In this document: piece after piece, positions 1-64,000 of the stretch
Layout of the letters: each line of letters opens with the position of its first letter
Numbering within the stretch: the first letter of the stretch is position 1
DNA from: an uncultured Muribaculaceae bacterium
Lineage (GTDB): Bacteria > Bacteroidota > Bacteroidia > Bacteroidales > Muribaculaceae
Assembly: GCA_910578665.1 (NCBI GenBank)
Contig: CAJTQU010000007.1
Location: 26,179-90,178 of the forward strand
Reading direction: 5' to 3'
DNA length: 64,000 nucleotides
The notes under the pieces: generated by a model
Told to the model about the DNA's origin: nothing
The model's database searches: none
The model's input: only the letters and a program-made list of their open reading frames with translations
Made by a program: the position numbers and the translations under genes

Positions 1-426
1 AGAAACAATACCTTTAGACATATCTGCCTTAGCGGAATAGCTATGCTTCCTGGCATTACCGTGGGAATCAAAATCAGAATAAACAGTGATCTTGTAATCT
101 GTATCGGCAGAGGTCGGCACAAGCATACCGAGCTGCTGTCCCGGCGCCGTATATATCTGTTCCGACTCGATATTGATTATTTCGTACATCCCGGCATGCA
201 ATCCTGACGACGCAGGCCGCAACAGAACCACGGCCTGTTCGTCGGGCCACACATAAATTCCGCTGAGTCCCCTCACCGCGGTCGTGTCACACCACAAACG
301 CGCCTCCGCCAGTGTGACCGGCGCATAAAGCGGCGGCGAGGCGCCATACGCCGCCAACGAAATCAACACTGATATGGCGATGAACGCCAGTCGCAAATAA
401 CCGTGTAGTGCCAATAATGCTTTCAT
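1..426 (-). CDS. hypothetical exported protein, N-terminal fragment (ORF continues past the left window edge)
   Basis: Hand translation from the ATG (cat at 424-426) gives MKALLALHGYLRLAFIAISVLISLAAYGASPPLYAPV... It stays open for all 142 codons to base 1. The N-terminus looks like a signal peptide. It is absent from the ORF track because there is no stop in the window. Confidence 0.4.
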   Translation of the reverse strand, partial: MKALLALHGYLRLAFIAISVLISLAAYGASPPLYAPVTLAEARLWCDTTAVRGLSGIYVWPDEQAVVLLRPASSGLHAGMYEIINIESEQIYTAPGQQLGMLVPTSADTDYKITVYSDFDSHGNARKHSYSAKADMSKGIVS

Positions 427-446
427 AACTCAATACATAAAAATTA

Positions 447-2765
447 TTAGAACGGATAGCCTATGGCCAGATGGAAAGCAAAGGCTTCTTTAAACGGGAC
501 GTTGAAATAATGCGACGTGCCATTAGTATAAGGTGTATGCAGTCCGTACCCAAGATCACCCCTTATCACTATCATACCGATGTCGGCACGTAATCCCACG
601 CCGGTGCCAAGCGCTATATCTCTCAGAAATGTTGATGCCTTAAGTTTGCCGCCTGGACGCTGGGGATCATTTTTCAGCAACCACACGTTACCGGCATCAA
701 CAAACACGGCACCATGAAGGAAACCGAATATTGGGAAGCGGTATTCTGTATTAAGCTCTAACTTGAATGTACCGGTCTGATCAAAATATCCGTTTACTTT
801 GTCGGCAGGCACACGATATGATCCAGGCCCTATCGAACGCACCGTGAACGCCCTGATGGAATTGGCTCCGCCGATATAGAACTGCTCGCTATATGGCACC
901 TGGGTAGAATTGCCATAAGCATGGGCGGCACCGATGAGCACTCGCGACACCAGCCACTGGTCTTTGCCACGGAAAAGACGTCGGGAGTATACAAGCTGCG
1001 CCTGTCCTTTCACAAACTGTGAAAATGGGGTACCAAACAATTTTTTCTCACCATGCACGCCGCACAACGCATAAATGCCGGAGAAAATATTGCCCGCCTC
1101 GACAAGTGATGCGGTAAAGTTGATACCATTGATCCGGTCTCGTTCCAGAAATTTATCCAGTGTGTAGGTATAACTCAACTGCGGTATATACTGGCTTCTG
1201 AAACTTTCAGCTATTGCAGGATTGGCATTCATGATCGAATCAAAGTCGGCCGTAGTATGCATCAGCTTTGTGTAGGTGATCTTAAGAGGGGTAAACTGAT
1301 GAAGCGTATGCCGCGTGGCACGCCATTCATAAGATATGCCGGCACCGAACTGCGCCATCTTGAAATAATGCGGCCTGTTCAATATCGACGCATTAAGATT
1401 GATGCGTGTCCAGTTCAGCTCCCTCTGCGTGCGCGGCACAAACCGCGGCGCCAACAGCCTTGGGAAAGCCAGAGAGGCGTTAAGGCCGAATTCATAACTA
1501 TTGAATATTGATGACGATCCGTGGCCTGTCTGCCACTCATAAGAGGCATTGAACTGTAATGACAGCTGCTCGGCACCTCCGAATAAATTACGGTGTGTAA
1601 GGCCGAAAATAAGGCCGGGGCCAAGATAGCTATTGGATTTTGACGTCGCATTCACCTCGACAGAAGCCTCCATAGGCACATCAAACCGACAGCTGATATC
1701 CACGTTCAACAGGTCGGAAGCCCCGGTCGTGTCAGCCGGCGACACCTGCATGTCGATAGCAGAAAAAATGCCTAGACGTGCCAGCCGTGTCTGGGTCCTA
1801 TCCATGTTTCTCACAGAGAACGTACGGCCTTTCCTGAATGTGATACACGACGGCACCAAGTGCTCGCGCAGACGTGCCGGCTTCATTATCACAACCTCGG
1901 CCTTCGGGTCATGAATCGTGTCAGGCACACCGGGATTACGCTTGCTACTCCGCAGCACATGCACAGTTACATCTCCTGTACGCCACTTCCTAAGAGCCTG
2001 CTTCGGTGTATTGTCTGCCAGCGAAAGTTTAAGCGCTATGGAGCCGGGATGTATTGTACTGTCTGCCAGAAACTCTATGTACTCCGGGCGAAAATAATAA
2101 TAGCCACGGTTACGCATACGGTTAGTGATACGCGTGCGTGCCACCGACAGCGAATCAGTACTGAAACGTTCCCCTACTCTAAGATACGGGTCTAAACGGG
2201 CCAGCGAATCTATAAAATCATATATCCCTCGGTCAGCACGGCCGAAATACACCAGAGAGTCTATCATATAAGGCCGTCCTACCGACACAGAATAGTTTAT
2301 ACGGGCTTTCTTCGGATTTCTCTTATCAGGCAATACCTCATAAGAAGCCGTAGAGCCGAAATAACCGTTATTGTCAAGTATGCGCTCCATCATCTGTGTG
2401 CGCAACTCAGGTTTTACATCGCTCACCAGCACCGGCTGGCTCACCAGCTTACGGTAGAGCCAGCCCTCCAGCCCTTTGGCCGAATCATTCCAATTATTAT
2501 ACACCCATAATCCTACCGGAAATGGTGTGCGCACATAAGGACTGAGAAACGGCATCGGGTTATTGGGCTTGACATTGCCGGCAGACTTTATATTTCCCAC
2601 CATGCCGGAGGGCAGTTTCTCGCCATCCGTGCCGTGTACCTCAAATTTCTTCAGTCCGGTATACAGTACCTCGCCATCGGCCAGGCGCTTAGTGGTAGAA
2701 CACGCGCAGCACAGCAACACAGCCGCCAGCATAACTCCGATTATATGCAATGTATGTTTCTTCAT
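447..2765 (-). CDS. tamA: Omp85-family outer membrane protein (BamA/TamA-like, surface antigen D15 type)
   Basis: 772-aa ORF with a lipoprotein-type signal (AVLLCCACS). The long beta-rich C-terminal barrel ends in ...HLAIGYPF (terminal aromatic). It lies 10 nt downstream of the TamB-like gene. Confidence 0.65.
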   Translation of the reverse strand: MKKHTLHIIGVMLAAVLLCCACSTTKRLADGEVLYTGLKKFEVHGTDGEKLPSGMVGNIKSAGNVKPNNPMPFLSPYVRTPFPVGLWVYNNWNDSAKGLEGWLYRKLVSQPVLVSDVKPELRTQMMERILDNNGYFGSTASYEVLPDKRNPKKARINYSVSVGRPYMIDSLVYFGRADRGIYDFIDSLARLDPYLRVGERFSTDSLSVARTRITNRMRNRGYYYFRPEYIEFLADSTIHPGSIALKLSLADNTPKQALRKWRTGDVTVHVLRSSKRNPGVPDTIHDPKAEVVIMKPARLREHLVPSCITFRKGRTFSVRNMDRTQTRLARLGIFSAIDMQVSPADTTGASDLLNVDISCRFDVPMEASVEVNATSKSNSYLGPGLIFGLTHRNLFGGAEQLSLQFNASYEWQTGHGSSSIFNSYEFGLNASLAFPRLLAPRFVPRTQRELNWTRINLNASILNRPHYFKMAQFGAGISYEWRATRHTLHQFTPLKITYTKLMHTTADFDSIMNANPAIAESFRSQYIPQLSYTYTLDKFLERDRINGINFTASLVEAGNIFSGIYALCGVHGEKKLFGTPFSQFVKGQAQLVYSRRLFRGKDQWLVSRVLIGAAHAYGNSTQVPYSEQFYIGGANSIRAFTVRSIGPGSYRVPADKVNGYFDQTGTFKLELNTEYRFPIFGFLHGAVFVDAGNVWLLKNDPQRPGGKLKASTFLRDIALGTGVGLRADIGMIVIRGDLGYGLHTPYTNGTSHYFNVPFKEAFAFHLAIGYPF

Positions 2766-2774
2766 ATATGTCTG

Positions 2775-5700
2775 TTATCGTATTATTGTGTCAGTTGTAA
2801 GCGGCACTAGCGAGTCCGAACTCTCCACGGCAACGGACTCTGTTTTCTTTTTACGGCGGCCCATGCGGAATAATGATTTGAGCGAACTGATTTTACGTTT
2901 CATAACAAAGCCCGCGCCGGTTTCGGTCACCTCGCCTTCAAGTATGCTCTCATAGCCCGTATGACGGAACAATTTAAGATACATGTTCATCGTCTGGGTT
3001 TGTTTCAGATTATACTCAAACGCGATATCTGATATCAGATTCTGCGCAAAATTCTCATCGGCATCGGCATCAGTAGAATAATTACCTCCAACCACAATCT
3101 TAAACCGGTTGTCAAACAGACTTTTGCTCACCTGGTATGAATAACTTGTAGTTGTGCTCTGTCCCTGCCCCTCGACCGTCTGTTTATAGTTGTCTATGCC
3201 GAACGAGAGATCTATGCCACGTATATTCTTGGCTGCCCAGGAGTTTAACTGCCCCTCGATAAATGAATAAAGAGGATTGGACAGATTTGCCGATGCTTTT
3301 ACACCAGGCCCCGTATAAGTGTTATAGAGCAACAGGTTGATAGCCGCAGCCGACCGCTGTTCGGGAGTCATCGACAATAACTCGTTCTGCACGGTCACAT
3401 CGTCCTGCGTAGACATATCAAAAGTAACTTTAGGCACTGACAAGGTGCCAGACACGGCAAGCGCCACGTCAAAGTATATGATACGCGAACTGGCACCCTC
3501 CTGCTGCACATTGGCACGGACACGGTCTGTCGCATTTATGCGCAACGTGGGATTCATTATATCACCACTCCAGTTCACATAAGAACCTGTATCGAAATTA
3601 AACGTCTTCTCCCCTATTACCGGCACGCTGTAACGAGCGAAGCCGGTGCCGAGATACAGTGTGCCGTTAAGGCGCATATCTCCCATATAGGTTTGGGTGT
3701 AAGTAAGTGTTCCATAAGGATTAAGCTGAACTTTGTCGGTACCGTTGCCAGAAAGCATCACTGTCACCTCGGCTCCGTTCACTATATTAAGCGTGGCATT
3801 AACACGCATAGACATGGTGCGTGCTTTCAGCGAATCGGCAGCAGCTACCACGGCCGTGTCGGCAAACTGCACAAATTTCACTACATCTGTTGTAGAAGAA
3901 CCATTGTCCAAAGCTGATACAGCAGTGGGACGCACATAGGTTATATCTGTGGAGGGAAGCACCGAAAGATCGGCATCTATATCGAGCCGGTCAAGCGGAC
4001 CGCGCGCCGATGCGTCAAGGTTGACAAACAGTTTGCCGTATACATCCCCCTTGCCCTTTCGCGAGGAATTAACTAACGCCACATCAGAACCCTTAAGTGA
4101 AATATCAAGCAGTACGTTAGAGAATGACCGGGCATCTACCGTGCCGTCAAGCGCTATCGTGTTATCGTTAGCGGCATGTATATCGAATCTGTTGAACCTA
4201 AGCACATTATCCTTAACAACGATTTTGCTGGCAGAGTCCAGGTCCAGCCTTGCTGACGCCATAGGGACATACACGCTGGCTGAATCACACATAATGCTGC
4301 CGTTGAGCAACGGTGCCGACAGTGTGCCGGCCATATTCACAGTGCCGTTAAGATACCCTGAGAGTTGCGCCATATCGGCTCCGATAAACGGATTCGCTAT
4401 GCGCAGAGGAAAACGCGTAAGTGTCAGATCCAATTCGCTTGACTGTCCGGCACGCTGGCGCAATGCGGCTGAATCAGCCAGCATATAACCACGCGCCATA
4501 AGCACTTTCTGGCGGTCCAGATACAGATTCATCGATCCGCCTGTATTACCGTTAAGACCCAGGCCGGCCTTAAAATCGGCCTCAATGTCACCAACGCGCA
4601 TTTTGTCATAAGTCAGACCGGCCACGCCCAGAGTGCCGTTGCCCGTAAACGCTGTGCCGCGATACACTATGTCCATATCGGCATTGAGTGTGCCGGCCAC
4701 AGGTGGCGCTGTAAGGCTCATCTGGAGGAAGTCCTCTATGTGCACATCGGTAATACTTACTGCCAGCGACGTATAGCCCTCACGCGTCTCGCTCGTCTTA
4801 AGGCTGACCTTTGAGCCTGAACTTTCAGCCAGCAGGTCGGCCCTGACTTTACGTCCTGGTCCCAGCTCTATATAGTTGTCTTCAGAAATTTTCCACGGCT
4901 TATAAGCTATGGTCGCAGCCAGCGGTGTGAGATGCACTGACACGGTCGAATCCATCAATGCGGCCGTAAGGCCCAGACGATAACCCATTTTGCCCTTGGC
5001 ATTGCGCTGGCGCAGAAAGACTGATCCGCGATTGCCGCCCACATAACCGTTAATATCTACCGAGGCAAATTCGGGCATGTTGCCGGCCCGGTTGCCCACA
5101 TGCATGCCGTAGTCTATCATCTTGCCTCGTTGTGTGAAGTCAAACAGGGCCGTATCTATGCTTATTGAAGTCGTACCTGCCGACAAGATTCTGGCATTGC
5201 CGGTGACAATGCTGTCGGCATTACACACGCTGACAGCCAAAGAAGCGCAATGATAGCCCATGCGTCCCAGGGCATCCCCCATAAGACCGTCCTCTGTGGC
5301 GTCAAGAGATATGCTGAACGGCGGCAGTAAAGCCTGTATCTCTTCCATATCAAGCGCTTTATCCTTAAGCTGCCTGTTTACCACAGCCATCAGTTTATCC
5401 ATATTAGCGGTTACAGACTTAAGAGGCTCGTCTGAAGCAAACTTGGCATTCAGCCCGTCACCGTTCAGTTCGGCCGCCACATCGGTACTGGTAGCCAGCA
5501 AAGTACCGTCCAGCGCATGAGGCAGTTGAATGTGCTCGCTGCCATACACCCAGTCGATATCATCGATTCCGAATGCCAGATCGAAAAGCATAGCCGAAGG
5601 ATTAGCCGTACCACAGAGATTTATATGGCCCGAACCGTTGCATGTGTCTGCCATAAGGCCAAGTGCGCGCAAATCCACATGGCGCATGTCTGCCTGAATA

Positions 5701-7757
5701 TCCATCTTATAATCATTGCCTTTTATTGTGCCGTCGGCCAGCAGACTTAAGTCCAGATTAGGATTGCGTCCCTCAAGGCTGATATTGTACACTCCGTGTG
5801 AAAGCGCGGCGTCTGCTTTGAGCGGCGCCATATTGTGTCCGCCATAAACCAGTGTGGCCATATCGGCCGAAATCTCTGTATGGGCGCGAGGCACGGTGGG
5901 ATTGAATCCGGCACCCTCGGCCGTGACATGTCCGCTGACAACGCCTACGCCCAGCGAGGGCATTATGGCGGCTATATTTAGACCTTTAGCCGTGACAGAC
6001 GCATCATATGTCTCGGCATTAAGACTGACTGTACCGTCCGCACTTGCATCACCGGCATCCGAACGCATGGCAAGGCGCGCCATATAAGTCTGATTGCGCA
6101 CACCGATATGGCCTTTGATTGAGAATCGCGGAACGTGTATGCCCGTACCTTTGAGTACCGAGGCAAGCAGGGCGTTGCCGACACGGGCGTCAAGTAGAGA
6201 ACCGTCCACATCAAGGCTCGCATTCATTTTTTTGATGTCTGTAGGATTGTCTACCGATCCGCTGGCCGTAAGTTTGAAAAAATTTCGTATCCCTATTTTA
6301 AGGAGCTTTACCGAAAGACTTGATACAGATCCAGAAGCATCAACATCAAGTGATACAGGACTGCGCTGCGGAAGCAACCTGAGCATATCTCTTAGCGAGG
6401 GCATAAAGGAGTACAGATCCTGCCATCCCAGATGCCCGTCAAGTTTCATGTCTACAGGCGCATCCGGATTCATAGCCATCATAGCATACGACAGATATGC
6501 CTGTGCCGACAGATTGGAGAACGGGGTAGCAAGCTTGAAATCATCTATCTTAATACCCAGCGAGTCTATGCCGAGCGTGCCGGAAGCGTTATTAACCTCA
6601 AGTCCGCAACGCTCCTTGGCACGAAGGCTTCGGATGGGCAGACGCAGCTCAGAAGCCCTGTTAAAGAAATCTGACACTTCCAGATCAATATCTCCAGCTT
6701 CTATGTACGATGGATCAAAACCTGGCTTAGGCACTGCTCCTGACGTCGCATACAGTGCACGCCCGAGCCTAAGATGGCATTTCTTGATACTCACGGTCAT
6801 AGGGGGTGAGGATGACGGCACGCTGTCTGCCGGAACCGGATGTCCGGCCACATATTCGGCCGTAGGGACCAGATAAGAGGCAGTGCCGCTGCCGCAGTCA
6901 AAATTGCCTATCGATATATTGCTATTCTTAAGGTCTATGAGCGTATTGTCCACCCTACCGGTGCCGATGCTGACTCCCAGTGTATCAATAGTGGGAAGCA
7001 TCGTCATGCCGAAATCTACATTTTTCAGCATGAGGCGGTCGGCGCCTATCACCCATTCGGCAGGTGAAGAGGCGGTATCTTTTTTCTGCTTCCATACATT
7101 CATGGCTATAGACACTTTCGCATCCTCAAGTCGCGAACCGCGCAGTCTGATATCAGATTTCTTAAGATTAACCCGGCTTCCGCCCTCGAACTGCAACATA
7201 CCGGCCCTGATACCCATATTAAGCGAGGAATCTGACGAAACCATGTTATATTGTCCGTCAAGCAGGCGCACGCGGTTTATCTGCACATCCATTTTCAACA
7301 GGGGCAGCATCTTCACATCGGCCAGAAGTGAACGCGCCGATACCATGGTGTCTCCATGAGCCTCAATAACTCTCAGATTTTCCAATTCGACATCAAGTGG
7401 GAAATGCAGCCTGAAACGGTCTACTTCAATCTGCATGCCGGTAGATTTCGATGCGGCCTTACAGGCAACCTCGATCAGAAAGTCCTGTACAAATGGGATG
7501 TAGACGGCGGCCGGCAATAATAATATAAACACTAGCAGACAGGCCAATGTCTTGAGTGTGCGGCGCAACCATGTGCACTTTATCAAGTGTGTGCGGCGCT
7601 TTCCAGGGTGTTTTCCATCTGTTACGTCTGTGTCATTTTCCTTTTGAACATGCACAGACGAATCATCCGCAGAAACCGTATTGACATCGGTATCCGTAGA
7701 TGGCGGTATAGGCACAGCAGGCCGTTCATTACTCTTATTATCGATATAGTCAGACAT
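2775..7757 (-). CDS. tamB: translocation and assembly module TamB-like protein (DUF490-type)
   Basis: 1660-aa ORF with a single N-terminal TM anchor (LACLLVFILLLPAAVYIPF) and a very long beta-strand-rich, Gly/Ser/Asp-rich body. It is paired with the Omp85 gene. Assigned by size, architecture and synteny. Confidence 0.6.
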   Translation of the reverse strand: MSDYIDNKSNERPAVPIPPSTDTDVNTVSADDSSVHVQKENDTDVTDGKHPGKRRTHLIKCTWLRRTLKTLACLLVFILLLPAAVYIPFVQDFLIEVACKAASKSTGMQIEVDRFRLHFPLDVELENLRVIEAHGDTMVSARSLLADVKMLPLLKMDVQINRVRLLDGQYNMVSSDSSLNMGIRAGMLQFEGGSRVNLKKSDIRLRGSRLEDAKVSIAMNVWKQKKDTASSPAEWVIGADRLMLKNVDFGMTMLPTIDTLGVSIGTGRVDNTLIDLKNSNISIGNFDCGSGTASYLVPTAEYVAGHPVPADSVPSSSPPMTVSIKKCHLRLGRALYATSGAVPKPGFDPSYIEAGDIDLEVSDFFNRASELRLPIRSLRAKERCGLEVNNASGTLGIDSLGIKIDDFKLATPFSNLSAQAYLSYAMMAMNPDAPVDMKLDGHLGWQDLYSFMPSLRDMLRLLPQRSPVSLDVDASGSVSSLSVKLLKIGIRNFFKLTASGSVDNPTDIKKMNASLDVDGSLLDARVGNALLASVLKGTGIHVPRFSIKGHIGVRNQTYMARLAMRSDAGDASADGTVSLNAETYDASVTAKGLNIAAIMPSLGVGVVSGHVTAEGAGFNPTVPRAHTEISADMATLVYGGHNMAPLKADAALSHGVYNISLEGRNPNLDLSLLADGTIKGNDYKMDIQADMRHVDLRALGLMADTCNGSGHINLCGTANPSAMLFDLAFGIDDIDWVYGSEHIQLPHALDGTLLATSTDVAAELNGDGLNAKFASDEPLKSVTANMDKLMAVVNRQLKDKALDMEEIQALLPPFSISLDATEDGLMGDALGRMGYHCASLAVSVCNADSIVTGNARILSAGTTSISIDTALFDFTQRGKMIDYGMHVGNRAGNMPEFASVDINGYVGGNRGSVFLRQRNAKGKMGYRLGLTAALMDSTVSVHLTPLAATIAYKPWKISEDNYIELGPGRKVRADLLAESSGSKVSLKTSETREGYTSLAVSITDVHIEDFLQMSLTAPPVAGTLNADMDIVYRGTAFTGNGTLGVAGLTYDKMRVGDIEADFKAGLGLNGNTGGSMNLYLDRQKVLMARGYMLADSAALRQRAGQSSELDLTLTRFPLRIANPFIGADMAQLSGYLNGTVNMAGTLSAPLLNGSIMCDSASVYVPMASARLDLDSASKIVVKDNVLRFNRFDIHAANDNTIALDGTVDARSFSNVLLDISLKGSDVALVNSSRKGKGDVYGKLFVNLDASARGPLDRLDIDADLSVLPSTDITYVRPTAVSALDNGSSTTDVVKFVQFADTAVVAAADSLKARTMSMRVNATLNIVNGAEVTVMLSGNGTDKVQLNPYGTLTYTQTYMGDMRLNGTLYLGTGFARYSVPVIGEKTFNFDTGSYVNWSGDIMNPTLRINATDRVRANVQQEGASSRIIYFDVALAVSGTLSVPKVTFDMSTQDDVTVQNELLSMTPEQRSAAAINLLLYNTYTGPGVKASANLSNPLYSFIEGQLNSWAAKNIRGIDLSFGIDNYKQTVEGQGQSTTTSYSYQVSKSLFDNRFKIVVGGNYSTDADADENFAQNLISDIAFEYNLKQTQTMNMYLKLFRHTGYESILEGEVTETGAGFVMKRKISSLKSLFRMGRRKKKTESVAVESSDSLVPLTTDTIIR

Positions 7758-7888
7758 AGCTTTGAGACAGAAATTAACAATTGTGGCAAATTAATGTTAA
7801 CTCTGTGTATTAAACGCAATCCCGTTATATTTGGTTTATCCAGGCTCCGCATAACTATGCCGGCCAACAGGCACGGACGCCCGAAATA

Positions 7889-8296
7889 TCAGCGTGAACG
7901 GAGCAGACGCCAACTACAATAGAAGGCACACATGGCGTATGCTCCTATAAAATCCGCATAAATATCATTTAGCTCAAAACTGCGCGACTGCGTCAGATAA
8001 CGCTGCATAAATTCTACAGCCACACCGGTAATGCCTGATGCCGACGCACATAATAAGGCGCCTAACGCAGATATATACGGATACAAGCCTTTCCTACATC
8101 TGTATTTACCAGCATCCCATATCAGGGTGAGGGCAAACCAACCGAACATCACGGCGTGAACCACCTTGTCTGCTCCTTCAAACAACGGAACATCTACATC
8201 TCCCACTGGTCGCGGAGCAAGAGTAAGCCACAATATCAGAACGAGAGTCAGAACAGATGCTACCCCGACCGGTATCTTACATAAAATCCTCAACAT
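7889..8296 (-). CDS. VanZ-like small membrane protein
   Basis: 135-aa ORF with about 4 hydrophobic segments and an ADKVVHAVMFGWFAL motif of VanZ type. Confidence 0.45.
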   Translation of the reverse strand: MLRILCKIPVGVASVLTLVLILWLTLAPRPVGDVDVPLFEGADKVVHAVMFGWFALTLIWDAGKYRCRKGLYPYISALGALLCASASGITGVAVEFMQRYLTQSRSFELNDIYADFIGAYAMCAFYCSWRLLRSR

Positions 8297-8424
8297 AAAT
8301 ACGGCTAGTTAAATATCCAATCATTAATACGCTTATATTTCGATATGGTTCGAGGCACAATTGGAGTATGCCCAGTCTTGTCCACAAATAAAGAGATAAC
8401 GCTTATGACTTACTATAAAAATTT

Positions 8425-8458
8425 ATGCCGCGACCCGTTGCAAAGTAGGTCGCGGCAT
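8425..8458 (-). terminator. intrinsic terminator downstream of rplQ
   Basis: An 11-bp stem, ATGCCGCGACC (8425-8435) with GGTCGCGGCAT (8448-8458), and a 12-nt loop. On the minus strand it is followed by AAAUUUUUAU. Confidence 0.7.
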
Positions 8459-8480
8459 AAAATATCTGTCGGCCGGCTTA

Positions 8481-8951
8481 TTAAGCCTCAGTCTTCTCTT
8501 CAGCCTCGGCAACAGGAGCCTCGGCAGTCTTCTTAGAACGTGAACGACGTGTCTTGGCAGCCTTCTTCTCTGTCTTGGCAGCGAGCATGGCCTCGTTAAA
8601 GTCTACAAGCTCTATGAAGCACATTTCCGCGTTGTCACCCAGACGGTGGCCAGTCTTAAGAATACGGGTGTATCCGCCCGGACGGTCGGCAATCTTGTCG
8701 GCAACTACGCCGAAAAGCTCTTTGACAGCCTCTTTATTCTGCAGGTGAGAGAATACAAGACGGCGGTTAGCCATATCATCGCGCTTAGCGCGGTTGATGA
8801 TAGGCTCGGCATAGATGCGCAGCGCCTTAGCCTTAGCCAGTGTTGTATTGATTCTCTTGTGCATGATCAGAGAGATGGTCATGTTTGAGAGCATCGCGTC
8901 GCGGTGAGCCTTCTTTCTGCCGAGATGGTTGAATTTTTTATTGTGTCTCAT
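8481..8951 (-). CDS. rplQ: 50S ribosomal protein L17
   Basis: 156 aa, [24 protein letters not shown]... Last gene of the alpha-operon block. Lys/Ala/Glu-rich C-terminal tail. Confidence 0.95.
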
Positions 8952-8959
8952 CGTTATTA

Positions 8960-9958
8960 TCAGTCTTTATCTAATTTGTATTTTGAAATGTCCATACCGA
9001 AGCTGAGGTTAAGACTCGCAAGCAGCTCGTCAAGCTCTGTCAGACTCTTCTTGCCAAAATTACGGAACTTCAGCAGATCAGTCTTATTGAACACCACGAG
9101 CTCGCCCAGTGTCTCCACTTCGGCGCTCTTGAGGCAATTGAGGGCACGTACTGACAAGTCCATATCCGACAGCTTGTTCTTAAGAAGCTGTCGCATGTGC
9201 AATACTTCTTCGTCAAATTCCTCGCCGCCATCCTCTACCGGAGCTTCAAGCGTGATCTTCTCGTCAGAGAAGAGCATGAAGTGGTAGATTAAGATTTTGG
9301 CAGCCTCTTTCAAGGCGTCTTTCGGCGAAATAGAGCCATCTGTAGTGACTTCGAGAGTGAGCTTCTCATAGTCGGTCTTCTGCTCCACACGGAAATTCTC
9401 AACAGAATATTTCACATTGACAATCGGCGTATAGATAGAATCGACAGCTATAACATTCAGGTCGCCGGCGCCGAACATCTCGCGATTTTCGTCGGCCGGA
9501 ACCCAGCCACGTCCCTTATTGATAGTAAACTCCATCGTAAATCCTTTCTCAGGATCCAGATGGCATATTTCAAGCTCGGGGTTGAGCACCTCGAAACCTG
9601 TCAACACTTTACCCAAGTCACCGGCTTTGAACACATCTTGTCCCGACACAGTAATCGTAGCCTTCTCGATCTCGGTCTCATCGACAATCTGCTTGAAACG
9701 CACCTTTTTCAGGTTAAGTATGATATTGGTAACATCCTCTTTAACACCGGGGATGGTGCCCAACTCATGCGCAACGCCGTCAATGCGTATGGAGCAGATG
9801 GCAAAACCACCGAGCGAAGAAAGCAATATTCTGCGCAGAGCGTTGCCTACTGTCTGACCGTATCCCGGCTCCAGAGGTTTGAATTCAAACTTACCGAAGG
9901 AGCCAGTGGCTTCCAACATGATTACTTTGTCGGGTTTCTGAAATGCTAAAATAGCCAT
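8960..9958 (-). CDS. rpoA: DNA-directed RNA polymerase subunit alpha
   Basis: 332 aa, [34 protein letters not shown]... Lies between rpsD and rplQ. Confidence 0.95.
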
Positions 9959-9975
9959 GGGTCTCTATTTATTTA

Positions 9976-10581
9976 TTATTTAGAATACAACTCAACGATT
10001 AATTGTTCCTTGATAGTTTCGGGTATATCCTCACGCTGGGGAAGGTGCAGATAAATACCTCCCTTGATGCTCTCGTTCCACTCTATCCAGGGATACTTGC
10101 TGTGGTTGAAGCCGCCAAGGCTGTCTGCTATCACTTCGAGTGATTTTGACTTTTCACGGACAGCAACAACTTCGCCGGGCTTAACCTGGTATGAGGGAAT
10201 GTTCAATACCTTGCCGTTGACTGTGATATGCTTGTGGAGAACCAGCTGGCGGGCCGCAGGACGGCTGGGAGCTATACCCAGACGGTATACAACGTTATCC
10301 AGACGGCTTTCAAGGAACTGCAGAAGCACCTCGCCGGTAATGCCTTTAGTACGGGCGGCACGCTCGAAAAGGTTGCGGAACTGACGCTCCAAAACGCCAT
10401 AAGTATATTTAGCCTTCTGCTTCTCACGCAGCTGCATGCCATATTCCGAAGTCTTGCGACGACGGTTCTGGCCGTGCTGGCCTGGGGGATAGTTCTTCTT
10501 TGCCAGAACTTTATCCTCGCCAAATATTGCCTCGCCAAATTTGCGGGCTATCTTTGATTTTGGGCCTGTGTATCTTGCCAT
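9976..10581 (-). CDS. rpsD: 30S ribosomal protein S4
   Basis: 201 aa, [21 protein letters not shown]... Confidence 0.95.
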
Positions 10582-10910
10582 TTTCTATTTCTTACTTTTT
10601 CAAGACATAACTTTCCAGAGCCGCCCCGACCTGTAAAGGCCGGCACTCAAAACCGAGGGGCAGACCCGGATAATTGTCTTGCGCAGCACCCGGACACATG
10701 TCGGCAGACACGTAGCCGGTAAGCCACATATTTGTTATTAAAGTCTGTCATGCCGCTCCTTAGCGCAGCCGCGACTGCCGAGAGAAAGGTTATGAGGCAG
10801 TCTATTCGCATTCAGAGCGCACTATAGTTTAATTGAGAATCTCGTTAAGATAGATAACGATGCATGTCTCGCGGTCCGGATAAAACCGGACAGGCACGCG
10901 TCGCATACCG
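10582..10910 (-). promoter_or_regulatory. 329-nt untranslated gap between rpsK and rpsD; candidate S4 autoregulatory leader
   Basis: There is no credible ORF, and GC is not AT-biased like promoter spacers. Small hairpins are present, e.g. GTCCGG/CCGGAC around 10874-10891. Location immediately 5' of rpsD. This is inference only. Confidence 0.3.
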
Positions 10911-11300
10911 TTACACTCTTCTTCTCTTGGGAGGACGGCAACCGTTGTGCGGAAGCGGAGTAACGTCAATGATCTCGACTACCTCGATACCGGCGCCATG
11001 GACGGTACGGATTGCTGATTCACGGCCGTTGCCGGGACCTTTGACATATGCTTTTACCTTGCGAAGACCCAGGTCATACGCGATTTTGGCGCAGTCCTGA
11101 GCCGCCATCTGGGCAGCATAAGGAGTATTCTTCTTAGAACCGCGGAAGCCCATCTTGCCTGCTGACGACCATGAGATAACCTGGCCCTCGCCATTTGTCA
11201 GGCACACGATGATGTTGTTGAAAGAGGAGTGAACATGCAGCTGACCCAATGCGTCAACTCTGACATTTCTCTTCTTTGCTGCGACTGTCTTTTTTGCCAT
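10911..11300 (-). CDS. rpsK: 30S ribosomal protein S11
   Basis: 129 aa, [32 protein letters not shown]... Confidence 0.95.
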
Positions 11301-11309
11301 ACTTTAATT

Positions 11310-11690
11310 TTATTTAGTAGCTTTCTTTTTGTTAGCAACTGTTTTCTTGCGGCCCTTACGCGTACGCGCGTTGTTCTTTGTGCTCTGTCCGCGTACCGGA
11401 AGACCGATACGGTGACGGATACCGCGATAGCAGCCGATGTCCATCAGACGCTTGATGTTCAGCTGTACCTCACTACGGAGGTCACCCTCCACTTTGTAAT
11501 TAGACTGGATCACCTCACGCACAGCGGCTGCCTGGTCATCAGTCCAGTCCTGCACTTTGATATCACGGTCTACTCCGGCCTTGTCCAAAATGGTCTTGGC
11601 CGCGCTACGGCCGATGCCGTAGATGTAAGTCAAGGCTATCTCGCCTCGTTTGTTTTGCGGCAAATCTACGCCGACAATTCTTACTGCCAT
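11310..11690 (-). CDS. rpsM: 30S ribosomal protein S13
   Basis: 126 aa, [27 protein letters not shown]... Confidence 0.95.
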
Positions 11691-11711
11691 ATACTTAGCT
11701 TAAAATTTTTG

Positions 11712-11719
11712 CAAAGTTA
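11712..11719 (-). promoter_or_regulatory. possible internal promoter -7 box (TAACTTTG) for rpsM-rplQ
   Basis: Plus-strand CAAAGTTA equals minus-strand TAACTTTG (TAnnTTTG), 22 nt upstream of the rpsM ATG. No clear -33 TTTG. Confidence 0.3.
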
Positions 11720-12022
11720 ATAATTTTTGAAGTTTTTCACGCCTAGTCATCCGCCGGCACAGCTGGTTTTCAACCGCGCCAGTATAAAAATTAAATAAAT
11801 TTAACCATTTTTAAATATACTTAATGACAACTCGGTTGTATCGGCGTGGCGCACTGCGTGCATCAAAATCCTTCTTTTACATCCGAAGACCATATTCACC
11901 ATCTAAGGCAGACTTAGCTCTATTTAAGGCGAATTTCTCCTTCGGGATGTGCGTCCCGGCGACAGTCTCGCCGCCAGTTTGCATTGACCACGAACCAGAG
12001 AGCGGCTAAGCTCTCCCGACTC

Positions 12023-12139
12023 TTAGCCCTGACGCTGCTTCATTTTAGGATTCTTCTTGTTGATTACATACAGACGTCCCTTACGGCGTACAATTTTGCT
12101 GTCGGGAGTGCGCTTCTTGATTGAGGCTCTTACTTTCAT
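12023..12139 (-). CDS. rpmJ: 50S ribosomal protein L36 (Cys-less form)
   Basis: Found by hand because it is below the ORF-track cutoff. ATG at 12137-12139, TAA at 12023-12025. Translation: [38 protein letters not shown] (38 aa). Canonical position between infA and rpsM. Confidence 0.9.
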
Positions 12140-12365
12140 TGTTTTTAGTTAGTTTCTATTAGATGTTTCTCTTAATAAACTATTTCAACGGGGACCGCCT
12201 GAATGAAAATTTTCCGGCTGGCGCCGGCAACGGGTATAAGCACGGAAATGCCGACCCTCAGACAATCACCCTGTCCCTTTCTCTCCGAATCCCAATGCAT
12301 AATCCGGAAACCGGTATATGCGGCGACACGCGGAAAAACCTCCCGTTATCCGCGCTACAGCCAGA

Positions 12366-12584
12366 TTATTTATAACGGAATGATATGCGGCCTTTCGACA
12401 AATCGTAAGGAGACATCTCCACACGCACCTTGTCACCAGGAAGAATCTTGATATAGTGCATGCGCATCTTACCCGAAATGTGGGCCGTGATCTCATGACC
12501 ATTTTCGAGTTCCACCTTAAACATCGCGTTTGACAATGCCTCGAGTATCACCCCGTCTATTTCAATTGCAGCTTGTTTTGCCAT
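12366..12584 (-). CDS. infA: translation initiation factor IF-1
   Basis: 72 aa, [53 protein letters not shown]... Confidence 0.95.
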
Positions 12585-12632
12585 AAAATTATTTAGATAT
12601 TTCTATTCGATATTTGTATCCTATATTCAAGA

Positions 12633-13502
12633 CTATGCATCCGCCTCCGCATCGGAAACGCCAGATTCCGCCTCGCCGGCAGGAAGTGGTTGTTCCGGTC
12701 CGGCCGCTATCAAGGCTTCGCCATAACCATTCCTGCGCATCTCCTGTTCTATGTAATAAAACGTAGTAAGTATCTCCGGACGGTCATCTATCATAGCGAT
12801 CGTATGCTCGAAATGCGCGCTCGGCTTGCGGTCGCGAGTTCTGCATTCCCAGCCATTGTCCGAAATGACTATGTTTTTGCTACCCAGGTTAATCATAGGC
12901 TCTATGGCTATGCACATTCCGTTGCGCAGAACCGCACCTATACCTCGACGCCCGTAATTCGGCACTTCGGGATCCTCGTGCATCTTTCTGCCTATACCGT
13001 GGCCGCACATCTCGCGAACCACGCTATAGCCCCTGCGCTCGCAATATGTCTGCACAGCATTGGCAATATCACCTATACGGCGTCCTGACTGAGCAGCCTC
13101 GATGCCTTTGTAAAGACTCTCCTTGGTAGCGCACAACAACGACATAACCGACTCAGAGACCTCCCCTACCGGGAACGTGTAGCAGCTGTCACCATGAAAA
13201 CCGTTAAGCTCGACCACACAGTCGGTCCCGACAATGTCCCCCTCTCGCAAAGCGTAGGAAGACGGGAAGCCGTGGACAACTGTTTCGTTGACCTCTATAC
13301 ACAGGGTGCCGGGAAAACCGCCGTAACCTAGACAGGCCGGGGTGCCCCCGTTATCACATATATACTCCCTAGCTATCGTGTCAAGCTTCTTGGTCGTAAC
13401 TCCGGGAGCTATCCATTTTGCAACCTCGCCTAACGTACGGCTGCACAATGAAGAGGCTGCCCTCATTAGCTCCATGTCTTCAGCTGTCTTGAGATATATC
13501 AT
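12633..13502 (-). CDS. map: type I methionine aminopeptidase
   Basis: 289 aa with an M24 fold and metal ligands in ...FHGDS..., ...GHGIG..., ...EP.... An acidic/Ala-rich C-terminal tail of about 35 aa extends beyond the usual length. Confidence 0.9.
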   Translation of the reverse strand: MIYLKTAEDMELMRAASSLCSRTLGEVAKWIAPGVTTKKLDTIAREYICDNGGTPACLGYGGFPGTLCIEVNETVVHGFPSSYALREGDIVGTDCVVELNGFHGDSCYTFPVGEVSESVMSLLCATKESLYKGIEAAQSGRRIGDIANAVQTYCERRGYSVVREMCGHGIGRKMHEDPEVPNYGRRGIGAVLRNGMCIAIEPMINLGSKNIVISDNGWECRTRDRKPSAHFEHTIAMIDDRPEILTTFYYIEQEMRRNGYGEALIAAGPEQPLPAGEAESGVSDAEADA

Positions 13503-13634
13503 CGAATCGGATTTATCATAAGTTTACCCACAGGACTAACTACCGGCTCTGACGCACAAGTGATGCAGCGCCGCATGCCAATGCTAATTCTGTGGATAAT
13601 CTCATAAGTTTTAAGGTTCAATAAGTGCACTGTG

Positions 13635-14981
13635 TCAGAAAGCCCCCTGACCGGTTGTGCGCCCCTTTATACGGCCGTCTTTCATCAGGCCGTCATAGTG
13701 ACGCATAAGCAGGTGGCCTTCCACTATACGCAGCGTGTCGAGTATCACACCCACGAGAATCAGCAGCGACGTACCGCCAAAGAATTGCGCAAAGCTGCGG
13801 TTAAGACCGCAGATATAGGCAATAGCGGGTAGAATAGCCACTATTCCAAGGAATATGGAACCCGGCATTGTGATACGGCTCATGATTGTGTCCAGATACT
13901 CCACGGTCGGCTTACCAGGCTTGACACCCGGGATAAAACCGTTATTGCGCTTCATGTCTTCGGCCATCTGTGCGGGCCGCACTGTGATAGCTGTATAGAA
14001 GTACGTGAAAGCTACAATCATTAAGAAGTATATCAGATTATACCAAAAGCCATACATATCGGTCAATGCCCCCCAGAAACCTGTGCCCTCGGTATTGAAA
14101 CCGGCAAGTGTGACCGGAATAAACATGAGCGCCTGGGCAAAGATTATAGGCATGACACCGGCCGCGTTGACCTTTAAGGGAATGTACTGGCGAGCGCCGC
14201 CGTATTGCTTGTTGCCCACAATACGCTTGGCGTACTGCACAGGCACTTTGCGAGTGCCCTGTACCAGCAATATGGCACCGGCTATGACGGCCAGCAGTAT
14301 CACGATCTCAACCAGGAACATAACCAGGCCGCCGCCGGCAGAATTCAGCAAACGCTGGCTGAACTCCTGTATGAAAGCCTCAGGCAGACGGGCTATGATA
14401 CCTATAAGGATGATGAACGAGATACCGTTACCCACACCCTTCTGGTCTATTCTCTCGCCAAGCCACATGATGAACATTGAGCCGGCAGCCAATATGACAG
14501 TCATAAAGGCTATGTTTATACCGCCTATCTGTTCCGCCGCGCCTACCGCCCCGGCAGCACTGATCTGCGCGCGCAGGTTAAGCAGGTAGGCCGGGGCCTG
14601 CAGCACCAGTATGATCACTGTAAGCCAGCGTGTATACTGGTTGAGCTTCATACGGCCGCTCTCGCCCTCGCGCTGCATCTTCTGGAAAGAAGGAAGCACC
14701 ATGCCTAACAACTGTATCACGATTGACGCTGTAATGTAGGGCATGATACCGAGCGCGAAGATAGAGGCTTGCGAGAAAGCACCGCCCGAGAACATATCAA
14801 GCAACTGCATCAAGCCCGAGGAGGAAAACTCCTTGAGCTTGGTGAGGTCGTCTGGATTGATACCCGGGAGTACCACGTAACACCCGAAGCGGTAGATTAT
14901 GACAAGCAGCAACGTGATGCCGATGCGCTTGCGCAAATCCTCTACGCTCCAGATATTTTTTACTGTTTTTACAAATCCCAT
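13635..14981 (-). CDS. secY: preprotein translocase subunit SecY
   Basis: 448 aa, 10-TM pattern, between rplO and map. Confidence 0.95.
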   Translation of the reverse strand: MGFVKTVKNIWSVEDLRKRIGITLLLVIIYRFGCYVVLPGINPDDLTKLKEFSSSGLMQLLDMFSGGAFSQASIFALGIMPYITASIVIQLLGMVLPSFQKMQREGESGRMKLNQYTRWLTVIILVLQAPAYLLNLRAQISAAGAVGAAEQIGGINIAFMTVILAAGSMFIMWLGERIDQKGVGNGISFIILIGIIARLPEAFIQEFSQRLLNSAGGGLVMFLVEIVILLAVIAGAILLVQGTRKVPVQYAKRIVGNKQYGGARQYIPLKVNAAGVMPIIFAQALMFIPVTLAGFNTEGTGFWGALTDMYGFWYNLIYFLMIVAFTYFYTAITVRPAQMAEDMKRNNGFIPGVKPGKPTVEYLDTIMSRITMPGSIFLGIVAILPAIAYICGLNRSFAQFFGGTSLLILVGVILDTLRIVEGHLLMRHYDGLMKDGRIKGRTTGQGAF

Positions 14982-14987
14982 TGTTTA

Positions 14988-15440
14988 TTACATTTTAATT
15001 ACGGTTCCACCTGCGGCTGTGATAGCCTCTTCAGCTTTTTTAGAGAAGGCATTAGCCTCTACCTCTATGGCCTTGGTCAGAGAGCCATTGCCAAGAATCT
15101 TGACAAGGGCGTTCTTAGATACAAGACCGGCTGAACGCAGGTCGGCAACTGTAATTTTTGCCAGGCCCTTGGCCTGTGCGAGGTCCTCAAGCACGTTGAG
15201 ATTGATGGCCTTGTATTCCACTCGGTTGATATTCTTGAAACCGAATTTGGGCACACGGCGCTGGAGCGGCATCTGACCGCCCTCGAATCCTACTTTGTGC
15301 TTGTAACCGGAGCGAGATTTCGCTCCCTTGTGACCACGTGTGGAAGTACCGCCGTAACCGCTGCCCGGTCCACGGCCAATTCTCTTCCTGTCCTTATTTG
15401 AGCCGACAGCCGGCTGCAAATTGCTTAAGTCCATTTTCAT
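14988..15440 (-). CDS. rplO: 50S ribosomal protein L15
   Basis: 150 aa, MKMDLSNLQPAVGSNKDRKRIGRGPGSGYGGTSTRGHKG... Confidence 0.95.
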   Translation of the reverse strand: MKMDLSNLQPAVGSNKDRKRIGRGPGSGYGGTSTRGHKGAKSRSGYKHKVGFEGGQMPLQRRVPKFGFKNINRVEYKAINLNVLEDLAQAKGLAKITVADLRSAGLVSKNALVKILGNGSLTKAIEVEANAFSKKAEEAITAAGGTVIKM

Positions 15441-15452
15441 TGTCAGTTCGTT

Positions 15453-15632
15453 TTATGCTTTGGTCACTTCCACAAGGTGACGTACGCGGTTTACCATTCC
15501 CATGATACAGGGGTTGTCTTCATGCTCCACAGTGTGGTTCATCTTGCGAAGGCCCAGGGCGTCAAGTGTTCGCTTCTGCACCTGGGGGCAGTTGATGCGG
15601 CTCTTAATTTGTTTGATCTTGATAGTTGCCAT
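15453..15632 (-). CDS. rpmD: 50S ribosomal protein L30
   Basis: Found by hand because it is below the ORF-track cutoff. ATG at 15630-15632, TAA at 15453-15455. Translation: MATIKIKQIKSRINCPQVQKRTLDALGLRKMNHTVEHEDNPCIMGMVNRVRHLVEVTKA (59 aa). Canonical slot between rpsE and rplO. Confidence 0.9.
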   Translation of the reverse strand: MATIKIKQIKSRINCPQVQKRTLDALGLRKMNHTVEHEDNPCIMGMVNRVRHLVEVTKA

Positions 15633-15641
15633 TTCTTAAGA

Positions 15642-16163
15642 TTATTTGCCGTTAAACACTTTGTCTACAGAGATACCACGGTTCTGTGCCACCTGTGCCG
15701 GGCTGCGCAGTTCAGCCAGCGCCGCGATAGTGGCCTTAACCAGGTTGTGGGGGTTAGAAGAGCCCTTGGACTTGGCAAGGACGTCGGTAATACCCACGCT
15801 CTCAAGCACGGCACGCATAGCGCCGCCGGCTTTCACACCGGTACCGGTAGAAGCAGGCTTGAGGAATACGCGGCTGCCGCCGAATTTGGCAAGCTGCTCG
15901 TGGGGTATGGTACCCTTGTGCACAGGCACGCGTATCAGATTCTTCTTAGCAGTCTCCACGCCCTTGGCGATAGCGGCTGTCACCTCGTTGGCCTTGCCCA
16001 GGCCCCAGCCGATCACACCGTCCTCGTTACCCACTACGACGATGGCGGCAAAGCTGAACGCACGGCCACCCTTGGTCACTTTAGTAACACGGTTGATGGC
16101 TACCAGGCGGTCTTTCAGCTCCAAATCATTTGTCGATTTTACTCTATTGTTCTTTGTTGCCAT
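15642..16163 (-). CDS. rpsE: 30S ribosomal protein S5
   Basis: 173 aa, ...[34 protein letters not shown]... Confidence 0.95.
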
Positions 16164-16169
16164 GTGTTA

Positions 16170-16511
16170 TTAGAATTTAAGACCGGCCTTGCGAGCTGCA
16201 TCGGCCAATGATTTTACTCTTCCGTGGAACAGATAACCGTTACGGTCAAACACCACCTCGGTGATGCCCATCTCCTGTGCTTTCTGGGCCACTTTCTCGC
16301 CAACCTTGGCAGATATCTCTACCTTAGTGCCCTCTGCAATGCCTTTTGAGTCGGCAGCGCAAAGTGTGCGGCCGTTCAAGTCATCGATAAGCTGCACGTA
16401 GATGGCCTTGTTAGAGCGGAACACGCTCATACGGGGACGCTGCGCAGTACCGCTGATGCGGCCGCGGATACGCGCCTTGATTTTATTTCTTCTTGCTATC
16501 TTTGATACCAT
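16170..16511 (-). CDS. rplR: 50S ribosomal protein L18
   Basis: 113 aa, ...[20 protein letters not shown]... Confidence 0.95.
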
Positions 16512-16527
16512 TGTAGTCGATTTTTAA

Positions 16528-17082
16528 TTATTTGGCGTTAGCCGATTTGCCTGACTTGCGACGGATAATCTCGCCGACAAACTTAATACCTTTACCCTTA
16601 TAGGGTTCGGGCTTGCGCAGCGAGCGTATTTTGGCACATACCTGGCCAAGCAGCTGCTTGTCGGGGCTTTCGAGGATGATGAGCGGGTTTTTGTTACGCT
16701 CGCTCTTTGCCTCTATCTTAATCTCCTTGGGCATCTTGATATAGATAGCGTGAGAGAATCCCAGCGAAAGCTCAAGCACCTGGCCTGTGGCAGTCGCGCG
16801 GTAACCTACGCCCACGAGCTCCATCTCTTTCTTGTAGCCCTCGCTCACACCCACTACCATGTTGTGGATAAGTGCGCGGTACAAGCCGTGCAGAGCACGG
16901 TGCTCGCGGTTGTCGCTCGGACGTGACACCAGGATACGGCCGTCCTCTACCTCTACCTTGATATCGGGATTTATAGTCTGTGAGAGTTCGCCTTTGGGAC
17001 CCTTCACTGTCACTGTGTTATCTTTAACCTGAATGCTTACGCCGGCAGGTACTTCGATGGGTGCTTTACCTATTCTTGACAT
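16528..17082 (-). CDS. rplF: 50S ribosomal protein L6
   Basis: 184 aa, MSRIGKAPIEVPAGVSIQVKDNTVTVKGPKGEL... Confidence 0.95.
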   Translation of the reverse strand: MSRIGKAPIEVPAGVSIQVKDNTVTVKGPKGELSQTINPDIKVEVEDGRILVSRPSDNREHRALHGLYRALIHNMVVGVSEGYKKEMELVGVGYRATATGQVLELSLGFSHAIYIKMPKEIKIEAKSERNKNPLIILESPDKQLLGQVCAKIRSLRKPEPYKGKGIKFVGEIIRRKSGKSANAK

Positions 17083-17100
17083 TTCAATACCTCCTTCTGA

Positions 17101-17499
17101 TTAGTAAACATAGCATAATACTTCGCCGCCGATTTTGAGTTCCTTGGCGTCTTTGTTAGTCATAACACCACGTGAAGTGGAGAGCACGGCGATACCCAGT
17201 CCGTTAAGCACACGGGGCATATCCTTATAGCCTGTGTACTGGCGGAGGCCGGGACGCGACACGCGCTTGAGGCCCTTGATGGCGTTAACCTTGTCAACGG
17301 GATCATACTTCAGCGCAATCTTGATCACGCCTGAGGGGGTATCACCCTCCATAAACTTGTAGTTGAGGATGTAACCCTGCTCGAAAAGGATCTTGGTAAT
17401 CTCCCTTTTCAGGTTTGACCCGGGAATTTCTACCACACGGTGACCCGCCTTGATAGCGTTCCTGAGTCGTGTTAAATAATCTGCAATAGGATCAGTCAT
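17101..17499 (-). CDS. rpsH: 30S ribosomal protein S8
   Basis: 132 aa, MTDPIADYLTRLRNAIKAGHRVVEIP... Confidence 0.95.
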   Translation of the reverse strand: MTDPIADYLTRLRNAIKAGHRVVEIPGSNLKREITKILFEQGYILNYKFMEGDTPSGVIKIALKYDPVDKVNAIKGLKRVSRPGLRQYTGYKDMPRVLNGLGIAVLSTSRGVMTNKDAKELKIGGEVLCYVY

Positions 17500-17758
17500 T
17501 TTTTTTGATGTTAAATTGATTCAGATTTTCTGAACAATATTTAATACTCTCTGATTTCAAATTTTATAACGGAACCACGCCTAATCCGCCCCGTGAGAGG
17601 AGGATGCCTCACAATATCGGGCATGGAGGTCGCTCCAATTTATTGATAACGGAGCGACTTCCATGTTTATTGTGCGGGCGGCCGAATTTATTTTACAGTG
17701 ACATGCGCACTGCGAAACAGCAAAACTGCCGCGCGGATTCCGCAATGGGAGGTGTGTC

Positions 17759-18061
17759 TTACCAGCTTGCTTTCTTAACACCGGGGATAAGGCCGGCGCT
17801 GGCCATCTCGCGGAATTGTATACGAGAGATACCGAACTGGCGCATATAGCCTTTCGGACGGCCTGTGATGGAGCAGCGGTTGTGCAGGCGCACGCGAGAA
17901 GCGTTCTTGGGCAACTTCTGAAGTTTGGTCAGAGCCTCGTAGTCGATGTTGCCTTCGGCATCAGCCAGGGCGGCCTTCTTAAGGGCAGCCTTACGCTCGG
18001 CATATTTTGCCACCATGCGCTGACGCTTTACCTCGCGGGCTTTCATTGATTCTTTTGCCAT
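17759..18061 (-). CDS. rpsN: 30S ribosomal protein S14 (long form)
   Basis: 100 aa, [28 protein letters not shown]...GVKKASW. Confidence 0.93.
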
Positions 18062-18064
18062 CTG

Positions 18065-18610
18065 TTATTTCTCAGTTTTAAAGGGTAAACCAAACTGTTT
18101 GAGCAGGGCGAAGCCCTCTTCATCTGTCTTGGCAGAAGTCACAAAAGTGATATTCATACCGTTCAGCTTGGACACACTGTCAATGTTAATCTCAGGGAAG
18201 ATAATCTGCTCTGTGATACCCAGCGTATAGTTGCCGCGTCCGTCAAGCTTGGCGTTAATGCCCTTGAAGTCGCGGATACGGGGCAGAGCCACGCGGATGA
18301 GACGCTCGAGAAACTCGTACATACGGTCGCGACGAAGTGTCACCATAACGCCGATGGGCATTTTCTTACGCAGCTTGAAGTTCGAGATGTCTTTACGCGA
18401 GAGTGTGGGCACAGCCTTCTGGCCTGTGATAGCTGTCAGCTCGTTGATAGAAGTCTCTATGAGTTTCTTGTCCTGAGTGGCATCGCCCAGACCCTGGTTG
18501 ATAACTATCTTCTCGAGCTTGGGCACCTGCATCACAGTAGTATAGCCGAACTCTTTGACAAGAGCAGGCATAATTCTCTCCTTATAGTCTTTGCTAAGTG
18601 TTGTGCTCAT
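18065..18610 (-). CDS. rplE: 50S ribosomal protein L5
   Basis: 181 aa, ...[16 protein letters not shown]... One-nt TAATG overlap with rplX. Confidence 0.95.
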
Positions 18611-18927
18611 TACTTGATCTCCTCTCCGGATTTTTTAGAATAACGTACTTTCTTTCCGTCCACAAACCTGTAGCCGATACGAGTGGCAGTGCCGCTCTTG
18701 GGATCTATCAGGCTGAGATTGGAAATGTTGATAGGGGCTTCCATCTCCACGATGCCGCCCTGGGGGTATTTGGCAGTGGGCTTGGTGCTCTTCTTGATGA
18801 TGTTCACGCCTTCTACGATGGCGCGGCCTTTCTTCACGATAATTTCGAGCACGCGGCCTTTCTTGCCCTTGTCGTCACCGGCATTAACTATGACGTTGTC
18901 ACCCTTTTTGATATGATATTTTGCCAT
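18610..18927 (-). CDS. rplX: 50S ribosomal protein L24
   Basis: 105 aa, [29 protein letters not shown] (KOW motif). Confidence 0.95.
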
Positions 18928-18951
18928 TTTCTTTACTCTGTTTAAGTATTG

Positions 18952-19317
18952 TTAAAGCACTTCGGGAGCCAGTGATACAATCTTCATGTTAGTGGCGCGC
19001 AGCTCGCGTGCCACGGGGCCGAAGATACGGCTGCCGCGGAGCTCGCCGGCGTTGTTGAGCAGTACGCAGGCATTGTCGTCGAAACGGATGTAGGAACCGT
19101 CGGCACGACGTATCTCCTTCTTGGTACGCACGACCACTGCCTTGCTCACTGTGCCCTTCTTGACATCGGAAGACGGGATGACGCTCTTAACCGATACGAC
19201 GATGATATCGCCGACCGAGGCGTAACGACGGCCTGTGCCGCCAAGTACATGGATACAGAGGGCCTCTTTGGCGCCGCTGTTATCTGCTACTGTCAATCGA
19301 GATTCAGTCTGTATCAT
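18952..19317 (-). CDS. rplN: 50S ribosomal protein L14
   Basis: 121 aa, [27 protein letters not shown]... Confidence 0.95.
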
Positions 19318-19319
19318 AG

Positions 19320-19577
19320 TTACTTAACTTTTTCAATTATTTCCACAAGTCTCCATCTCTTAGTCTTGCTCAGAGGGCGAGTCTCCATCAGGCGCACTGT
19401 ATCGCCGACAGAACACTCGTTCTTCTCATCGTGAGCGTGGTACTTCTTTGTCTTATTGACAAACTTACCATAAATAGGGTGCTTCTCTTTCCACTTGATT
19501 TCTACAGTGATGGTCTTATCACCTTTGTTGCTGGAAACAACCCCAATTCTTTCTTTTCTTAAATGTCTTTTTTCCAT
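19320..19577 (-). CDS. rpsQ: 30S ribosomal protein S17
   Basis: 85 aa, ...[23 protein letters not shown]... Confidence 0.95.
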
Positions 19578-19597
19578 TTCTACTAAAATTAATGGGA

Positions 19598-19813
19598 TTA
19601 GGCTTCAGCCGGTGTATTGGCCTGGGCCATTTCTTTCTGACGCAACACGGTCTTCAGACGCGCAATCTCGCGGCGGTCGAATGTGATCTTGGCGGGATTG
19701 TCGATGGGAGATATCGCGTGCGTTACTTTCAATTCACGATAAGCCTTCTCGGCGACCTCGATACGGTCGCGGAGTTCTTGGATGCTTAATTCCTTGATTT
19801 CTTCCTTTTTCAT
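19598..19813 (-). CDS. rpmC: 50S ribosomal protein L29
   Basis: 71 aa, [29 protein letters not shown]... Confidence 0.9.
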
Positions 19814-19839
19814 TACTTATAGATTACTTTGTGTGGAAA

Positions 19840-20271
19840 TTACACGTTTTGAGTGGGATCATAGTCACGGCGTACCACAAACTTTGTGATAACCGGAAGC
19901 TTCTGGGCTGCAAGACGCAGAGCCTCCTTGGCCACGTCGTAGCTCACGCCCTCTACCTCTATCAGGATACGCCCTGGAGTTACAGGCGCCACGAATCCCT
20001 CGGGATTACCTTTACCTTTACCCATGCGGACCTCGGCAGGCTTCTTGGTGATGGGCTTGTCGGGGAAAATGCGTATCCATATCTGGCCCTGGCGCTGCAT
20101 GTAGCGTGTCACGGCGATACGGGCGGCCTCTATCTGGCGGCCGGTGATCCATTTTGACTCGAGGGTCTTTATGCCGAACGAACCGAAAGCGAGCTGGTGG
20201 CCTCTCTGCGCCTCACCTTTCATGCGGCCTTTCTGCGAGCGGCGGAACTTTGTCTTTTTAGGCTGTAACAT
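19840..20271 (-). CDS. rplP: 50S ribosomal protein L16
   Basis: 143 aa, [24 protein letters not shown]... Confidence 0.95.
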
Positions 20272-20296
20272 TGCTTGTTGATGTTGTTGTTACGTA

Positions 20297-21037
20297 TTAA
20301 CGATTGTTGTTTCTCTTGCGGAAGCCGCCACGACGGTTGTCACGACGGTCGAAACCGCCTTCGCGGCGTCCGCCCTTGTCAGCTGCAGAGAGCTGGGGGG
20401 TGAGCTCACGCTTGCCATAGACCTCGCCACGGCAGATCCAGACCTTGATACCGATGATGCCCACCTTGGTGAGAGCCTCGACCAGTGCATAGTCGATATC
20501 GGCACGCAGTGTGTGGAGCGGTGTACGACCCTCCTTGAACATCTCGGAACGCGCCATCTCGGCTCCGTTCAGACGGCCGCTCACCTGCACCTTGATGCCT
20601 TCGGCACCCATGCGCATAGTACCCTGCACTGCCATTTTGACTGCACGGCGGTAAGCTACCTTGTTCTCAATCTGGCGAGCGATGTTGGCAGCCACGAGTT
20701 CCGCGTCAAGCTCAGGACGCTTGATCTCGTGAACATTAACCTGTACATCCTTGCCTGTGAGCTTGACAAGCTCTTTCTTCAGATTGTCTACGTCCTGACC
20801 GCCGCGACCGATAATCATACCGGGACGCGAGGTGCAGATAGTGACGGTGACCATCTTCAGAGTGCGCTCGATGACAACACGCGATACGCTTGCCTTGGCA
20901 AGACGGGTGCGCAGGTATTTGCGGATTTTGGAGTCTTCAAGCAAGACATCGCCATATTTTTTGCCGCCATACCAGTTAGAGTCCCAGCCACGGATCACGC
21001 CGAGGCGGTTGCTAATAGGATTTACTTTCTGTCCCAT
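20297..21037 (-). CDS. rpsC: 30S ribosomal protein S3
   Basis: 246 aa, [25 protein letters not shown]... Arg/Gly-rich tail. Confidence 0.95.
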
Positions 21038-21045
21038 CTTGTCTT

Positions 21046-21450
21046 TTAAGCTTTAGTATTATCAATTGTGTCAACAAACAATGTCACGTGGTTAGAGCGT
21101 TTGCGGATACGATAGCCGCGGCCCTGGGGCGCGGGACGCAGACGCTTGAGCATGGGAGCACAGTCCACGAAGATTGTGGAGATATAGAGCTCGCCCTGGT
21201 CGGCTTTACGCTCGTTCTTCTGCTCCCAGTTGGCGATAGCCGAACGGAGCAGTTTCTCTACTCGGCGAGCGGCTTCTTTATTAGAGAACTTCAGGATGCC
21301 GAGAGCCTTGAATACCTCTACGCCACGCACCATGTCGGCCACCAGGCGCATCTTGCGCGGAGAGGTGGGGACATTGCGCAGTTTGGCGAAGTACTGGTTC
21401 TTACGAGCCTCCTTGAGCAATTCTGCTGATTCTTTTTTTCTATTACCCAT
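21046..21450 (-). CDS. rplV: 50S ribosomal protein L22
   Basis: 134 aa, ...[22 protein letters not shown]... Confidence 0.95.
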
Positions 21451-21493
21451 TGTATTTTGTTTCTTTCTTTATCGTGATTTGATATGCAGGGCC

Positions 21494-21763
21494 TTATTTT
21501 TTCTTATTGCCGGCATGGCCGCGGAAGTTGCGGGTGGGGGCAAACTCGCCAAGCTTGTGACCTACCATATTTTCGGTCACGTACACGGGGATGAATTTAT
21601 TACCGTTGTGTACTGCGAAAGTGTGGCCGACAAAATCAGGAGAGATCATAGAAGCACGGCTCCAGGTCTTTATTACCGACTTTTTGCCGGACTCTTCCAT
21701 GGCGGCTACTTTCTTTTCAAGCTTAACGCTGATAAAGGGTCCTTTTTTAAGTGAACGACTCAT
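21494..21763 (-). CDS. rpsS: 30S ribosomal protein S19
   Basis: 89 aa, [19 protein letters not shown]... Confidence 0.95.
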
Positions 21764-21783
21764 AGTGACTTAGTTAATCAAAT

Positions 21784-22611
21784 TTACTTTTTCCTTCTTT
21801 CAATGATGTACTTCGAAGAATGCTTCTTGGGAGCACGTGTCTTCAGACCCTTGGCATAGAGGCCTGTGCGGCTACGGGGATGGCCACCGCTCTGACGGCC
21901 TTCACCACCACCCATGGGGTGGTCAACAGGGTTCATGACAACACCGCGGTTGTGGGGACGACGGCCCAGCCAGCGGCTGCGGCCGGCCTTGCCGCTACGC
22001 TCGAGAGCGTGGTCGGAGTTGCCAACTACACCTATGGTAGCCTTACAAGTGAGCAGGATCTTGCGTGTCTCACCAGAAGGCAATTTGATAATCGCATAGT
22101 CACCTTCGCGCGAAGTAAGCTGCGCGAACGTACCGGCAGAACGTGCCATAGAGGCACCCTGTCCGGGACGGAGCTCAATACAATGGATGAGGGTACCGAC
22201 GGGGATCTTGGCCAGGGGCAGGGCGTTGCCTACCTCGGGAGCGGCATCGGGACCGCTTACCACGGTCTGCCCAACTTCCAGGCCGTTGGGCGCGATCATG
22301 TAAGCTTTCTCGCCATCAGTGTAATAGAGCAGCGCTATACGGGCAGAACGATTGGGATCGTACTCGATGCTCTTTACGACAGCGGGAACACCGTCTTTCA
22401 TTCTCTTAAAGTCGATCAGACGGAGCTTGCGCTTGTGGCCGCCACCGCGATAGCGTGTGGTCAGATGGCCGGCAGCGTTGCGTCCGCCGGTGGAACGTTT
22501 GCCGACGGTAAGAGACTTCTCTGGTGTGGTAGCAGTGATTGTTCCTTTGAATACACCAATAATTTTGTGTCTTTGCCCCGGTGTTACGGGCTTAAATTTT
22601 CTTACTGCCAT
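21784..22611 (-). CDS. rplB: 50S ribosomal protein L2
   Basis: 275 aa, [21 protein letters not shown]... Confidence 0.95.
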
Positions 22612-22618
22612 TTCTTAA

Positions 22619-22909
22619 TTATAAGTTGCTGTAATAGTCAATTGTCTGTCCTTCGGCCACTGTGACGTAAGCCTTCTTGAATGCGGCAGTGCTGCCTTTG
22701 ATCAGACCACCCTTGGTATAACGCTGTTTGCGCTTGCCTGCGTAGAGGGCGGTGTTGACCTTCACCACTTTAACACCATACATTTTTTCGATCAAATCTT
22801 TGATCTGATATTTGTTGGCGTCGGGAGACACTGCAAATGTGTAGCAATTGAGTTTCTCGCTTGCTGCCGTGGCCTTCTCGGTCACGATGGGTTTGATCTG
22901 TATATCCAT
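22619..22909 (-). CDS. rplW: 50S ribosomal protein L23
   Basis: 96 aa, ...IKPIVTEKATAASEKLNCYTF... Confidence 0.93.
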   Translation of the reverse strand: MDIQIKPIVTEKATAASEKLNCYTFAVSPDANKYQIKDLIEKMYGVKVVKVNTALYAGKRKQRYTKGGLIKGSTAAFKKAYVTVAEGQTIDYYSNL

Positions 22910-22928
22910 TTTGTCTTATCTCCTTTTT

Positions 22929-23564
22929 TTAAAGTTGGTTAAGCATTTCTACCGATGCCTCTGTAAGAACCATTGTATCGTTGTTGAGCACATAATATGT
23001 GTTCAACTCGGCAGCCTGGCGCACGCATGAACCGGGCACGTTGCGTACAGACTTAAAGATATTGTTATCCTGTGCAGAAAGCACCAGAGTAACCTTCTTG
23101 CCTGCGAGATTAAGGCCCTTGGCCATCTCGATAAAGTTCTTAGTTCTGGGGGCATCCCAAGTGAAATTCTCAACTACTACGATCTTGCCTTCCTGAGCCT
23201 TGGAAGTAAGGGCCAGACGGCGAGCGAGAGCTTTCACTTTCTTATTCATTTTGAAGCGGTAGTCACGGGGACGGGGTCCGAATACACGGCCGCCGCCGAC
23301 GAGCACGGGCGAGTTGATATCACCGCGACGAGCGCCGCCACCGCCTTTTTGACGGCCGAGCTTGCGTGTAGAACCGCTAACCTCGCTACGCTCCTTGCTC
23401 TTGTGAGTGCCCTGGCGCTGGTTTGCCAAATACTGTTTTACGTCGAGATAGATGACGTGTGCGGGATTGGAGTCGCTGGGAGTCTCTACCGCGAACACGG
23501 CGTCATTGAGCATTACTTTGCGTCCGGTGTCTTCACCTTTGATGTTATATACTGCTACTTCCAT
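22929..23564 (-). CDS. rplD: 50S ribosomal protein L4
   Basis: 211 aa, [24 protein letters not shown]... One-nt overlap with rplC. Confidence 0.95.
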
Positions 23565-24181
23565 TATTTCTCAACTAAAACGATTGAACCTTTGCTTCCG
23601 GGTATAGAACCCTTGACCATTAACAAATTGTGCTCGGGCAGAACTTTAATTACCTGGAGGTTCTGCACCGTTACGCGTTCGTTGCCTGTCTGGCCCGCCA
23701 TGCGCATGCCCTTGAATACCTTCGCGGGATACGAGCAGGCACCGATAGAACCGGGAGCGCGCAGACGGTTGTGCTGGCCGTGGGTGCTCTGGCCCACACC
23801 GCCGAAACCGTGGCGTTTCACTACGCCCTGGAAACCCTTACCTTTTGATGTACCTGCGACGTCGACGAATCCGCCTTCCTCGAACAGCTCCACAGTGAGG
23901 GTATCGCCCAGAGCGGGCTCTGTGGCAAACGATTTGAACTCAGCCAAGTGTCTCATGGGGGCCACACCAGCCTTTTTGAAATGTCCGGCTTCGGGGCGTG
24001 TGGTGTGCTTCTCTTTCTTCTCCTGGAAGCCCACCTGCACGGCTGCATAGCCGTCATTTTCTACGGTCTTGATTTGAGTGACCACGCAAGGACCTACTTC
24101 GATGACAGTGCACGGCACATTTTTGCCGTCGGCACTGAATACGGATGTCATTCCGATTTTCTTTCCTAATAATCCTGGCAT
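23564..24181 (-). CDS. rplC: 50S ribosomal protein L3
   Basis: 205 aa, [28 protein letters not shown]... Confidence 0.95.
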
Positions 24182-24244
24182 TTCTTAACTAGATTAAAAT
24201 ACTTTAGTTTTGTCTATTTTTGTTTGTTTTGACGTGTCAGCCGT

Positions 24245-24550
24245 TTACACCTTGATGCTTACGTCCACACCGCTGGGAAGTTCGAGTTTCATCAGCGCGT
24301 CTACAGTTTTAGCCGTAGAGCTGTAGATGTCTATCAGTCTCTGATAAGAGCTGAGCTGGAACTGCTCGCGGCTTTTCTTATTGACGAAAGTAGAACGGTT
24401 GACTGTGAAGATACGCTTGTATGTGGGCAGGGGTATCGGACCGCTCACAACGGCATCTGTAGCCTTCACCGTCTTAACGATCTTCTCGGCGCTCTTGTCC
24501 ACGAGATTGTGATCGTAAGATTTTAATTTGATTCTGATTTTTTGGCTCAT
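24245..24550 (-). CDS. rpsJ: 30S ribosomal protein S10
   Basis: 101 aa, [25 protein letters not shown]... Confidence 0.95.
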
Positions 24551-24572
24551 ATTGTTGTGTGAAATATATTTC

Positions 24573-26696
24573 TTATTTGAGTAGGTCTACACGTCCCTGG
24601 CACTCGGTCAGAACGTTCTTGGCTATAGAAGAGCTAACCTCTGAATAGTGAGAGAATGTCATGGTGCTTGTAGCACGGCCCGAAGTGATAGTACGCAGGG
24701 CTGTAACATAACCAAACATCTCTGCCAGAGGAGCGAGGGCCTTGACAATACGCGCGCCCGAACGGGATGTCTCCATACCTTCTACCTGGCCGCGACGCTT
24801 GTTGAGGTCACCGATCACATCACCCATGCTCTCCTCGGGAGTAACAACCTCTATCTTCATGATAGGCTCCATGAGTACGGGACCTGCCTTCTCAGAAGCT
24901 TTCTTAAATGCCTGGATAGCGCAAAGCTCGAACGAAAGCTGGTCGGAGTCGACAGGATGGAACGAACCATCGATCAGAGTTACTTTAAGGCGTTCTACGG
25001 GATAACCGGCCAGTACGCCGTTCTTCATAGCCGTCTGGAAACCTTTCTGTACAGAAGGTATGTATTCCTTAGGCACGTTACCGCCCTTAACCTCGTCTAC
25101 GAACTGGAGGCTGCCCTCGAAATCGTCATCGGCAGGCTCAACACGTACGATGATATCGGCAAACTTACCGCGACCACCTGTCTGCTTCTTGAATACCTCG
25201 CGCAGCTCGACGGGTTTGGTGATAGCCTCTTTATATGTAACCTGAGGACGACCCTGGTTGCACTCAACCTTAAATTCGCGTCTCAGACGGTCGATAATAA
25301 TATCCAGATGAAGCTCGCCCATACCTGAGATTACGGTCTGGCCTGTCTCCTCGTTGGTCTCTACGCGGAATGTGGGATCCTCTTCTGCCAGCTTCTGAAG
25401 ACCGACACCGAGTTTGTCCAAATCTTTCTGGGTTTTGGGCTCTACGGCGATACCGATCACGGGATCGGGGAATTCCATAGCCTCGAGCACGATGGGAGCG
25501 TCTTCGGCACACAGAGTGTCACCGGTACGGATATCCTTGAAGCCCACACCTGCACCGATGTCGCCGCAACCGATCTTTTCCTTGGGGTTCTGCTTGTTAG
25601 AATGCATCTGGAACAGGCGAGAGATACGTTCTTTCTTGCCAGAGCGAGAGTTCAGACAGTAAGAACCAGCCTCGATCTCGCCAGAATATACGCGGAAGAA
25701 GCAGAGACGACCTACATAGGGGTCGGTAGCAATCTTGAAAGCGAGAGCGCACATCGGCTCCTCGGGCAGAGGCTTGCGGCTTACCACAGCGTCTGAATCA
25801 TCGGGCAGACAACCTTCTACAGCGCCTGTGTCTTCGGGAGAGGGCAGATATGCGCACACAGCGTCAAGCAATGTCTGCACACCCTTATTCTTGAAAGAAG
25901 AACCGCAAATCATAGGATTGATCTGCATTCCGAGAGTGGCTTTGCGAATAGCGGCCTTGATCTCTTCTACAGTGATTGTTGAAGGATCATCGAAATATTT
26001 TTCCATGAAAACCTCGTCAAACTCAGCCAAAGTCTCAAGAAGCTTGTCACGCCACTCTTCTGCCTCGGCCTGCAGGTTTTCGGGTATTTCCTCAACAGTA
26101 TATTCGGCACCCATGGTCTCGTCATGCCAGAAGATAGCTTTCATGGCCACGAGGTCTACCACGCCCTTGAATGTTTCTTCGGCACCGATAGGTATCTGGA
26201 TAGGCAGCGGAGTTGCTCCGAGCACTTCCCTCACCTGGCGCACAACTTCAAAGAAGTTAGCACCCGAACGGTCCATCTTATTCACATAACCAATACGGGG
26301 GACGTTGTATTTCTCAGCCTGGCGCCATACGGTCTCAGACTGGGGTTCTACACCGCCTACCGCGCAGAACGCCGCAACAGCGCCGTCAAGCACGCGCAAA
26401 GAACGTTCCACCTCGACAGTAAAGTCAACGTGTCCCGGAGTGTCGATAAGATTGATTTTGTATTTTTTACCACCGTACTGCCAGAAAGTAGTGGTAGCGG
26501 CAGAAGTAATAGTGATACCGCGCTCCTGTTCCTGCTCCATCCAGTCCATGGTGGCGGCACCGTCATGCACCTCGCCAATCTTATGTGTCAGACCGGTATA
26601 GAAAAGTATACGTTCCGAAGTAGTGGTCTTGCCGGCATCGATGTGGGCCATGATGCCGATATTTCTGGTTAAAGTTAATTCGTCGTTTTTAGCCAT
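24573..26696 (-). CDS. fusA: elongation factor G
   Basis: 707 aa with G1 motif AHIDAGKTT and DTPGHVDF. Lies between rpsG and rpsJ. Confidence 0.95.
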
Positions 26697-26728
26697 TTTT
26701 CATTTAATGATAATAGTCCTGAAATCCA

Positions 26729-27205
26729 TTAGAAGCGGAAGTGTGCAAATGCGCGGTTAGCCTCTGCCATACGGTGCATGTCCTCTTTACGTTTGAAAGC
26801 ACCACCCTGGTCATTGTAAGCGTCCACGATTTCCGCAGCGAGTTTGTCCGCCATGGTCTTGCCGCCGCGTTTACGAGCAAAGATGATAAGGTTCTTCATC
26901 GAGATTGACTCTTTGCGGTCAGCACGGATTTCAGTAGGAACCTGGAAAGTGGCACCGCCGATACGGCGAGACTTAACCTCCACCTGGGGAGTGATGTTTT
27001 CAAGGGCTTTCTTCCAGATCTCAAGAGCTGACTTCTCTTCATTGGGCATTTTGGACTTCACAGTCTCGAGTGCCGAATAGAAGATAGTGAATGCGGTGTT
27101 CTTTTTACCGTCATACATAAGGTGATTCACAAATTTAGTGACGCGCACTTCGCCGAATACGGGATCGGGCAGAATCACTCTTTTTTTAGGCTTTGCTTTT
27201 CTCAT
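26729..27205 (-). CDS. rpsG: 30S ribosomal protein S7
   Basis: The ORF-track frame is 26729..27286, but family-typical sequence begins at the internal ATG (cat at 27203-27205): [38 protein letters not shown]... (158 aa). The 27-aa upstream extension has no S7 character. Confidence 0.9.
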
Positions 27206-27414
27206 TTCAAGAATAAATATGTTTTTGTTTTTGGCTGCTTCCTGCGGCAGGACTGTGTCCGTCCCCGTTTTCCGCATCTTCAACAACGCTCGCTTGCGTC
27301 ATTTACTCAACCTTAGCCATCCAATAAATCAAAAACTAATTAGAAAATGTTGTGTGATTTACTTGTTTGCACGGCCTCCGTCACAGGAGAGCCGCACGAT
27401 ATCAGGAAGGATGT

Positions 27415-27798
27415 TTACTTCTTAGCTGCTTTGGGACGTTTGGCGCCATATTTACTGCGACGCTGCGTACGGCCGTTAACGCCGGCTGTGTCAAGCGTAC
27501 CGCGCACGATATGATAGCGCACACCGGGAAGGTCCTTAACACGACCGCCGCGCACCATTACAATGCTGTGCTCCTGCAGATTGTGGCCTTCTCCAGGGAT
27601 ATACGAGTTAACCTCCTTGCCGTTGGTCAGGCGCACACGGGCCACCTTACGCATAGCCGAGTTAGGCTTCTTGGGAGTGGTGGTGTACACACGTACGCAC
27701 ACGCCACGACGCTGGGGGCATGAATCAAGAGCCGGGCTCTTGCTCTTGTCTTCCAAAGCAACACGTCCTTTTCTTACTAATTGTTGAATTGTAGGCAT
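27415..27798 (-). CDS. rpsL: 30S ribosomal protein S12
   Basis: 127 aa, [34 protein letters not shown]... Confidence 0.95.
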
Positions 27799-27945
27799 TC
27801 TTTTTTGTTTTGATTTATTTATTTAATTCTCAATTTCGTCTTATCCAAACCCAAAGCATACTGCGCTCCGACTTGCAACAACCTTAATCTATTGATAGAC
27901 AATTTATTGCGTAAGCCGAATCGTCAGACTACACCTTAAGTGGTG

Positions 27946-27977
27946 CAAAATTACTAATTATTAACGTATTAGACAAA
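27946..27977 (-). promoter_or_regulatory. Bacteroidota-type promoter for the rpsL-led ribosomal cluster
   Basis: On the minus strand, -33 TTTG (27974-27977), a 20-nt spacer, and -7 TAATTTTG (27946-27953). This is about 150 nt upstream of the rpsL ATG, in an AT-rich spacer. Confidence 0.6.
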
Positions 27978-28122
27978 CTTTTGCACAATTATTTTTTGCA
28001 AATTTTCATCTATGCAACACGACACAACAGTCTAATGCACAGACATGACCAGGGCCGCCATACATTCTGCCATAGGCAGGCTGCAGGCGGCCCTGTAAAA
28101 TGCACCGGCACACTCCGGCGTG

Positions 28123-28569
28123 TCAGTCCTGGCTTTCGGCGGCATATTCGGCAGCTTCCTTAGCCGCGCCTTCCGGCTCCGCCTCCACAAAAGCGGTACA
28201 ACCGGCATCGATCAGAATATTATACCAGGTAAAGAATTTCTTAATGTCGTTGTCATACACCCTTTCGCGATCAAAATCCGGCAGGATACGCGCAAACTCG
28301 TCGCGCAACCGCCCTTCTGCGACCAAAGCTTTTACATCGGCCCTGGCGCCGTCATACAGCTTACGCGCATTTTCCAACACCTGGGACAATGGCACTTCGT
28401 CTGCGTCTGTATACATGGCTATATCACCGAGACTTACTATTTTGTCGCGACTGTGAGCCGGGAAACGGCGTTTTGTGCAAAGGTCTTCTACCAGAAGCAT
28501 ATTTTTGCCGTTGGTTACGATTTTAAACAGGCCCGGACGTCCTGTAATCGAAAGTATGGTCTTAAGCAT
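28123..28569 (-). CDS. conserved hypothetical protein (resembles the Bacteroidota DUF5606 family, from memory)
   Basis: 148 aa, MLKTILSITGRPGLFKIVTNGKNMLLVEDL... Acidic C-terminus. Confidence 0.45.
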   Translation of the reverse strand: MLKTILSITGRPGLFKIVTNGKNMLLVEDLCTKRRFPAHSRDKIVSLGDIAMYTDADEVPLSQVLENARKLYDGARADVKALVAEGRLRDEFARILPDFDRERVYDNDIKKFFTWYNILIDAGCTAFVEAEPEGAAKEAAEYAAESQD

Positions 28570-28584
28570 ATCTATTTTAATAAA

Positions 28585-29160
28585 TTAAATTTCACCATAT
28601 TCAGGCAACGCGGCCAGCAGTGACACCGCGCCGTCATTGACTATACGACGCACCTTACGCCGCGGCAACCCGGAAAATTCATGCTCCTGGGCACTTATAC
28701 GGGCTTCGACCTGGCCGCGCGAAAGACCAGAACGGCGCATCACACGTCCTACACGCAACTCACGTGGTGCTGTAACAAGCCATATTTCGTCTACCAACAT
28801 GTCCAGACCGGAAGTATGCAGCACAGCGCTCTCAAGAAGAGCCGTATTAACACGCAAAGCAGATACCCAGGAAGCCAGATCATGACGGACGGCTTCATGC
28901 ACTATAGCATTGACCGACATTCTCATATGTTCCGAACTGAATATAAGGCCGGCCAGCAGTGACCGGTCTACCCCTCCCTCGCATGTCAGGACATCCGTCC
29001 CCGACACACGGCACAGCTCAGCCTTAATTGCATCCGACTCGTCCATCAACTGTCTCGCACGCGAATCGCAGTCATAAACGGGCAGTCCGCGCAACGCGCA
29101 AATGCGGCATACCACGCTTTTGCCGCTACCTATACCACCCGTAACCCCTATCAGCCTCAT
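28585..29160 (-). CDS. coaE: dephospho-CoA kinase
   Basis: 191 aa, MRLIGVTGGIGSGKSVV (P-loop). Four-nt overlap with the upstream YbbR-like gene. Confidence 0.85.
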   Translation of the reverse strand: MRLIGVTGGIGSGKSVVCRICALRGLPVYDCDSRARQLMDESDAIKAELCRVSGTDVLTCEGGVDRSLLAGLIFSSEHMRMSVNAIVHEAVRHDLASWVSALRVNTALLESAVLHTSGLDMLVDEIWLVTAPRELRVGRVMRRSGLSRGQVEARISAQEHEFSGLPRRKVRRIVNDGAVSLLAALPEYGEI

Positions 29161-30143
29161 TTGTTCTGGCGTATTATAGTGAACTCCACGCTGTCAATCT
29201 CGAGAGTGGCACTCTCGACATGCGCCGGAAGAGGCGTTGACAGACGCAATTTGATACGCTTGTCCGAGGGAGAGGCCAGATCCCTATAATCAGCCACAAC
29301 ACTGAAAGGTGTGCGAACATCGTCATTTAGGCTCATCGGCACAAGATATGACACTTCCACACTTGAGGGAAAAAGCACCATATTTTCACCCTTGGGCACA
29401 TTGAGCGTTGTCACAGGAACGTATACTTTACGATTTTCAAGCGGTTCCACCGGAATACGCACGTCTATGGCAGACGGCACCATCTTCACGCCGTGGATAG
29501 GCCGCAGCCTGACCCTTACGGTCACCGGATCTGCCAGATCGCGCCGCACTATGGGTTCCGTACTGACATATGATATCGTATCAAGGATGTCACGTGAGGA
29601 GTATATCTTGATATTGCGCGTCTCAGTGCGAGGATTACCATTGACTACTTTGCCGAGAGCGGCGGTTATGTCGGTATTTATACGCACCGGTACAACCTTG
29701 GCCGGAGCCGAGGTATACATAACGGATATCGAGTCGGCCGAAGTTATGTTAACAGAAGCATTACTGCCAAACAGCGAACGCACATAGGTAGACAGCGCCG
29801 ACGGCGAAACACGCAGATATCCGTCTGAAGCATATTCGGCAAAACTGATATGCAACTGCGCCGCGCGCATAAACTTACGCCGCAACAAAGTGGTGCCACG
29901 GTCGCGCACGGTCACATGTATCACGCCTGGAGGCTCGTTGATAAATGTAACTGTGTCGGGCACTCCGGTTATATCTACCTTGACCTCTATATCGGTTTGC
30001 ACGGTGTCGTTCATAGCCATTATAAACCAAAACACCCCCGCAATAACCACAAAGACAGCAAAAAGGCGCAGGTCGCGCATACGACCCGTCTTACGCCAGC
30101 CCTGCCAGCGCCTTATCCCCTTAGCAGCCTTTGTGTCCGACAT
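29157..30143 (-). CDS. YbbR-like domain-containing membrane protein
   Basis: 328 aa with one N-terminal TM (LFAVFVVIAGVFWFIMA) followed by repeated beta-rich modules. Conserved yajC-YbbR-coaE order. Confidence 0.55.
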   Translation of the reverse strand: MSDTKAAKGIRRWQGWRKTGRMRDLRLFAVFVVIAGVFWFIMAMNDTVQTDIEVKVDITGVPDTVTFINEPPGVIHVTVRDRGTTLLRRKFMRAAQLHISFAEYASDGYLRVSPSALSTYVRSLFGSNASVNITSADSISVMYTSAPAKVVPVRINTDITAALGKVVNGNPRTETRNIKIYSSRDILDTISYVSTEPIVRRDLADPVTVRVRLRPIHGVKMVPSAIDVRIPVEPLENRKVYVPVTTLNVPKGENMVLFPSSVEVSYLVPMSLNDDVRTPFSVVADYRDLASPSDKRIKLRLSTPLPAHVESATLEIDSVEFTIIRQNK

Positions 30144-30175
30144 GTCAGATATGGTACGCCGAAGGCGTGCGATTC

Positions 30176-30487
30176 TTATTTCTTCTCAGCATCGGCTCCA
30201 GGAGCTGGATATACCGATGTTTTTTCTATCTTGATGCTTACACCGCTGGCTATCTCTACAATAAATGTGGTGTCAGACACCTCTTTTATTTTACCGTATA
30301 TACCGCCGGCGGTCACCACGCGGTCACCTACGCCGAGAGCCTCGCGAGCTTTCTTGATTTCTTTCTGCTTCTTGTTCTGAGGGCGTATCATGAAGAAATA
30401 GAAGATAGCCACCATGGCCACAATCATGATTATGCCGGTGTAGCCGCCGCCCTGTGGCTGTGCAGCAAGAAAAATTAAGTCTAACAT
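30176..30487 (-). CDS. yajC: preprotein translocase subunit YajC
   Basis: 103 aa, single TM, then ...MIRPQNKKQKEIKKAREALGVGDRVVTAGGIYGKI... Confidence 0.85.
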   Translation of the reverse strand: MLDLIFLAAQPQGGGYTGIIMIVAMVAIFYFFMIRPQNKKQKEIKKAREALGVGDRVVTAGGIYGKIKEVSDTTFIVEIASGVSIKIEKTSVYPAPGADAEKK

Positions 30488-30510
30488 AAATTTATTATTA
30501 TTGTTGTTGG

Positions 30511-31914
30511 TTATGCTTTAACGAGTGTGCCATTCTGGCGCAACGAGCTCACTGCCGCGCCCAAAATACCGTTGATAAAGAACGAGCTCTTCGGGGTGCT
30601 GTACGCCTTGGCCAGCTCTATATATTCGTTTATCGTGACATTCACCGGAATCTTTGGGAAACATAATATCTCCGCCAGGGCCGTAAGCAGCAGCACCACG
30701 TCCATAAAAGCCAGACGGTCTGCATCCCACGAATCTTTGTTGAGCACACTGTCGATTATGGTCCGATATTCGTCCTTGTGGCGGACTACGGCATTGAAAA
30801 GCTCACGGCCGAAACGAGCGTCCTCGTCATCCTTATACATGGGCAAGACAGGATGCTCCTCATTTTCTTCAAAACGGCGTATGGTCTTCAATACGAATGT
30901 TCCGATAATATCCAGGTCATCATTCCAAAAAACAGACTTGTCCTCAAGTCCCTCAGATAAATCAGGGTCGGGGAATATCACATACCGGAACAAATTACGC
31001 CACAATTCGCAATCGGCACGAAAATCCGTTTCTGGCGCATTCATGTAATCCAGATAGACATCGGAAGTGGTTACCGTCTTCAACAGGGAATTGACAAGCA
31101 CCGGATTTTCTGCAAGCCATGAGTTTTTACCCGAACGTGTATACTCGTTATAATCGAAATCTTCAGACAGAACACGTACAAACTCATTTTCCACAAAACG
31201 CAGATTAGGATTCAGATCACGGTCGGTCACCACGTACTTGTGCCGCGCGGCGTCAAGATTGCGTTCTTGCTGTACTGTCAGCTCTATGGCTAGCTGCAGC
31301 ATGCGATAATACAGTTCCCGTGCTTTTTCCAGACTGAAATTAAGTGTCTTCAGAGCATCGGCCACATGGTCTTGCGAAGAGGAGAAGTTGACAAACGTCG
31401 CCTCCATAAGATCGCGCATGCGCTCCACACCACGCAGCGAGAAATTAGGCACCTGTTCAAACAAATTATTGATTGTGGGCGACGGCATTATAATAAGTGT
31501 GAATATCTCACGCCAGACCTTAAGGTCTCCGGCCATATCCACAGATCCATTCTTGATATACGTCTTATAAGGAGCTGACTCCTTGATAGCGGCCGACAAC
31601 GAGTTGATCAGCATAGGCGAATCAAACGGAGAGGCCTCAAGCCTGTTTTTCGCCTGCTGGGATTTGATTTTCTCATCGGCCTGAACGGTGCGTATAAAAC
31701 GATTGTCCGCCAACGGACGATGGCCGCCGCGCTGTTCCACATTATCGGCAAGGCGCGTCATCAGCACCAGCATGTCAAGGTAAAGCTTATATGCGAACCT
31801 CTTTTCCTTTGTCGGGGGTGTAGGCTGGCTTTCAAGCGTGAACAACTTCTCTGTGAGCAGATAAGAGTATAGCAGCTGCACTACTTTGATTCTTATCAAG
31901 ACACGATTAATCAT
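30511..31914 (-). CDS. nusB: transcription antitermination factor NusB, unusually long form
   Basis: 467 aa. The N-terminus (MINRVLIRIKVVQLLYSYLL) and C-terminus (...DRLAFMDVVLLLTALAEILCFPKIPVNVTINEYIELAKAYSTPKSSFFINGILGA) are NusB-like. About 300 aa of extra helical sequence lies between them. Confidence 0.7.
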   Translation of the reverse strand: MINRVLIRIKVVQLLYSYLLTEKLFTLESQPTPPTKEKRFAYKLYLDMLVLMTRLADNVEQRGGHRPLADNRFIRTVQADEKIKSQQAKNRLEASPFDSPMLINSLSAAIKESAPYKTYIKNGSVDMAGDLKVWREIFTLIIMPSPTINNLFEQVPNFSLRGVERMRDLMEATFVNFSSSQDHVADALKTLNFSLEKARELYYRMLQLAIELTVQQERNLDAARHKYVVTDRDLNPNLRFVENEFVRVLSEDFDYNEYTRSGKNSWLAENPVLVNSLLKTVTTSDVYLDYMNAPETDFRADCELWRNLFRYVIFPDPDLSEGLEDKSVFWNDDLDIIGTFVLKTIRRFEENEEHPVLPMYKDDEDARFGRELFNAVVRHKDEYRTIIDSVLNKDSWDADRLAFMDVVLLLTALAEILCFPKIPVNVTINEYIELAKAYSTPKSSFFINGILGAAVSSLRQNGTLVKA

Positions 31915-31986
31915 AACTTCTGAATATTGGTCTGCAAAGTTACTTAAAAAAAGTCAAACAGGCAATTTTAGCGTGACGCTAAGTGG

Positions 31987-32748
31987 TCATTCGTGGCTCT
32001 GGCCGGCCCCTATACGCTGTCGCACAGCCTCATACATCATGACGCCTGCGGCCACAGAGACGTTCAGACTGCCTATAGAGCCTATTATAGGAATTGCAGC
32101 CAGGGTGTCGCACAGACGCAGCACGGGGTCTGAAATACCAGTATCCTCGGCACCCATCACTATAGCCACAGGACCCGTATAATCAGCCTCTGTATAATCC
32201 TGCACCCCCTTTTCGGTAGCTCCGACTATCACAAAACCAGAATCTTTAAGATATCTGACAGCCTCCTCTATGGAGCGCGTGCGGCACACGGGGAGATGCA
32301 GCAGGGCGCCTGCAGACGTCTTGACAGCATCGGCACTTACACGCACACTGTTGCGCTCGGGTATCACTATCGTGTCCACTCCGGCACATTCGGCAGTACG
32401 GGCTATAGCTCCGAAATTGTGCGTGTCCGTGATTCCGTCAAGCAGCACGATAAACGGCAGCATGCCCTCTTCGTACAGTGAGGGAACCATCTGCTCCAGA
32501 TCATAATATCCTACAGCAGACAAGAGCGCTATGGCACCCTGGTGGTTCTTCATAGTTATACGGTTGAGTTTCTCCAGGGGCACACGCTGGCTAACCACGC
32601 CGTACTCCTTGATTTTGGCCAGCAATTCTCGAGCCAGGTCTCCCCCGGCCAGATCCTTGCGTATCAACACTCTGTCTATATCCTTTCCGGCCTCTATGGC
32701 CTCTATCACGGCACGGAGGCCGAATATATATTCTTTCTTATCTATCAT
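31987..32748 (-). CDS. rlmB: TrmH/SpoU-family 23S rRNA 2'-O-methyltransferase (RlmB-like)
   Basis: 253 aa with an N-terminal substrate-binding domain and a SpoU core (...VLLDGITDTHNFGAIARTAEC..., ...IVMGAEDTGIS..., ...IPIIGSIGSLNVSVAAGV...). Confidence 0.7.
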   Translation of the reverse strand: MIDKKEYIFGLRAVIEAIEAGKDIDRVLIRKDLAGGDLARELLAKIKEYGVVSQRVPLEKLNRITMKNHQGAIALLSAVGYYDLEQMVPSLYEEGMLPFIVLLDGITDTHNFGAIARTAECAGVDTIVIPERNSVRVSADAVKTSAGALLHLPVCRTRSIEEAVRYLKDSGFVIVGATEKGVQDYTEADYTGPVAIVMGAEDTGISDPVLRLCDTLAAIPIIGSIGSLNVSVAAGVMMYEAVRQRIGAGQSHE

Positions 32749-32758
32749 GGTTTTATGT

Positions 32759-34429
32759 TTATAGTTTTAGTAGTGAGCGGGCATTCATTATGGCAGCGTC
32801 ATCCACTACGGCCCCGGCAAGCATGCGTGCAGTCTCCATAACTCTCTCCTCCTCTCCGAGACGCATTATCCTGGTATGCGTGGCATCGGCCGAGTCTTCC
32901 TTATATACTTTGAAATGAACGTCTCCCCGGACAGCCACCTGCGGCAGGTGGGTTATCGCTATGACCTGCCTGCTGGCCGCGATTTCTTTCATCATGGCAC
33001 CTATACGGGCGGCCACATCGCCGCTCACGCCTGTGTCTACCTCGTCAAACACAAGCGTAGGCAGCTGCATCCGCGAGGCCACAATACTCTTAAGACATAG
33101 CATGAGACGTGAAATTTCTCCGCCAGACGCAATTGAAGATACAGGCTGCATCTCCTGGTTTTTGTTAAAGGCACATTTGAAAACCGGCAAGTCGCACCCT
33201 TCCACGGTGTATTTACACGGAGTTATGGCAACAGCAAATTTCAAATTCGCCATACCGAGCGGCAAAGCGGCCCGCACCATAAGCCCGGAAAAGACCTCGG
33301 CAGCCTCACGGCGCGATTCCGTCAGTTCCGCTGCCTGCTGTCGCAGCCTCACAGCCATCTGCCTAAGTTCTTCCTCAAGTTCCGGCAGTTCGCCGTCGTC
33401 ACCTGTTATAGCGCCGAGCTGGCGCTCCAGGTCGGCATACAGCTCTATCAGTTCACGCTCCCCGGCAACTTTGAAACGGCGCTGCGTCTCATAAAGTGCC
33501 GACAGCCGTTTCTCCACTTTGTCAAGAAGCGCCGGATTGGCACTGACCTTTTCAGTCCAGCCGGACAACGTCTCGGCTATATCTTTAAGTTCTATCGCGA
33601 CAGTCTCCAGACGCCCCATAATATCATCCGGCATCTCGCCATCGCTGGCAAACAGGCCGAGATTCACATCTTGAAGCAGCTTTCGTGCCTCGCGCAACCG
33701 GGACAACGCAGAAGTGTCTGACTCCGAAAGCAGCCCGGCAGCCCCCCCCAGACTGTCGCTTATGGCAGCCGAATCGCCAAGAATCTCCTGCATCCTTTCA
33801 AGCTCCGATTGTTCTCCTGCTTTCGGTTTGAGCTTGCGCAGATGGTCAAGACGGAAACGTATGAATTCCTCATTTTCCCTGCTAGCGGCCAAACGTGTCT
33901 TCATCTCTGCCACACGGCTGCGCAGTTTGACATATTCACGATATGTAGCGGTATAGCGTTCCCTTAACACAGTGTTTCCGGCTATTGAGTCTAGAACACC
34001 TAGCTGGAACCTGGTATCCGATATCAGCAAATTGTTATGCTGGGAATGTATGTCCACCAGACGGGAGGCTATATCGCCCAATATAGCCGTCGTGACCGGA
34101 GAATCGTTTACAAACGCACGAGACCTTCCGGTAGGAGAAATCTCACGGCGTAGCAGCAGTTCGTCATCACTCCATACCAGGTCATGGCTGTCAAACAAAG
34201 GTCTGAGATCATAACCTCCGGTGTCAAACGCTCCTTCGACCACGATTTTCCTGCCTGTAACGGCCAGCCGCCTGACGTCGGCCCTGGCACCGAGCAACAG
34301 CGACAGGGCACCGAGCAAAATAGTCTTGCCGGCACCCGTTTCGCCTGTAATAATGCTGAGACCCGGTTCCAATTCTATCTCAGCACTATCTATAAGGGCA
34401 TAATTGTTTATGTACAGTCTTTTAAACAT
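32759..34429 (-). CDS. recN: DNA repair protein RecN
   Basis: 556 aa with Walker A GETGAGKT, a long coiled-coil centre, and a C-terminal signature and Walker B (...ASGGEISRLMLCLK...LVFDEVDTGVSG). Confidence 0.9.
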   Translation of the reverse strand: MFKRLYINNYALIDSAEIELEPGLSIITGETGAGKTILLGALSLLLGARADVRRLAVTGRKIVVEGAFDTGGYDLRPLFDSHDLVWSDDELLLRREISPTGRSRAFVNDSPVTTAILGDIASRLVDIHSQHNNLLISDTRFQLGVLDSIAGNTVLRERYTATYREYVKLRSRVAEMKTRLAASRENEEFIRFRLDHLRKLKPKAGEQSELERMQEILGDSAAISDSLGGAAGLLSESDTSALSRLREARKLLQDVNLGLFASDGEMPDDIMGRLETVAIELKDIAETLSGWTEKVSANPALLDKVEKRLSALYETQRRFKVAGERELIELYADLERQLGAITGDDGELPELEEELRQMAVRLRQQAAELTESRREAAEVFSGLMVRAALPLGMANLKFAVAITPCKYTVEGCDLPVFKCAFNKNQEMQPVSSIASGGEISRLMLCLKSIVASRMQLPTLVFDEVDTGVSGDVAARIGAMMKEIAASRQVIAITHLPQVAVRGDVHFKVYKEDSADATHTRIMRLGEEERVMETARMLAGAVVDDAAIMNARSLLKL

Positions 34430-34445
34430 AGGCCATGCTGGTTCC

Positions 34446-35354
34446 TCACTTCCGCACAGGGTTGCGTATCTGGTCCAGACGCTCGGTTTCGGTCGGATAA
34501 ATATCTTTCAAGAGATTGTAGACATCTTCCCGTTCCGAATCTGGTGCCCCTGAATATATATTGACCAACTCGTCAAGCTTTGTATCCTTAAATATAGACA
34601 GGGCCACACTCATAGGTGCTGTCTGGTAAATTTTCTGTAAAGCCTTTAACGACTCTGTGATCACGGCACGTCCCTTGTCTGGGCTTGTGGCCATCTCGTC
34701 AAGACCCTTGCGGTGGTAATTATACATCATCTCGCGTATTCCGGATGTGGCAGCATCGGTATACGAAGACAAAACCGCCGAGCGGTTCTTTGTGTCTTCA
34801 AAGGCTCTCCATCCTACCTCGCCGCTTCCCTGGGCCATCTGCACTATACTGGCCACACGGTCGAAGTACGGCTGCCCCCCGAGAGGCGAAAAAGAATCAA
34901 AATCAAGGGCGAGAAAGAGATTCGCATAATAGTTCAATATAGAAGTAAGATTATCCTCCCATGAAGACTCGTTATAATTCAGAGGCTCGCCGCGACGGTG
35001 GGTAAACTCCACCTTGTTATCTTTGAAGTTGATAAGCGTGGTCGTATAAGTGCTGTTATACACGGGGCGCGAAACCTGTACCTGGACATCGGCAGTGAAT
35101 TTGTCATCCTCATACTTACTTACAGTCATAAAAAAACGACACTCGATTTTCTCATTAGGGGCAAACTGCGCATTAGTCCATTTTCTGGTATTGAAATATT
35201 CGGTTATGGCTTCTTGCAGTTCTTCAAACGGACTTTTGTCCGTTCCCTCGATCTTAGAGGAGTTTATCTCGACCGTACAGTTTAGTTCCTGCGCCGAGAC
35301 AGGCAGCAGGCAGGCCGTGATGACGGCAAAAAATATGAGGAATATACGTTTCAT
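34446..35354 (-). CDS. DUF4835-family protein (PorD-like, type IX secretion-associated)
   Basis: 302 aa with a signal peptide, then QELNCTVEINSSKIEGTDKSPFEELQEAITEYFNTRKWT... Conserved recN-DUF4835-coaBC order in Bacteroidota (from memory). Confidence 0.55.
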   Translation of the reverse strand: MKRIFLIFFAVITACLLPVSAQELNCTVEINSSKIEGTDKSPFEELQEAITEYFNTRKWTNAQFAPNEKIECRFFMTVSKYEDDKFTADVQVQVSRPVYNSTYTTTLINFKDNKVEFTHRRGEPLNYNESSWEDNLTSILNYYANLFLALDFDSFSPLGGQPYFDRVASIVQMAQGSGEVGWRAFEDTKNRSAVLSSYTDAATSGIREMMYNYHRKGLDEMATSPDKGRAVITESLKALQKIYQTAPMSVALSIFKDTKLDELVNIYSGAPDSEREDVYNLLKDIYPTETERLDQIRNPVRK

Positions 35355-35357
35355 CTG

Positions 35358-36563
35358 TCAATCCTTGATACAATCGAGAATATCTGCCGCCACATCTGCC
35401 TTAGATTTGGCCGGAAAAGGCACAGCCTCCCCCGTAGCCGCACATATCATCGTAATTTTATTGGTATCCTTACGGAAGCCGGCTTCAGGATCTCGCAGAG
35501 AGTTTAGCACTATCCAGTCCATATTTTTTCTGGCTGCTTTCGCACGCGCATTTTCAATCTCATGGTCTGTCTCCAGCGCAAATCCTACCACGACCTGTCC
35601 CGGACGCTTACGCGCACCCAGTGTGGCCGCAATATCCGGATTCCTGACCAGCGACAGTGTCAATTCTTCCCTGCCCTCGCGCTTTATCTTATGGTCGCTG
35701 CAGGCCGCAGGCCGGTAATCTGCCACAGCCGCGCACAATATGGCTATATCAGCCGTGTCAAAATGTTCTTCACACGCAGCCATCATCTGCGCCGCACTCA
35801 CGACATCAATACGCCTTATACGGTCTGACCCTGGCACCGGCAGCTCTACAGGACCGGCCACAAGCACAACTTCGGCACCGAGAGATGCCGCGCGTCCGGC
35901 CAGGGCAAAGCCCATCTTTCCGCTCGAATAATTACCGATAAAACGCACCGGGTCAATATTTTCGTACGTAGGTCCGGCCGTAATTAATATTTTTTTACCT
36001 TTCAGATGCTCTCCCTCGGCAAAATAATTCTCTAGCACATCAAAAATACGCTCCGGCTCTTCCATACGCCCCTTGCCCACCAGACCTGATGCCAGTTCGC
36101 CTGCCTCGGGTTCGATGATCTCCACCCCGTCAGCCCTCAGTGTAGCCAGGTTGCGTCGTGTAGACGGATGAGCAAACATATCCAGATCCATTGCCGGCGC
36201 GACAAACACTTTTTCTTTAGCGGACAGATAGGTTGTAATCAGCATATTGTCTGCCACTCCGTTTGCCATTTTCGCTATCGTAGAGGCTGTGGCCGGAGCT
36301 ATCACCATGGCATCTGCCCACAACCCGAGGTCCACATGGGAATGCCATTCGCCCGTGTTTGCCGTGAAAAACTCGCTGACCACGGGATTTCCGCTCAATG
36401 ACGAAAGTGTGACAGGAGTGATAAACTCCTTGCCATGCGGCGTAATTACGACCTGGACCTCGGCTCCGGCCTTGCGCAGCAGACGCAGCAGCGACACACT
36501 CTTATAGGCGGCGATACCGCCGCTTATACCCAATATGATATGTTTGTCTTTCAGCGCACTCAC
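35358..36563 (-). CDS. coaBC: bifunctional phosphopantothenoylcysteine decarboxylase / phosphopantothenate-cysteine ligase
   Basis: 401 aa, ...ILGISGGIAAYKS... flavoprotein N-domain plus a CoaB C-domain. Confidence 0.9.
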   Translation of the reverse strand: MSALKDKHIILGISGGIAAYKSVSLLRLLRKAGAEVQVVITPHGKEFITPVTLSSLSGNPVVSEFFTANTGEWHSHVDLGLWADAMVIAPATASTIAKMANGVADNMLITTYLSAKEKVFVAPAMDLDMFAHPSTRRNLATLRADGVEIIEPEAGELASGLVGKGRMEEPERIFDVLENYFAEGEHLKGKKILITAGPTYENIDPVRFIGNYSSGKMGFALAGRAASLGAEVVLVAGPVELPVPGSDRIRRIDVVSAAQMMAACEEHFDTADIAILCAAVADYRPAACSDHKIKREGREELTLSLVRNPDIAATLGARKRPGQVVVGFALETDHEIENARAKAARKNMDWIVLNSLRDPEAGFRKDTNKITMICAATGEAVPFPAKSKADVAADILDCIKD

Positions 36564-37336
36564 TTCTTTACTCCTTTTATATATATAGCCGTTATAATAT
36601 CCTTGGTATCTTTAGGGAAATCACCCTGCATCATCCAGCGGTAATACGAAGGCTCGCGACGAAACACATCGGCCACTTTCTGCCCCTTGTACTTGCCGAA
36701 ATTGAACACTGCCTCGCCGTCTGTGCCGCGTGACAGGCGTCCGGCCAAATCCATATTGCCTCCCTGGACCGAAAAACGCGCAAGTTTATCCATGTCATTC
36801 CCAAACTCTTCTGTTTCGGGATAACGGTCCAATTGTGCCATAAGCACCTCGTATGTGGCCATAGTGTCCGCCAGAGCCGAATGGGCGCCTTCCAGCTCCT
36901 TGCCGCAGTAGAAGCGGTAGGCAGCCGACAGTGTGCGCTGCTCAAGACGATGGTATATAGTCTGGACATCGATCAAGCGACGCCCGGACAACGAAAAGTT
37001 AAGCCCCACGCGAGAAAACTCAGCCATCAGCAGCGGCACGTCAAACTTATTGGAATTGAATCCGGCTATGTCACAACCCTCGAAAGAGAGCATCAGCTGT
37101 TCCGCTATGTCACGAAAACGAGGTTCGTCTCTGACATCATCGTCACTGATATGGTGCACCGCGGTGGCGGCAGCCGGTATCGGCATCTCAGGATTCAGCC
37201 TCTGCCTATATTCCGTATGAGATCCGTCAGGACACACCTTAACGCATGAAATTTCGACTATGCGGTCAGTACCTATATTCACACCCGTAGTCTCCAGGTC
37301 AAAGAACACCAGGGGCCTTGTAAGATTAAGCTTCAT
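36560..37336 (-). CDS. DnaQ-like 3'-5' exonuclease (DEDDh family)
   Basis: 258 aa with FFDLETTG (ExoI), ...IAGFNSNKFDVPLL... (ExoII) and ...HSALADT... (ExoIII). Four-nt overlap with coaBC. Confidence 0.75.
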   Translation of the reverse strand: MKLNLTRPLVFFDLETTGVNIGTDRIVEISCVKVCPDGSHTEYRQRLNPEMPIPAAATAVHHISDDDVRDEPRFRDIAEQLMLSFEGCDIAGFNSNKFDVPLLMAEFSRVGLNFSLSGRRLIDVQTIYHRLEQRTLSAAYRFYCGKELEGAHSALADTMATYEVLMAQLDRYPETEEFGNDMDKLARFSVQGGNMDLAGRLSRGTDGEAVFNFGKYKGQKVADVFRREPSYYRWMMQGDFPKDTKDIITAIYIKGVKK

Positions 37337-37359
37337 CTATGTGTGCTATTAGCCGTGTA

Positions 37360-38511
37360 TCAATAATCCATCACCTGCATAGGCATCAGCAGCACTAGCA
37401 AGTCTTCGCCCTCCAGATTGACCTGCGGCACAAATACGCCGGGACGGGCCGGATCAGAGAGTTTGACCACAACGGTATCGGCCTGCATATTGTTAAGCAC
37501 CTCAATCATGTATACCACATTAAACCCGATAGTCATCGAATTACCCTGGTATTCGCACTCCAGACGTTCTTCTGCCGATATTGAATAATCCAGATCCTGG
37601 GTAGCCAGAAGCACTTCGTTAGAGCGTATATTGAGACGTACAAGCGACGATGCCGAGCTGGCAAACAACGCCACACGCCTCATGGCTGTCAGCAATGACA
37701 CGCGGTCTATGGTCAGTTCAAACGGATTGTCCTGCGGTATCACACGGTTGTAATTGGGATAACGGCCGTTGATAAAACGGCAGCTCAGACGAAACGTGCC
37801 GAGCGTGAACGTGGCACTCTTGTCATCCATCTCTATAGTTATATCGGCCTCTTCCTTACCGATAAGCGAACGCAATATGGCAGCCGGCTTCGGAGCCATG
37901 ATAAACGAAGTTGTAAGGCCAGGATCCACCTCGGTGTTGACATAGCGCACCAACTTGTGAGTGTCCGATGCCACAAACGTGATACCGGGTTGAGCGACGC
38001 CGGCCTCATTCACAGGGCAGACATCCCAGAACACACCCGTCATGACCGGACGTATAGTCTCCGTACTCACAGCAAACAAAGTGTGTTCCAGACCCTTGCG
38101 CACCACCTCGGCAGGCAGTGTCATACTCTTTCCGTCTTCCTTTGCAGCCTCGGGCAGAGGGAATTCGGCACCGTTGATACCCATGAAGTTAAAATGGCCG
38201 TTGAGGAAGCGTATGTCAATATCATTATTCTCGTCATTGATATAGAATGTAAGCGGCTGCCCCGACACCTCCTTAAGCATGTCAAGAAGACGTTTTGCCG
38301 GTATGGCGATAGAACCTGATCCCTCCGGATCAAACACCTCTACGGTGGCGGTCATAGTATTTTCCTGGTCGGATCCGATTATGGTAAGCGTGCTACCCTC
38401 CAACGAGAACAGAAAATTGTCCAATATGGACAGCGCGTTCTTACTGTTCACCACCTTGCTGACTGCCGACAGCTGCTGCGACAGTGTCTTGCTTGATATA
38501 TTGAATTTCAT
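37360..38511 (-). CDS. dnaN: DNA polymerase III beta sliding clamp
   Basis: The ORF-track frame is 37360..38550. The family-typical start MKFNISSKTLSQQLSAVSKVV is at the internal ATG (cat at 38509-38511). A -7-like box at 38559-38566 would be too close to the 38550 start. Confidence 0.9.
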   Translation of the reverse strand: MKFNISSKTLSQQLSAVSKVVNSKNALSILDNFLFSLEGSTLTIIGSDQENTMTATVEVFDPEGSGSIAIPAKRLLDMLKEVSGQPLTFYINDENNDIDIRFLNGHFNFMGINGAEFPLPEAAKEDGKSMTLPAEVVRKGLEHTLFAVSTETIRPVMTGVFWDVCPVNEAGVAQPGITFVASDTHKLVRYVNTEVDPGLTTSFIMAPKPAAILRSLIGKEEADITIEMDDKSATFTLGTFRLSCRFINGRYPNYNRVIPQDNPFELTIDRVSLLTAMRRVALFASSASSLVRLNIRSNEVLLATQDLDYSISAEERLECEYQGNSMTIGFNVVYMIEVLNNMQADTVVVKLSDPARPGVFVPQVNLEGEDLLVLLMPMQVMDY

Positions 38512-38558
38512 ACGGGTATGTTGTGTGATTATACTTTGAAGTGATTCCAATTAACCGA

Positions 38559-38566
38559 CAAAGATA
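38559..38566 (-). promoter_or_regulatory. possible -7 promoter box (TATCTTTG) for dnaN
   Basis: Plus-strand CAAAGATA equals minus-strand TATCTTTG, 48 nt upstream of the preferred dnaN ATG. Confidence 0.35.
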
Positions 38567-38666
38567 TAAAAAAAATTTCACATCTGCCCTATCGCCCTCC
38601 CCAAATCAGCCCAAATCAGCAAACAATGTCTGCCCTCAAACATTCTATAACAGCCGGACCAGTGTT

Positions 38667-38698
38667 ATATTCCATTATGAAAAATCATAATGGAATAT
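38667..38698 (-). terminator. 14-bp hairpin downstream of tatC (possible operon terminator)
   Basis: ATATTCCATTATGA (38667-38680), a 4-nt loop, then TCATAATGGAATAT (38685-38698). It is AT-rich and has no clear U-tract. Confidence 0.35.
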
Positions 38699-38759
38699 TA
38701 TACGAACACTCAAAACAAGGTTATTTCAGTATTTATACGGCAACTCTATAAATTTGCAG

Positions 38760-39548
38760 TTAAGATTTTCGCTCTACCGATCTTATTACTCTTATGCTAA
38801 TTTCGTATAACAGATACAACGGGATGGCAACAAGTATTAAAGTCATAATATCAGGAGGCGTTATTATCGCTGCAATAACACATATGGCAAGAAATGCGTA
38901 ACTGCGATATTTTATCAGATATGATGATTGAACCAATCCCATCCGCCCTAATACATAGGCTACGACAGGCAGTTGGAACACAAGACCCATCATAAGCGTA
39001 AGAGTCACAAAAGTAGATATATAGCTATCAAGTGTTATAGCGCTATGCACTTTGTCTGCCACCGAATATGTTCCCAGAAATCTGAAAGATATTGGAAATA
39101 AGACAAAATAACTCATAAATATGCCAATAATGAAAAGCAGATATATTATACAAACTATCTGCACGGAATATTTCTTCTCGTTATCTAACAAAGCTGGCGA
39201 AACGAATTTAAACAATTCATAGAGAATGAACGGCGAAGAACAAAACAAACCCAAATAAACCGAAGTAGTTATATGTGTCATAAACTGACTTGACAAATCT
39301 GTCGCTATCAAGTCTATATGAAATGCTCCAAAACTGAATTCCGGCTTAAACGTACGTATTAAATCTTCCAACCAACGATAAGTGCAGAAGTCAGGTTCGC
39401 TTGGAGACAGCAATACGGAAAACGTTACGTCTTTAAAAGCAAATATCAAACATGCAAATATAAGAGTTACAGCCAATATGCGAATTAATATTTTTCGGAG
39501 GACATCAAGATGCCCTCCGAATGTCATGAAAGATTTTTCCGATGACAT
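38760..39548 (-). CDS. tatC: twin-arginine translocase subunit TatC
   Basis: 262 aa. The N-terminus ...GGHLDVLRKILIRILAVTLIFACLIF... matches the HLxELRxRLI start of TatC. Six hydrophobic segments. Starts 3 nt after the tatA stop. Confidence 0.85.
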   Translation of the reverse strand: MSSEKSFMTFGGHLDVLRKILIRILAVTLIFACLIFAFKDVTFSVLLSPSEPDFCTYRWLEDLIRTFKPEFSFGAFHIDLIATDLSSQFMTHITTSVYLGLFCSSPFILYELFKFVSPALLDNEKKYSVQIVCIIYLLFIIGIFMSYFVLFPISFRFLGTYSVADKVHSAITLDSYISTFVTLTLMMGLVFQLPVVAYVLGRMGLVQSSYLIKYRSYAFLAICVIAAIITPPDIMTLILVAIPLYLLYEISIRVIRSVERKS

Positions 39549-39551
39549 AGA

Positions 39552-39782
39552 TTAATTTTTTCGTTCTGGAGAAGTAGCCGGAGATTCCTCCGGCAATATA
39601 TCACTATCTGGCATGTCATTGCCTTTTATATCAGTTGAAACCTCTTTCATTCCGTCTTTGAACTCACGGACTCCCTTTCCAAGTCCGCGCATCATTTCGG
39701 GAAGTTTTTTACCTCCAACTAAAAGGATAGCGAGTCCTCCTATCAATAACAACTCGGTAGTACCAATAAAACATAGCATCAT
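39552..39782 (-). CDS. tatA: twin-arginine translocase subunit TatA/E
   Basis: 76 aa with one TM followed by an amphipathic helix: ...LLLIGGLAILLVGGKKLPEMMRGLGKGVREFKDGMKE... ATGA overlap with the upstream 95-aa gene. Confidence 0.85.
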   Translation of the reverse strand: MMLCFIGTTELLLIGGLAILLVGGKKLPEMMRGLGKGVREFKDGMKEVSTDIKGNDMPDSDILPEESPATSPERKN

Positions 39783-40066
39783 AACAAAACAATCATTCCG
39801 GCGTTACTATATATATTACAGTCAGAAAAATCTATTTCCCAACTTCCATTATCCGCACTTTCCCAAGCATACTTGACAGACATTGACGACCACCAATTAC
39901 GAAAAGAAGTCTCTGTCTCAGCCAAATCTTTAACAAGTTTCTCGTAAAGATCTTCATTATCAGATGTGAGAATCTTTGCTAACTCAGCAAGTCCACTTTT
40001 TCTCTCAAAAAGCATCTGTATTGTATCTCTTTCTTGAGAATTAACCTGACCAATAAGTTTTTTCAT
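39779..40066 (-). CDS. small cytoplasmic accessory protein of the Cys-repeat peptide system
   Basis: 95 aa, MKKLIGQVNSQERDTIQMLFERKSGLAELAKILTSDNEDLYEKLVKDLAETETSFRNWWSS... Helical and acidic, with no signal peptide. Size and context fit my recollection of the 'CXXX repeat peptide modification system protein' family. Confidence 0.5.
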   Translation of the reverse strand: MKKLIGQVNSQERDTIQMLFERKSGLAELAKILTSDNEDLYEKLVKDLAETETSFRNWWSSMSVKYAWESADNGSWEIDFSDCNIYSNAGMIVLL

Positions 40067-40145
40067 TTTAAATCATATAGGTATTTGAAATATTCTTAAA
40101 TAAGAATGATTCTCTCCATTTAAAACTAGTAAACAAGCCCTGCTA

Positions 40146-40631
40146 TCATGCCCTGAACATATAATATGCTCTTATTCTGCAATTACTGCCACAATTATTG
40201 AAAACAACACTCTTTTCCCATAATATAATCAAGTCACTCCAATTTCCATTTTGAGAACAAGACTCAATTATACCGATCTGTTTACCATCCATTATAATCT
40301 TATTATCATTGACCTGGCAGTTGACAGTCTCAACTGTAGTCTCTTGATTATCTAGATAGCTAATTAAAAAACCGTCTACCAGATTTTCACCTATGGGAGC
40401 CACACATATATATGTATACGTATATGCGTTATAGTCAACAATTTGATCTTGACCACCTTCTTCTGAATAAAGGTCTATCTGTTTACATTCCATCCATAAA
40501 CCTGGAAACTGGTTTGTAATACCAGATGTTGTTTCACTTAGTTCGTCACTATTGTCATCTTTACTACATGATGTTATAATAATATTAGCAAAAAACAGGA
40601 TTATAAAACTCAGATATTTTATTTGTTTCAT
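40146..40631 (-). CDS. lipoprotein with an acidic post-Cys stretch (possible surface-export signal)
   Basis: The ORF-track start 40640 is a TTG. The ATG at 40629-40631 gives MKQIKYLSFIILFFANIIITSCSKDDNSDE... (lipobox ITSC, then SKDDNSDE). 161 aa, no recognisable family. Confidence 0.65.
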   Translation of the reverse strand: MKQIKYLSFIILFFANIIITSCSKDDNSDELSETTSGITNQFPGLWMECKQIDLYSEEGGQDQIVDYNAYTYTYICVAPIGENLVDGFLISYLDNQETTVETVNCQVNDNKIIMDGKQIGIIESCSQNGNWSDLIILWEKSVVFNNCGSNCRIRAYYMFRA

Positions 40632-40646
40632 TTTTAACAATTTAAA

Positions 40647-41603
40647 TTATTGATTAATAATACAATCTAAAGGATCAAGATAGTCAATTTCAGCAATGGA
40701 AATTCCTTCAACAATCGGGGTTCTATCACTTTTTAAATTTTCCAGAAAATTTTTTGAAGCATTCCGTTCGCAATGCGCAAGAAGACACTGTATTCTACCA
40801 GGAGTATTCACTTCGCGCGTTACGCGCTGATTAAGCCAAACACACCTCTTACACTGATATGCATCACATATCTTACATATGGGAGCATGGTTAATATCAA
40901 AAAGATAATGATTCTTTATGAATATACCATCTGTTAGTGAACCTATATTCTCCATGCCGACACTATAAAATCCGGGACATATATAAAATAAGCCATCCGG
41001 AGATACCGTGATCGATTCAACAGCCGCATTACAGTTATTCATATCCTTAAGTATCACACGGTCGGTAATAAGATTAAATTGAACCGCATTGCCTTGTGAA
41101 TACAACTCTGACAATAGAGGTATCAGACTATCAAGAAACGATTTATATGCAATGACTTGGCTCTCAGAGACTGACTCTATATCCGTAATAACTACATTAA
41201 GACGACTCAGCCGGTGTAAAAGCTCCCTCATTATATCACCACTTTCAAGTAGATCTTTAAATGTTGTGCGAATTACGCAAGTGATATCCAATTTCAATCT
41301 AAAATCATAAAGATCTGTCCATGAATCGAAAACTATTATTTGAGCTTTATCTAAAGTTTCCTTTACAGGGTAGTCAAAGGGCATAATCTTTATATGATCG
41401 ACACTCTCAACAACATCGTTTATTTCCACTGGCAATTCTTCTCGCGGATAAACAAATTGGATATAAAGATTTTCCAGCATACTGAATCTAACAATCTCAT
41501 GAAGAGTGTCAATATCAGTAAAACTGTCTTTAATACTTTGATTTGGATAATGACAAAAAGATATGGCATTAGCACCAAGTGGAACAATCAGATATTTCAA
41601 CAT
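40647..41603 (-). CDS. SPASM-type Cys-cluster protein lacking the radical SAM CxxxCxxC motif (second maturase component)
   Basis: 318 aa. The N-terminal half has a single Cys (ISFCHYP). The C-terminal half has ...NNCNAAVESITVSPDGLFYICPGF..., ...PICKICDAYQCKRCVW..., ...QCLLAHCER... Seven-nt overlap with the rSAM gene. The size fits my recollection of the 'CXXX repeat peptide maturase' family. Confidence 0.6.
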   Translation of the reverse strand: MLKYLIVPLGANAISFCHYPNQSIKDSFTDIDTLHEIVRFSMLENLYIQFVYPREELPVEINDVVESVDHIKIMPFDYPVKETLDKAQIIVFDSWTDLYDFRLKLDITCVIRTTFKDLLESGDIMRELLHRLSRLNVVITDIESVSESQVIAYKSFLDSLIPLLSELYSQGNAVQFNLITDRVILKDMNNCNAAVESITVSPDGLFYICPGFYSVGMENIGSLTDGIFIKNHYLFDINHAPICKICDAYQCKRCVWLNQRVTREVNTPGRIQCLLAHCERNASKNFLENLKSDRTPIVEGISIAEIDYLDPLDCIINQ

Positions 41604-42817
41604 AACTTATAATTGTTATCCCGAGCCGTCAAAGAGGTACTACAAAGTTTTTCTTCAGACTCCAGTTTGTTAAACAATTTATTCCAGTAATAATTATTTG
41701 CTCTCACACGCGCCTTGTGCATTTTGCAGATAGCGACCGACCGTTGATATATAGTGTCTGTATCAGCTGAATCATAGTTCTCTCCTTGACACCAGGCACA
41801 TCCACTGGCCACTTCGCATTCTATACACTCACGAGGTGACTGGCTTAACCGATCAAGAGATAGGAATGGCCTAAGAAGATCATTGTTGATACCATCTACA
41901 ACATTGCCGATGACGATCGGCTTCTTCTCTCTTAACGAATAAGCTGCAAAGCGAGTACATGGGTAAAAAAGACCTTTTGCATCAACAGCTAACATCCGTC
42001 CTGCTCCACACCAATTCTGATTGTCTACTTTAGAATCCAATGGTTTGCCAATGCTTTCTGAAAAAAATGAACAAGCATGATCCTCATAGTATCCGTGATT
42101 GATAATTTCATCTGCCAGTTCAATCAGCTGCTTTTCGAAAAGCTTATCATCACCTTCTTTCCAAACATTCTCAAATACGACATTGATATTAACCTCTTTG
42201 ATACCTAATGAATAAAGATGCAGCACACTCTCTCTGATATATGGAATATCAGCTGAACTGATAGTGACTTTAGTAGCTCCGTCCGGAAATTGAGACAGCC
42301 AAAGCGGTATGTTACGCACAACATCGTCATAGCTCCCCCGTTCAGGACCGCTACCTTTCCAGATCCTATTTAAGTCATGTTTTCGTTTTGTCCCATCAAT
42401 CGTTATCCCAATAGATAGATGTTCTCTATTTTTTTCTATGTATCGCTGTACTTTTTCACTATCGTAATTGATCCCATTAGTAGAGAACGAAAATCTGTAT
42501 GAATTGAACCATTTATGATTTAGTCGGAACATTTCGGTTTTTATGTAATCACAAATCTTATCAACAAGATCAATTTCTAGAAATGGTTCGCCCCCGATAA
42601 AATCCCATACCACCGAATCATCTTTAAAATCATCTTCATGGATAAGTATGTAATCAATTGCTGCCTTAGCAATTTTCCACTCCATTCGTTCGCTTTCATT
42701 TTTTCCTACAAGATAGCAATACTTGCAAGCAAGCTGGCAATCTTTCGTAACTATGAAAGTAATATTTTTGGTTCTACTTTCTCGCCAAGGGCGTTGTTGC
42801 TCCTTAATAGCACTCAT
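41597..42817 (-). CDS. radical SAM / SPASM-domain peptide maturase
   Basis: 406 aa with CxxxCxxC at C27/C31/C34 (TKDCQLACKYCY) and GGEPFL. C-terminal auxiliary-cluster cysteines: ...NWCGAGRMLAVDAKGLFYPC..., ...CIECEVASGCAWCQGENY..., ...CKMHKA... It lies directly downstream of the two Cys-repeat precursor genes. Confidence 0.85.
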   Translation of the reverse strand: MSAIKEQQRPWRESRTKNITFIVTKDCQLACKYCYLVGKNESERMEWKIAKAAIDYILIHEDDFKDDSVVWDFIGGEPFLEIDLVDKICDYIKTEMFRLNHKWFNSYRFSFSTNGINYDSEKVQRYIEKNREHLSIGITIDGTKRKHDLNRIWKGSGPERGSYDDVVRNIPLWLSQFPDGATKVTISSADIPYIRESVLHLYSLGIKEVNINVVFENVWKEGDDKLFEKQLIELADEIINHGYYEDHACSFFSESIGKPLDSKVDNQNWCGAGRMLAVDAKGLFYPCTRFAAYSLREKKPIVIGNVVDGINNDLLRPFLSLDRLSQSPRECIECEVASGCAWCQGENYDSADTDTIYQRSVAICKMHKARVRANNYYWNKLFNKLESEEKLCSTSLTARDNNYKLC

Positions 42818-42883
42818 ATAATGTGTATTTACATAATAAAGAAATGCAAGTATACCGAAACAAATTCGATATACTCACATTGA

Positions 42884-43201
42884 TTATCTACTTCCATATT
42901 TACATCCTCCGACACATCCTGTTTTGCAAGATGACAAACAAGCTCCTTTACATCCCGATTTACAGGAGTATGGGTGATACTCCATATTTGCACGGCAAGA
43001 GTCTCCACATGATGTTGAGCATGTGGAGCCACAACCAGAACAACCAGAAGACGAACCACCGCCTCCTCCACCTGGTTCATCCTCTGGATCACACGATGTC
43101 AGAAATGTCGGAACAATAGTTAATGCTAATATGGGCATAATTGCCGATACACTCTTCGAGAAAAACTTTCTTCTCGAAATCAGATTTTCATTGCCAATCA
43201 T
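42884..43201 (-). CDS. Cys-repeat precursor B: Tat signal + lipobox + Gly linker + 11-Cys CxxxC core
   Basis: 105 aa: MIGNENLISRRKFFSKSVSAIMPILALTIVPTFLTSC|DPEDEPGGGGGGSSSG CSGCGSTCSTSCGDSCRANMEYHPYSCKSGCKGACLSSCKTGCVGGCKYGSR. The twin-arginine motif is SRRKFFSK, and the lipobox is LTSC at Cys37. Confidence 0.8.
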   Translation of the reverse strand: MIGNENLISRRKFFSKSVSAIMPILALTIVPTFLTSCDPEDEPGGGGGGSSSGCSGCGSTCSTSCGDSCRANMEYHPYSCKSGCKGACLSSCKTGCVGGCKYGSR

Positions 43202-43203
43202 AA

Positions 43204-43479
43204 TTATTTACCAGAGTTATAACACATACCTCTACATGTTCCCTGGCATAAACCACTGCAACTAGTGCATGCATCACTACATTTTCCCGAGCAAGTTCCA
43301 GCACATCCGTAGCAACCACCACGACACGTTGTACAACTTGTAGCATCTGAATTAAGAGAATGGGCCAGGACAGGCGCATTAGCCAGAACTATCGTACCTA
43401 AAATAGGCAGGACTCCTTTCGCCGCGTTTTTAAAGAACTCGCGTCGTGACTGTAATTCTTTGTTTCGATTTTTATCCAT
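43204..43479 (-). CDS. Cys-repeat precursor A: Tat signal + 11-Cys CxxC/CxxxC core
   Basis: 91 aa: MDKNRNKELQSRREFFKNAAKGVLPILGTIVLANAPVLA|HSLNSDATS CTTCRGGCYGCAGTCSGKCSDACTSCSGLCQGTCRGMCYNSGK. The twin-arginine motif is SRREFFK, with a VLA-type signal peptidase I site. The stop is 2 nt before the precursor B start. Confidence 0.8.
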   Translation of the reverse strand: MDKNRNKELQSRREFFKNAAKGVLPILGTIVLANAPVLAHSLNSDATSCTTCRGGCYGCAGTCSGKCSDACTSCSGLCQGTCRGMCYNSGK

Positions 43480-43529
43480 GATCGAACTATCATGTCCTAT
43501 AGGCTCCCCGGATTGGACTTAAGATTTAT

Positions 43530-43775
43530 AAAAAAAGCGTGAAAGCCTGTACCTGTTGCTCTTTCAACTGATAGAGGCTCTCGCATTGCCCGTCTGAGTA
43601 GAAAGAGCAACGTCGAAGCCTCACGCTGTATGATAATACAAGAGCCGGCTCAAACCAGAACCAACATGTGTGTACCATACCCTATAAGGCATCTACCGTT
43701 GCTATTTCCTGACTCAGACAATTAGAATTTGCGAGATTCCTATCAGTCAAGAAAAAGCGTAAGTAAACGCTTTTT
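43530..43775 (-). promoter_or_regulatory. structured 5' leader of the Cys-repeat/rSAM/Tat operon (candidate attenuator, riboswitch-like element or sRNA)
   Basis: A two-tier hairpin at 43537-43626 (GCGTGA/TCACGC plus GTTGCTCTTTC/GAAAGAGCAAC) is followed on the minus strand by U7 (43530-43536). There is 22 bp of three-segment long-range complementarity between 43568-43599 and 43712-43746. A second hairpin, AAAAAGCGT/ACGCTTTTT, is at 43752-43775. Confidence 0.45.
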
Positions 43776-43836
43776 AATTATGTCTGCATCCCACCCACTT
43801 CAACCCGTATCGGGCTTCGACAAGCGATATGCGTCG

Positions 43837-43868
43837 CAAAGTTATAATTTTTATTTTACTAGCACAAA
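43837..43868 (-). promoter_or_regulatory. Bacteroidota-type promoter for the island operon
   Basis: On the minus strand, -33 TTTG (43865-43868), a 20-nt spacer, and -7 TAACTTTG (43837-43844). About 355 nt upstream of the precursor A ATG. Confidence 0.55.
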
Positions 43869-43993
43869 TTTTAACGCATTTTTTCAATTTTGACAAATAC
43901 ACACAACAAAAACTCCATACGGCATACATGAGAATATCGGCTTAAAATATGTTAATTACACCCTAGGCTTGTTATAAAGTGTGAAATTCAAAC

Positions 43994-44001
43994 TATATTT
44001 G
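43994..44001 (+). promoter_or_regulatory. -7 promoter box (TATATTTG) for the GlmU-like gene
   Basis: A TAnnTTTG match 28 nt upstream of the ATG at 44030. Only a partial -33 (cTTG at 43968-43971). Confidence 0.4.
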
Positions 44002-44029
44002 CAATTTCAATACTGACAGATAAGACAGC

Positions 44030-45241
44030 ATGAAGAACGTCATACTATATGATTCGGCATCTGTGCATGCAGATATGCTGCCGCTCTCATTCACCCGTCC
44101 GGTGAGCGACTTCAGAGTAGGCATAACTACCATAAGCGAAAAATGGCAGCACTATCTGCCAGGCAATTACAGTGTGTATACAGCCCCGTACCTGCGTGAC
44201 AAATTCACACCCCACGCGCAAAACACCAATTACTTCGTGGCCGCCAACTGCCTGCCCTCGGCAGAACTGGCAGAAGCCGTGTGCAGCCTCGCCACAGGCA
44301 GCGCGCTGGCAATGCCCGATGGAGAATACATAGCATTTGCCGGTTCAATGGAGGAATTCGAGGCTTTGGTGAAAAATGAGAAAGAGGTGCCTGTCACGAC
44401 ATTTCACGGGCCATGCACACCGCTGCATTTTTTATATGATCTGTTTCTGAACAACGGCAAAGCGCTGGCTGACGATTACCACGTCATAACAGCCGGAAGG
44501 GCCAGCCAGCCTCTGTCTGATTCTAACAGACTGATAGGAAATCCGTTGCTGCCTGACGGTACACCGGCCCTCTTCATAGAAGAGGGAGCATGGATAGAGG
44601 GGGCGACAATCAATGTGTCGGAAGGGCCTGTATATGTAGGCCGCGGAGCCAGAATATCGGAGGGCAGCTGCGTGCGCGGTCCCCTGGCCTTATGCGACCA
44701 CGCCCAGGTTAACATGGGGGCCAAAATATACGGCAACACCACCCTCGGACCGTATTGCAAAGTCGGCGGAGAGCTGAACAATGTGGTCATGTTCGGTTAT
44801 TCCAACAAGGCGCATGACGGCTATCTGGGCAATGCAGTCATAGGCGAATGGTGCAATATCGGTGCCGGTACCAATGCGTCAAACCTGAAAAACGATTATT
44901 CCAAAATACGCCTGTGGAATTACAATAAGCGATCATTCGTGCGCACCGACCTGCAGTTCTGCGGACTAATGATGGGAGACCATTCAAAGGCCGGCATCAA
45001 CTGCATGTTCAATACGGCCACAGTTGTGGGTGTCGGCTGCAATGTACATGGCGCCGGATTCCCAAGACCATTTGTTCCGAGCTTCTCCGAGGGAAGCCCG
45101 TCTGCCGGATTCCGCGATGTAGACCTTAGAAAATTTTTCGACATTGCCGCACGTGTCATGGCCCGACGCGGCATAGAACTAACAGAACTGGACCGCCGCA
45201 TTTTCCAAGCCATATCGGAAGCTGCCGCCAGCTATAAATAA
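44030..45241 (+). CDS. putative sugar nucleotidyltransferase with a left-handed beta-helix (GlmU-like)
   Basis: 403 aa. The C-terminal half shows hexapeptide-repeat character (...IEGATINVSEGPVYVGRGARISEGSCVRGPLALCDHAQVNMGAKIYGNTTLGPYCKVGGE...). Confidence 0.6.
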   Translation: MKNVILYDSASVHADMLPLSFTRPVSDFRVGITTISEKWQHYLPGNYSVYTAPYLRDKFTPHAQNTNYFVAANCLPSAELAEAVCSLATGSALAMPDGEYIAFAGSMEEFEALVKNEKEVPVTTFHGPCTPLHFLYDLFLNNGKALADDYHVITAGRASQPLSDSNRLIGNPLLPDGTPALFIEEGAWIEGATINVSEGPVYVGRGARISEGSCVRGPLALCDHAQVNMGAKIYGNTTLGPYCKVGGELNNVVMFGYSNKAHDGYLGNAVIGEWCNIGAGTNASNLKNDYSKIRLWNYNKRSFVRTDLQFCGLMMGDHSKAGINCMFNTATVVGVGCNVHGAGFPRPFVPSFSEGSPSAGFRDVDLRKFFDIAARVMARRGIELTELDRRIFQAISEAAASYK

Positions 45242-45386
45242 GACGCCTAAATTAAAGACCGAAGTGCGACAGCACGACCGCTAAAAGCGCCTCGCGCCTC
45301 GCGGCGGCATTTGGCGTTATGCGTATTTTTTTATACCTTTACGCGAAATTTACGACACAGTATTAAAACCCATATATGTAACCTTT

Positions 45387-47183
45387 ATGGAAAAGATCCA
45401 GAAACAATATCTTGCCGCACTGCGTGCCGAAATGGCAAAAGCAGGCGTCAACACCGTAATAATCTCAGGCACAGACCCACACCAGAGCGAAAACCCACCG
45501 GCCCACTGGCGCGACCGTGAGTGGCTGACAGGTTTCTGGAGCACCAACGGCACCAACGGCACCGCAGTAGTGACGCCTGACCAGGCGCTGTGCTGGACCG
45601 ACTCCAGATATTTCATACAGGCCGCCGACCAGCTCAAAGACACTGGTTTCTCTATGATGGAGGAAGACGGTCCCAACGCGGTAAACCTCGTGGACTGGGT
45701 AACGGAAAACACCCCCAAGGGGGCCGTTGCAGCCATAGACGGCACAACATTCTCTGTATCACAGGCCCAGCGCATGGAACAGGAATTTACAGACAACGGA
45801 ATAATATTTAAAACCGATTTCTGCCCGTTTGACACAATTAATCCCGAACGCCCCCCGCGTCCAGGCAACAAGCTGTTCGTACACGACGAGGCTATCGTGG
45901 GCGAAAGCGTGGATTCAAAAATAGAACGCACCCTGGCCGAAGTCAAAAAGGAAATGGCAAACGCCGTGATGCTGTCAAGCCTTGACGACATAGCGTGGGC
46001 CACCAACCTGCGCACTGCCGGCGACATAGCATTCTCACCCATTTTCGTGAGCTATCTATATCTCTCTGGCGAGCAACGCATTCTCTTCGCCGATGCCGAC
46101 AAAATCAATGACGAGGTAATGCTCCATTTGGAAAAATACCGCATCGAGGCCAAAGGATATGACGAAGTATTCGACTTCGTGCACTCCCTGCCAAAATCCG
46201 TACGCCTGCTCACAGACCCGGCCAAGACATCGCGCACTCTCTACGATTCGATGAACTGCACCCCCGTGTTCGGAGGCGCCGGTGTGGCAAAGCTAAAAAG
46301 CATAAAGAACGAGTCCATGCTCGGCAGCCTGGACAAGGCTATGGAAAAAGACGGCGTGGCCCTGACACGCTTCTTCATGATGGTAGAGAAAGAACTGCCG
46401 TCTGGCAAACTCACCGAGGTACTTCTGGCCGAACGTCTGCGCGAAATAAGACTGTCTGACCCGACCTGCGTTGACGAAAGCTTTGCATCAATCGTCGGAT
46501 TCAACGGCCACGGAGCCATCGTGCATTACGAACCGACACCCGAAACCGACGTGGCAATAGAAGGCAACGGCCTGCTGCTCGTAGACAGCGGCGGCCAGTA
46601 CACCCTGGGCACCACAGACATAACGCGCACCATAGCTATCGGCACCCCGACCGCAGCCATGAAGCATGACTTCACACTTGTGCTCAAAGGACACATTGCG
46701 CTGGCCAACGCCGTATTCCCCGAAGGCACCACCGGCCACCAGCTGGATGCTCTGGCACGCCAGTTCCTGTGGAACGAAGGCAAGGCATATTACCACGGCA
46801 CGGGCCACGGAGTAGGCTTCTTCATCAACTGCCACGAAGGACCGCAGAATATCAGGCTTAACACAAACCCCACACCGCTCGAGCCCGGCATGATAACGTC
46901 TAACGAACCCGGCCTTTATCTTGAAGACCGTTACGGAATACGCCTGGAAAACCTAATCGAGACCGTGCCGGCCATGAACACCGAGTTCGGACAATTCCTC
47001 AAATTCCGCACAGCCACACTCTTCCCCTTCGATCTTTCGCTGTGCGACACCTCTATCATGACCAACGACGAAATCTCATGGCTTAACGACTACCACCTGA
47101 TGGTCCGCAACCGCCTGACACCGCTGCTGTCTCCCGAAGAGGCTGAATGGATAAACATCAGGACACGCCCCCTGACACGATAA
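45387..47183 (+). CDS. Xaa-Pro aminopeptidase (M24B, aminopeptidase P family)
   Basis: 598 aa with N-terminal creatinase-like domains and a C-terminal pita-bread core (...DITRT..., ...HGTGHGVG..., ...SNEPGLY..., ...RLENL...). Confidence 0.8.
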   Translation: MEKIQKQYLAALRAEMAKAGVNTVIISGTDPHQSENPPAHWRDREWLTGFWSTNGTNGTAVVTPDQALCWTDSRYFIQAADQLKDTGFSMMEEDGPNAVNLVDWVTENTPKGAVAAIDGTTFSVSQAQRMEQEFTDNGIIFKTDFCPFDTINPERPPRPGNKLFVHDEAIVGESVDSKIERTLAEVKKEMANAVMLSSLDDIAWATNLRTAGDIAFSPIFVSYLYLSGEQRILFADADKINDEVMLHLEKYRIEAKGYDEVFDFVHSLPKSVRLLTDPAKTSRTLYDSMNCTPVFGGAGVAKLKSIKNESMLGSLDKAMEKDGVALTRFFMMVEKELPSGKLTEVLLAERLREIRLSDPTCVDESFASIVGFNGHGAIVHYEPTPETDVAIEGNGLLLVDSGGQYTLGTTDITRTIAIGTPTAAMKHDFTLVLKGHIALANAVFPEGTTGHQLDALARQFLWNEGKAYYHGTGHGVGFFINCHEGPQNIRLNTNPTPLEPGMITSNEPGLYLEDRYGIRLENLIETVPAMNTEFGQFLKFRTATLFPFDLSLCDTSIMTNDEISWLNDYHLMVRNRLTPLLSPEEAEWINIRTRPLTR

Positions 47184-47198
47184 CAAACGACATATAAA

Positions 47199-47717
47199 AT
47201 GGCAATCATAGAATCAGTAAGGGGGTTCACACCCCAGATAGGCCGTGACTGTTTCATGGCCACCAACGCGGTTATAGTAGGCGACGTGGTTATGGGTGAC
47301 GAATGCAGTGTCTGGTACTCCACCGTTCTGCGCGGCGACGTCAACTCCATACGCATCGGCAACCGTGTCAACATACAGGACGGCTCCGTGCTTCACACGC
47401 TCTATCAGAAGTCAACCATCGAAATAGGCGATGACGTGTCCATAGGCCATAATGTGGTTATCCACGGTGCCAAGATACATAACCTGGCTCTGATCGGCAT
47501 GGGCTCTATAATCATGGATGACGCAGAAGTCGGCGAAGGCGCCCTTGTGGCTGCCGGCTCGGTAGTCTTGTCGCGTACCAAAATAGGACCCAACGAAATG
47601 TGGGCCGGCGCACCTGCCAAATTTGTCAAAATGGTCGAGCCTGAGAAAGCTCGCGAAATGAATCAGAAAATAGCGCGCAACTACCTTATGTACTCTAAGT
47701 GGTACGACCAAAAGTAA
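47199..47717 (+). CDS. gamma-class carbonic anhydrase family protein (hexapeptide repeat)
   Basis: 172 aa, ...VIVGDVVMGDECSVWYSTVLRGDVNSIRIGNRVNIQDGSVLH... Confidence 0.8.
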   Translation: MAIIESVRGFTPQIGRDCFMATNAVIVGDVVMGDECSVWYSTVLRGDVNSIRIGNRVNIQDGSVLHTLYQKSTIEIGDDVSIGHNVVIHGAKIHNLALIGMGSIIMDDAEVGEGALVAAGSVVLSRTKIGPNEMWAGAPAKFVKMVEPEKAREMNQKIARNYLMYSKWYDQK

Positions 47718-47738
47718 CCAGCGCTTTACATTATACCC

Positions 47739-47770
47739 CGGCGCCCGGAATTGAGTGATTCCGGGCGCCG
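47739..47770 (+). terminator. GC-rich hairpin terminator after the gamma-CA gene
   Basis: CGGCGCCCGGAAT (47739-47751), a 6-nt loop, then ATTCCGGGCGCCG (47758-47770). Weak T-tract. Confidence 0.5.
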
Positions 47771-47946
47771 ACTTATTCAAACCCAGACACGGCCTCTACA
47801 TCTAAATCACCTTATATATGCATATATGCGTCACCGATAATACGGCCACATCATTAAAATAGTATTCGGTCTGGGAGGGATAACGAGCTATTTTGGCCGT
47901 ATGCCGCCGCACAGTTATTTTTTTACACTGAAAAAAGGCTGAAAAT

Positions 47947-47977
47947 TTTGCCAATTGAATAATCTTATATAATTTTG
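47947..47977 (+). promoter_or_regulatory. Bacteroidota-type promoter for rpsU
   Basis: -33 TTTG (47947-47950), a 19-nt spacer, and -7 TAATTTTG (47970-47977). 85 nt upstream of the rpsU ATG. Confidence 0.6.
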
Positions 47978-48061
47978 CAGCGCAATTGGTATAGGCACAA
48001 GCCAGTTACGGCATCTGCACACCGGCAAAACAGAATAACAAATAAAATTTACAAATAACAA

Positions 48062-48253
48062 ATGATCATTGTACAAGTAAAAGAAGGCGAAAACATTGAA
48101 AAGGCCTTGAAGAAATTCAAACGCAAATTTGAGCGCACCGGCATCGTGAAAGAACTTCGCGGTCGTCAGGCATTTGAAAAACCCTCTGTAACAAACCGCA
48201 AGAAAATGATTAAGGCGGTTTACGTACAGAAACTGCGCCAGGGCGAAGAGTAA
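48062..48253 (+). CDS. rpsU: 30S ribosomal protein S21
   Basis: 63 aa, MIIVQVKEGENIEKALKKFKRKFERTGIVKELRGRQAFEKPS... Confidence 0.92.
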   Translation: MIIVQVKEGENIEKALKKFKRKFERTGIVKELRGRQAFEKPSVTNRKKMIKAVYVQKLRQGEE

Positions 48254-48301
48254 AAATACTCTCACCCCTTTTTATTATTGTTTTCATTCTTTTTGAACCG
48301 C

Positions 48302-48349
48302 ATACAGATACAGGAGGCGTTGGAATTCCAACGCCTCCTGTATCTGTAT
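48302..48349 (+). terminator. perfect 48-bp palindrome (24-bp arms) downstream of rpsU
   Basis: ATACAGATACAGGAGGCGTTGGAA|TTCCAACGCCTCCTGTATCTGTAT. Every position was checked and pairs. No T-tract follows. Confidence 0.55.
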
Positions 48350-48583
48350 ATACCTTAATCTAATTTTATTACTTGTAACTCTGCTGTAATATAGAGCATT
48401 ATAAAATTAACGGTGTACTCGTGGCGTACTAATTAATTGAAGAAATCGAAAACAGGATACCCGATTTTAGGATTTTAATGGGAGTTAGTTATCTTTAATG
48501 CGATTCTTTTTTGGTAGGTTTCCAAAGATTCGAGGCTTGAATAGAAAGGCAATAAGAAAAAATTGCTAATTTTGTGTTACGAT

Positions 48584-49155
48584 ATGGCACAGTTCAATCA
48601 ATATGACTCTCTGATTGACCTCTCGGTGATAAAGGAATTTTGCAGAGAGAATGGCCGCATAGTCTATTATCCCAAAGATGATGTTTTTGTCCATCAGGGA
48701 TGTGTAGCCAAGTATCTCGGAGTTGTAGAATCAGGGTATTTCAAATATACGACACCCACATCATCGGACAATGAAGCTGTCGTAGGGTTCGCTTTCGAGG
48801 GGGAAATTGTAGCTGACTATTATAACTCGTTCAACACATACCATCGGAAATCACGATAAAGGCAGGTAACAATGCCTCAGTATCTCAAATCAGAACCGGA
48901 GAGGCACGAAATATATTCAATTCTTTCTTCGAGGGAAACCTTTCCGCACTCAATGGTACTCTTTTCAGTGAGATTTATTCACGTTATATTGAGCTTTACC
49001 GCAAGACGCCGGCAGAAAGATACCTTGCTCTTATAACAATGTATCCTCAGATTTTAAACATCGTTTCGTTGCGAGATATAGCCTCGTATTTGCTCGTTAC
49101 TCCGGTATATCTAAGCCGAATCCGAAAAAATCTTGTTAAAAATTCCCACGAATAA
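48584..49155 (+). pseudogene. Crp/Fnr-family transcriptional regulator, frameshifted
   Basis: Frame A (ATG 48584) encodes a cNMP-binding-like N-domain, ...YPKDDVFVHQGCVAKYLGVVESGYFKY...GFAFEGEIVADYYNSF, and stops at 48857-48859. Another frame continues IPSEITIKAGNNASVSQIRTGEARNIF...LRDIASYLLVTPVYLSRIRKNLVKNSHE* (HTH) to 49155. A frameshift near 48840 joins them. Confidence 0.6.
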
Positions 49156-49444
49156 AACTTATTTTATCCCGAACAAGTTTTTGCCTGTGGCTTTCTTTTG
49201 CATTATTTGATTCAGAATCCTCTATTTACAGTCTGTGTCAGACGTTGCTATTGGTCTTTTAGTCATTGGAATATCCGGGTACCATTATCATATACTTACA
49301 ACAACTGCAACATTATAATACCGGAATTGCCCGGCAAGCCTGACGCTTAAAAACACCTATAGCAGGAGCTGATGATATTTTTTCGGAGAACATGATGATA
49401 CTTCAGATTTTTTCGTTATCTTTGTGAAATAAATCCGCAACGGT

Positions 49445-50335
49445 ATGATAGAGCGATTTCTGACATATCTGCGATGCGAGGTGAACTATTCGCCCCACAC
49501 GGTGGCTGCCTACCGCAGCGATCTGTTCCAGTTAGCGTCCTGGCTGACAGGAGACAAACCTGAGAACTTCGATGCGGCAAGCGTGACGCATGCCGACATC
49601 CGCTCATGGCTCGGGCACATGGCCCGACAAGGGACCGGCCCACGCTCGCTACGTCGCAAACTGCTGTCTGTAAGATCGTTCTACCGTTTCTTGCGAAAGA
49701 CAGGACTGGCGGCCACAAATCCGGCGTCATCTGTAGAACTGCCCAAAATACCGAAACCCCTCCCCCACTTTGTCAGCGAGAACGATATGGAGCAGATTGT
49801 GGGTCCAGACGCGTTTGACACAGACGATGTGGAAGAATACCGCGACAAGCTCATAATAGACATACTGTATTCTACCGGCATACGCCGTTCAGAACTGTTA
49901 GGGTTGCGTGACTGTGACATTTTGCTTAACTCATACGAGATCAAAGTGAATGGCAAACGCCGCAAACAACGCATCATACCCATACCGGAACAGCTAGCCG
50001 GCCGCATAAAAAAGTATATGGCACTGCGTGACGCGAGCTTCGGCACATGCCATGACGCATTTTTACTGTCACGGCGCGGACTACCGCTGAACAATGCAGC
50101 CCTTTCGCGCATTGTAAAGATAGAACTGGCCGCTACCGGCACAGAGCGCAAGACACCGCATGTGCTCCGCCACAGCTTTGCCACGGCGCTATTACGCGAC
50201 GGCGCAGAAATAAACAGTGTGAAAGAATTGCTGGGGCACTCTTCCCTGTCTACGACACAGATATATACGCACCTCTCCTTTAGCGAGTTACAACATAATT
50301 ACAAACTGGCTCATCCCCGGGCCACAAAAAAATGA
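49445..50335 (+). CDS. tyrosine site-specific recombinase, XerC/XerD family
   Basis: 296 aa with an N-terminal SAM-like domain (FLTYLRCEVNYSPHTVAAYRSDL) and a catalytic C-domain (...HVLRHSFATALL...GHSSLSTTQIYTH). It sits in the rpsU - xer - hpf arrangement common in Bacteroidales (from memory). Confidence 0.8.
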   Translation: MIERFLTYLRCEVNYSPHTVAAYRSDLFQLASWLTGDKPENFDAASVTHADIRSWLGHMARQGTGPRSLRRKLLSVRSFYRFLRKTGLAATNPASSVELPKIPKPLPHFVSENDMEQIVGPDAFDTDDVEEYRDKLIIDILYSTGIRRSELLGLRDCDILLNSYEIKVNGKRRKQRIIPIPEQLAGRIKKYMALRDASFGTCHDAFLLSRRGLPLNNAALSRIVKIELAATGTERKTPHVLRHSFATALLRDGAEINSVKELLGHSSLSTTQIYTHLSFSELQHNYKLAHPRATKK

Positions 50336-50341
50336 AGTATC

Positions 50342-50632
50342 ATGGAAGTAAAAATCAAAGCTATTCATTTTGACATTACAGATAAGCTGGTAGCATTTAT
50401 CAATAAAAAAGTGGACAAACTCGCACGCCGATACGAGGCTATCACAGAGGTAGAAGTCACTCTCAAAGTGGTCAAACCGGAAACATCAATGAACAAGGAG
50501 GCCGCTATCAAACTGATAGTGCCACAGTCAGCCGACCTGTTCGCGTCAAAAGTGGCCGACACTTTTGAAGAAGCCATAGACCTCGGTCTGGAAGCCTTGG
50601 AAAAACCGTTGGAAAAGATCAAGTGCCGCTGA
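50342..50632 (+). CDS. hpf: ribosome hibernation promoting factor / RaiA (short form)
   Basis: 96 aa, MEVKIKAIHFDITDKLVAFINKKVDKLARRYEAITEVEVTLKV... Confidence 0.8.
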   Translation: MEVKIKAIHFDITDKLVAFINKKVDKLARRYEAITEVEVTLKVVKPETSMNKEAAIKLIVPQSADLFASKVADTFEEAIDLGLEALEKPLEKIKCR

Positions 50633-50658
50633 GCCTTGCTCCCGACCAAGAATAAACA

Positions 50659-50689
50659 GTGTAGGGGCGCTGTCACGGCGTCCCTACAC
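50659..50689 (+). terminator. hairpin after hpf
   Basis: GTGTAGGGGCG (50659-50669) pairs with CGTCCCTACAC (50679-50689), with one mismatch. Weak T-tract. Confidence 0.4.
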
Positions 50690-50782
50690 GTCATAATTTT
50701 ACGGCCCGGACATCTTGGCAATAAACGGTAATTCAAAAAACACAGCCGCCTCTAAACCAGCCGTACCAGAACTAACAATCCT

Positions 50783-51205
50783 ATGTCACCACTTGAAAAA
50801 GTAAGGGTAATCGAGTTTCCCAAAATATGCGACCCACGCGGAAACCTGTCATTCATCGAAAGCGCGCGCCACGTACCATTTTCCATCAAGCGAGTGTTTT
50901 ACATATACGATGTTCCCGGAGGCGAGACACGCGGAGGCCACGCTCACAGGGAATGCAGCATCGTGCTTATGGCAGTAGCAGGCTCGTTTGACGTACGCCT
51001 TACCGACGGAAAGGAAGAAATGACCGTACGCCTCAACCGTGCAAACAAAGGTGTGCTGATCCCACCCGGAGTATGGGACACCATGCACGATTTCACCACA
51101 GGCACAGTGGCGCTGGCCATGGCCTCCCACCCGTATGAAGAGGAGGACTACATACGTGACTACGATGAATTTATCGAATGGGCAGGCCTTGGCAAAAATG
51201 ATTAA
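50783..51205 (+). CDS. fdtA: WxcM/FdtA-like cupin, probable dTDP-4-keto-6-deoxyhexose 3,4-ketoisomerase
   Basis: 140 aa, ...[46 protein letters not shown]... Confidence 0.65.
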
Positions 51206-52304
51206 ATACCCTTTTCTCGACCTAAAGCGCCTGACGGCACCCCTGGCCGCAGAATTAAAGGAAGCATGCGACCGAGTGATAGATTCAGGACGTTATCTGC
51301 ACGGTCCTGAAACAGCATCCCTCGAACACGAGATAGCAGCACTGTGTTCGAGGCGGCACTGTGTAGCCGTGAGTAACGGTCTTGACGCGTTACGTCTCAT
51401 CATCAAGGGATATAAGGCTTTAGGAATTTTGCATGACGGTGACGAAGTGATCGTGGCGGCTAACACCTACATCGCATCGTTGCTCGCCATAACAGATGCC
51501 GGACTAACACCTGTCCCGGTAGAACCTGACATAAGAACTATGAATCTTGATCCGGCAATGATCGGACAAGCTGTCACTAGCAAAACCAGGGCCATAATGG
51601 AAGTACATCTGTACGGCACGCCGGCACGCCATTCAGAAATAGCAAGAGTGGCAAAACTCCACAACCTGCTTATAATCGAAGACAATGCACAGGCTATAGG
51701 CGCAAGCGAGCACGATATGCCCACGGGCGGCATGGGTGACGCGGCTGCTTTCAGCTTCTATCCCACAAAGAATGTAGGGGCACTGGGTGACGCAGGAGCC
51801 GTCACCACCAACGACACGGCGCTGGCAGACACCATACGCGCGTTAGCCAATTACGGCAGCGACAGACGGTATCACAATATTTACAACGGCTATAACTGCC
51901 GTATGGACGAGATACAGGCTGCCATGCTGAGGGTCCGACTGCGCCACATGGGTGAAGACAAGATAAACCGCCAGCTCGCCGCAGCGACTTATGAGCGCTG
52001 TATTTCACATAAAGATATAACCAAACCGGCCATAATCGATGGTACCGACCAGGTCTGGCACCAATACGTAGTCCGGTGCAGCAACCGTGACGCGCTGCAA
52101 AAATATCTGGCCGAAAACGGCGTAGGCACAGACATACATTACGCCACACCGCCGCATATGCAGCCCTGCTATAGCGGCATGAAACACTCTCCGCTACCTC
52201 TCACCGAACGGCTGGCAGCCGAAGTACTCAGCCTGCCCATCGCGCATACCAGCAAGAGAGAGGCTGAAGAAATTTCAGAAATAATAAACAATTTCAGACT
52301 ATGA
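51198..52304 (+). CDS. DegT/DnrJ/EryC1/StrS-family PLP-dependent sugar aminotransferase
   Basis: The ORF-track frame starts at 51135. The family-typical start [23 protein letters not shown] is at ATG 51198, overlapping the fdtA stop by 8 nt. ...[20 protein letters not shown]... contains the PLP lysine. Confidence 0.8.
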
Positions 52305-52642
52305 ACACTGACTGGAAAGAAGCATTGCTGGCACAAAGCCGCGCCATGGGTATCGAGCCGGACGGAACCGAAAATGTCGAAAGCAACGAGGCCGGTGCAG
52401 TCGAAGACATACAGCGCGCACCCCTGCACATAGCAATCGAAAAGAAAGGGCGCGGAGGCAAGACAGCCACAATCATCGAAGGATTTACATGTAGCGAAGA
52501 GAGGCTCAAATCAATTGCCAACGACATGAAAAACGCGCTCGGCACCGGGGGGTCGGCTCGCGGAGGAGAAATATTAATACAGGGCGAACGCCGCGAGGCC
52601 GTCGCGCAATGGCTGCGTTCGCACGGCTACAAAGTAAAATAA
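52301..52642 (+). CDS. SUI1/YciH-family translation initiation factor
   Basis: 113 aa, ...[20 protein letters not shown]...[33 protein letters not shown]. Confidence 0.75.
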
Positions 52643-52661
52643 CCATTCCTGTACTGAGACT

Positions 52662-55600
52662 ATGCTGTTACAACGGGCATCGGCAGGTTCGGGTAAAACA
52701 TTCACACTTGCCAAGACATATATACGCCTGTTTATATCAAAACGTGGCGAAGACGGACGTTATGTGTTGCGCAGTCCGGGCGAAATACGGGACGAACACG
52801 CCCATATCTTAGGCGTGACATTTACCAACAAGGCGACCAATGAGATGAAAAGCCGCATAGTGTCAAAACTGGCGGCACTGGCCGCTGAGCATCCGGAAGC
52901 CGGCGAGGAGCCAGAAAACCACAAAACGCCCGATTATCTGAAAAACTTTACCGGCGAAGACCCCGGCTCCACCGATGCTGACGACATCATCTACAATGCG
53001 GCCGGCCGGCCGGCATCACGCCGCCAGATTGCCGAAACATGCCGGGCAGCGCTTAAAGCACTGCTCAACGACTACGGGCACTTCAATATCTCGACCATCG
53101 ACACTTTCTTTCAGGGCATACTGCGCTCACTGGCCTACGAACTGCGTCTGAACGACAATTACCATGTAGAAATCAATGACGACTATCTGGCCCAGGTAGG
53201 CGTGGACGAAACGCTGCTCGACATGAAAAACAGCAGCAGCAGACGTAAAGACGAAAATTTCTACGCTTGCGAGTGGGCCCGCAGAATAGCTATGGAAAGA
53301 CTGGAATATGGCGAAGACTGGAATATGTTTAACAAGTCTGGAGCCGACAGCCCTTTCAACAGCAAGTCGCTATATTCGGAAATGCTCAAATTGGCCAGAA
53401 ACATGTCCAAAGAAAGCTTCAAGCTCGCTCTCGAGGCTACAGGAGACTATTTTAAAAACCCCGGGCGTTTCCGTAATTTCTACGAAGCCACACGTAGTGC
53501 CTCATGCGAAGCTTCAGACAAACGCACCAAGTGCAAAGCCCGCCTTAAAGAGTTTGAAGAGGGCATGGAGCGTCTCCACGGAAAAGCATGGCGCGAGCAG
53601 CTAAGCGCCGGTATGCAGACATCTCTTGAAAAAATCAGGCGTGCCGGTGCGAAAATAAACATCGAGGCAGACGGTATATCAAAAAAACTATACGGCTGCA
53701 GCCGGTATTTCCAAGGAGAATCCGGAAGATCCGACAAACCTTTCAAAAAGAATACTCCTGCCAGCTGTGACAGCGATGCGGCAGCCCTGCTCTCCGCCCT
53801 CGCCGACTCTCTTGCAGAATGGGCAGAAAGCTCCGCATACTGGGACACTGTAATGTCACGCCTGCATTACATGGGAGTAATGCACGACATACGCCGCAAC
53901 ATAGAAAAATTCAGAACTGACAACAATGTGATCCCGCTAAGCGAGACCAACGAGATCCTGCGAGGCATAATAGGCGAGGATGACAATGCTTTCATCTACG
54001 AGCGAATAGGAACACAGCTGCATCACTATCTGCTTGACGAATTCCAGGACACTTCGGTAATGCAGTGGGAAAACCTGCGCCCTCTGCTGCTGGAAAGCGA
54101 GGCTTACGGTTATGACAACCTGATAATCGGAGATTCAAAACAGAGTATCTACCGCTTCCGAAACGCCGAGCCCGAACTCATAAACAGCCATGTCGAGAAC
54201 GAAATACCCGACACCCGCGTCCTGCCCGACTCTCTGCCTAAAGGATCAAGCCAATACGCACGCGTAAATACCAACTGGCGAAGCTCGCGACATACCGTGG
54301 AGTTTAACAACACAGTGTTCAGCGCCATGGCCGCATCACTCCAGACCCAAACGCCTGATTTGGCCAAATTGTATGAAAATGTCATACAGGACCTGGGAAA
54401 TCCCGATATGCCGGGCTTCGTGCGCATCTCATTTCCGACATCAGGCCGTGGAGCCTACAATTGTTTTGCCGGCCTCGGAGCACAGATTGACGAGCTGAGA
54501 AGCCGTGGATACAGGCTGGGCGACATTGCCGTACTTGTAAAAAAAGTAAATGACGGCCGCGAAGCCATTAGCGCCCTTATGAGATACAACGACGAGCACT
54601 CCCATGAAGAGGGATGGCAGCCGATAGAGATAATAAGCGAAGATTCGCTCAAAGTTGGCGAATCTGTAGCCGTAAAAGTAATTCTCGCAGTCATGGGCAT
54701 GATAAGCCGGAGCTACCGCCTACCTGCAACAGAGACTACAGACGAAGAGACACGGGGCAGATCCGCACACCGCAAGATGCGCCGCTACGAAATGTCGCAG
54801 ATGGTGGCCAACTTCCATTACAGCAGAGCCTCGCAGACATCGTCAGACCCGTTTGCAGCCCTGTCTGGCGACATGGCAGCGTTCGTCAATGAACAAGAAC
54901 TCGATAAAATGTTACGAGAGCTTGAGGCATTCACCCTGCCGTCACTTGTCGAAGCCATAGCCGCCCATCTGCTGCATGAAAACATAAGCCGGTCCCAAGC
55001 GCCATATATAGCTGCATTCGAAGATGCCGTGTTGGAATATTGCGAGAGCTATGCGGCAGACATCAATTCGTTCCTCAACTGGTGGGACGAAAACGGCTAC
55101 AAACTCACCATATCAGCCCCCGAAGGGACAGACGCACTGCGCGTCATGACTATCCACAAATCCAAAGGCCTGGAATTCAACGTAGTCATAATTCCAAAAG
55201 CGGATTGGAACATCGGTCCCCAGAAAGAGGAAGAAGATATCCTGTGGGTGTCACACAGTCCGCGCAACCTTCCGCCGGAAGCTCTGGAAGATGTGCCGCC
55301 GCTAATCCCGGTCACACCGAACGGCAGAAACATGTCTGACCCGGCCAGCCCTTTCCACCAGGCGTACCGCGAATATTTCAACAAATGCGTATGTGACGAA
55401 TTTAACGCCACATATGTAGCTTTCACAAGAGCCGTGCGCGAACTGCATGTGTTCGCCCCCCTTGCAAAATCAGCAACAGAGGGCAACAAAGTGGGTCTAT
55501 GCCTGCGCAACGCCATAGCCTGCGCGAACAGCGGACAGCCAGGCTGGACAACCATGCCTGACGGCGGACTGGAATACGGAAATCCCACATACCGACCGGC

Positions 55601-55700
55601 CCGGCCGGAAACAGACACCGGCCGTGACGTGACAGTCATAGACCGTTATTGCACTGGTGACGGTTCGGCACAGATAATCTGCCGCGCCGAAGACAACTGA
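52662..55700 (+). CDS. UvrD/Rep/AddA-family ATP-dependent DNA helicase
   Basis: 1012 aa with Walker A ASAGSGKTF, DEFQDTS (motif II), ...GDSKQSIYRFRNA... and ...VMTIHKSKGLEF... ...YVAFTRA.... Confidence 0.75.
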   Translation: MLLQRASAGSGKTFTLAKTYIRLFISKRGEDGRYVLRSPGEIRDEHAHILGVTFTNKATNEMKSRIVSKLAALAAEHPEAGEEPENHKTPDYLKNFTGEDPGSTDADDIIYNAAGRPASRRQIAETCRAALKALLNDYGHFNISTIDTFFQGILRSLAYELRLNDNYHVEINDDYLAQVGVDETLLDMKNSSSRRKDENFYACEWARRIAMERLEYGEDWNMFNKSGADSPFNSKSLYSEMLKLARNMSKESFKLALEATGDYFKNPGRFRNFYEATRSASCEASDKRTKCKARLKEFEEGMERLHGKAWREQLSAGMQTSLEKIRRAGAKINIEADGISKKLYGCSRYFQGESGRSDKPFKKNTPASCDSDAAALLSALADSLAEWAESSAYWDTVMSRLHYMGVMHDIRRNIEKFRTDNNVIPLSETNEILRGIIGEDDNAFIYERIGTQLHHYLLDEFQDTSVMQWENLRPLLLESEAYGYDNLIIGDSKQSIYRFRNAEPELINSHVENEIPDTRVLPDSLPKGSSQYARVNTNWRSSRHTVEFNNTVFSAMAASLQTQTPDLAKLYENVIQDLGNPDMPGFVRISFPTSGRGAYNCFAGLGAQIDELRSRGYRLGDIAVLVKKVNDGREAISALMRYNDEHSHEEGWQPIEIISEDSLKVGESVAVKVILAVMGMISRSYRLPATETTDEETRGRSAHRKMRRYEMSQMVANFHYSRASQTSSDPFAALSGDMAAFVNEQELDKMLRELEAFTLPSLVEAIAAHLLHENISRSQAPYIAAFEDAVLEYCESYAADINSFLNWWDENGYKLTISAPEGTDALRVMTIHKSKGLEFNVVIIPKADWNIGPQKEEEDILWVSHSPRNLPPEALEDVPPLIPVTPNGRNMSDPASPFHQAYREYFNKCVCDEFNATYVAFTRAVRELHVFAPLAKSATEGNKVGLCLRNAIACANSGQPGWTTMPDGGLEYGNPTYRPARPETDTGRDVTVIDRYCTGDGSAQIICRAEDN

Positions 55701-55770
55701 CAGGCACATCATGTGCATGTTTTTTTTACTAACTTTGCATGTCGAACAACCCGAACGACCTTAAACCATC

Positions 55771-56658
55771 ATGAGTGTAAATCCCCCCGTGACGCTGCGT
55801 GAAATAGCCAGGTATCTGGATACCAATCTGTCATGCGATGTGCTGGCCATAGACAATTTCAGTCCCGACCCGGAACTGGAGGTATACCCCGTGCGCATTG
55901 ACGCCCTTATCATCATGCTGTGCACATCAGGAAATGGATGCGTGCACATAGACCTGAACAAATATGACCTGAAAAAGGGTTCTCTGCTGGTAGTGCATCC
56001 GGAAAACTACATACAGGGAGTGACGCACGATGATGATTTCGGGTCGCAAGCAGTGATCTGTTCTCCACGCGTTGTCGAGCACATCCTGCCCAAACTGACC
56101 TCTATGCTGCCCATCATAATGCAGCACCGCATGGCTCCGGTGACAGACCTCACTCCCGAAGAAGCCGCAGCCATTTCGTCATTCTACACTTTTGTAAAAT
56201 TGAAATTAGACGGACCTCCAACCACTTACCAGAGGCATAAGGTACTATGCATGCTCCAGGCTGCCCTGTATGAAATGATGGATGTCCGCATGTCACATTT
56301 CGAGCTGCAGGAGCAAAAGCAGTCGCGCAAAGAAGAAATAATGGCACGCTTCATACTGTCCATATGCAAGCACTTCAGGACAGAGCGCCAAGTAGGATTC
56401 TACGCAAAACAATTGTGCATCACACCCAAACATCTCAGTTCGGTTGTGAAAGAGGCCAGCGGCCGGACAGCCGGCGAATGGATAGACCACTACGTGGTAA
56501 TGGAGGCCAAGATGCTGCTAGGCAGCACCGACCTCACAGTGCAGGAAATAAGTTCTAAACTGAACTTTGCCAACCAGAGTTTCTTTGGCAAATACTTCAA
56601 GCACAACACAGGATTGTCCCCCACTGAGTTCAGACACAAACAATTGCATAATAAGTAA
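55771..56658 (+). CDS. AraC-family transcriptional regulator
   Basis: 295 aa with a C-terminal double HTH (...FYAKQLCITPKHLSSVVKEASGRTAGEWIDHYVVMEAKMLLGSTDLTVQEISSKLNFANQSFFGKYFKHNTGLSPTEFR). Confidence 0.8.
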   Translation: MSVNPPVTLREIARYLDTNLSCDVLAIDNFSPDPELEVYPVRIDALIIMLCTSGNGCVHIDLNKYDLKKGSLLVVHPENYIQGVTHDDDFGSQAVICSPRVVEHILPKLTSMLPIIMQHRMAPVTDLTPEEAAAISSFYTFVKLKLDGPPTTYQRHKVLCMLQAALYEMMDVRMSHFELQEQKQSRKEEIMARFILSICKHFRTERQVGFYAKQLCITPKHLSSVVKEASGRTAGEWIDHYVVMEAKMLLGSTDLTVQEISSKLNFANQSFFGKYFKHNTGLSPTEFRHKQLHNK

Positions 56659-56671
56659 AAAATAAATCTTT

Positions 56672-57868
56672 ATGACTTACATTAGAAAGACGGTGTATGT
56701 AGTGATAGCGGTACTGTCCGCCATATCGGCAGCCTGCTCCCACGACCACAACCATGAACACGACCATGACCATGAGCACGAAGGACATGACCATGCGGCA
56801 GAAACAGGCGAAAAAGGTCATGACGAAGATTCTCATAAAGGCATCGTGGTATTTACTGCCGCACAGGCAAAGGCAGGCGGTGTAGAAGTGAAAGAGATAC
56901 AGCCTGGCAGTTTCTCGGGAGTAATCCGAACTGCCGGAGAAATTATGGCCGCCCAGGGTGACGAACGCAGCGTGCCGGCCACGGTGGCCGGCATAGTCAG
57001 CTACGCCGCAGGCACTCTCACACCCGGAGCACCGGTAGGTGCCGGACAAGCTTTGTTCCGCGTCTCGGCCAAAGGAATTTCAACAACTGACAACACTGCG
57101 GCACTCAGAGCCACACTTAGCAGTGCCGAGGCCCGTCTAAAACGTGCGGAAACCCTTCTGGCAGACAAACTGATAACACAGACTGAATATGATCTGATAT
57201 TTGGCGAGGTGGCGGCAGCCCGCGGCGCCCTCTCTACCCCGGCCACATCGGCTGTATCGGGAGCGACAGCCACATCTCCCATTTCCGGCTATCTTACCGA
57301 ATGTCTCGTACGTCCCGGCGATTATGTGGAAGTGGGCACTCCGCTGGCACTCGTAAGCACCAACCGCAAGCTACAACTGCGTGCCGACGTACCGCAAAGA
57401 TATAATGGCGAGCTTAAGCAGATAAGGGGCGCAAACATTGTGATTCCCTCTGACAAAGACCGCACCCTGGCTCTTGGCAAATATGATGCAAAGGTAGTGA
57501 GCTACGGCCGCAGCGGCACAAGCACCAACAGCCTTTACATGCCCGTGATAATAGAATTTAACAATCCCGGCGGCCTCACAAGCGGCACCCCCGTGCAAGC
57601 CTACCTGCTAACAGAGGGACGCAGCGGTGTGATCAGCGTGCCGCGCACGGCGCTGACCGAGGAAGAGGGTGTATATTTCGTGTATATAGAGGTGAGTCCC
57701 GAACACTTCCGCAAGCAACGCGTGGAAACAGGACTCAGCGACGGAGTCAGCACCGAGATCGTAGAAGGGCTTAAAGGAGGCGAACGCATCGTTGTCAAGG
57801 GCGCCACACTGCTCAAACTGGCTGCAAACTCAGGCAAAGCTCCGCAGGGCCATACACATAACCACTGA
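56672..57868 (+). CDS. RND efflux periplasmic adaptor (CzcB/CusB-like), His-rich
   Basis: 398 aa. A signal/lipobox-like ...SAISAACS is followed by HDHNHEHDHDHEHEGHDHAAETGEKGHDEDSHKG. Membrane-fusion-protein body. The C-terminal tail is ...APQGHTHNH. Confidence 0.75.
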   Translation: MTYIRKTVYVVIAVLSAISAACSHDHNHEHDHDHEHEGHDHAAETGEKGHDEDSHKGIVVFTAAQAKAGGVEVKEIQPGSFSGVIRTAGEIMAAQGDERSVPATVAGIVSYAAGTLTPGAPVGAGQALFRVSAKGISTTDNTAALRATLSSAEARLKRAETLLADKLITQTEYDLIFGEVAAARGALSTPATSAVSGATATSPISGYLTECLVRPGDYVEVGTPLALVSTNRKLQLRADVPQRYNGELKQIRGANIVIPSDKDRTLALGKYDAKVVSYGRSGTSTNSLYMPVIIEFNNPGGLTSGTPVQAYLLTEGRSGVISVPRTALTEEEGVYFVYIEVSPEHFRKQRVETGLSDGVSTEIVEGLKGGERIVVKGATLLKLAANSGKAPQGHTHNH

Positions 57869-57874
57869 TAAGCC

Positions 57875-60800
57875 ATGCTGAACAAGATAATAAGGTTTTC
57901 ACTGCATAACCGGTTAATAATCATGCTCCTGTCACTACTTATCGTAGTGGGGGGCTGCTATGTGTCCACACGTATGGAGGTGGACGTGTTTCCCGATCTC
58001 AACGCCCCCACGGTGGTGGTAATGACCGAGGCTCCGGGCATGGCCGCCGAAGAGGTGGAACAGACCGTGACCTACCCGATAGAGACAGTGCTGAACGGTG
58101 CGGCCGGAGTGCGCCGCGTGCGTTCGTCAAGCACGACCGGATTTTCATCCGTATGGGTGGAATTCGACTGGGATACCGACGTGTACCACGCCCGTCAGAC
58201 CGTGTCGGAGCGTCTGGCCACAGTCAATTCACAGCTGCCGGAAGGGGCCGAGACCCCGTCGCTGGGAGCACAGTCTTCGATATTGGGAGAAGTGATGTTT
58301 GTGGGTCTGACATCCGACCAGACATCGCTGCGCGACCTGCGCACTCTGGCAGACAAGACCATAGCGCCGCGTCTCCAGTCTGTATCCGGAGTATCGCAGG
58401 TTAACGTGCTTGGCGGTGATGTTAAAGAGTTCCAGATACTGCTCTCGCCGGAACGCATGGCCAAATGGGGTGTCACCATGGCAGACGTGGCAGATGCCAC
58501 AGAAGGTATGACGCGCAATGCCACCGGCGGCGTGGCATATGACTATGGCAACGAATATATAATACGAGGCCTTGCATCTACAACTGATGCCGACATAATA
58601 GGGGCAGCCGTAGTCAAGCGTACAGAGGGCGGCGAACCCGTTATTCTGGCAGACATAGCCGATGTGCAGGTGGGAGACCAGCTTCCACTCACTGGCAAAG
58701 CCTCTCTTTCAGGCAAACCGGGCGTTTTGCTCACCGTGACCAAACAGCCCGGCGTAGGCACAATCGACCTTACAGAGCGCCTGGACAAATGCATCGCCGA
58801 CATGAAAACCAATCTGCCGGCCGACATAAAGGTAAGCACCGACCTGTACCGGCAGCGTGACTTCATAGACGCATCCATCAACAATATCAAGAAAAGCCTT
58901 ATAGAAGGCGCGGTATTCGTAGCAATAATACTGTTTGTATTCCTGATGAATCCGCGCACCACCCTGATTTCACTGGTCACCATACCGCTGTCACTGCTCG
59001 TGACATTCATTACCCTCAGGCTAATGAATCTGGGCATCAACACCATGAGCATAGGCGGTATAGCCATAGCTATAGGCAGCCTGGTGGATGACGCGATAGT
59101 GGACGTCGAAAACGTATACAAGCGTCTGCGGCAAAACCGCGCCCTGCCCGACGACAAACGCCGACGCACAATCGATGTGGTATACGATGCATCCAAAGAG
59201 GTGCGCATGCCCATACTCAACTCCACGATCATAATCGTAGTCAGCTTCGTACCCCTCTTCTTCCTGCAGGGTATGGAAGGACGCATGCTTATCCCACTGG
59301 GTATAGCTTTCATCACATCATTATTTGCTTCCACACTGGTAGCCCTGACACTCACCCCCGTGCTATGCTCTATGCTACTGCCCAATACCGTGGTCAAAGA
59401 TCACGAACCACGTATCGTAAGGTGGCTCAAAAGCGGCTACGAAAGATGGCTGCTGCAGGCCCTGCGTTTCAAATGGTGGGTGCTGGGCTGTACCGGCGCG
59501 TTGCTGGCAGCAGCACTTGTAATGTTCTTCACACAAGGCCGGGATTTCCTCCCTCCCTTCAACGAAGGCTCATTTACAGTCAATGTAAGCACCCTGCCGG
59601 GCATATCGCTTGAAGAGAGCGACGCCATCGGCCGCGAGGCAGAACGTCTGCTGCTCAGTGTGCCGGAAATAAAGAAAGTGGCCCGTAAGACAGGACGCGC
59701 CGAGATGGACGAACATGCTCTGGGAGTGAATACCTCGGAGATAGAGGCCCCATATGTTGTGTCAGACCGCAGCAAGCAGGAAATAGCTGCCGAAATAAGG
59801 GAGAAACTTAGCGCGCTCCCCGGAGTGAACATAGAAATCGGACAACCCATCTCACACCGTATCGACGCGATGATGAGTGGTTCGGAAAGCAACATCGCCA
59901 TAAAGATATTCGGCCCCGACCTGCACGAACTACTCCAGATAGGCAATAATGTGAAAGAGGTAGTCGAGAAGATACCGGGACTGACCGATGTCAACGTGGA
60001 ACAGCTGACCGACCGTCCGCTGATCGACATAAAGCCGCGTCCCGAGATGCTGGCCCGTTACGGCATAACGATGCCCGAATTCACACGGTTTGTCAACATG
60101 GCCCTGGCCGGCAAACAGGTGAGCGAGGTGCGCGAAGGTAATTCCGTATACGCGCTCACAGTCAAGATAGATCCGGGAAGCCGCAACGACATAGAGCAGA
60201 TAGGCTCGCTCATGATCGATGCCGGCGACGGCAGCAAAGTGCCGCTCGAGACCGTGGCTGAAATCAGATCGACTTCAGGCCCCGGCACAGTAAGCCGCGA
60301 GGATGTAAGCAGGCGCCTCACCGTGAGCGCCAACGTGCAGGACAGAGACCTGGGCAGCACTGTCGACGATATCAAGAAACTGGTAGCCGGACGTGTGGCA
60401 CTCCCACAGGGATACCATATAAGCTACGGAGGCCAGTTTGAAAGCCAGGAAACCGCTTCGCGGATACTGATGCTTGCCAGCCTGTTCTCCATACTGGCCA
60501 TATATATGCTTCTGTATAACCAGTTCCGCGACCTGCGCCAGAGCGCCGTGATCATGCTTAACCTGCCTCTGGCCCTTATCGGCGGCGTCTTTGCGATCTC
60601 GTTCACCAGCGGCGTCGTGAGTATTCCGGCCATAATCGGCTTCATATCACTGTTCGGTATAGCCACGCGAAACGGCATGCTGCTCGTAGACCGTTACAAC
60701 ACACTGCGTGACGAGGGTCTTCCCGCCCACGAGGCAGTCATGCGTGGTTCGCTCGACCGTCTGAACCCGATCCTGATGACAGCGCTCACATCCGCGCTAG

Positions 60801-60979
60801 CACTCGTACCATTGGCTGCCGGAGGCTCATTGCCCGGCAACGAGATACAAAGCCCCATGGCAAAAGTCATACTGGGAGGCCTGCTCTCTGCCACACTTCT
60901 CAATGCGTTTGTAATACCGATCATGTACCTTCTGGGCGCGCAGCGCAAACAAAAGCCTGTAACGCTCGAAAAAGAATAA
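57875..60979 (+). CDS. CusA/CzcA-family heavy-metal efflux RND transporter
   Basis: 1034 aa, MLNKIIRFSLHNRLIIMLLSLLIVVGG... 12-TM RND architecture. ...IGGIAIAIGSLVDDAIVDVENV... is typical of the HME-RND TM4. Confidence 0.88.
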   Translation: MLNKIIRFSLHNRLIIMLLSLLIVVGGCYVSTRMEVDVFPDLNAPTVVVMTEAPGMAAEEVEQTVTYPIETVLNGAAGVRRVRSSSTTGFSSVWVEFDWDTDVYHARQTVSERLATVNSQLPEGAETPSLGAQSSILGEVMFVGLTSDQTSLRDLRTLADKTIAPRLQSVSGVSQVNVLGGDVKEFQILLSPERMAKWGVTMADVADATEGMTRNATGGVAYDYGNEYIIRGLASTTDADIIGAAVVKRTEGGEPVILADIADVQVGDQLPLTGKASLSGKPGVLLTVTKQPGVGTIDLTERLDKCIADMKTNLPADIKVSTDLYRQRDFIDASINNIKKSLIEGAVFVAIILFVFLMNPRTTLISLVTIPLSLLVTFITLRLMNLGINTMSIGGIAIAIGSLVDDAIVDVENVYKRLRQNRALPDDKRRRTIDVVYDASKEVRMPILNSTIIIVVSFVPLFFLQGMEGRMLIPLGIAFITSLFASTLVALTLTPVLCSMLLPNTVVKDHEPRIVRWLKSGYERWLLQALRFKWWVLGCTGALLAAALVMFFTQGRDFLPPFNEGSFTVNVSTLPGISLEESDAIGREAERLLLSVPEIKKVARKTGRAEMDEHALGVNTSEIEAPYVVSDRSKQEIAAEIREKLSALPGVNIEIGQPISHRIDAMMSGSESNIAIKIFGPDLHELLQIGNNVKEVVEKIPGLTDVNVEQLTDRPLIDIKPRPEMLARYGITMPEFTRFVNMALAGKQVSEVREGNSVYALTVKIDPGSRNDIEQIGSLMIDAGDGSKVPLETVAEIRSTSGPGTVSREDVSRRLTVSANVQDRDLGSTVDDIKKLVAGRVALPQGYHISYGGQFESQETASRILMLASLFSILAIYMLLYNQFRDLRQSAVIMLNLPLALIGGVFAISFTSGVVSIPAIIGFISLFGIATRNGMLLVDRYNTLRDEGLPAHEAVMRGSLDRLNPILMTALTSALALVPLAAGGSLPGNEIQSPMAKVILGGLLSATLLNAFVIPIMYLLGAQRKQKPVTLEKE

Positions 60980-60987
60980 CCAGCGAG

Positions 60988-62190
60988 ATGAAATCCAATC
61001 ACCCAATCATAACCACTGCCCTGGCGCTTATATGCGCCGGGAGCAGTTTTTCGGCCACCGCACAGTCGGCATTCCCCTCACAGCAGGCCGAAATAATGCG
61101 AAACAACCTCACACTCCATGCACAACACGGAGTGTGCGAGGCCGCGCATGCCGAAAATATGTCAGGTCTAAACCTGCCTAATCCCGAAGTGTCGTTCGGA
61201 TACATGTGGGGGCAACCCTCCGATGTGCCGCACAAGATCAATGTCGAGGCAAGCCAGACTTTCGATTTCGCCACTCTCTCGGGCGCCAAGAAGCGTGTAG
61301 CACGCGCCAACAACGCTGTGGCAGAGGCCGAGTACGCCGGTTCGCGCCAGGCTCTTGCCCTATCGGTGGAAAACGCGCTAATCAACTATGTGTACCAATA
61401 CCAGCTCTGCATCGAGCTCACAAACCAGCTGGCCCAGCTCAAAGGCCTCATGGAGTATGCCGTGAAAGCAATAGACAAAGGCAGCATAACACAATTAGAC
61501 TACAACAATATAGAACTGGAGATGCTTGCCAAAGAGAGCGAACTGTCACAGGCCGGCCAGGGCCTCGAAACAGCAAGGCTGCAACTACGCGCCATGAACG
61601 GAGGGAAAGAGCTGTCTCCCCTGCCCACCGCATGGCCCGAGGCGGCGTTACCGCTGTCGTTTGACCAATGGCTGGCATCGGCACAGAGCACCAATGCCGA
61701 ATTACAGGCCTTACAGGCCGGCGTAGCGCTCACTGCAGAGGAAATCACGCTGCGCAAAAGGGAAAACCTGCCGGAATTCACAGTCGGGTATGCCAACGAA
61801 CTTATAAAGGGTGACAACCACCACGGTATCACTCTCGGCGTCTCCGTGCCCTTATGGGGCAATTCCGGACGCGTCAAGGCTGCCAAAGCACGCGAGGCCG
61901 CCGCACGCATAAACCTCATGACTGCGGCAGAGCAGTACGCTGTCACCAAGCGCACAGAGTACGAGCAGGCCCAGATTCTGGCAAAAACTGCGGACCGCTA
62001 CGCATCGCTGTACAAGCACATACAAGATAAAAACAAGGCTGTTCTTAAAAAAGCGTTCGACTCCGGCACCATCAATGTATTTGAGTTTATCACCGAACAG
62101 AACAATTTCTTTGACTATTCGCTCAAGCACATCGAAGCCATACGAGAATACCAACTGGCACGAGCCGCCCTCTACGCCCCCACTTTTTAA
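60988..62190 (+). CDS. TolC-family outer membrane efflux protein (CzcC-like)
   Basis: 400 aa with a signal peptide and two coiled-coil/beta repeats. Last gene of the adaptor-pump-OMF set. Confidence 0.75.
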   Translation: MKSNHPIITTALALICAGSSFSATAQSAFPSQQAEIMRNNLTLHAQHGVCEAAHAENMSGLNLPNPEVSFGYMWGQPSDVPHKINVEASQTFDFATLSGAKKRVARANNAVAEAEYAGSRQALALSVENALINYVYQYQLCIELTNQLAQLKGLMEYAVKAIDKGSITQLDYNNIELEMLAKESELSQAGQGLETARLQLRAMNGGKELSPLPTAWPEAALPLSFDQWLASAQSTNAELQALQAGVALTAEEITLRKRENLPEFTVGYANELIKGDNHHGITLGVSVPLWGNSGRVKAAKAREAAARINLMTAAEQYAVTKRTEYEQAQILAKTADRYASLYKHIQDKNKAVLKKAFDSGTINVFEFITEQNNFFDYSLKHIEAIREYQLARAALYAPTF

Positions 62191-62230
62191 TTTTTTGTTG
62201 CCAGTTCTTGCAATTACGGATTTTAGTTTC

Positions 62231-62238
62231 TATATTTG
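62231..62238 (+). promoter_or_regulatory. -7 promoter box (TATATTTG) upstream of the Cys-every-third-residue lipoprotein gene
   Basis: A TAnnTTTG match 75 nt upstream of ATG 62313. A partial -33 (cTTG ending at 62210, 20-nt spacer). Confidence 0.45.
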
Positions 62239-62312
62239 CATCTTAATAGCTAGTTTATGTACACATAGTACAAAAAACTCAGCGTTAATATTCACAATAA
62301 ACAATATGCGTT

Positions 62313-62792
62313 ATGAAGAAACTGATCATTCCATTTATGTCGTTGCTCCTGCTGGCGGCCATGCCGCTGGGCTGCGCGGACGCCTCTGCTAAAAAATACA
62401 AAAAGACCGCCACCGAAGCCTCTGACAACGGCAACATCAATTGCCAGGACTGCGACGGATGCACCGGGTGTGTGGGATGTGTTAACTGCACAAACTGCAT
62501 CGGATGTGTCAATTGTGTCAACTGCCACGGTTGTAATGGCTGTGCCGGGTGTGAAGACTGCGACAATTGCATCAACACGGCTGGTTGCGAGGACTGCGAT
62601 GGCTGTAACAACTGCGCCGGGTGTGAAGACTGTACCAACTGTAAGAATTGCGCCGGATGTGAAGACTGCAAATCATGCGTCGATTGCTCCGAATGCAAGA
62701 ATTGCACAAACTGCGAGGACTGCGAAAACATCAAAAACAAAACAGGTGCAAAAAACATTAAAAACAAAAAGAAAAATTACAAGCGCGCATAA
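62313..62792 (+). CDS. lipoprotein with a (Cys-x-x)n core, 31 Cys in 94 residues; metallothionein-like candidate
   Basis: 159 aa: MKKLIIPFMSLLLLAAMPLGC(21)ADAS... then C44 to C137 with Cys at every third position (CQDCDGCTGCVGCVNCTNCIGCVNCVNCHGCNGCAGCEDCDNCINTAGCEDCDGCNNCAGCEDCTNCKNCAGCEDCKSCVDCSECKNCTNCEDCEN). Only position 89 (Thr) breaks the series. Lys/Asn-rich tail. Confidence 0.8.
   Translation: MKKLIIPFMSLLLLAAMPLGCADASAKKYKKTATEASDNGNINCQDCDGCTGCVGCVNCTNCIGCVNCVNCHGCNGCAGCEDCDNCINTAGCEDCDGCNNCAGCEDCTNCKNCAGCEDCKSCVDCSECKNCTNCEDCENIKNKTGAKNIKNKKKNYKRA
62442..62723 (+). repeat. in-frame 9-bp periodic coding repeat (TGY-NNN-NNN) with a roughly 36-bp higher-order unit
   Basis: A TGC/TGT codon occurs every 9 nt from 62442 to 62723. 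The unit CAGCEDCxxCxx recurs about 4 times. The periodicity produces long open shadow ORFs in other frames and on the other strand (62285..62767 minus, 62470..62808 plus). Confidence 0.85.
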
Positions 62793-62813
62793 GCCCACCC
62801 ACGTATAGAACAA

Positions 62814-62847
62814 ATGCCGGCGTTCCTTTAATTTGGAACGCCGGCAT
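62814..62847. terminator. bidirectional hairpin terminator between convergent genes
   Basis: ATGCCGGCGTTCC (62814-62826), an 8-nt loop, then GGAACGCCGGCAT (62835-62847). T-rich on both sides. Confidence 0.65.
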
Positions 62848-62871
62848 AGTTTTACCAAGACCGGTTATCCG

Positions 62872-63954
62872 TCAGCTGTCCAACAAGGCCGGCACCTGCT
62901 TTATATCGCCGGTGCTCTGCACCAGCTCGCCGGCAGCATTGTATATGAAGAATGCCGGCACCGAACCCACATTATACTGCAACGCATTTATACCGCGCAA
63001 ACCATCCGGATCATAAACCACGGCCCACGGCAACGCTTTCGCCGCCTGCCGCCATGCATACTGGTCGGCATCCATACACACCTGGTAAATATCCGCCCGG
63101 CCGCTGTCATACAGTCGTTTCAACTCCAGATTCAGAGCCGGAGCCCCCTCCAGTGTCAAGGCACTGAAAGCCACGACCACTGGTTTTCCTTTTCCCAGAC
63201 GTGAAGACAAAGAAACCTCGCCGCCTCCGACACCGGGCAATGAAATCTCTATCATAGCGCTTTCCCGAGCCTTTATAACCTGCCGCTGCCCCGCTGCCTT
63301 ACGCCGTTCTGCCTGCCCCTGCCGCGCCCGTTCTACAAGCGCTTTGGTGTGCGGATCGTCCGGACGGTAAGTAGCAAACGCCGTCGCCACGGCGGCATAC
63401 TCCGGATCGGTAAACTCTACCAGATACCTGTCTCCCATACGGCGTGTCAGAATATAATAAGTCAATATGCTGCCTTTGCCGTTATGTAAATATTTCATAT
63501 AAACCCTCTTGCGAAACGCATCCAGCGAATCCGGACTGTTATATGCGCCTACCCTGGCAGCCTCTTTTTCAAAAGCAGTCAGCTGCTCGGCCTGCGGTGT
63601 GCCCGACAACACGAAATCAGTGTCAAAAGACTTATAATTCGTCTTAAGTACAAGTGCGTCCACACTGTCCACAGGAAGATACACATACTTTCCGGCAAGT
63701 GCAAGACGATACATTTCAGGCACTTCCGGAGCTGCCGACGAAACACTGAACGAACCGTCAGACGCTATCCTTACAGAATCTATGGCTACCCAGCCGGCAT
63801 CACCGTCCAGACGCTCGAGAAGCATACTCCGGGATCCGGCACCGTCCACAGTGCCCTCAACTGAAAATTTCGGGGAATTGTCGCAGCCGGCCAGCAGCGC
63901 CGCGCCCCCGGCAGCAAGCACAAGGCCTGCCGCCAGCCTGTTACTGGTCATCAT
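62872..63954 (-). CDS. DUF4369-type N-domain + thioredoxin-fold (TlpA-like) lipoprotein lacking the CxxC active site
   Basis: 360 aa with lipobox LLAGC. The C-terminal thioredoxin-like region reads ...KPVVVAFSALTLEGAPALNLELKRLYD..., where TlpA-family proteins normally carry WCxxC. Confidence 0.55.
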   Translation of the reverse strand: MMTSNRLAAGLVLAAGGAALLAGCDNSPKFSVEGTVDGAGSRSMLLERLDGDAGWVAIDSVRIASDGSFSVSSAAPEVPEMYRLALAGKYVYLPVDSVDALVLKTNYKSFDTDFVLSGTPQAEQLTAFEKEAARVGAYNSPDSLDAFRKRVYMKYLHNGKGSILTYYILTRRMGDRYLVEFTDPEYAAVATAFATYRPDDPHTKALVERARQGQAERRKAAGQRQVIKARESAMIEISLPGVGGGEVSLSSRLGKGKPVVVAFSALTLEGAPALNLELKRLYDSGRADIYQVCMDADQYAWRQAAKALPWAVVYDPDGLRGINALQYNVGSVPAFFIYNAAGELVQSTGDIKQVPALLDS

Positions 63955-64000
63955 ATTTTCTTTTTGTTTACGGTAGCAAAGGTAATAATTTTGGCTTACA

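Follow-up and report, generated by a model that had tools for sequence, protein, structure and literature searches.

CXXX-repeat radical SAM systems and the locus under study

The CXXX-repeat radical SAM (rSAM) system, reportedly defined in silico by Haft and Basu in J Bacteriol in 2011, comprises the protein families TIGR04114, TIGR04115, TIGR04116, TIGR04117 and TIGR04119. In the literature searched, no paper describing the chemistry or the role of this system was found, and two papers mining RiPP gene clusters or rSAM enzymes leave it unmentioned. Hundreds of Bacteroidales species from gut and rumen encode the system, and Prevotella homologs of its precursor peptides carry the NCBI name 'Cys-Xaa-Xaa-Xaa repeat radical SAM target protein'. 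The window analysed here, a 64,000-nucleotide stretch of DNA from an uncultured Muribaculaceae bacterium, holds a locus of this already defined system, a link absent from the original prediction: the maturase, the TIGR04116 protein and the TIGR04119 partner each exceed the curated cutoff, and the precursor combines a Tat signal with Cys-X3 repeats. To our knowledge, the linked tatAC genes, a lipoprotein paralog of the precursor and a structured leader RNA lie outside the definitions of the CXXX-repeat families. With two substrates of different predicted fates, two accessory proteins and a Tat translocase in the same operon, the locus constitutes a compact example of the system, and it is likely that its first-encoded substrate, designated precursor A, is cross-linked by the Bacteroidales CXXX-repeat rSAM machinery and exported by Tat.

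Gene order and maturation enzymes

All features described here lie on the minus strand. The cassette reads, in order, precursor(s), TIGR04115 rSAM/SPASM maturase, TIGR04119, TIGR04116, tatA and tatC. The radical SAM/SPASM peptide maturase of the CXXX-repeat target family (positions 41597-42817) reaches 622.7 bits against TIGR04115 (cutoff 350) and is followed by the TIGR04119 'CXXX repeat peptide maturase' (40647-41603; 213.3 bits, cutoff 150). A 164-aa lipoprotein-like ORF with no family match above noise (40146-40640) occupies a variable slot ahead of the 95-aa TIGR04116 'CXXX repeat peptide modification system protein' (39779-40066; 91.7 bits, cutoff 50); the slot is longer than 300 nt in 26 of 61 loci, several of which carry further precursors there. 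tatA (39552-39782; TIGR01411, 54.0 bits, cutoff 53.9; PF02416) and tatC (38760-39548; TIGR00945, 158.5 bits; PF00902, 204.6 bits) complete the cassette. The five genes from rSAM to tatC are colinear in all but one of 62 related Bacteroidales loci, the TIGR04116 and tatA matches being separated by a median of 32 nt; a signal-bearing precursor immediately precedes the rSAM gene in practically all related loci, and relatives are encoded in 337 species-representative genomes, nearly all titled Bacteroidales (or close Bacteroidota).

The accessory proteins are less readily placed; a Pfam search returned nothing for either of them or for the two precursors. The TIGR04119 protein has a SPASM-like C-terminal half (weak SPASM-domain matches at residues 180-267), lacks the CX3CX2C radical-SAM motif and matches the rSAM maturase weakly and only in the SPASM region; no solved relative of it was found. 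The TIGR04116 protein is 57-80% identical across 49 aligned homologs, and its AF2 model (pLDDT 87.9) predicts a strand, a helical hairpin and a beta-hairpin. A Foldseek comparison of this model with the PDB gave no fold match (E >= 0.56) and no recognisable RRE fold, and a sequence search of the PDB was empty; candidate readings are that the protein may be an RRE or a TorD-like chaperone.

The nearest characterised enzymes to the maturase by score, namely the PapB model, the SCIFF maturase and CteB, are all thioether-forming. PapB, of the PapA/PapB (freyrasin) system, is the closest named family, and PapA is likewise a tandem Cys-X3 array in which each unit closes a small ring. The maturase here, however, scores 187.2 bits against the PapB model NF047865 (E 4.4e-55, residues 17-349), under the cutoff of 340, and PapA has Cys-X3-Asp, whereas here the i+4 residue is the next Cys and Asp is rare; we know of no Tat signal in PapA. 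The SCIFF maturase model matches the TIGR04115-type maturase with an E of 8.4e-31, and CteB (5wgg, E 1.9e-24) is the best relative of solved structure, the SPASM architecture being common to both. SCIFF peptides have six Cys and no signal peptide, and are cytoplasmic or of a fate that is not established. The maturase aligns to CteB residues 92-443, but residues 1-91 of CteB, which we take to be its RiPP recognition element (RRE), have no counterpart here, an absence that fits recognition by a separate partner. QhpD is also related (TIGR03906, E 2e-27). The small protein QhpC, the gamma subunit of quinohemoprotein amine dehydrogenase, receives several Cys thioether cross-links from QhpD while in the cytoplasm and goes on to function in the periplasm. 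The partner dehydrogenase subunits of that system are absent from this locus, and whereas QhpC is exported by means of a separate leader and transporter, export here is predicted to depend on a Tat signal on the peptide itself.

Precursor A as a coding gene

Precursor A (43204-43479, stop codon at 43204-43206) is, according to the ORF listing and translation, an ATG-initiated ORF of 91 aa with the product MDKNRNKELQSRREFFKNAAKGVLPILGTIVLANAPVLAHSLNSDATSCTTCRGGCYGCAGTCSGKCSDACTSCSGLCQGTCRGMCYNSGK. Residues 1-40 (43360-43479) correspond to a twin-arginine signal peptide that, judging from its motif and its conservation, is probably also a RiPP leader, and residues 41-91 (43207-43359) form the core, which ends in the tail YNSGK. 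The signal fits the Tat substrate pattern of an S/T-R-R-x-F-L-K motif, a moderately hydrophobic h-region and small residues at -3/-1 of the c-region, with S11-R-R-E-F-F-K17 as the motif and GVLPILGTIVLANAPVL as the h-region. The SRREFFK motif and h-region PILGTIV of the original prediction are thus both present in the translation, and its description of the core is correct in counting 11 Cys (all within residues 49-86) at mixed CxxC/CxxxC spacings of 2,3,2,3,3,3,2,3,3,3, that is, seven CxxxC and three CxxC. Less settled is the proposed cleavage site, VLA|HS, which satisfies the -3/-1 rule; alignment with homologs (SNA|AGS, VSA|SSS, AKA|SNS) instead favours a cut two residues later, at AHS|LNS.

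Comparison with the orthologs in the two closest relatives, loci L001 and L003, yielded pN values of 0.19-0.22 against pS values of 0.85-0.86, the latter saturated (0.19/0.85 for L003), and all 11 Cys are retained between these proteins with mixed TGT and TGC codons. This selection check, which the original prediction had proposed, came out in favour of the gene: the substitution pattern indicates that precursor A is a real small gene, translated and under purifying selection. Its position-specific residue composition between the Cys and its conserved synteny likewise bear out the earlier view that it is not low-complexity drift.

Precursor A is a member of the already catalogued CXXX-repeat precursor family and not a new kind of peptide, although it sits at the edge of the existing models. 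TIGR04117 matches residues 6-89 with an E of 5.6e-11 and 42.4 bits, under its curated cutoff of 50, and the TIGR04114 repeat model does not match; homologs fall on both sides of the TIGR04117 cutoff (P0068, 59.4 bits; P0070, 40.9; P0002, 35.3). Precomputed PF27846 flags are present on many homologs, including P0068, P0012 and P0017, and on neither the identical protein P0001 nor the closest homologs. With its score under the TIGR04117 cutoff and no TIGR04114 match, precursor A departs from the system as defined; it represents a sub-type with three CxxC spacings that are kept in 7 close clusters. The scores below the curated cutoffs, together with an AF2 prediction without a confident fold (pLDDT 49), could be taken to mean that the ORF is a non-coding low-complexity artefact, or that it encodes an unmodified Cys-rich secreted peptide that becomes disulfide-bonded after export and lies beside the rSAM gene by accident. 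Such a reading is scarcely credible given the strong purifying selection with saturated synonymous sites, the near-universal presence of a signal-bearing precursor immediately ahead of the rSAM gene and a signal block that is 73% conserved, and there would be little reason for an unfolded peptide, oxidised only after export, to take the Tat route.

A conserved signal block and a variable, Cys-repeat core

Homologs of precursor A fall into 89 clusters, one identical protein and 88 further clusters. Family-wide, pairwise identity averages out very differently along the protein, at 73% over the 32-aa signal block and 17% at the non-Cys positions of the core, which satisfies the general RiPP pattern of a conserved leader and a variable core. 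Nine residues are invariant in 71 homologs (S11, R12, R13, F15, F16, K17, A19, L24 and P25), and the extended motif QSRRxFFKxAxxxxLP is found in a precursor of 75 of the 80 loci. As the signal block is far more conserved than the core, it has the appearance of a RiPP leader in addition to being a Tat signal.

The core, for its part, is built of a repeat unit, C-[polar]-[G/N]-[S/T/G], as read from the composition of 1417 units. The three positions of C-X1-X2-X3-C differ in composition, X2 being Gly in 44% and X3 being Ser, Gly or Thr in 73%, and the resulting X-position composition is one of Gly-rich turns with hardly any hydrophobic residues. Acidic residues are sparse, with Asp and Glu at 1-4% at each X position (Asp 3-4%), and the single Asp in the core of precursor A lies at X2, in CSDAC. 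Three-residue spacings account for 774 of 917 Cys spacings in the family and for 7 of 10 in precursor A. The original prediction regarded exactly 11 Cys as the mark of a fixed topology, a claim that fails on comparison: core Cys number 6-19 among the 89 clusters, only 14 of which have exactly 11, and 6-35 across 131 precursors from 80 loci. The exact register of precursor A is kept in its 7 closest clusters (63-100% identity) and is lost family-wide, so that the expectation of conserved Cys columns held among near relatives only. The number of repeats in CXXX-repeat precursors appears to be modular rather than fixed.

These features bear on a second explanation, by which precursor A binds metal or a cluster in the manner of a metallothionein, a ferredoxin or a copper-storage protein, and is loaded in the cytoplasm and exported by Tat as a holo-protein, the rSAM/SPASM enzyme serving in cofactor assembly or insertion or adding a few cross-links that lock the metal site. 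Proteins exported by Tat typically contain cofactors, and the presence of tatAC in the operon would suit such cargo, as would cores with 11-13 Cys, Gly-rich turns and almost no hydrophobic residues, the mixed CxxC/CxxxC spacing in precursor A, an accessory TIGR04119 protein that is SPASM-only, of Fe-S type and devoid of the radical-SAM motif, and the failure of AF2 to fold the apo peptide. We nevertheless regard this explanation as unlikely. The principal enzyme is a complete radical SAM/SPASM maturase, and every one of its closest characterised relatives produces covalent thioethers; a Cys number ranging from 6 to 35 is more easily reconciled with repeated covalent units than with a cluster of defined stoichiometry; and the cassette holds no metal transporter or chaperone gene. 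Csp1-type copper storage proteins and metallothioneins, which are rich in Cys, targeted to Tat and periplasmic, offer a purely functional parallel to precursor A, with no relation to it found by sequence (Pfam) or by fold (AF2); unlike the CXXX-repeat precursors, they need no radical SAM maturase.

A second, lipobox-bearing precursor

Precursor B (42884-43201), a 105-aa paralog of A, starts 2 nt after the stop codon of A. It carries the Tat motif SRRKFF, a lipobox LTSC (L-T-S-C37, which conforms to [LVI][ASTVI][GAS]C and closes the signal), an acidic C-DPEDEP stretch, a Gly/Ser linker and an insert of 10 residues without Cys. Its 12 Cys comprise the one in the lipobox and 11 in the core, and the equal number of core Cys in the two precursors is therefore confirmed, as is the proposal that A is a Tat-signal precursor paralogous to B, the relationship being a distant one (26% identity). 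The linker and insert of B speak against the notion that both give the same product.

The arrangement of one soluble and one lipid-anchored precursor recurs in some loci and is missing from others. Related loci encode 1-5 precursors each (80 loci). True B-type orthologs, with the lipoboxes IAAC, LTAC and ITSC, are present in L033, L063 and L076, and other lipobox types in L002, L024, L016 and L036, whereas L001 and L003 have the A type only. Where both types are present, their Cys counts often differ between the A-type and the lipobox-type partner (13 and 11 in L063, 14 and 16 in L012, 13 and 18 in L032).

A lipid-anchored form is hard to square with a diffusible toxin, and this weighs on a third explanation, in which precursor A gives an antimicrobial RiPP, a ranthipeptide or sactipeptide akin to bacteriocins, directed against competitors, with Tat replacing the usual ABC exporter. 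Several relatives of the rSAM maturase make antimicrobial peptides, and such a product would agree with the RiPP-like leader and core architecture, the hypervariable core and the presence of up to five precursors per locus. Set against this are the absence of both an immunity gene and an exporter from the cassette, and a distribution across 337 species-representative genomes that, with its firm gene order and its association with tat genes, resembles that of a housekeeping or envelope function more than that of an accessory weapon. An antimicrobial role is accordingly quite improbable for precursor A.

A proposed route from precursor to exported peptide

For the cross-linked, Tat-exported substrate that we favour, the following sequence of events can be envisioned. 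In the cytoplasm, the strongly conserved signal peptide would double as a recognition leader, and the rSAM enzyme, aided by the TIGR04119 and TIGR04116 proteins, would cross-link the Cys of the precursor, the likeliest product being a ladder of small thioether rings comparable to those made by the relatives PapB and CteB. Tat carries folded substrates and Sec does not, and the rigid cross-linked peptide would leave through the co-encoded TatAC. Signal peptidase I would then cut after VLA or AHS to release a periplasmic peptide of about 50 aa from precursor A, whereas precursor B would be lipidated at Cys37 and is probably displayed on the cell surface, as suggested by the acidic residues directly after this Cys. 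A terminator-like 17-bp stem-loop that separates the last precursor gene from the maturase gene (42843-42881; MFE -20.1 kcal/mol, z = -6.3) would probably raise the ratio of precursor to enzyme; the equivalent spacer in 47 related loci has a median z of -4.35, with 83% of values below -2.

Several findings count against parts of this route. The thioether reading must contend with the score of the maturase below the PapB cutoff (187 versus 340) and with a core devoid of PapB-type Cys-X3-Asp acceptors; as the X positions are mostly Gly, Ser and Thr, the core sequence does not specify the acceptor atoms. The cassette holds neither the leader protease nor the ABC exporter typical of RiPP clusters, precursor A lies under the TIGR04117 cutoff, and its AF2 model is of low confidence. 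Tat export, moreover, would also suit a cofactor-loaded product. Tentatively, and with less assurance than for the nature of the substrate, we propose a Tat-coupled RiPP pathway in which one twin-arginine signal serves as both leader and export signal and a co-transcribed TatAC exports a poly-cross-linked Cys-ladder peptide in soluble and surface-lipoprotein forms, the operon being gated by an undescribed pseudoknotted leader RNA of about 270 nt, a portable module that, across gut Bacteroidales, precedes dozens of accessory, surface and NusG-like genes with no relation to one another. If the Tat signal indeed doubles as a RiPP leader, export of peptides cross-linked in the cytoplasm could dispense with an ABC transporter and a protease dedicated to them.

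A putatively pseudoknotted leader RNA upstream of the operon

The core of the leader RNA (43529-43774) is supported by nhmmer matches (E 4e-23 and 1e-28), an MFE z of -7.4 and covariation. It is made up of a 5' domain (43674-43774) and a 3' domain (43529-43628) ending in a stem and U-run (43530-43540), and measures about 267 nt, or about 350 nt with its flanks. Its pairings are read as a pseudoknot, but they may instead represent a two-state switch, with H1-H3 opposed to b:b'. Among 92 aligned copies, 96.8% of cells are paired and 33 of 49 pairs show compensatory changes, compared with 34-53% of cells paired in slid controls. Rfam 15 gave no match to the window segment 43400-44100 at E <= 1 and only chance miRNA-type matches, far under the gathering scores, to seven other copies, and no occurrence of the conserved segments as strings was found in the literature searched. 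Abundant in gut metagenomes, strongly covarying and absent from Rfam 15, the element could be a novel type of regulatory RNA that serves accessory and surface genes in a phylum dominant in the gut. Expression of the operon would depend on read-through of this large structured leader with its terminal stem and U-run.

The leader RNA precedes at least 67 unrelated gene families in metagenomes; it is generic rather than operon-specific and hence little informative on the function of the peptide. A riboswitch specific to the CXXX operon was rejected, as a precursor follows only 4-6 of 118 metagenome copies. Frequent strand-specific G-U pairs, together with the constancy of both orientation and distance relative to the downstream ATG, led us to reject a DNA inverted repeat or MITE, and upstream neighbours that form 59 clusters among 65 are at odds with a mark of an integrase or att site. 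Membership in the FopS sRNA family was likewise dismissed, FopS sRNAs being 65-70 nt in length, and a proposed local hairpin, CTTGACT/AGTCAAG, is unsupported as aligned (48% of cells paired).

Upstream of the leader RNA lies a candidate Bacteroidetes-type promoter (43837-43868), read from the sequence as TTTG (43865-43868), a 20-nt spacer and TAACTTTG (43837-43844), which we take to match the Bacteroides sigma-ABfr promoter consensus; a TAnnTTTG box is conserved at about columns 70-79 of alignment A2. No promoter motif was found between the U-run and the ATG of precursor A. This spacer harbours two hairpins (43477-43520) that are conserved in CXXX loci: a small one with a GGGGAG loop at about 43494-43516, and CATGAT-N6-ATCATG at 43477-43494, which encloses the start codon of precursor A. 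In unrelated contexts, too, a hairpin whose loop resembles GGGAG is found downstream of the U-run.

Finally, the leader RNA contains an invariant segment, UGCGARRGCC, that pairs at the RNA level in helix H2. By sequence only, this segment resembles the ops sites of Bacteroides, YGCGNAGCR (PMC11685472).

Precursor genes and cassette

Precursor A is encoded by an ATG-started ORF of 91 aa (43204..43479, minus strand), whose translation and script count reproduced the Tat motif SRREFFK, the 11 core Cys and the spacing series 2,3,2,3,3,3,2,3,3,3 of the original prediction; the Cys lie at residues 49–86, and the protein also has LPILGTIVLANAP as its h-region and CYNSGK as its tail. The gene is real. 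The protein collection holds one identical protein and 88 further clusters, and an alignment-based genome scan recovered relatives of A in 337 species-representative genomes, from which 80 loci were kept, from Muribaculaceae, Prevotella and relatives, Paludibacteraceae, Bacteroidaceae, Tannerellaceae and Lentimicrobiaceae, together with a few bins titled otherwise. The reading of A as an unmodified peptide or an artefact is very improbable. Precursor B, its lipobox-bearing paralog (42884..43201, minus strand; 105 aa), starts 2 nt past the A stop codon and combines SRRKFF with the lipobox LTSC and 11 more Cys. Three near-identical precursor entries, P0003, P0006 and P0007, are 122 and 157 aa long or diverge past residue ~65 (96 aa); wrongly called start sites and a frameshifted assembly are the probable causes, and the entries illustrate how readily such a small precursor gene gets mis-annotated.

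The cassette, all on the minus strand, includes a radical SAM peptide maturase of the CXXX-repeat target family (TIGR04115; 41597-42817; NCBIfam score 622.7, cutoff 350), a CXXX repeat peptide maturase (TIGR04119; 40647-41603; 213.3, cutoff 150), a CXXX repeat peptide modification system protein (TIGR04116; 39779-40066; 91.7, cutoff 50), tatA (39552-39782; TIGR01411, 54.0, cutoff 53.9) and tatC (38760-39548; TIGR00945, 158.5, cutoff 132.7). A matches TIGR04117, "Cys-Xaa-Xaa-Xaa repeat radical SAM target protein", with an E value of 5.6e-11 and 42.4 bits, below the cutoff of 50, and B does so with 17 bits only; homologs of A fall on both sides of this cutoff, and some already bear the family's name at NCBI and JGI. 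The cassette models, the TIGR04117 match and these existing names thus place A in a catalogued in-silico family, as a new member and a slightly aberrant, CxxC-containing sub-type of the known but uncharacterised CXXX-repeat family. That family reportedly originated with Haft and Basu 2011; in the literature searched, no paper described the chemistry of the CXXX-repeat system.

In 61 of the 62 loci with enough flank, the genes run colinearly as rSAM, TIGR04119, TIGR04116, tatA, tatC, and a median of 32 nt separates the TIGR04116 match from the tatA match; the Tat translocase belongs to the cassette. The slot between TIGR04119 and TIGR04116 is variable, exceeding 300 nt in 26/61 loci; here it is occupied by a family-less, lipoprotein-like ORF of 164 aa (40146-40640, minus strand), and in other loci it holds extra Tat/Cys-repeat precursors. 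The slot was likewise noted in the related loci L002, L005, L017, L020, L021, L023, L024, L047 and L071. That tatA and tatC (38760-39782, minus strand) close the cassette in 61/62 loci also raises the question of whether Tat in such Bacteroidales chiefly serves these peptides.

Leader/core pattern and proposed processing

Across 91 precursors of many families, the signal block, which runs from 8 residues ahead of RR to 22 residues past it, shows 73% pairwise identity versus 17% at non-Cys core positions, and S11, R12, R13, F15, F16, K17, A19, L24 and P25 do not vary among 71 sequences. Judged from these alignments, such conservation far exceeds what a Tat signal needs and corresponds to the leader/core pattern of RiPPs. 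An antimicrobial RiPP would present this same pattern, and we regard that identity as quite improbable for A. From the gene, its signal, the cassette and its synteny, all directly observed, we infer a series of chemical and cellular steps that is, taken whole, likely: the conserved signal/leader would serve as a cytoplasmic recognition handle, the radical-SAM enzyme would cross-link the Cys ladder, the rigid product would leave via Tat, and signal peptidase I would cut A, with B being lipidated instead.

Among solved structures, the closest to the maturase is that of the thioether synthase CteB (E value 1.9e-24); the alignment begins at CteB residue 92, and the N-terminal ~91 residues of CteB, which we take to be its RiPP recognition element (RRE), have no counterpart in the maturase. 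Among named enzymes, the nearest is PapB (E value 4.4e-55, below the PapB cutoff). The CXXX-repeat core, however, is missing the PapB-type Asp acceptors, and for this reason thioethers, our best guess for the cross-links, are proposed with somewhat less than even confidence. A metal- or cluster-binding holo-peptide would put the Cys ladder to another use; beside a maturase with such relatives, we consider it unlikely. AF2 yielded no fold for A (pLDDT 49). The TIGR04119 protein is SPASM-like in its C-terminal half and lacks a radical-SAM motif. TIGR04116 shows 57–80% identity over 49 aligned homologs, and its confidently predicted model (pLDDT 87.9), consisting of a strand, a helical hairpin and a beta-hairpin, gave zero matches in a PDB comparison.

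Hairpins past the precursor gene are frequent in RiPP operons and boost precursor transcript levels. Here, a 17-bp hairpin (42843-42881, minus strand; dG -20.1 kcal/mol, z = -6.3) separates the precursor genes from the maturase gene, and in 83% of the 47 related loci compared, the spacer after the last precursor is unusually stable or structured. The hairpin probably acts as a partial terminator or stabiliser that sets the precursor-to-enzyme ratio.

Repeat number, selection and precursor pairing

A is matched best by a Muribaculaceae isolate, at 70%, followed by a Sodaliphilus bin at 64%, which points to a probable Muribaculaceae origin of the window. In comparison with this pair of orthologs, non-synonymous substitutions amount to 0.19–0.22 per site versus a saturated 0.85–0.86 at synonymous sites, and both retain all 11 Cys with varying TGT/TGC codons. 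Among 1417 CxxxC units of 133 precursors, X1 is polar (Ser 22%, Lys 13%), X2 is Gly in 44% and Asn in 11%, and X3 is Ser, Gly or Thr in 73%; Pro is absent from the X positions and hydrophobics nearly so. The Cys core is a structured repeat rather than compositional drift. The purifying pattern and Cys retention of A hold in its two closest orthologs, but the Cys count varies family-wide. Excluding two truncated sequences (0–1 core Cys), core Cys number 6–19 across 89 homologs, with a mode of 13 and only 14 homologs at 11, and reach 35 among the 131 precursors of the 80 loci; the exact A register, with its three CxxC spacings, occurs only in the 7 closest clusters (63–100% identity). The claim that exactly 11 Cys denote a defined topology thus fails, and retention of 11 is an orthology effect.

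Co-located partners vary as well. Loci carry 1 to 5 precursors, and the A-type and lipobox-type partners have equal Cys counts in L033 and L076 and unequal ones in L063 (13 vs 11), L012 (14 vs 16) and L032 (13 vs 18). Because counts vary among homologs, loci and co-located partners, repeat number is modular. L033, L063 and L076 contain true B-type orthologs, which have in common the lipobox, C-G-x-DEP, a Gly/Ser linker, an insert of 10 residues free of Cys and the ending CKYGSK; L002, L024, L016 and L036 contain lipobox precursors of other types, with acidic stretches. The predicted pairing of a soluble with a lipid-anchored product therefore stands for some loci, but the two closest relatives of the locus have the A type only; of the original prediction overall, the real Tat-signal repeat gene and this partial pairing survive and the fixed 11-Cys topology does not. 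Bacteroidetes lipoproteins destined for the surface carry an export signal of acidic residues immediately behind the lipidated Cys. DPEDEP directly follows the lipidated Cys of B (together residues 37–43), with GGDEP, GEDEP and GTDEP in the B-type orthologs and DKDDP, EKDDP and DKEDDE in other lipobox precursors, and by this analogy B may be exposed at the cell surface.

A structured leader RNA upstream of A

Precursor A is of moderate interest, and the leader RNA preceding it may deserve more. The gap upstream of A spans 550 nt, and the ~390 nt preceding the ATG share 77–81% identity with the equivalent position in other Muribaculaceae-type loci, although synonymous sites in the neighbouring gene are saturated; two blocks are retained in Prevotella and Paludibacteraceae loci. 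The leader RNA (43480-43870, core 43529-43774, minus strand; folding z = -7.4) lies between A and a Bacteroidetes-type promoter candidate (TTTG, 20 nt, TAACTTTG). RNAalifold on 31 sequences gave 59 pairs, 35 with compensatory changes. The RNA has six covarying helices, two of which form a crossing pair. On 92 copies, 96.8% of cells in the named helices are paired, versus 34–53% with partner columns slid, and 33/49 pairs show compensatory changes (516 cells); 0/500 shuffles attained the observed values. Since the long-range helices H1 and H2 (also H3 in the 31-sequence set) cross b:b', which itself covaries, this covariation indicates an RNA that is pseudoknotted or bistable. A DNA repeat is countered by the many G-U pairs on the sense strand, which point to RNA pairing.

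The core ends 3' in a stem and U7, followed by a small GGGAG-loop hairpin and a hairpin enclosing the start codon of A (CATGAT-N6-ATCATG; 43477-43494, minus strand); the latter, kept by G-U or compensating changes in related loci, may control translation initiation. Rfam 15 gave zero matches to the leader RNA, which may be described elsewhere; the FopS family, at 65–70 nt, was ruled out. The invariant segment GGCAAUGCGARRGCCU (~43580-43592, minus strand; columns 349-364 of the leader RNA alignment A4) resembles the Bacteroides ops consensus YGCGNAGCR, which is reported to recruit UpxY (PMC11685472); as it pairs within H2, the likeness could be coincidence.

Distribution of the leader RNA

A 3'-domain profile matched in 63/80 CXXX loci, in most of which the RNA precedes the first precursor; in a few loci it is placed farther upstream or before other genes, and one locus has two copies. 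A metagenome pattern scan found at least 120 loci, and among the matches listed, 118 copies were confirmed, of which only 4–6 have a precursor downstream. Among these same listed matches from gut and rumen metagenomes, 106 first downstream genes fall into at least 67 unrelated clusters, and 84 scanned downstream proteins matched at least 76 Pfam families, including BspA-type LRR proteins (7), methyltransferases, M48 peptidases and NusG/UpxY-like proteins (7/84, among the most frequent); upstream genes are as diverse, and the median distance from RNA end to start codon is 70 nt. The core has a median length of 267 nt. This distribution suggests a portable leader module, for which our working guess is a regulated terminator or antitermination platform. 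Extra copies near the cassette precede Ser/Thr kinases in L076 (8701-8953 and 15411-15663), a signal-peptide-bearing 475-aa protein (peptidase-like by eye) and two small lipoprotein-like ORFs in L005 (~3196-3288), and a beta-barrel-like outer-membrane protein in L009 (1724-1983, minus strand).

Follow-up and report, generated by a model that had tools for sequence, protein, structure and literature searches.

Background

Bacteroidales dominate the mammalian gut, and few RNA-based controls are known there. The leader RNA described here lies in a 64,000-nucleotide stretch of a contig from an uncultured Muribaculaceae bacterium (the window, in what follows), upstream of a pair of genes for CXXX-repeat precursor peptides, and it invites comparison with several described systems. 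It shares with classical attenuators (the trp and pyr leaders, and terminator-type riboswitches) a position between promoter and gene and a terminator whose 5' strand can be sequestered by an alternative partner further upstream. Unlike these, it has no conserved leader peptide and no match to a known aptamer, is much larger, carries a second lock in the form of a long-range pairing of about 24 bp (P3-P5) to the terminator loop, and is reused before dozens of unrelated genes. The T-box (RF00230) is similar in size (200-300 nt), in its elongated multi-helix shape, in the choice between terminator and antiterminator and in standing, in many copies, before a variety of genes; an effector that is a macromolecule acting in trans is plausible for our leader too. 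However, the leader has no Rfam T-box match, neither the conserved T-box sequence nor a specifier loop is recognised in it, it belongs to another phylum, it is not found in the context of aminoacyl-tRNA synthetase or amino-acid genes, and its hypervariable segments pair with each other rather than with a tRNA.

Antitermination of the UpxY/opsX and LoaP/RfaH type provides another parallel, since here too we are in Bacteroidales and before surface, capsule and secondary-metabolite operons. In the work on UpxY, premature termination within the leader is reportedly the controlled step. The opsX element is a DNA element of about 40 bp, with a YGCGNAGCR motif on the non-template strand and a pause hairpin (PMC11685472). 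Our leader has a GCG..AGC-like conserved block after a hairpin, and three of its copies precede NusG-like genes; unlike opsX it is an RNA, about 300 nt long, whose alternative folds covary, its motif is inexact, the block covaries as RNA, and the first gene at this locus is a CXXX precursor, not upxY. The c-di-GMP-I (GEMM) riboswitch is likewise a leader that stands in many copies before genes of very diverse kinds, often genes for exported or surface proteins, with copies on phage contigs as well, whereas our leader has no Rfam match in sequence or structure and no ligand or pocket has been identified for it. Finally, FopS and GibS are multi-copy non-coding RNAs of gut Bacteroidales which, like the leader, have canonical sigma-A-type promoters and intrinsic terminators. 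The FopS RNAs are about 65-70 nt long, consist of a single-stranded seed (R1') and a single terminator hairpin, and act in trans on susC mRNAs (PMC11697453), whereas the leader is about 300 nt long, rod-shaped, and placed directly in cis before genes. Identity with FopS/GibS was rejected on size and architecture (PMC11697453); a FopS model is also said to be in Rfam, in which the leader has no match.

We think it likely, with a probability of about 0.65, that the leader is a member of a large family of promoter-leader-terminator modules in Bacteroidales and acts as a conditional intrinsic terminator, that is, as an attenuator.

The locus and its transcript

The leader is a minus-strand RNA of about 300 nt that opens the precursor mRNA and runs from about 43832 to a U tract at 43536-43530. 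It is framed by the following features.

43837-43868, minus strand: Bacteroidetes-type promoter, with a -33 TTTG (43868-43865), a 20-nt spacer and a -7 box TAACTTTG (43844-43837), read directly from the sequence.
43786-43832, minus strand: 5' hairpin domain (GCAU/AUGC, CGCUUGU/GUGGGUG, CCCG/CGGG), beginning at the likely transcription start, about 43832.
42884-43479, minus strand: two CXXX-repeat precursor genes (43479-43204 and 43201-42884) downstream of the leader, with TIGR04117 matches below the curated cut-off.

Downstream of the precursor genes come an rSAM gene (TIGR04115, 622 bits) and a CXXX maturase gene (TIGR04119). The promoter is where a first-pass annotation of this DNA had placed it, far from the first ATG (43479); its TAnnTTTG box is near-invariant in an alignment of 35 homologous leaders and is found in most of the metagenome copies discussed below. 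RNA contigs start 5-30 nt 3' of the promoter, without coverage upstream. A transcript starting near the ATG, which would have refuted the original proposal, is not what these contigs show: their starts, at about 43806-43832, precede the ATG by some 330-350 nt; the terminus of one contig, in run X25, is exactly 43832, where the 5' hairpin domain begins. Coverage at 43873-44076 was zero in X25, X26, X27, X28, X29, X33 and X35; a contig of X18 extends to 43920. It had also been conceivable that the region belongs to an independent plus-strand RNA. This too is contradicted: many helix positions exchange G-C or A-U for G-U, which would give C-A mismatches on the plus strand, so that the functional strand must be the minus strand, and the conservation of the minus-strand TAnnTTTG promoter leads to the same conclusion.

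In at least five runs single RNA contigs link the leader to the precursor genes, and those of X26, X27, X28 and X29 span the terminator. The coverage of X25 is split between a contig at 43520-43832 (depth 41) and another at 42812-43509 (depth 24), with the break at the terminator. Transcription begins far upstream, then, and in most RNA runs it continues into the precursor genes. We had assembled contigs only, without a read-level map of 3' ends, and contig depth is a poor measure of termination; the first four RNA runs examined gave mostly DNA-like contigs and were uninformative.

A large family of leaders

Among 80 loci found through the rSAM protein, 57 have the leader, always co-oriented and in single copy, with 67-80% nucleotide identity over about 350-400 nt. 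It is missing from 17 of the 74 assessable CXXX operons and hence is not essential to the CXXX pathway. Gut or rumen metagenomes provide further copies, on about 98 contigs, and about 17 viral contigs carry the leader too; it precedes unrelated genes there (for surface proteins, capsule NusG-like genes, defence-like genes), and 57 unrelated downstream gene clusters are found across the family. A co-oriented ORF of at least 80 aa starts within 150 nt of the U tract in 75 of 91 instances (median 64 nt), and a gene on the opposite strand is nearer in only 6 of the 91. A NusG-like protein is encoded by 3 of 83 downstream genes; the copies L121, L159 and L198 immediately precede NusG-domain genes and have no other ops-like motif ahead of the start codon.

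No second copy was found in the 64-kb window, and no plasmid match to the leader. A mobile repeat of the MITE or REP kind was rejected on these two grounds, together with the compensatory changes in the diverged copies and the co-orientation of the 75. Lexical searches of the literature found no description of such leaders, and this family of promoter-leader-terminator modules is apparently undescribed so far.

One may ask whether the product is the terminated RNA itself (43832-43530, about 300 nt), an independent small RNA that acts in trans or binds a protein, read-through being incidental. It has a promoter and a terminator of its own, it is multi-copy, its 5' and 3' ends pair (helix P1, below) as in stable rod-shaped RNAs, and in X25 it appears as a discrete 313-nt contig, deeper than the downstream one. 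We consider this very unlikely nonetheless, given the genes that follow 75 of the 91 copies so closely, the rarity (6) of a nearer gene on the opposite strand, the single contigs joining leader and precursor genes in at least five runs, the conservation of a fold that competes with the terminator, and the absence, in the window sequence, of any promoter-like TAnnTTTG box between the terminator and the ATG.

The terminator

The following features lie at the 3' end of the leader and between it and the first gene.

43530-43627, minus strand: two-tier intrinsic terminator; outer tier T1 pairs 43627-43621 with 43542-43536, inner tier T2 pairs 43611-43601 with 43565-43555, and seven U follow at 43536-43530.
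43494-43518, minus strand: post-terminator hairpin between the terminator and the ATG; GUCC (43518-43515) pairs with GGAC (43497-43494) around a conserved loop, AAUCCGGGGAGCCUAUA.

T1 is AGCGUGA/UCACGCU and T2 is GUUGCUCUUUC/GAAAGAGCAAC. The earlier description of a two-tier, terminator-like hairpin followed by seven U is thereby confirmed, with the U tract directly adjoining the stem and 51 nt before the ATG. A stem and a U tract between promoter and first gene are what is expected of the expression platform of an attenuator or riboswitch. In the alignment 90.5% of terminator cells are paired, against 44-47% when one strand is slid along the other; two-sided changes occupy 102 cells against 35 in shuffles, and a run of at least five U is kept by 119 of 134 members.

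These tallies depend on alignment register. MAFFT places the window row one column off near GUCAAG and in the post-terminator hairpin, and the alignment-based counts for P5, for the sequestor hairpin P-alpha (below) and for the post-terminator hairpin are therefore underestimates. For this reason we also used an alignment-free mix-and-match test, in which duplexes of cognate strands are compared with duplexes of non-cognate strands among 134 non-redundant members; the controls were flat, and all energies are in kcal/mol. By this test T2 scores -15.5 against -11.4 and T1 -13.4 against -11.6. The post-terminator hairpin scores -5.9 against -4.0, the cognate duplex being the better in 84%; its stem occurs as GUCC/GGAC, GCCC/GGGC, GCCG/CGGC, UGCC/GGCA and GUCU/AGAC, and at a slide of -1, the window row being one column off register in alignment A4, it is 67% paired with the top covariation score. 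In most metagenome copies the sequence match stops before this hairpin.

The rod and the competing fold

Folding the leader gives a predicted minimum free energy of -129.9 kcal/mol, whereas dinucleotide shuffles give -94.7 +/- 4.7 (z = -7.56, none of 100 shuffles being as good). The long rod is made of the following helices.

43747-43739 (ACUGAUAGG) with 43575-43567, minus strand: helix P3 (P3-P5 span 43567-43747).
43736-43730 (UCUCGCA) with 43585-43579, minus strand: helix P4.
43719-43712 (GUCUGAGU) with 43599-43592, minus strand: helix P5.
43708-43698 (GAAAUAGCAAC) with 43611-43601 (GUUGCUCUUUC), minus strand: P6 and its extension, the antiterminator pairing of segments 2 and 3 (inner rod 43601-43708).
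43693-43686 with 43622-43615, minus strand: helix P7, 82% paired, with two-sided changes.
43679-43674 with 43634-43629, minus strand: helix P8, 76% paired, with two-sided changes.
43665-43644, minus strand: variable apical hairpin of the inner rod.
43774-43767 (AAAAGCGU) with 43540-43533 (ACGCUUUU), minus strand: closing helix P1 (closing helices 43533-43774).
43765-43762 (UACU) with 43553-43550 (GGUA), minus strand: closing helix P1b.

P3, P4 and P5 are the three-segment long-range pairing that had been noticed from the window alone, and comparison with more than 130 non-redundant homologues, across which the pairings covary, removes the possibility that the paired segments lack conservation or covariation in related loci. 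An unbiased mutual-information scan recovers P3, P4, P5, T1, T2, P6, P1b and the d-hairpin (below); its top five column pairs are all in P3, followed by P4 and P5. P3 is 95% paired, with eight of its nine pairs changed on both sides, and P4 is 98% paired; cognate duplexes exceed non-cognate ones in P3 (-11.3 vs -2.7), P5 (-10.6 vs -3.7) and P4 (-11.2 vs -8.3). The P6 core, GCAAC/GUUGC, hardly varies and is 99% paired, and the pair 43706/43604 of its extension covaries (CG 45, TA 28), as does the P1b pair 43763/43552 (CG 68, TA 29). Taken as a whole, the rod has 83.9% of its cells paired (72.3% in shuffles, 33-45% slid) and 418 cells with two-sided change, against 158 in shuffles.

Support is weak for P1, for the local hairpin H0 and for the 5' domain. 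RNAalifold predicted zero pairs on the short 5' and 3' sub-alignments, and the helices of these regions were for that reason set by hand and then counted. P1 is 97% paired and two of its pairs vary (25/368: AU 32, GC 15; 26/367: GC 37, AU 11), its 3' columns covary also with the 5' strand of T1, and its mix-and-match support is weak. The 5' domain has 81% of cells paired, against 30-50% with the partner slid, and its cognate duplexes score -11.7 against -9.3 kcal/mol in the CXXX set and -8.9 against -6.2 in the general set; its variation is mostly from G-C to G-U, hence the modest covariation.

Opposed to the rod are local hairpins on the 5' side.

43752-43775, minus strand: local hairpin H0, AAAAAGCGU (43775-43767) with ACGCUUUUU (43760-43752).
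43705-43754, minus strand: 5' sequestor hairpin P-alpha, UUUCUUGAC (43754-43746) with GUCAGGAAA (43713-43705), enclosing strands c, d and e.
43740-43736 (GGAAU) with 43728-43724 (AUUCU), minus strand: d-hairpin inside P-alpha, with the loop CUCGCAA.

H0 lies where first described and has 9 bp and a 6-nt loop; it is 71% paired in 53 sequences and its support is slight (-7.4 vs -6.5). Its 5' arm has an alternative partner at the 3' end of the leader, with which it forms P1, and in L069 and L016 it fits the 3'-terminal strand better than the local one. P-alpha is better supported (-7.2 vs -4.7 kcal/mol, 91% of members beating the non-cognate median); its base pair at about 43754/43706 covaries (GC 37, AT 34), as does the pair 43739/43725 (AT 61, GC 55) of the d-hairpin, which is 86% paired. 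P-alpha, P1 and the role of 43708-43698 as direct competitor for the terminator 5' strand had all been overlooked by the first-pass annotation.

That annotation was right that the 3' strands of the long-range pairing sit in the loop of T2, from which it inferred either competition or a pseudoknot, but the competition is richer than it claimed: beside the long-range rod there is a chain of pairings, segment 1 with 2, 2 with 3 and 3 with 4, which the mutual-information scan recovers as 43754:43706, 43706:43604 and 43604:43562. Position 43604 thus covaries with both 43706 (antiterminator) and 43562 (terminator), and 43706 also with about 43754. P3 and P5 cross T2 and P-alpha, which provides the alternative pairing expected of an attenuator. 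As far as comparative sequence analysis can show it, there are two sets of pairings which cannot both be drawn as nested helices and which are each maintained by compensatory change. Could the two coexist? A rod and terminator combined as an H-type pseudoknot were rejected, because the linkers between T2 and the rod strands, of 1-2 nt, leave no room for a straight rod; a bent, triangle-like pseudoknot containing both T2 and the rod helices is formally possible and cannot be excluded from the sequence alone.

All fold energies and folds at different transcript lengths are predictions. The predicted minimum free energy structure is the rod in 120 of 134 members, by a mean of 19.9 kcal/mol over the terminator fold, and the rod persists at all transcript lengths tested. 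When its 3' strands are blocked, T2 is predicted in 126, T1 in 123 and P-alpha in 121 of the 134.

These figures can be read in another way, namely that the leader does not switch at all, the rod protecting or processing the mRNA (as a 5' stabiliser, an RNase III site or an insulator) and the terminator pairings being folding intermediates or a back-up. The rod as ground state and the uninterrupted read-through in most RNA runs are in agreement with this, and the start of the downstream contig of X25, which at 43509 falls within the post-terminator hairpin, could be a site of processing. What makes us give it little credence is that T1, T2 and P-alpha are kept by compensatory changes and that the U run of at least five residues stands right after T1 in those 119 members, which would be difficult to account for if the terminator fold were not used.

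Under the attenuator model, the two folds would work as follows. In the first (the rod, P1-P8), segment 2 (43708-43698) pairs with segment 3 (43611-43601), the terminator 5' strand, and the terminator-loop strands 43599-43567 pair with 43747-43712; terminator formation would be blocked, and RNA polymerase would read into the precursor genes. In the second, the sequestor of segments 1 and 2 (43754-43746 with 43713-43705), the small hairpin presenting CUCGCAA and the terminator (segments 3 and 4 plus T1) with its U7 would halt RNA polymerase at 43536-43530. Read-through is probably the default, since the rod has a predicted advantage of about 20 kcal/mol and should form stepwise during RNA synthesis. 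Termination would then probably be forced by an unidentified factor that either keeps the 5' sequestor closed or covers 43599-43567. The original proposal, which saw here the architecture of a riboswitch, an attenuator or a protein-dependent antiterminator, is thus supported and has survived the observations that could have refuted it; regulated termination remains an inference, no experiment showing a switch and most runs showing simple read-through.

What might the leader respond to?

Rfam 15, which covers all riboswitch classes, T-box, 6S, Bacteroidales-1, Bacteroides-1/2, Gut-1 and others, gave a sole match in the whole window at the gathering threshold, an S4-Bacteroidia leader at 10766-10802; a search of 43300-44100 at E <= 10 gave only two matches, at chance level and outside the structured core. 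The initial failure to assign the leader to a known riboswitch class by eye is borne out. No conserved leader peptide was found: the commonest AUG, in GGCAAUGCGA, opens ORFs of 4-48 codons in no fixed frame, and is lost where P4 covaries. Ribosome-mediated attenuation was rejected accordingly, for want of a conserved frame behind the conserved AUG and of any bias to multiples of three in the apical length, which spans 9 to 120 nt.

A small molecule or ion could still be the effector, a conserved core binding a metabolite or second messenger during transcription and tipping the balance between rod and terminator; this would be a sub-case of attenuation, with a ligand as effector. Such a core might be the P6-P7-P8 region, whose internal loops are invariant, or the GGGCAA/GCC loops on either side of P4. 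The architecture of a two-state terminator covaries, the unpaired blocks GCAACGGUAGAUGCC, GCGUGRGGCU and GGGCAAUGCGAGAGCC are invariant beyond what pairing needs, and the presence of many copies before diverse surface and other genes recalls riboswitches for global signals of the c-di-GMP type. But no Rfam class matches, nothing in the gene context suggests a ligand, conserved loop bases are few in the 5' sequestor domain, and a predicted gap of about 20 kcal/mol with helices of 8-11 bp would be hard for a ligand to override, except kinetically. We regard a ligand as unlikely, without dismissing it. SAM, metals and thiols, suggested from gene context, fit poorly with 57 unrelated downstream gene clusters, and were rejected because the same leader fronts so many unrelated genes and 17 of the 74 CXXX operons do without it.

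About as doubtful to us is protein-dependent antitermination, in which a NusG paralogue (UpxY-like) or another RNA- or DNA-binding factor would load in the leader and carry RNA polymerase past it and past later terminators. NusG paralogues typically target long, horizontally acquired surface, capsule or antibiotic operons, and the genes downstream of our leaders are much like these. The most conserved block, UGCGARRGCC (43585-43576), would be an ops-like loading site and the preceding P5 a pause hairpin, just as in the B. fragilis capsule leaders UpxY is loaded through a pause hairpin and the non-template YGCGNAGCR (PMC11685472). The leader's TGCGAGAGC / TGCGAAGGC does resemble this motif and the E. 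coli ops GCGGTAGC, and L121, L159 and L198 stand directly before NusG-domain genes without another such motif. The match to YGCGNAGCR is not exact, however, and in loci chosen independently of the motif it changes together with its RNA partner at 43736-43730 (CGC/GCG to GGC/GCC or GGA/UCC), which points to RNA pairing and not to DNA recognition. NusG-like genes, moreover, are only 3 of 83, and antitermination alone would leave the conservation of two elaborate alternative RNA folds unexplained. Recombinant B. fragilis RNA polymerase, NusA and UpxY proteins exist (PMC11685472).

Returning to the attenuator, we find a signal specific to the peptide pathway unlikely, because the same leader precedes unrelated genes. 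Rather than to a metabolite of that pathway, the leader probably responds to a general cellular signal, or else to a dedicated protein or RNA.

Conclusions

A wider proposal can be made only tentatively, and we would not bet on it at even odds: that these leaders form a new and abundant class of bistable sensors, shared by gut Bacteroidales and their phages, which respond to one global signal (be it a second messenger or other small molecule, or a dedicated factor of the NusG or RNA-binding type) and, by means of a single reusable promoter-leader-terminator module, co-ordinate surface, capsule, defence-like and peptide natural-product genes. If this were true, what defines the regulon would be an RNA element instead of a transcription factor. 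The leader would also be a strong candidate for an orphan riboswitch or an antitermination element, with its helices mapped to the base. It would define a large regulon acting after initiation, made of surface, capsule-regulator, defence-like and phage genes together with a radical-SAM peptide operon, and expression of the CXXX peptides at this locus is probably tied to a general cellular signal rather than to their own chemistry.

Structure of the leader

The elements that the first-pass annotation had read by eye are present on the minus strand: a promoter (TTTG at 43868-43865, 20 nt, then TAACTTTG at 43844-43837), a first hairpin of 9 bp (AAAAAGCGU/ACGCUUUUU, 43775-43752), a long-range pairing in three segments that joins 43747-43712 with 43599-43567 (helices P3 to P5 of a longer rod, P1 to P8), and a terminator-like hairpin of two tiers with seven U directly after it. 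The same hairpin arms were recovered by a repeat finder and by a terminator scan.

Elements of the leader and the precursor genes
43754-43746 with 43713-43705, minus strand: P-alpha, a 5' sequestor hairpin (segment 1:2) that encloses the 5' rod strands, from mutual information and duplex energies
43627-43621 with 43542-43536, minus strand: T1, outer tier of the terminator, read in the sequence
43611-43601 with 43565-43555, minus strand: T2, inner tier of the terminator, read in the sequence
43536-43530, minus strand: U7 tract, 51 nt 5' of the ATG at 43479, read in the sequence
43479-43204 and 43201-42884, minus strand: two precursor genes, Tat-signal, Cys-rich

The predicted fold of the 356-nt leader has -129.9 kcal/mol, whereas dinucleotide shuffles give -94.7 +/- 4.7 (z = -7.56). 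It had been matched to no known riboswitch class, and Rfam 15 likewise places no family in the leader, neither at the gathering threshold nor at E <= 10. Elsewhere in the window, at 10766-10802 on the minus strand, Rfam recognises an S4-Bacteroidia ribosomal protein leader (RF03139, 39 bits for a gathering score of 34.7).

Conservation in CXXX-repeat operons

Directly downstream lies a CXXX-repeat peptide operon, in which the precursors are followed by a radical SAM maturase (rSAM, TIGR04115, 622 bits), a CXXX maturase (TIGR04119) and a lipoprotein; the upstream divergent gene is an alternative GlmU. A scan with the rSAM protein, at one genome per species, gave 80 Bacteroidales loci (73-84% amino-acid identity), mostly from Muribaculaceae, Prevotellaceae and relatives. 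By blastn and nhmmer the leader was found in 57 of these, at 67-80% nucleotide identity from promoter to start codon, and in all 57 on the operon strand and in single copy. As six of the 23 negative loci have less than 500 nt of upstream sequence and are hence not assessable, the leader is carried by 57 of 74 assessable CXXX operons.

In some CXXX loci (L004, L014, L016, L069, L068; L009, L044; L002, L015, L033) genes intervene between leader and precursor, coding for a small conserved protein of 176-184 aa that carries a signal peptide and by eye resembles a beta-barrel, for a Big_2-like lipoprotein (about 500 aa) or for a small cytoplasmic protein (79-94 aa). In the Muribaculaceae MAG JAGBIJ01 there are two separate CXXX-repeat operons, and a diverged copy of the leader precedes each of them (L010, L020).

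Covariation of the two folds

RNAalifold predicted a single long nested rod from 35 leaders. When rod helices and T1/T2 were counted on a 54-sequence alignment, 83.9% of the rod cells were paired, whereas shuffles gave 72.3% and sliding the partner gave 33-45%, and cells with two-sided change numbered 418 versus 158 in shuffles; P3 was 95% paired (two-sided change in 8 of 9 pairs) and P4 98%. The terminator behaves in the same manner, with 90.5% of T1 and T2 paired versus 44-47% when slid, and 102 two-sided-change cells versus 35. Covariation links the 3' strand ACGCUUUU to two 5' strands, those of P1 and T1 (columns 25, 266, 368). A lack of conservation or covariation, which would have refuted the leader, is thus not what these counts and the 57 of 74 operons indicate. 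Nor does the possibility of a plus-strand RNA survive, since at many helix positions G-C or A-U alternates with G-U, which is compatible only with the minus strand as the functional RNA.

Because MAFFT misplaced some variable strands, we added two register-independent tests on 134 non-redundant members. The first compared duplexes of the 5' and 3' strands of one member with duplexes in which the 3' strand came from a different member; two control pairings were flat.

Mix-and-match duplex energies (kcal/mol, n=134)
P3: cognate -11.3, non-cognate -2.7
P4: cognate -11.2, non-cognate -8.3
P5: cognate -10.6, non-cognate -3.7
P-alpha: cognate -7.2, non-cognate -4.7
T2: cognate -15.5, non-cognate -11.4
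T1: cognate -13.4, non-cognate -11.6

The second scored mutual information, with average-product correction, on an hmmalign alignment made from sequence alone; here the top pairs were five of P3, then P4, the d-hairpin (a small hairpin inside P-alpha), P5, T1, T2, P6 and P1b. Examples are 43739/43725 in the d-hairpin (AT 61, GC 55), 43621/43542 in T1 (GC 67, AT 30) and 43604/43562 in T2 (GC 56, AT 30, TA 12). This last pair closes a covarying chain in which about 43754 goes with 43706 (GC 37, AT 34), 43706 with 43604 (CG 45, TA 28) and 43604 with 43562. The chain has the 1:2 / 2:3 / 3:4 order of segments that classical attenuators have, 1:2 being the sequestor P-alpha, 2:3 the antiterminator and 3:4 the inner tier of the terminator.

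An AUG at 43586-43584, within GGCAAUGCGA, occurs in 125/134 members. We considered a leader peptide and rejected it: the ORFs range from 4 to 48 codons without a constant reading frame, and where the helix has covaried the AUG is gone. Its frequency is a side effect of the conservation of the RNA block.

Mutual exclusion

The competition between folds suggested earlier is borne out in that P3-P5 cross T2 as well as P-alpha; P6 and P7 also have bases in common with T2 and T1. Since linkers of only 1-2 nt separate T2 from the rod strands in its loop, a straight 24-bp rod and T2 cannot coexist, although a sharply bent arrangement holding both cannot be excluded from sequence. With this reservation, the analysis shows a leader with two sets of pairings that are conserved, covary and exclude each other; an intrinsic terminator is one of the two.

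In minimum free energy predictions the window leader kept the growing rod at all transcript lengths tested and never formed the terminator; up to the U tract, 120 of the 134 members were predicted to fold as the rod and two as the terminator. With the 3' rod strands forced unpaired, at a mean predicted cost of 19.9 kcal/mol, T2 appeared in 126, P-alpha in 121 and T1 in 123 of the 134. A U run of at least 5 follows T1 in 119 members.

RNA evidence

Logan contigs from public RNA-seq runs provide evidence for the transcript, contig depth being no measure of termination. Run X25 gave a 313-nt contig at exactly 43520-43832 (depth 41) and a second at 42812-43509 (depth 24), with nothing at 43873-44076. 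Single contigs from X26, X29, X27 and X28 extend from about 43806-43817 across the terminator into the precursor genes (those of X27 and X28 stopping near 42874-42920), and that of X18 spans the terminator and reaches upstream to 43920. These ends and spans place the transcript start some 5 nt downstream of the -7 box, and not near the ATG, which would have told against a leader. They also make the leader part of the precursor mRNA, the terminator being leaky or off in these samples. The distant start and the read-through transcripts count as shown, as does the cis arrangement.

Directly after precursor gene B is a 17-bp terminator-like hairpin (42843-42881, minus strand). The ends of RNA contigs fall at about 42812-42920, and several runs have zero depth over the rSAM gene start, so that precursor mRNA is seemingly far commoner than that of the maturase. 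This imbalance suggests that transcription is attenuated at a second point within the operon.

In runs X3, X4, X12, X29 and X35, other contigs match the leader only at 43574-43592 and 43684-43705, its two most conserved blocks, and differ from it elsewhere; in one of them, 225 letters unlike those of the leader connect 43547 and 43766. The same samples therefore contain paralogous leaders, which in the RNA runs X29 and X35 are expressed.

A wider family

Used to scan metagenomes, the most conserved 16-mer (GGCAATGCGARRGCCT) gave at least 120 contigs, and nhmmer (E <= 1e-3) found the leader in 98 of the 120 matches listed, several partial. Conservation of this block is circular in a set so chosen; the rSAM-selected set is free of such bias. 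The same 16-mer gave 57 contigs in IMG/VR, about 17 with the leader, some partial (L215, L227, L238, L250, L248, L255, L230, L211, L249, L207, L205, L253, L243 and others). These copies retain the TAnnTTTG promoter, 5' hairpin, rod and terminator, and CXXX genes adjoin only two metagenome copies among the matches listed.

Where the flank sufficed, 75 of 91 instances had a co-oriented ORF of at least 80 aa whose start lay less than 150 nt from the U tract, at a median of 64 nt; in six, a gene on the opposite strand was nearer. The 83 downstream proteins form 57 clusters, and 36 look exported. Pfam finds Big_2, BspA-type LRR, FG-GAP and PEGA among the surface proteins, and DUF2971, DUF4007, a D12 DNA methyltransferase, a kinase-AAA protein and NusG-domain proteins among the others. 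One cluster is common to metagenome and viral contigs (L162, L230, L241, L248, L255). L144 carries two head-to-head leaders (95-336 minus and 602-993 plus, about 270 nt apart) with divergent transcription.

In L121 (about 6007-6693), L159 and L198 the leader directly precedes NusG-domain (UpxY-like) genes, which points to capsule-type loci; the assignment rests on Pfam NusG for the L121 protein and on clustering with it for the other two. In Bacteroides capsule leaders, a pause hairpin serves to load UpxY together with the motif YGCGNAGCR (PMC11685472), of which the leader's UGCGARRGCC is reminiscent, and between terminator and start codon these three loci have no ops-like motif besides the leader's own TGCGAGAGC / TGCGAAGGC block. 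UGCGARRGCC covaries with its RNA partner, however, so we keep loading of the opsX/UpxY type as a rival lead.

Possible mechanism and implications

Attenuators and terminator-type riboswitches follow the same logic, the present leader being without known aptamer or leader peptide. T-box leaders resemble it in size and in reuse before many genes, but neither their Rfam model nor their gene context fits. FopS sRNAs have a length of 65-70 nt and a trans mode of action (PMC11697453). Our literature search found no paper describing the leader.

We infer that P-alpha and the d-hairpin would form first, and that the emerging 43599-43567 would then pair with the 5' strands left exposed, a step for which the conserved CUCGCA/UGCGAG contact may be the nucleus. 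Rod pairing would open P-alpha and free 43708-43698 to hold 43611-43601, blocking the terminator; the default is probably read-through. A factor that blocked rod pairing over the stretch of roughly 70 nt leading up to the U tract would let T2 and T1 form, with a stop at 43536-43530. Of the original proposal of a riboswitch, attenuator or antiterminator, the attenuator-type pairing logic is supported by covariation, while switching is inferred and no effector has been identified.

The presence of the leader on some 17 predicted viral contigs implies that Bacteroidales phages or prophages use the same module. As it stands before unrelated genes and phage genes alike, we expect its effector to be a general signal or a dedicated macromolecule, rather than a metabolite of the CXXX pathway.

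Follow-up and report, generated by a model that had tools for sequence, protein, structure and literature searches.

What does an exported protein with a cysteine at every third residue do directly behind what appears to be a heavy-metal efflux operon? The question is raised by a gene near the end of a 64,000-nucleotide stretch of DNA from an uncultured Muribaculaceae bacterium (the whole of this stretch is referred to here as the window). An earlier reading of the bare sequence, which we call the original prediction, had proposed an envelope protein that might bind metal for the adjacent pump. Here, we consider the gene, its neighbours, its orthologues, its wider family and its predicted fold, and then weigh the functions that these suggest.

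The open reading frame occupies 62313..62792 on the forward strand and encodes 159 amino acids. Reading it through bears out the anatomy first described for it, namely a Cys at every third residue, 31 Cys in all with one lapse at T89, and a Lys/Asn-rich tail. The array consists of 32 triplets of the form C-x-[G/N/D] (residues 44-139; 62442..62729, forward strand), with Cys at 44-86 and 92-137 at a spacing of exactly three and a sole gap of six at T89. Besides the 31 Cys of the array (C44-C137), there is one other, C21, inside the signal peptide. The third position of the triplets is G or N in 11 cases each, D in seven, and S and E once each, and the middle one varies (V, E, T, A, D, K). The array is preceded by a Lys-rich mature N-terminus and a cap, S-D-N-G-N-I-N-C, that opens it (62391..62444, forward strand) and recurs in the family and the orthologues. 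It is followed by the basic Lys/Asn-rich C-terminal tail (residues 140-159, with the stop codon; 62730..62792, forward strand). The repeat region itself is acidic, with a pI of 5.2. In the DNA, tandem periods of 18 and 36 nt are loose, and the longer of the two is located in the second half of the array, where it corresponds to a 12-residue super-repeat, CAG-CED-CxN-CxN. Because the copies match at only 62-68% and the Cys codons are mixed (TGC 20, TGT 12), the regularity of the Cys is held at the level of the protein and does not reflect a young satellite.

The genes upstream, all on the forward strand, form an efflux cluster. At its head is an AraC-family regulator (55771..56658; Pfam HTH_18 2e-19, AraC_binding), and the gene order with the regulator in this place is the same at two of the orthologous loci introduced below (L010 and L011). 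An RND adaptor, or membrane fusion protein, follows (56672..57868; TIGR01730 4e-38; CzcB/NccB TIGR00999 2.5e-25). It has a His/Asp/Glu-rich N-terminal stretch, HDHNHEHDHDHEHEGHDH, after its lipobox and the C-terminus GHTHNH, and such His-rich ends recur in the adaptor orthologues whether the array gene is present or absent. The next gene encodes an RND permease of the CusA/CzcA heavy-metal efflux family (57875..60979; Pfam ACR_tran 8e-270), which scores 811 bits against TIGR00914 (cutoff 701), whereas generic multidrug RND models fall far under their cutoffs. From these models the operon reads as metal-type. The TM4 motif of the pump, GSLVDDAIVDVEN, is invariant in the clade. It contains the double Asp known from AcrB-type pumps, and we therefore assign the pump no metal specificity. 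Last comes a TolC-family outer-membrane factor, labelled 'CzcC-like' (60988..62190; Pfam OEP 1.2e-32).

From the stop codon of the outer-membrane factor to the start of the Cys-array gene there are 122 nt, and this intergenic region contains TATATTTG (62231..62238, forward strand), which fits the Bacteroidetes -7 promoter consensus TAnnTTTG. The equivalent region has such a match at L010 and L012 but not at L009. Downstream of the array gene, a perfect 13-bp stem with an 8-nt loop (62814..62847) lies between convergent genes and is likely to be a bidirectional terminator. The gene beyond it, on the reverse strand, encodes a DUF4369/thioredoxin-like lipoprotein without CxxC (62872..63954; Pfam DUF4369 1e-6, weak Thioredoxin_8). 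Thus, the TAnnTTTG box, the gap of about 120 nt and the convergent thioredoxin-fold gene lacking CxxC had all been correctly described. No mobile-element genes flank the array gene in the window.

The exact window protein is absent from the protein collection that we searched but present in the gene index, on contigs of 591 sample blocks that include GCA_021768115.1 and mouse-gut metagenomes. In these blocks, the gene order is a UvrD-like helicase, AraC, adaptor, RND pump, outer-membrane factor, Cys-array gene, convergent DUF4369 gene and PNPase. More distant orthologues were harder to reach. The first homologue search with the window protein gave no match above 57% identity. Scans of genome contigs with the array protein and with the outer-membrane factor confirmed no relatives, for which the use of tblastn on low-complexity sequence or the choice of species representative is probably to blame, and a scan of metagenome contigs with the outer-membrane factor found one near-identical contig and two distant paralogues. 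Since direct searches had failed, synteny was traced through homologues of the outer-membrane factor, and ten distinct contexts were compared.

In half of these ten contexts (the window itself, or L001, and L009, L010, L012 and L015), a gene for a signal peptide, a cap and a Cys array lies 79-122 nt downstream of the factor gene on the same strand. Among these loci, the factor itself is only 44-49% identical. The array proteins measure 169 aa at L009 (from a Prevotella sp. MAG), 177 aa at L010, 216 aa at L012 and 198 aa at L015. Their cap reads KPDK(F/N/D)GNI(N/L)C and stands before the (C-x-N/G/D)n array, and basic C-terminal tails are found at L010, L012 and L015 as well. The Cys are less regular than in the window protein, with Ser, Leu, Gly or other residues in a quarter to a third of the triplets at L009, L010 and L015, and the mature proteins of four exported orthologues have 31, 26, 25 and 41 Cys, a mixture of odd and even counts. 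The other five contexts (L007/L008, L011, L013, L016 and L017) have no array gene; a glycosyltransferase occupies its slot at L007/L008 and L011. A protein with the sequence KPDKFGNINC (P0266) was also considered as an orthologue and set aside, because it is not exported and its short contig carries no efflux genes.

The neighbourhood comparison upholds the proposed tie to the metal efflux operon, in that the same slot beside an operon of this kind, whose pump in the window scores above the TIGR00914 cutoff, is filled in five of the ten contexts. At L009, the outer-membrane factor and the array gene form a pair next to gldLMN, and the pump and adaptor genes are absent, so the link seems to be to the outer-membrane factor itself. 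The convergent thioredoxin-like gene does not share in this link. It had been noted as convergent and without CxxC, which is right, but it is not a conserved partner: at L017 its orthologue (175/344 residues identical) lies 17 nt past the factor gene with no array gene between, and the downstream genes at the other Cys-array loci differ from that of the window.

The five N-termini all consist of MKK, a hydrophobic core and A-x-A↓K, where the arrow marks the putative cleavage site (ASA↓K, ASA↓K, TQA↓K, MQA↓K and MQA↓K). In the window protein, this signal peptide covers residues 1-26 and ends in ADASA↓K (62313..62390, forward strand). The original prediction called it a standard lipoprotein signal. 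Export is well founded, but a standard lipobox is not, as the candidate lipobox Cys, C21 (62373-62375, forward strand), stands in the context M-P-L-G-C. In our own reading of PROSITE PS51257, the usual lipobox rule is broken by the P at -3. We required a lipobox [LVI][ASTVI][GAS]C that closes the hydrophobic region and is kept among orthologues. A Cys does lie five or six residues upstream of A-x-A↓K in four of the five proteins, L012 having none there; its context fits the rule at L009 (ASSC) and is poor at L010 (AVC) and L015 (SLCC). The feature conserved in five of five is A-x-A↓K. Judged on these N-termini, export of the Cys-array protein is clear and lipidation is not, and the label of standard lipoprotein is doubtful.

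The protein had also been thought to belong to no recognisable family. Instead, it is a member of a large uncharacterised one. It matches phrog_15341 (PHROGs v4, unknown function) with an E-value of 6.8e-19 and 69 bits over residues 26-157, and seven homologues match the same family. When a profile built from the first 15 homologues was run against 1.84 billion sequences, 3,063 cluster representatives were found at E <= 1e-3 and 678 at E <= 1e-10. Pfam, NCBIfam and PADLOC hold no family that matches the Cys-array protein or its orthologues, and for the window protein this is true of Pfam even at E <= 1. UniProt labels the members 'hypothetical' or 'TNFR-Cys domain-containing', and our search of the literature for the (C-x-N/D/G)n repeat, for CxxCxxC repeats and for TmAFP-like bacterial proteins found nothing relevant.

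Most family members are 150-260 aa long and have no signal peptide. They start in one of three ways, with 'YW(V/I)DxNGNKW...Y(T/S)xxEA', with 'DxNGNxAxIxYFGSxxxAxxAL' or with a bare '(P/V)DENGNINC', and the cap '[PV]D[EK]NGNINC' recurs family-wide. Some have extra domains (PC4, dGTP_diPhyd_N, U-box, RING, He_PIG), and others an unannotated C-terminal domain with the motif 'WHxCxTTHCRAGW'. Relatives annotated 'hypothetical' are found in Campylobacter CP220-like phages and in Flavobacterium phage FL-1, others lie on IMG/VR contigs, and BFVD holds examples from ChoanoV1, a giant virus, and Campylobacter virus IBB35. One phage locus that we inspected (L003) is a siphovirus-like early region with Gp157, ERF, SSB and DUF3310. 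As judged from these sequences, the family is mainly cytoplasmic and carried by phages and giant viruses, and the array serves as a module between other domains. The window protein would then be an unusual exported form, which has no other domain and is encoded on a chromosome beside an efflux operon.

How might such an array fold? With an alignment of 16 sequences, AlphaFold2 gave a mean pLDDT of 60; with 60 sequences and the mature protein, the mean rose to 72, the repeats reached 81-89 and the pTM was 0.57. DSSP places a beta-bridge at every third residue of the model, the middle residue of each triplet. Foldseek found no significant match in the PDB for either model (best E 0.09 and 0.19), and the weak matches were nearly all beta-helices or solenoids, the exception being the springtail antifreeze PPII-helix bundle 7jjv. 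Among solved structures, the only one matched by sequence was the Tenebrio antifreeze beta-helix 1EZG (phmmer E 1e-3, residues 45-117), barring the composition-driven 8zxl. A further indication came from 220 non-redundant arrays, in which super-period and substitutions were analysed. At both variable positions, identity is highest between triplets four apart (z 4.2 and 4.1), with a further peak at a lag of eight. A 12-residue super-period is therefore present in the gene and across the family, as a periodicity of the sequence and not as a direct measure of coil length. The residues that replace Cys are Ser in 52% of cases and Leu in 18%, which fits an inward-facing position, and the lapses tend to fall in adjacent pairs. 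Taken with the models, the array most likely folds as a thin beta-solenoid with 12-residue coils and its Cys turned inward.

What holds such a core together bears directly on function. Most relatives lack a signal peptide, and their arrays presumably fold in a compartment in which no disulfides would be expected. Together with the mixed parity of the Cys counts, the non-exported state of most of the family implies that the array is independent of complete disulfide pairing. This leaves a Cys-packed core, a metal-ligating core or folding induced by metal. The Ser and Leu found at Cys positions argue for a structural core at least as well as for a ligand at every position.

The reading that we tentatively favour is that of a thiolate-rich periplasmic accessory of the metal pump that acts as a metal buffer or sink, and we favour it because of the conserved position of the gene beside a metal-efflux outer-membrane factor. 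In one Bacteroidales clade, the array module would have gained a signal peptide and become a facultative accessory of His-rich CzcCBA-type efflux, encoded directly behind the outer-membrane factor and equipped with a promoter-like box and a terminator of its own. The signal peptide would be removed, probably by signal peptidase I at ASA↓K or possibly with lipidation at C21. The mature array would then most likely wind into about eight coils of 12 residues each, as a very thin beta-solenoid whose core is lined by the Cys that open the triplets, with the middle residues facing outward and G/N/D at the corners. Some 30 periplasmic thiolates could thus bind thiophilic metals (Zn, Cd, Cu(I)) and provide a high-capacity buffer or sink near the pump, functionally analogous to CusF, SilE or CzcE. 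The pump itself does not need this protein, because the array gene is absent from half of the orthologous operons.

There are also points against a metal sink. Were the Cys enclosed in the core of a solenoid, any metal bound there would serve the structure and would not exchange. The acidity of the repeat region is unfavourable for many anionic thiolate sites, and phage proteins seem to use the array as a generic spacer that separates domains. Furthermore, no metallothionein, CusF or other metal-protein model in Pfam or NCBIfam matches the window protein. A bolder form of the metal-binding idea, which we regard as a long shot, is that the four axis-facing Cys of each coil ligate one metal, giving a stack of about eight tetrathiolate sites some 4.8 Å apart. 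Such an array would be a rigid metal-stabilised spacer in thousands of phage and giant-virus proteins, recruited in Bacteroidales as a periplasmic sink coupled to a Czc-type outer-membrane factor. If this were true, the protein-sheathed metal-tetrathiolate stack would add a new fold to those that bind metal and would amount to a metal 'wire' or store.

The main rival to the metal sink is possible, if in our judgement doubtful. It gives the protein a structural part in the envelope, as partner of the outer-membrane factor, and no metal role. A rigid, Cys-cored or disulfide-stapled rod with a basic tail would bind, tether, gate or plug the TolC-like channel, or cross-link the channel into the envelope. 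Small TolC-associated lipoproteins and the Cys-rich chlamydial OmcA are precedents for such a role. The synteny is specific to the outer-membrane-factor gene, as the L009 pair without pump and adaptor illustrates, and the tolerance of Ser and Leu at Cys positions, the use of the array as a spacer in phage proteins and the recurrence of basic C-terminal tails among the orthologues all agree with a structural part. However, the odd Cys counts (31, 25 and 41) speak against full disulfide stapling, half of the orthologous operons do without the gene, and the extreme Cys content of an exported protein is left unexplained.

Considerably less probable is a role in surface protection, whereby a domesticated gene of the phage family would mask or block the TolC-like channel and so shield it from phages or bacteriocins for which it is the receptor. 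Superinfection-exclusion lipoproteins such as Llp of T5 offer a parallel. The overwhelmingly phage and giant-virus origin of the family suggests this idea, as do the variable presence of the gene in otherwise syntenic loci, which is often a trait of accessory or conflict genes, and its own promoter-like box. Yet the viral-contig members that we inspected have no signal peptide, like nearly all others in the family; the window gene has neither flanking mobile-element genes nor a PADLOC match; and its product is identical in 591 sample blocks, unlike that of a fast-evolving conflict gene.

A very improbable reading is that the array is the precursor of a ribosomally made peptide with modified Cys (thioether or thiazoline), possibly the work of the CXXX-repeat radical-SAM maturases encoded 19 kb upstream. 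The window does contain such a system at 40.6-43.5 kb (TIGR04115 623 bits, TIGR04119, TIGR04117-like peptides), and there is a very weak match of the array protein to the heterocycloanthracin family TIGR03601. That match, at 11.6 bits (E 0.32), is well short of the cutoff of 35, and TIGR04117 gives none. In addition, the Cys period is three and not four, and the signal is of the Sec type beginning with MKK, in contrast to the RREFF twin-arginine-like leader of the CXXX peptides. No maturase adjoins the array gene at L009, L010, L012 or L015, nor is there one beside the array gene in the inspected phage locus. The earlier suggestion that the protein might be a further substrate for Cys-directed maturation is thus abandoned, and with it we have rejected both the radical-SAM substrate and the heterocycloanthracin/sonorensin bacteriocin readings, whose models are unmatched or, for TIGR03601, under cutoff.

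The Cys peptides of this upstream island, at 42884-43479, are part of a CXXX-repeat radical-SAM system of a known kind, which includes two maturases and TatC. They are unrelated to the Cys-array gene, and the original prediction had rightly kept the two apart, as the difference in period and the lack of a TIGR04117 match confirm. Its remark that other exported Cys-repeat proteins are encoded nearby also holds, two CxxxC-repeat peptides lying about 19 kb upstream of the array gene.

Finally, the region has tandem repeats and an antisense ORF that is open over 160 aa (62285..62767), but that the array is non-coding satellite or a chance ORF, with the antisense frame an equally good candidate gene, can be dismissed as far as sequence analysis goes: the signal peptide, cap motif and in-frame array are kept in five lineages despite low protein identity (32-43% to the window protein in three aligned orthologues), the Cys codons are mixed and the repeat copies diverged as described, the match to phrog_15341 has an E-value of 7e-19, and at L009 every frame except the annotated one contains 3 to 10 stop codons. 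Frames in the other orthologues mostly have stop codons too, with one antisense frame staying open at L010, and we regard the antisense ORF of the window as a by-product of repeat composition. The proviso that the repeat might prove to be a recent expansion of satellite DNA, which accompanied the original prediction, was checked on these same data, and the repeat is not of that kind.

Two things appear to be new here: the accessory protein, which is without precedent in a heavy-metal RND operon, and the repeat, whose predicted beta-solenoid would represent a class not described before. Provided that the fold is as predicted, the members of this class number in the thousands and are found among phages, giant viruses, eukaryote-like proteins and bacteria. 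To our knowledge, periplasmic metal handling in Bacteroidota is poorly characterised compared with that in Proteobacteria, and the exported Bacteroidales subfamily yields a prediction, open to test, on how Zn, Cd and Cu are dealt with in the periplasm of gut anaerobes. A solenoid that is very thin, regular and lined with Cys would also be of interest in protein design and in work on metal-binding materials.

Several known systems invite comparison. Metallothioneins, including SmtA/BmtA, share the very high Cys content and CxxC spacing, which makes thiolate binding plausible, but the Cys of the array are denser and strictly periodic, the protein is exported and not cytosolic, and an ordered solenoid is predicted in place of two metal-thiolate clusters. 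The CXXX peptides of TIGR04117, from the island about 19 kb away, are likewise exported and Cys-repeated; they differ in their period of four, their twin-arginine-like leader and the dedicated maturases that adjoin them. The phrog_15341 family has the same (C-x-N/D/G)n array and the same D-x-N-G-N-I-N-C cap, but its members are almost all without a signal peptide and often have extra N- or C-terminal domains, whereas the window protein is exported.

The closest functional and structural comparisons are with two other groups. CusF, SilE/PcoE and CzcE/CzcI are, like the window protein, small exported proteins encoded beside operons of the CusA/CzcA family and rich in metal-ligand side chains. 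They use Met, His or Trp as ligands and are not repeats; judged by Pfam and NCBIfam, there is no sequence relation. The Tenebrio antifreeze protein, TmAFP (PDB 1EZG/1L1I; PF02420), is a right-handed Cys-rich beta-helix with 12 residues per coil, and it has in common with the predicted thin solenoid its 12-residue period and small inward residues. PF02420 is assigned by precomputed annotation to two family members and does not match the window protein, and the Foldseek TM-score is only 0.24-0.36. In TmAFP, a Cys occurs every six residues, for one cross-coil disulfide per coil, instead of every three, and its T-C-T ice-binding ladder is lacking here. The TmAFP fold also depends on disulfides, whereas most of the (C-x-N/D/G)n family is cytoplasmic. 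Because the defining features of each were tested for and not found in it, we place the Cys-array protein in neither the CusF/SilE-type families nor that of TmAFP. By analogy, we propose that it works like the CusF/SilE accessories, and its predicted form resembles a denser version of the TmAFP helix.

The protein encoded at 62313-62792 (+), which carries a signal peptide, a cap and the Cys array, was not found in a collection of 15 billion proteins, and a profile search of the same collection returned no orthologues of it, yet it is present in the gene-position index, where it occurs in 591 blocks. It therefore looks as though protein searches under-represent the exported members of the family, so that their rarity in such searches is not to be trusted. 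Read on the opposite strand, TGY-NNN-RRY repeats seldom give stop codons, and this is why an antisense ORF of 160 aa (62285-62767, -) remains open across the Cys array; when the frames of three array-bearing orthologues were compared, it was not conserved in L009, L010 (2/3 frames) or L012.

In the efflux operon, the adaptor (56672-57868, +) has a His/Asp/Glu-rich segment directly after its lipobox and ends in an invariant G-H-x-H-(N/S)-H motif, both of which are kept across the clade (the window and the related loci L007, L010, L011 and L013). The pump has a double Asp in its TM4 motif, GSLVDDAIVDVEN, despite its CusA/CzcA family score. In a Prevotella sp. MAG (L009, 322-7786), the pair of outer-membrane factor and Cys array directly follows gldL, gldM and gldN, which are genes for type IX secretion, and no RND pump or adaptor gene lies near the pair within this locus.

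Elsewhere in the family, the phage members at L018 (3881-4744), L022 (3746-4513), L025 (3782-4537) and L027 (419-1237) have in common a domain roughly 110 aa long at their C-terminus ('...ALDMSxWHxCxTTHCRAGWxVxLAGExG...RFYDSNxxALADM'), for which there was no Pfam match. Eukaryote- or giant-virus-like proteins (P0239, P0255, P0260, P0277, P0282, P0314, P0317, P0111, P0302 and P0324) fuse U-box or RING domains to the cap and array of the family, which are preceded in these fusions by a poly-Thr stretch, 'TTTTTITSNSIPDENGNINC'. One entry, P0291, is a fungal protein (Lophiotrema nucula) labelled 'TNFR-Cys domain-containing'. Finally, in a large group of members (P0006, P0013, P0080 and P0241-P0283, many of them ENA proteins) the annotation includes an upstream extension that is conserved, '...VFVSASACNPSFGQGYAHQPRGEKAMKN...'. 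The extra sequence may reflect a non-coding but conserved element 5' of the gene being read through; the extended proteins are likely to start downstream of the extension, at MKNKN...ADENGNINC.

The window also holds a complete CXXX-repeat radical-SAM peptide system (38760-43479, -). Two Cys-rich precursor peptides (42884-43201 and 43204-43479, both -) each have an RREFF twin-arginine-like leader, the second matching TIGR04117 with a score under the cutoff, and they are accompanied by a radical-SAM maturase (TIGR04115, 623 bits; 41597-42817, -), a CXXX maturase (TIGR04119; 40647-41603, -) and TatC (38760-39548, -). Systems of this type are already known and have been described before.
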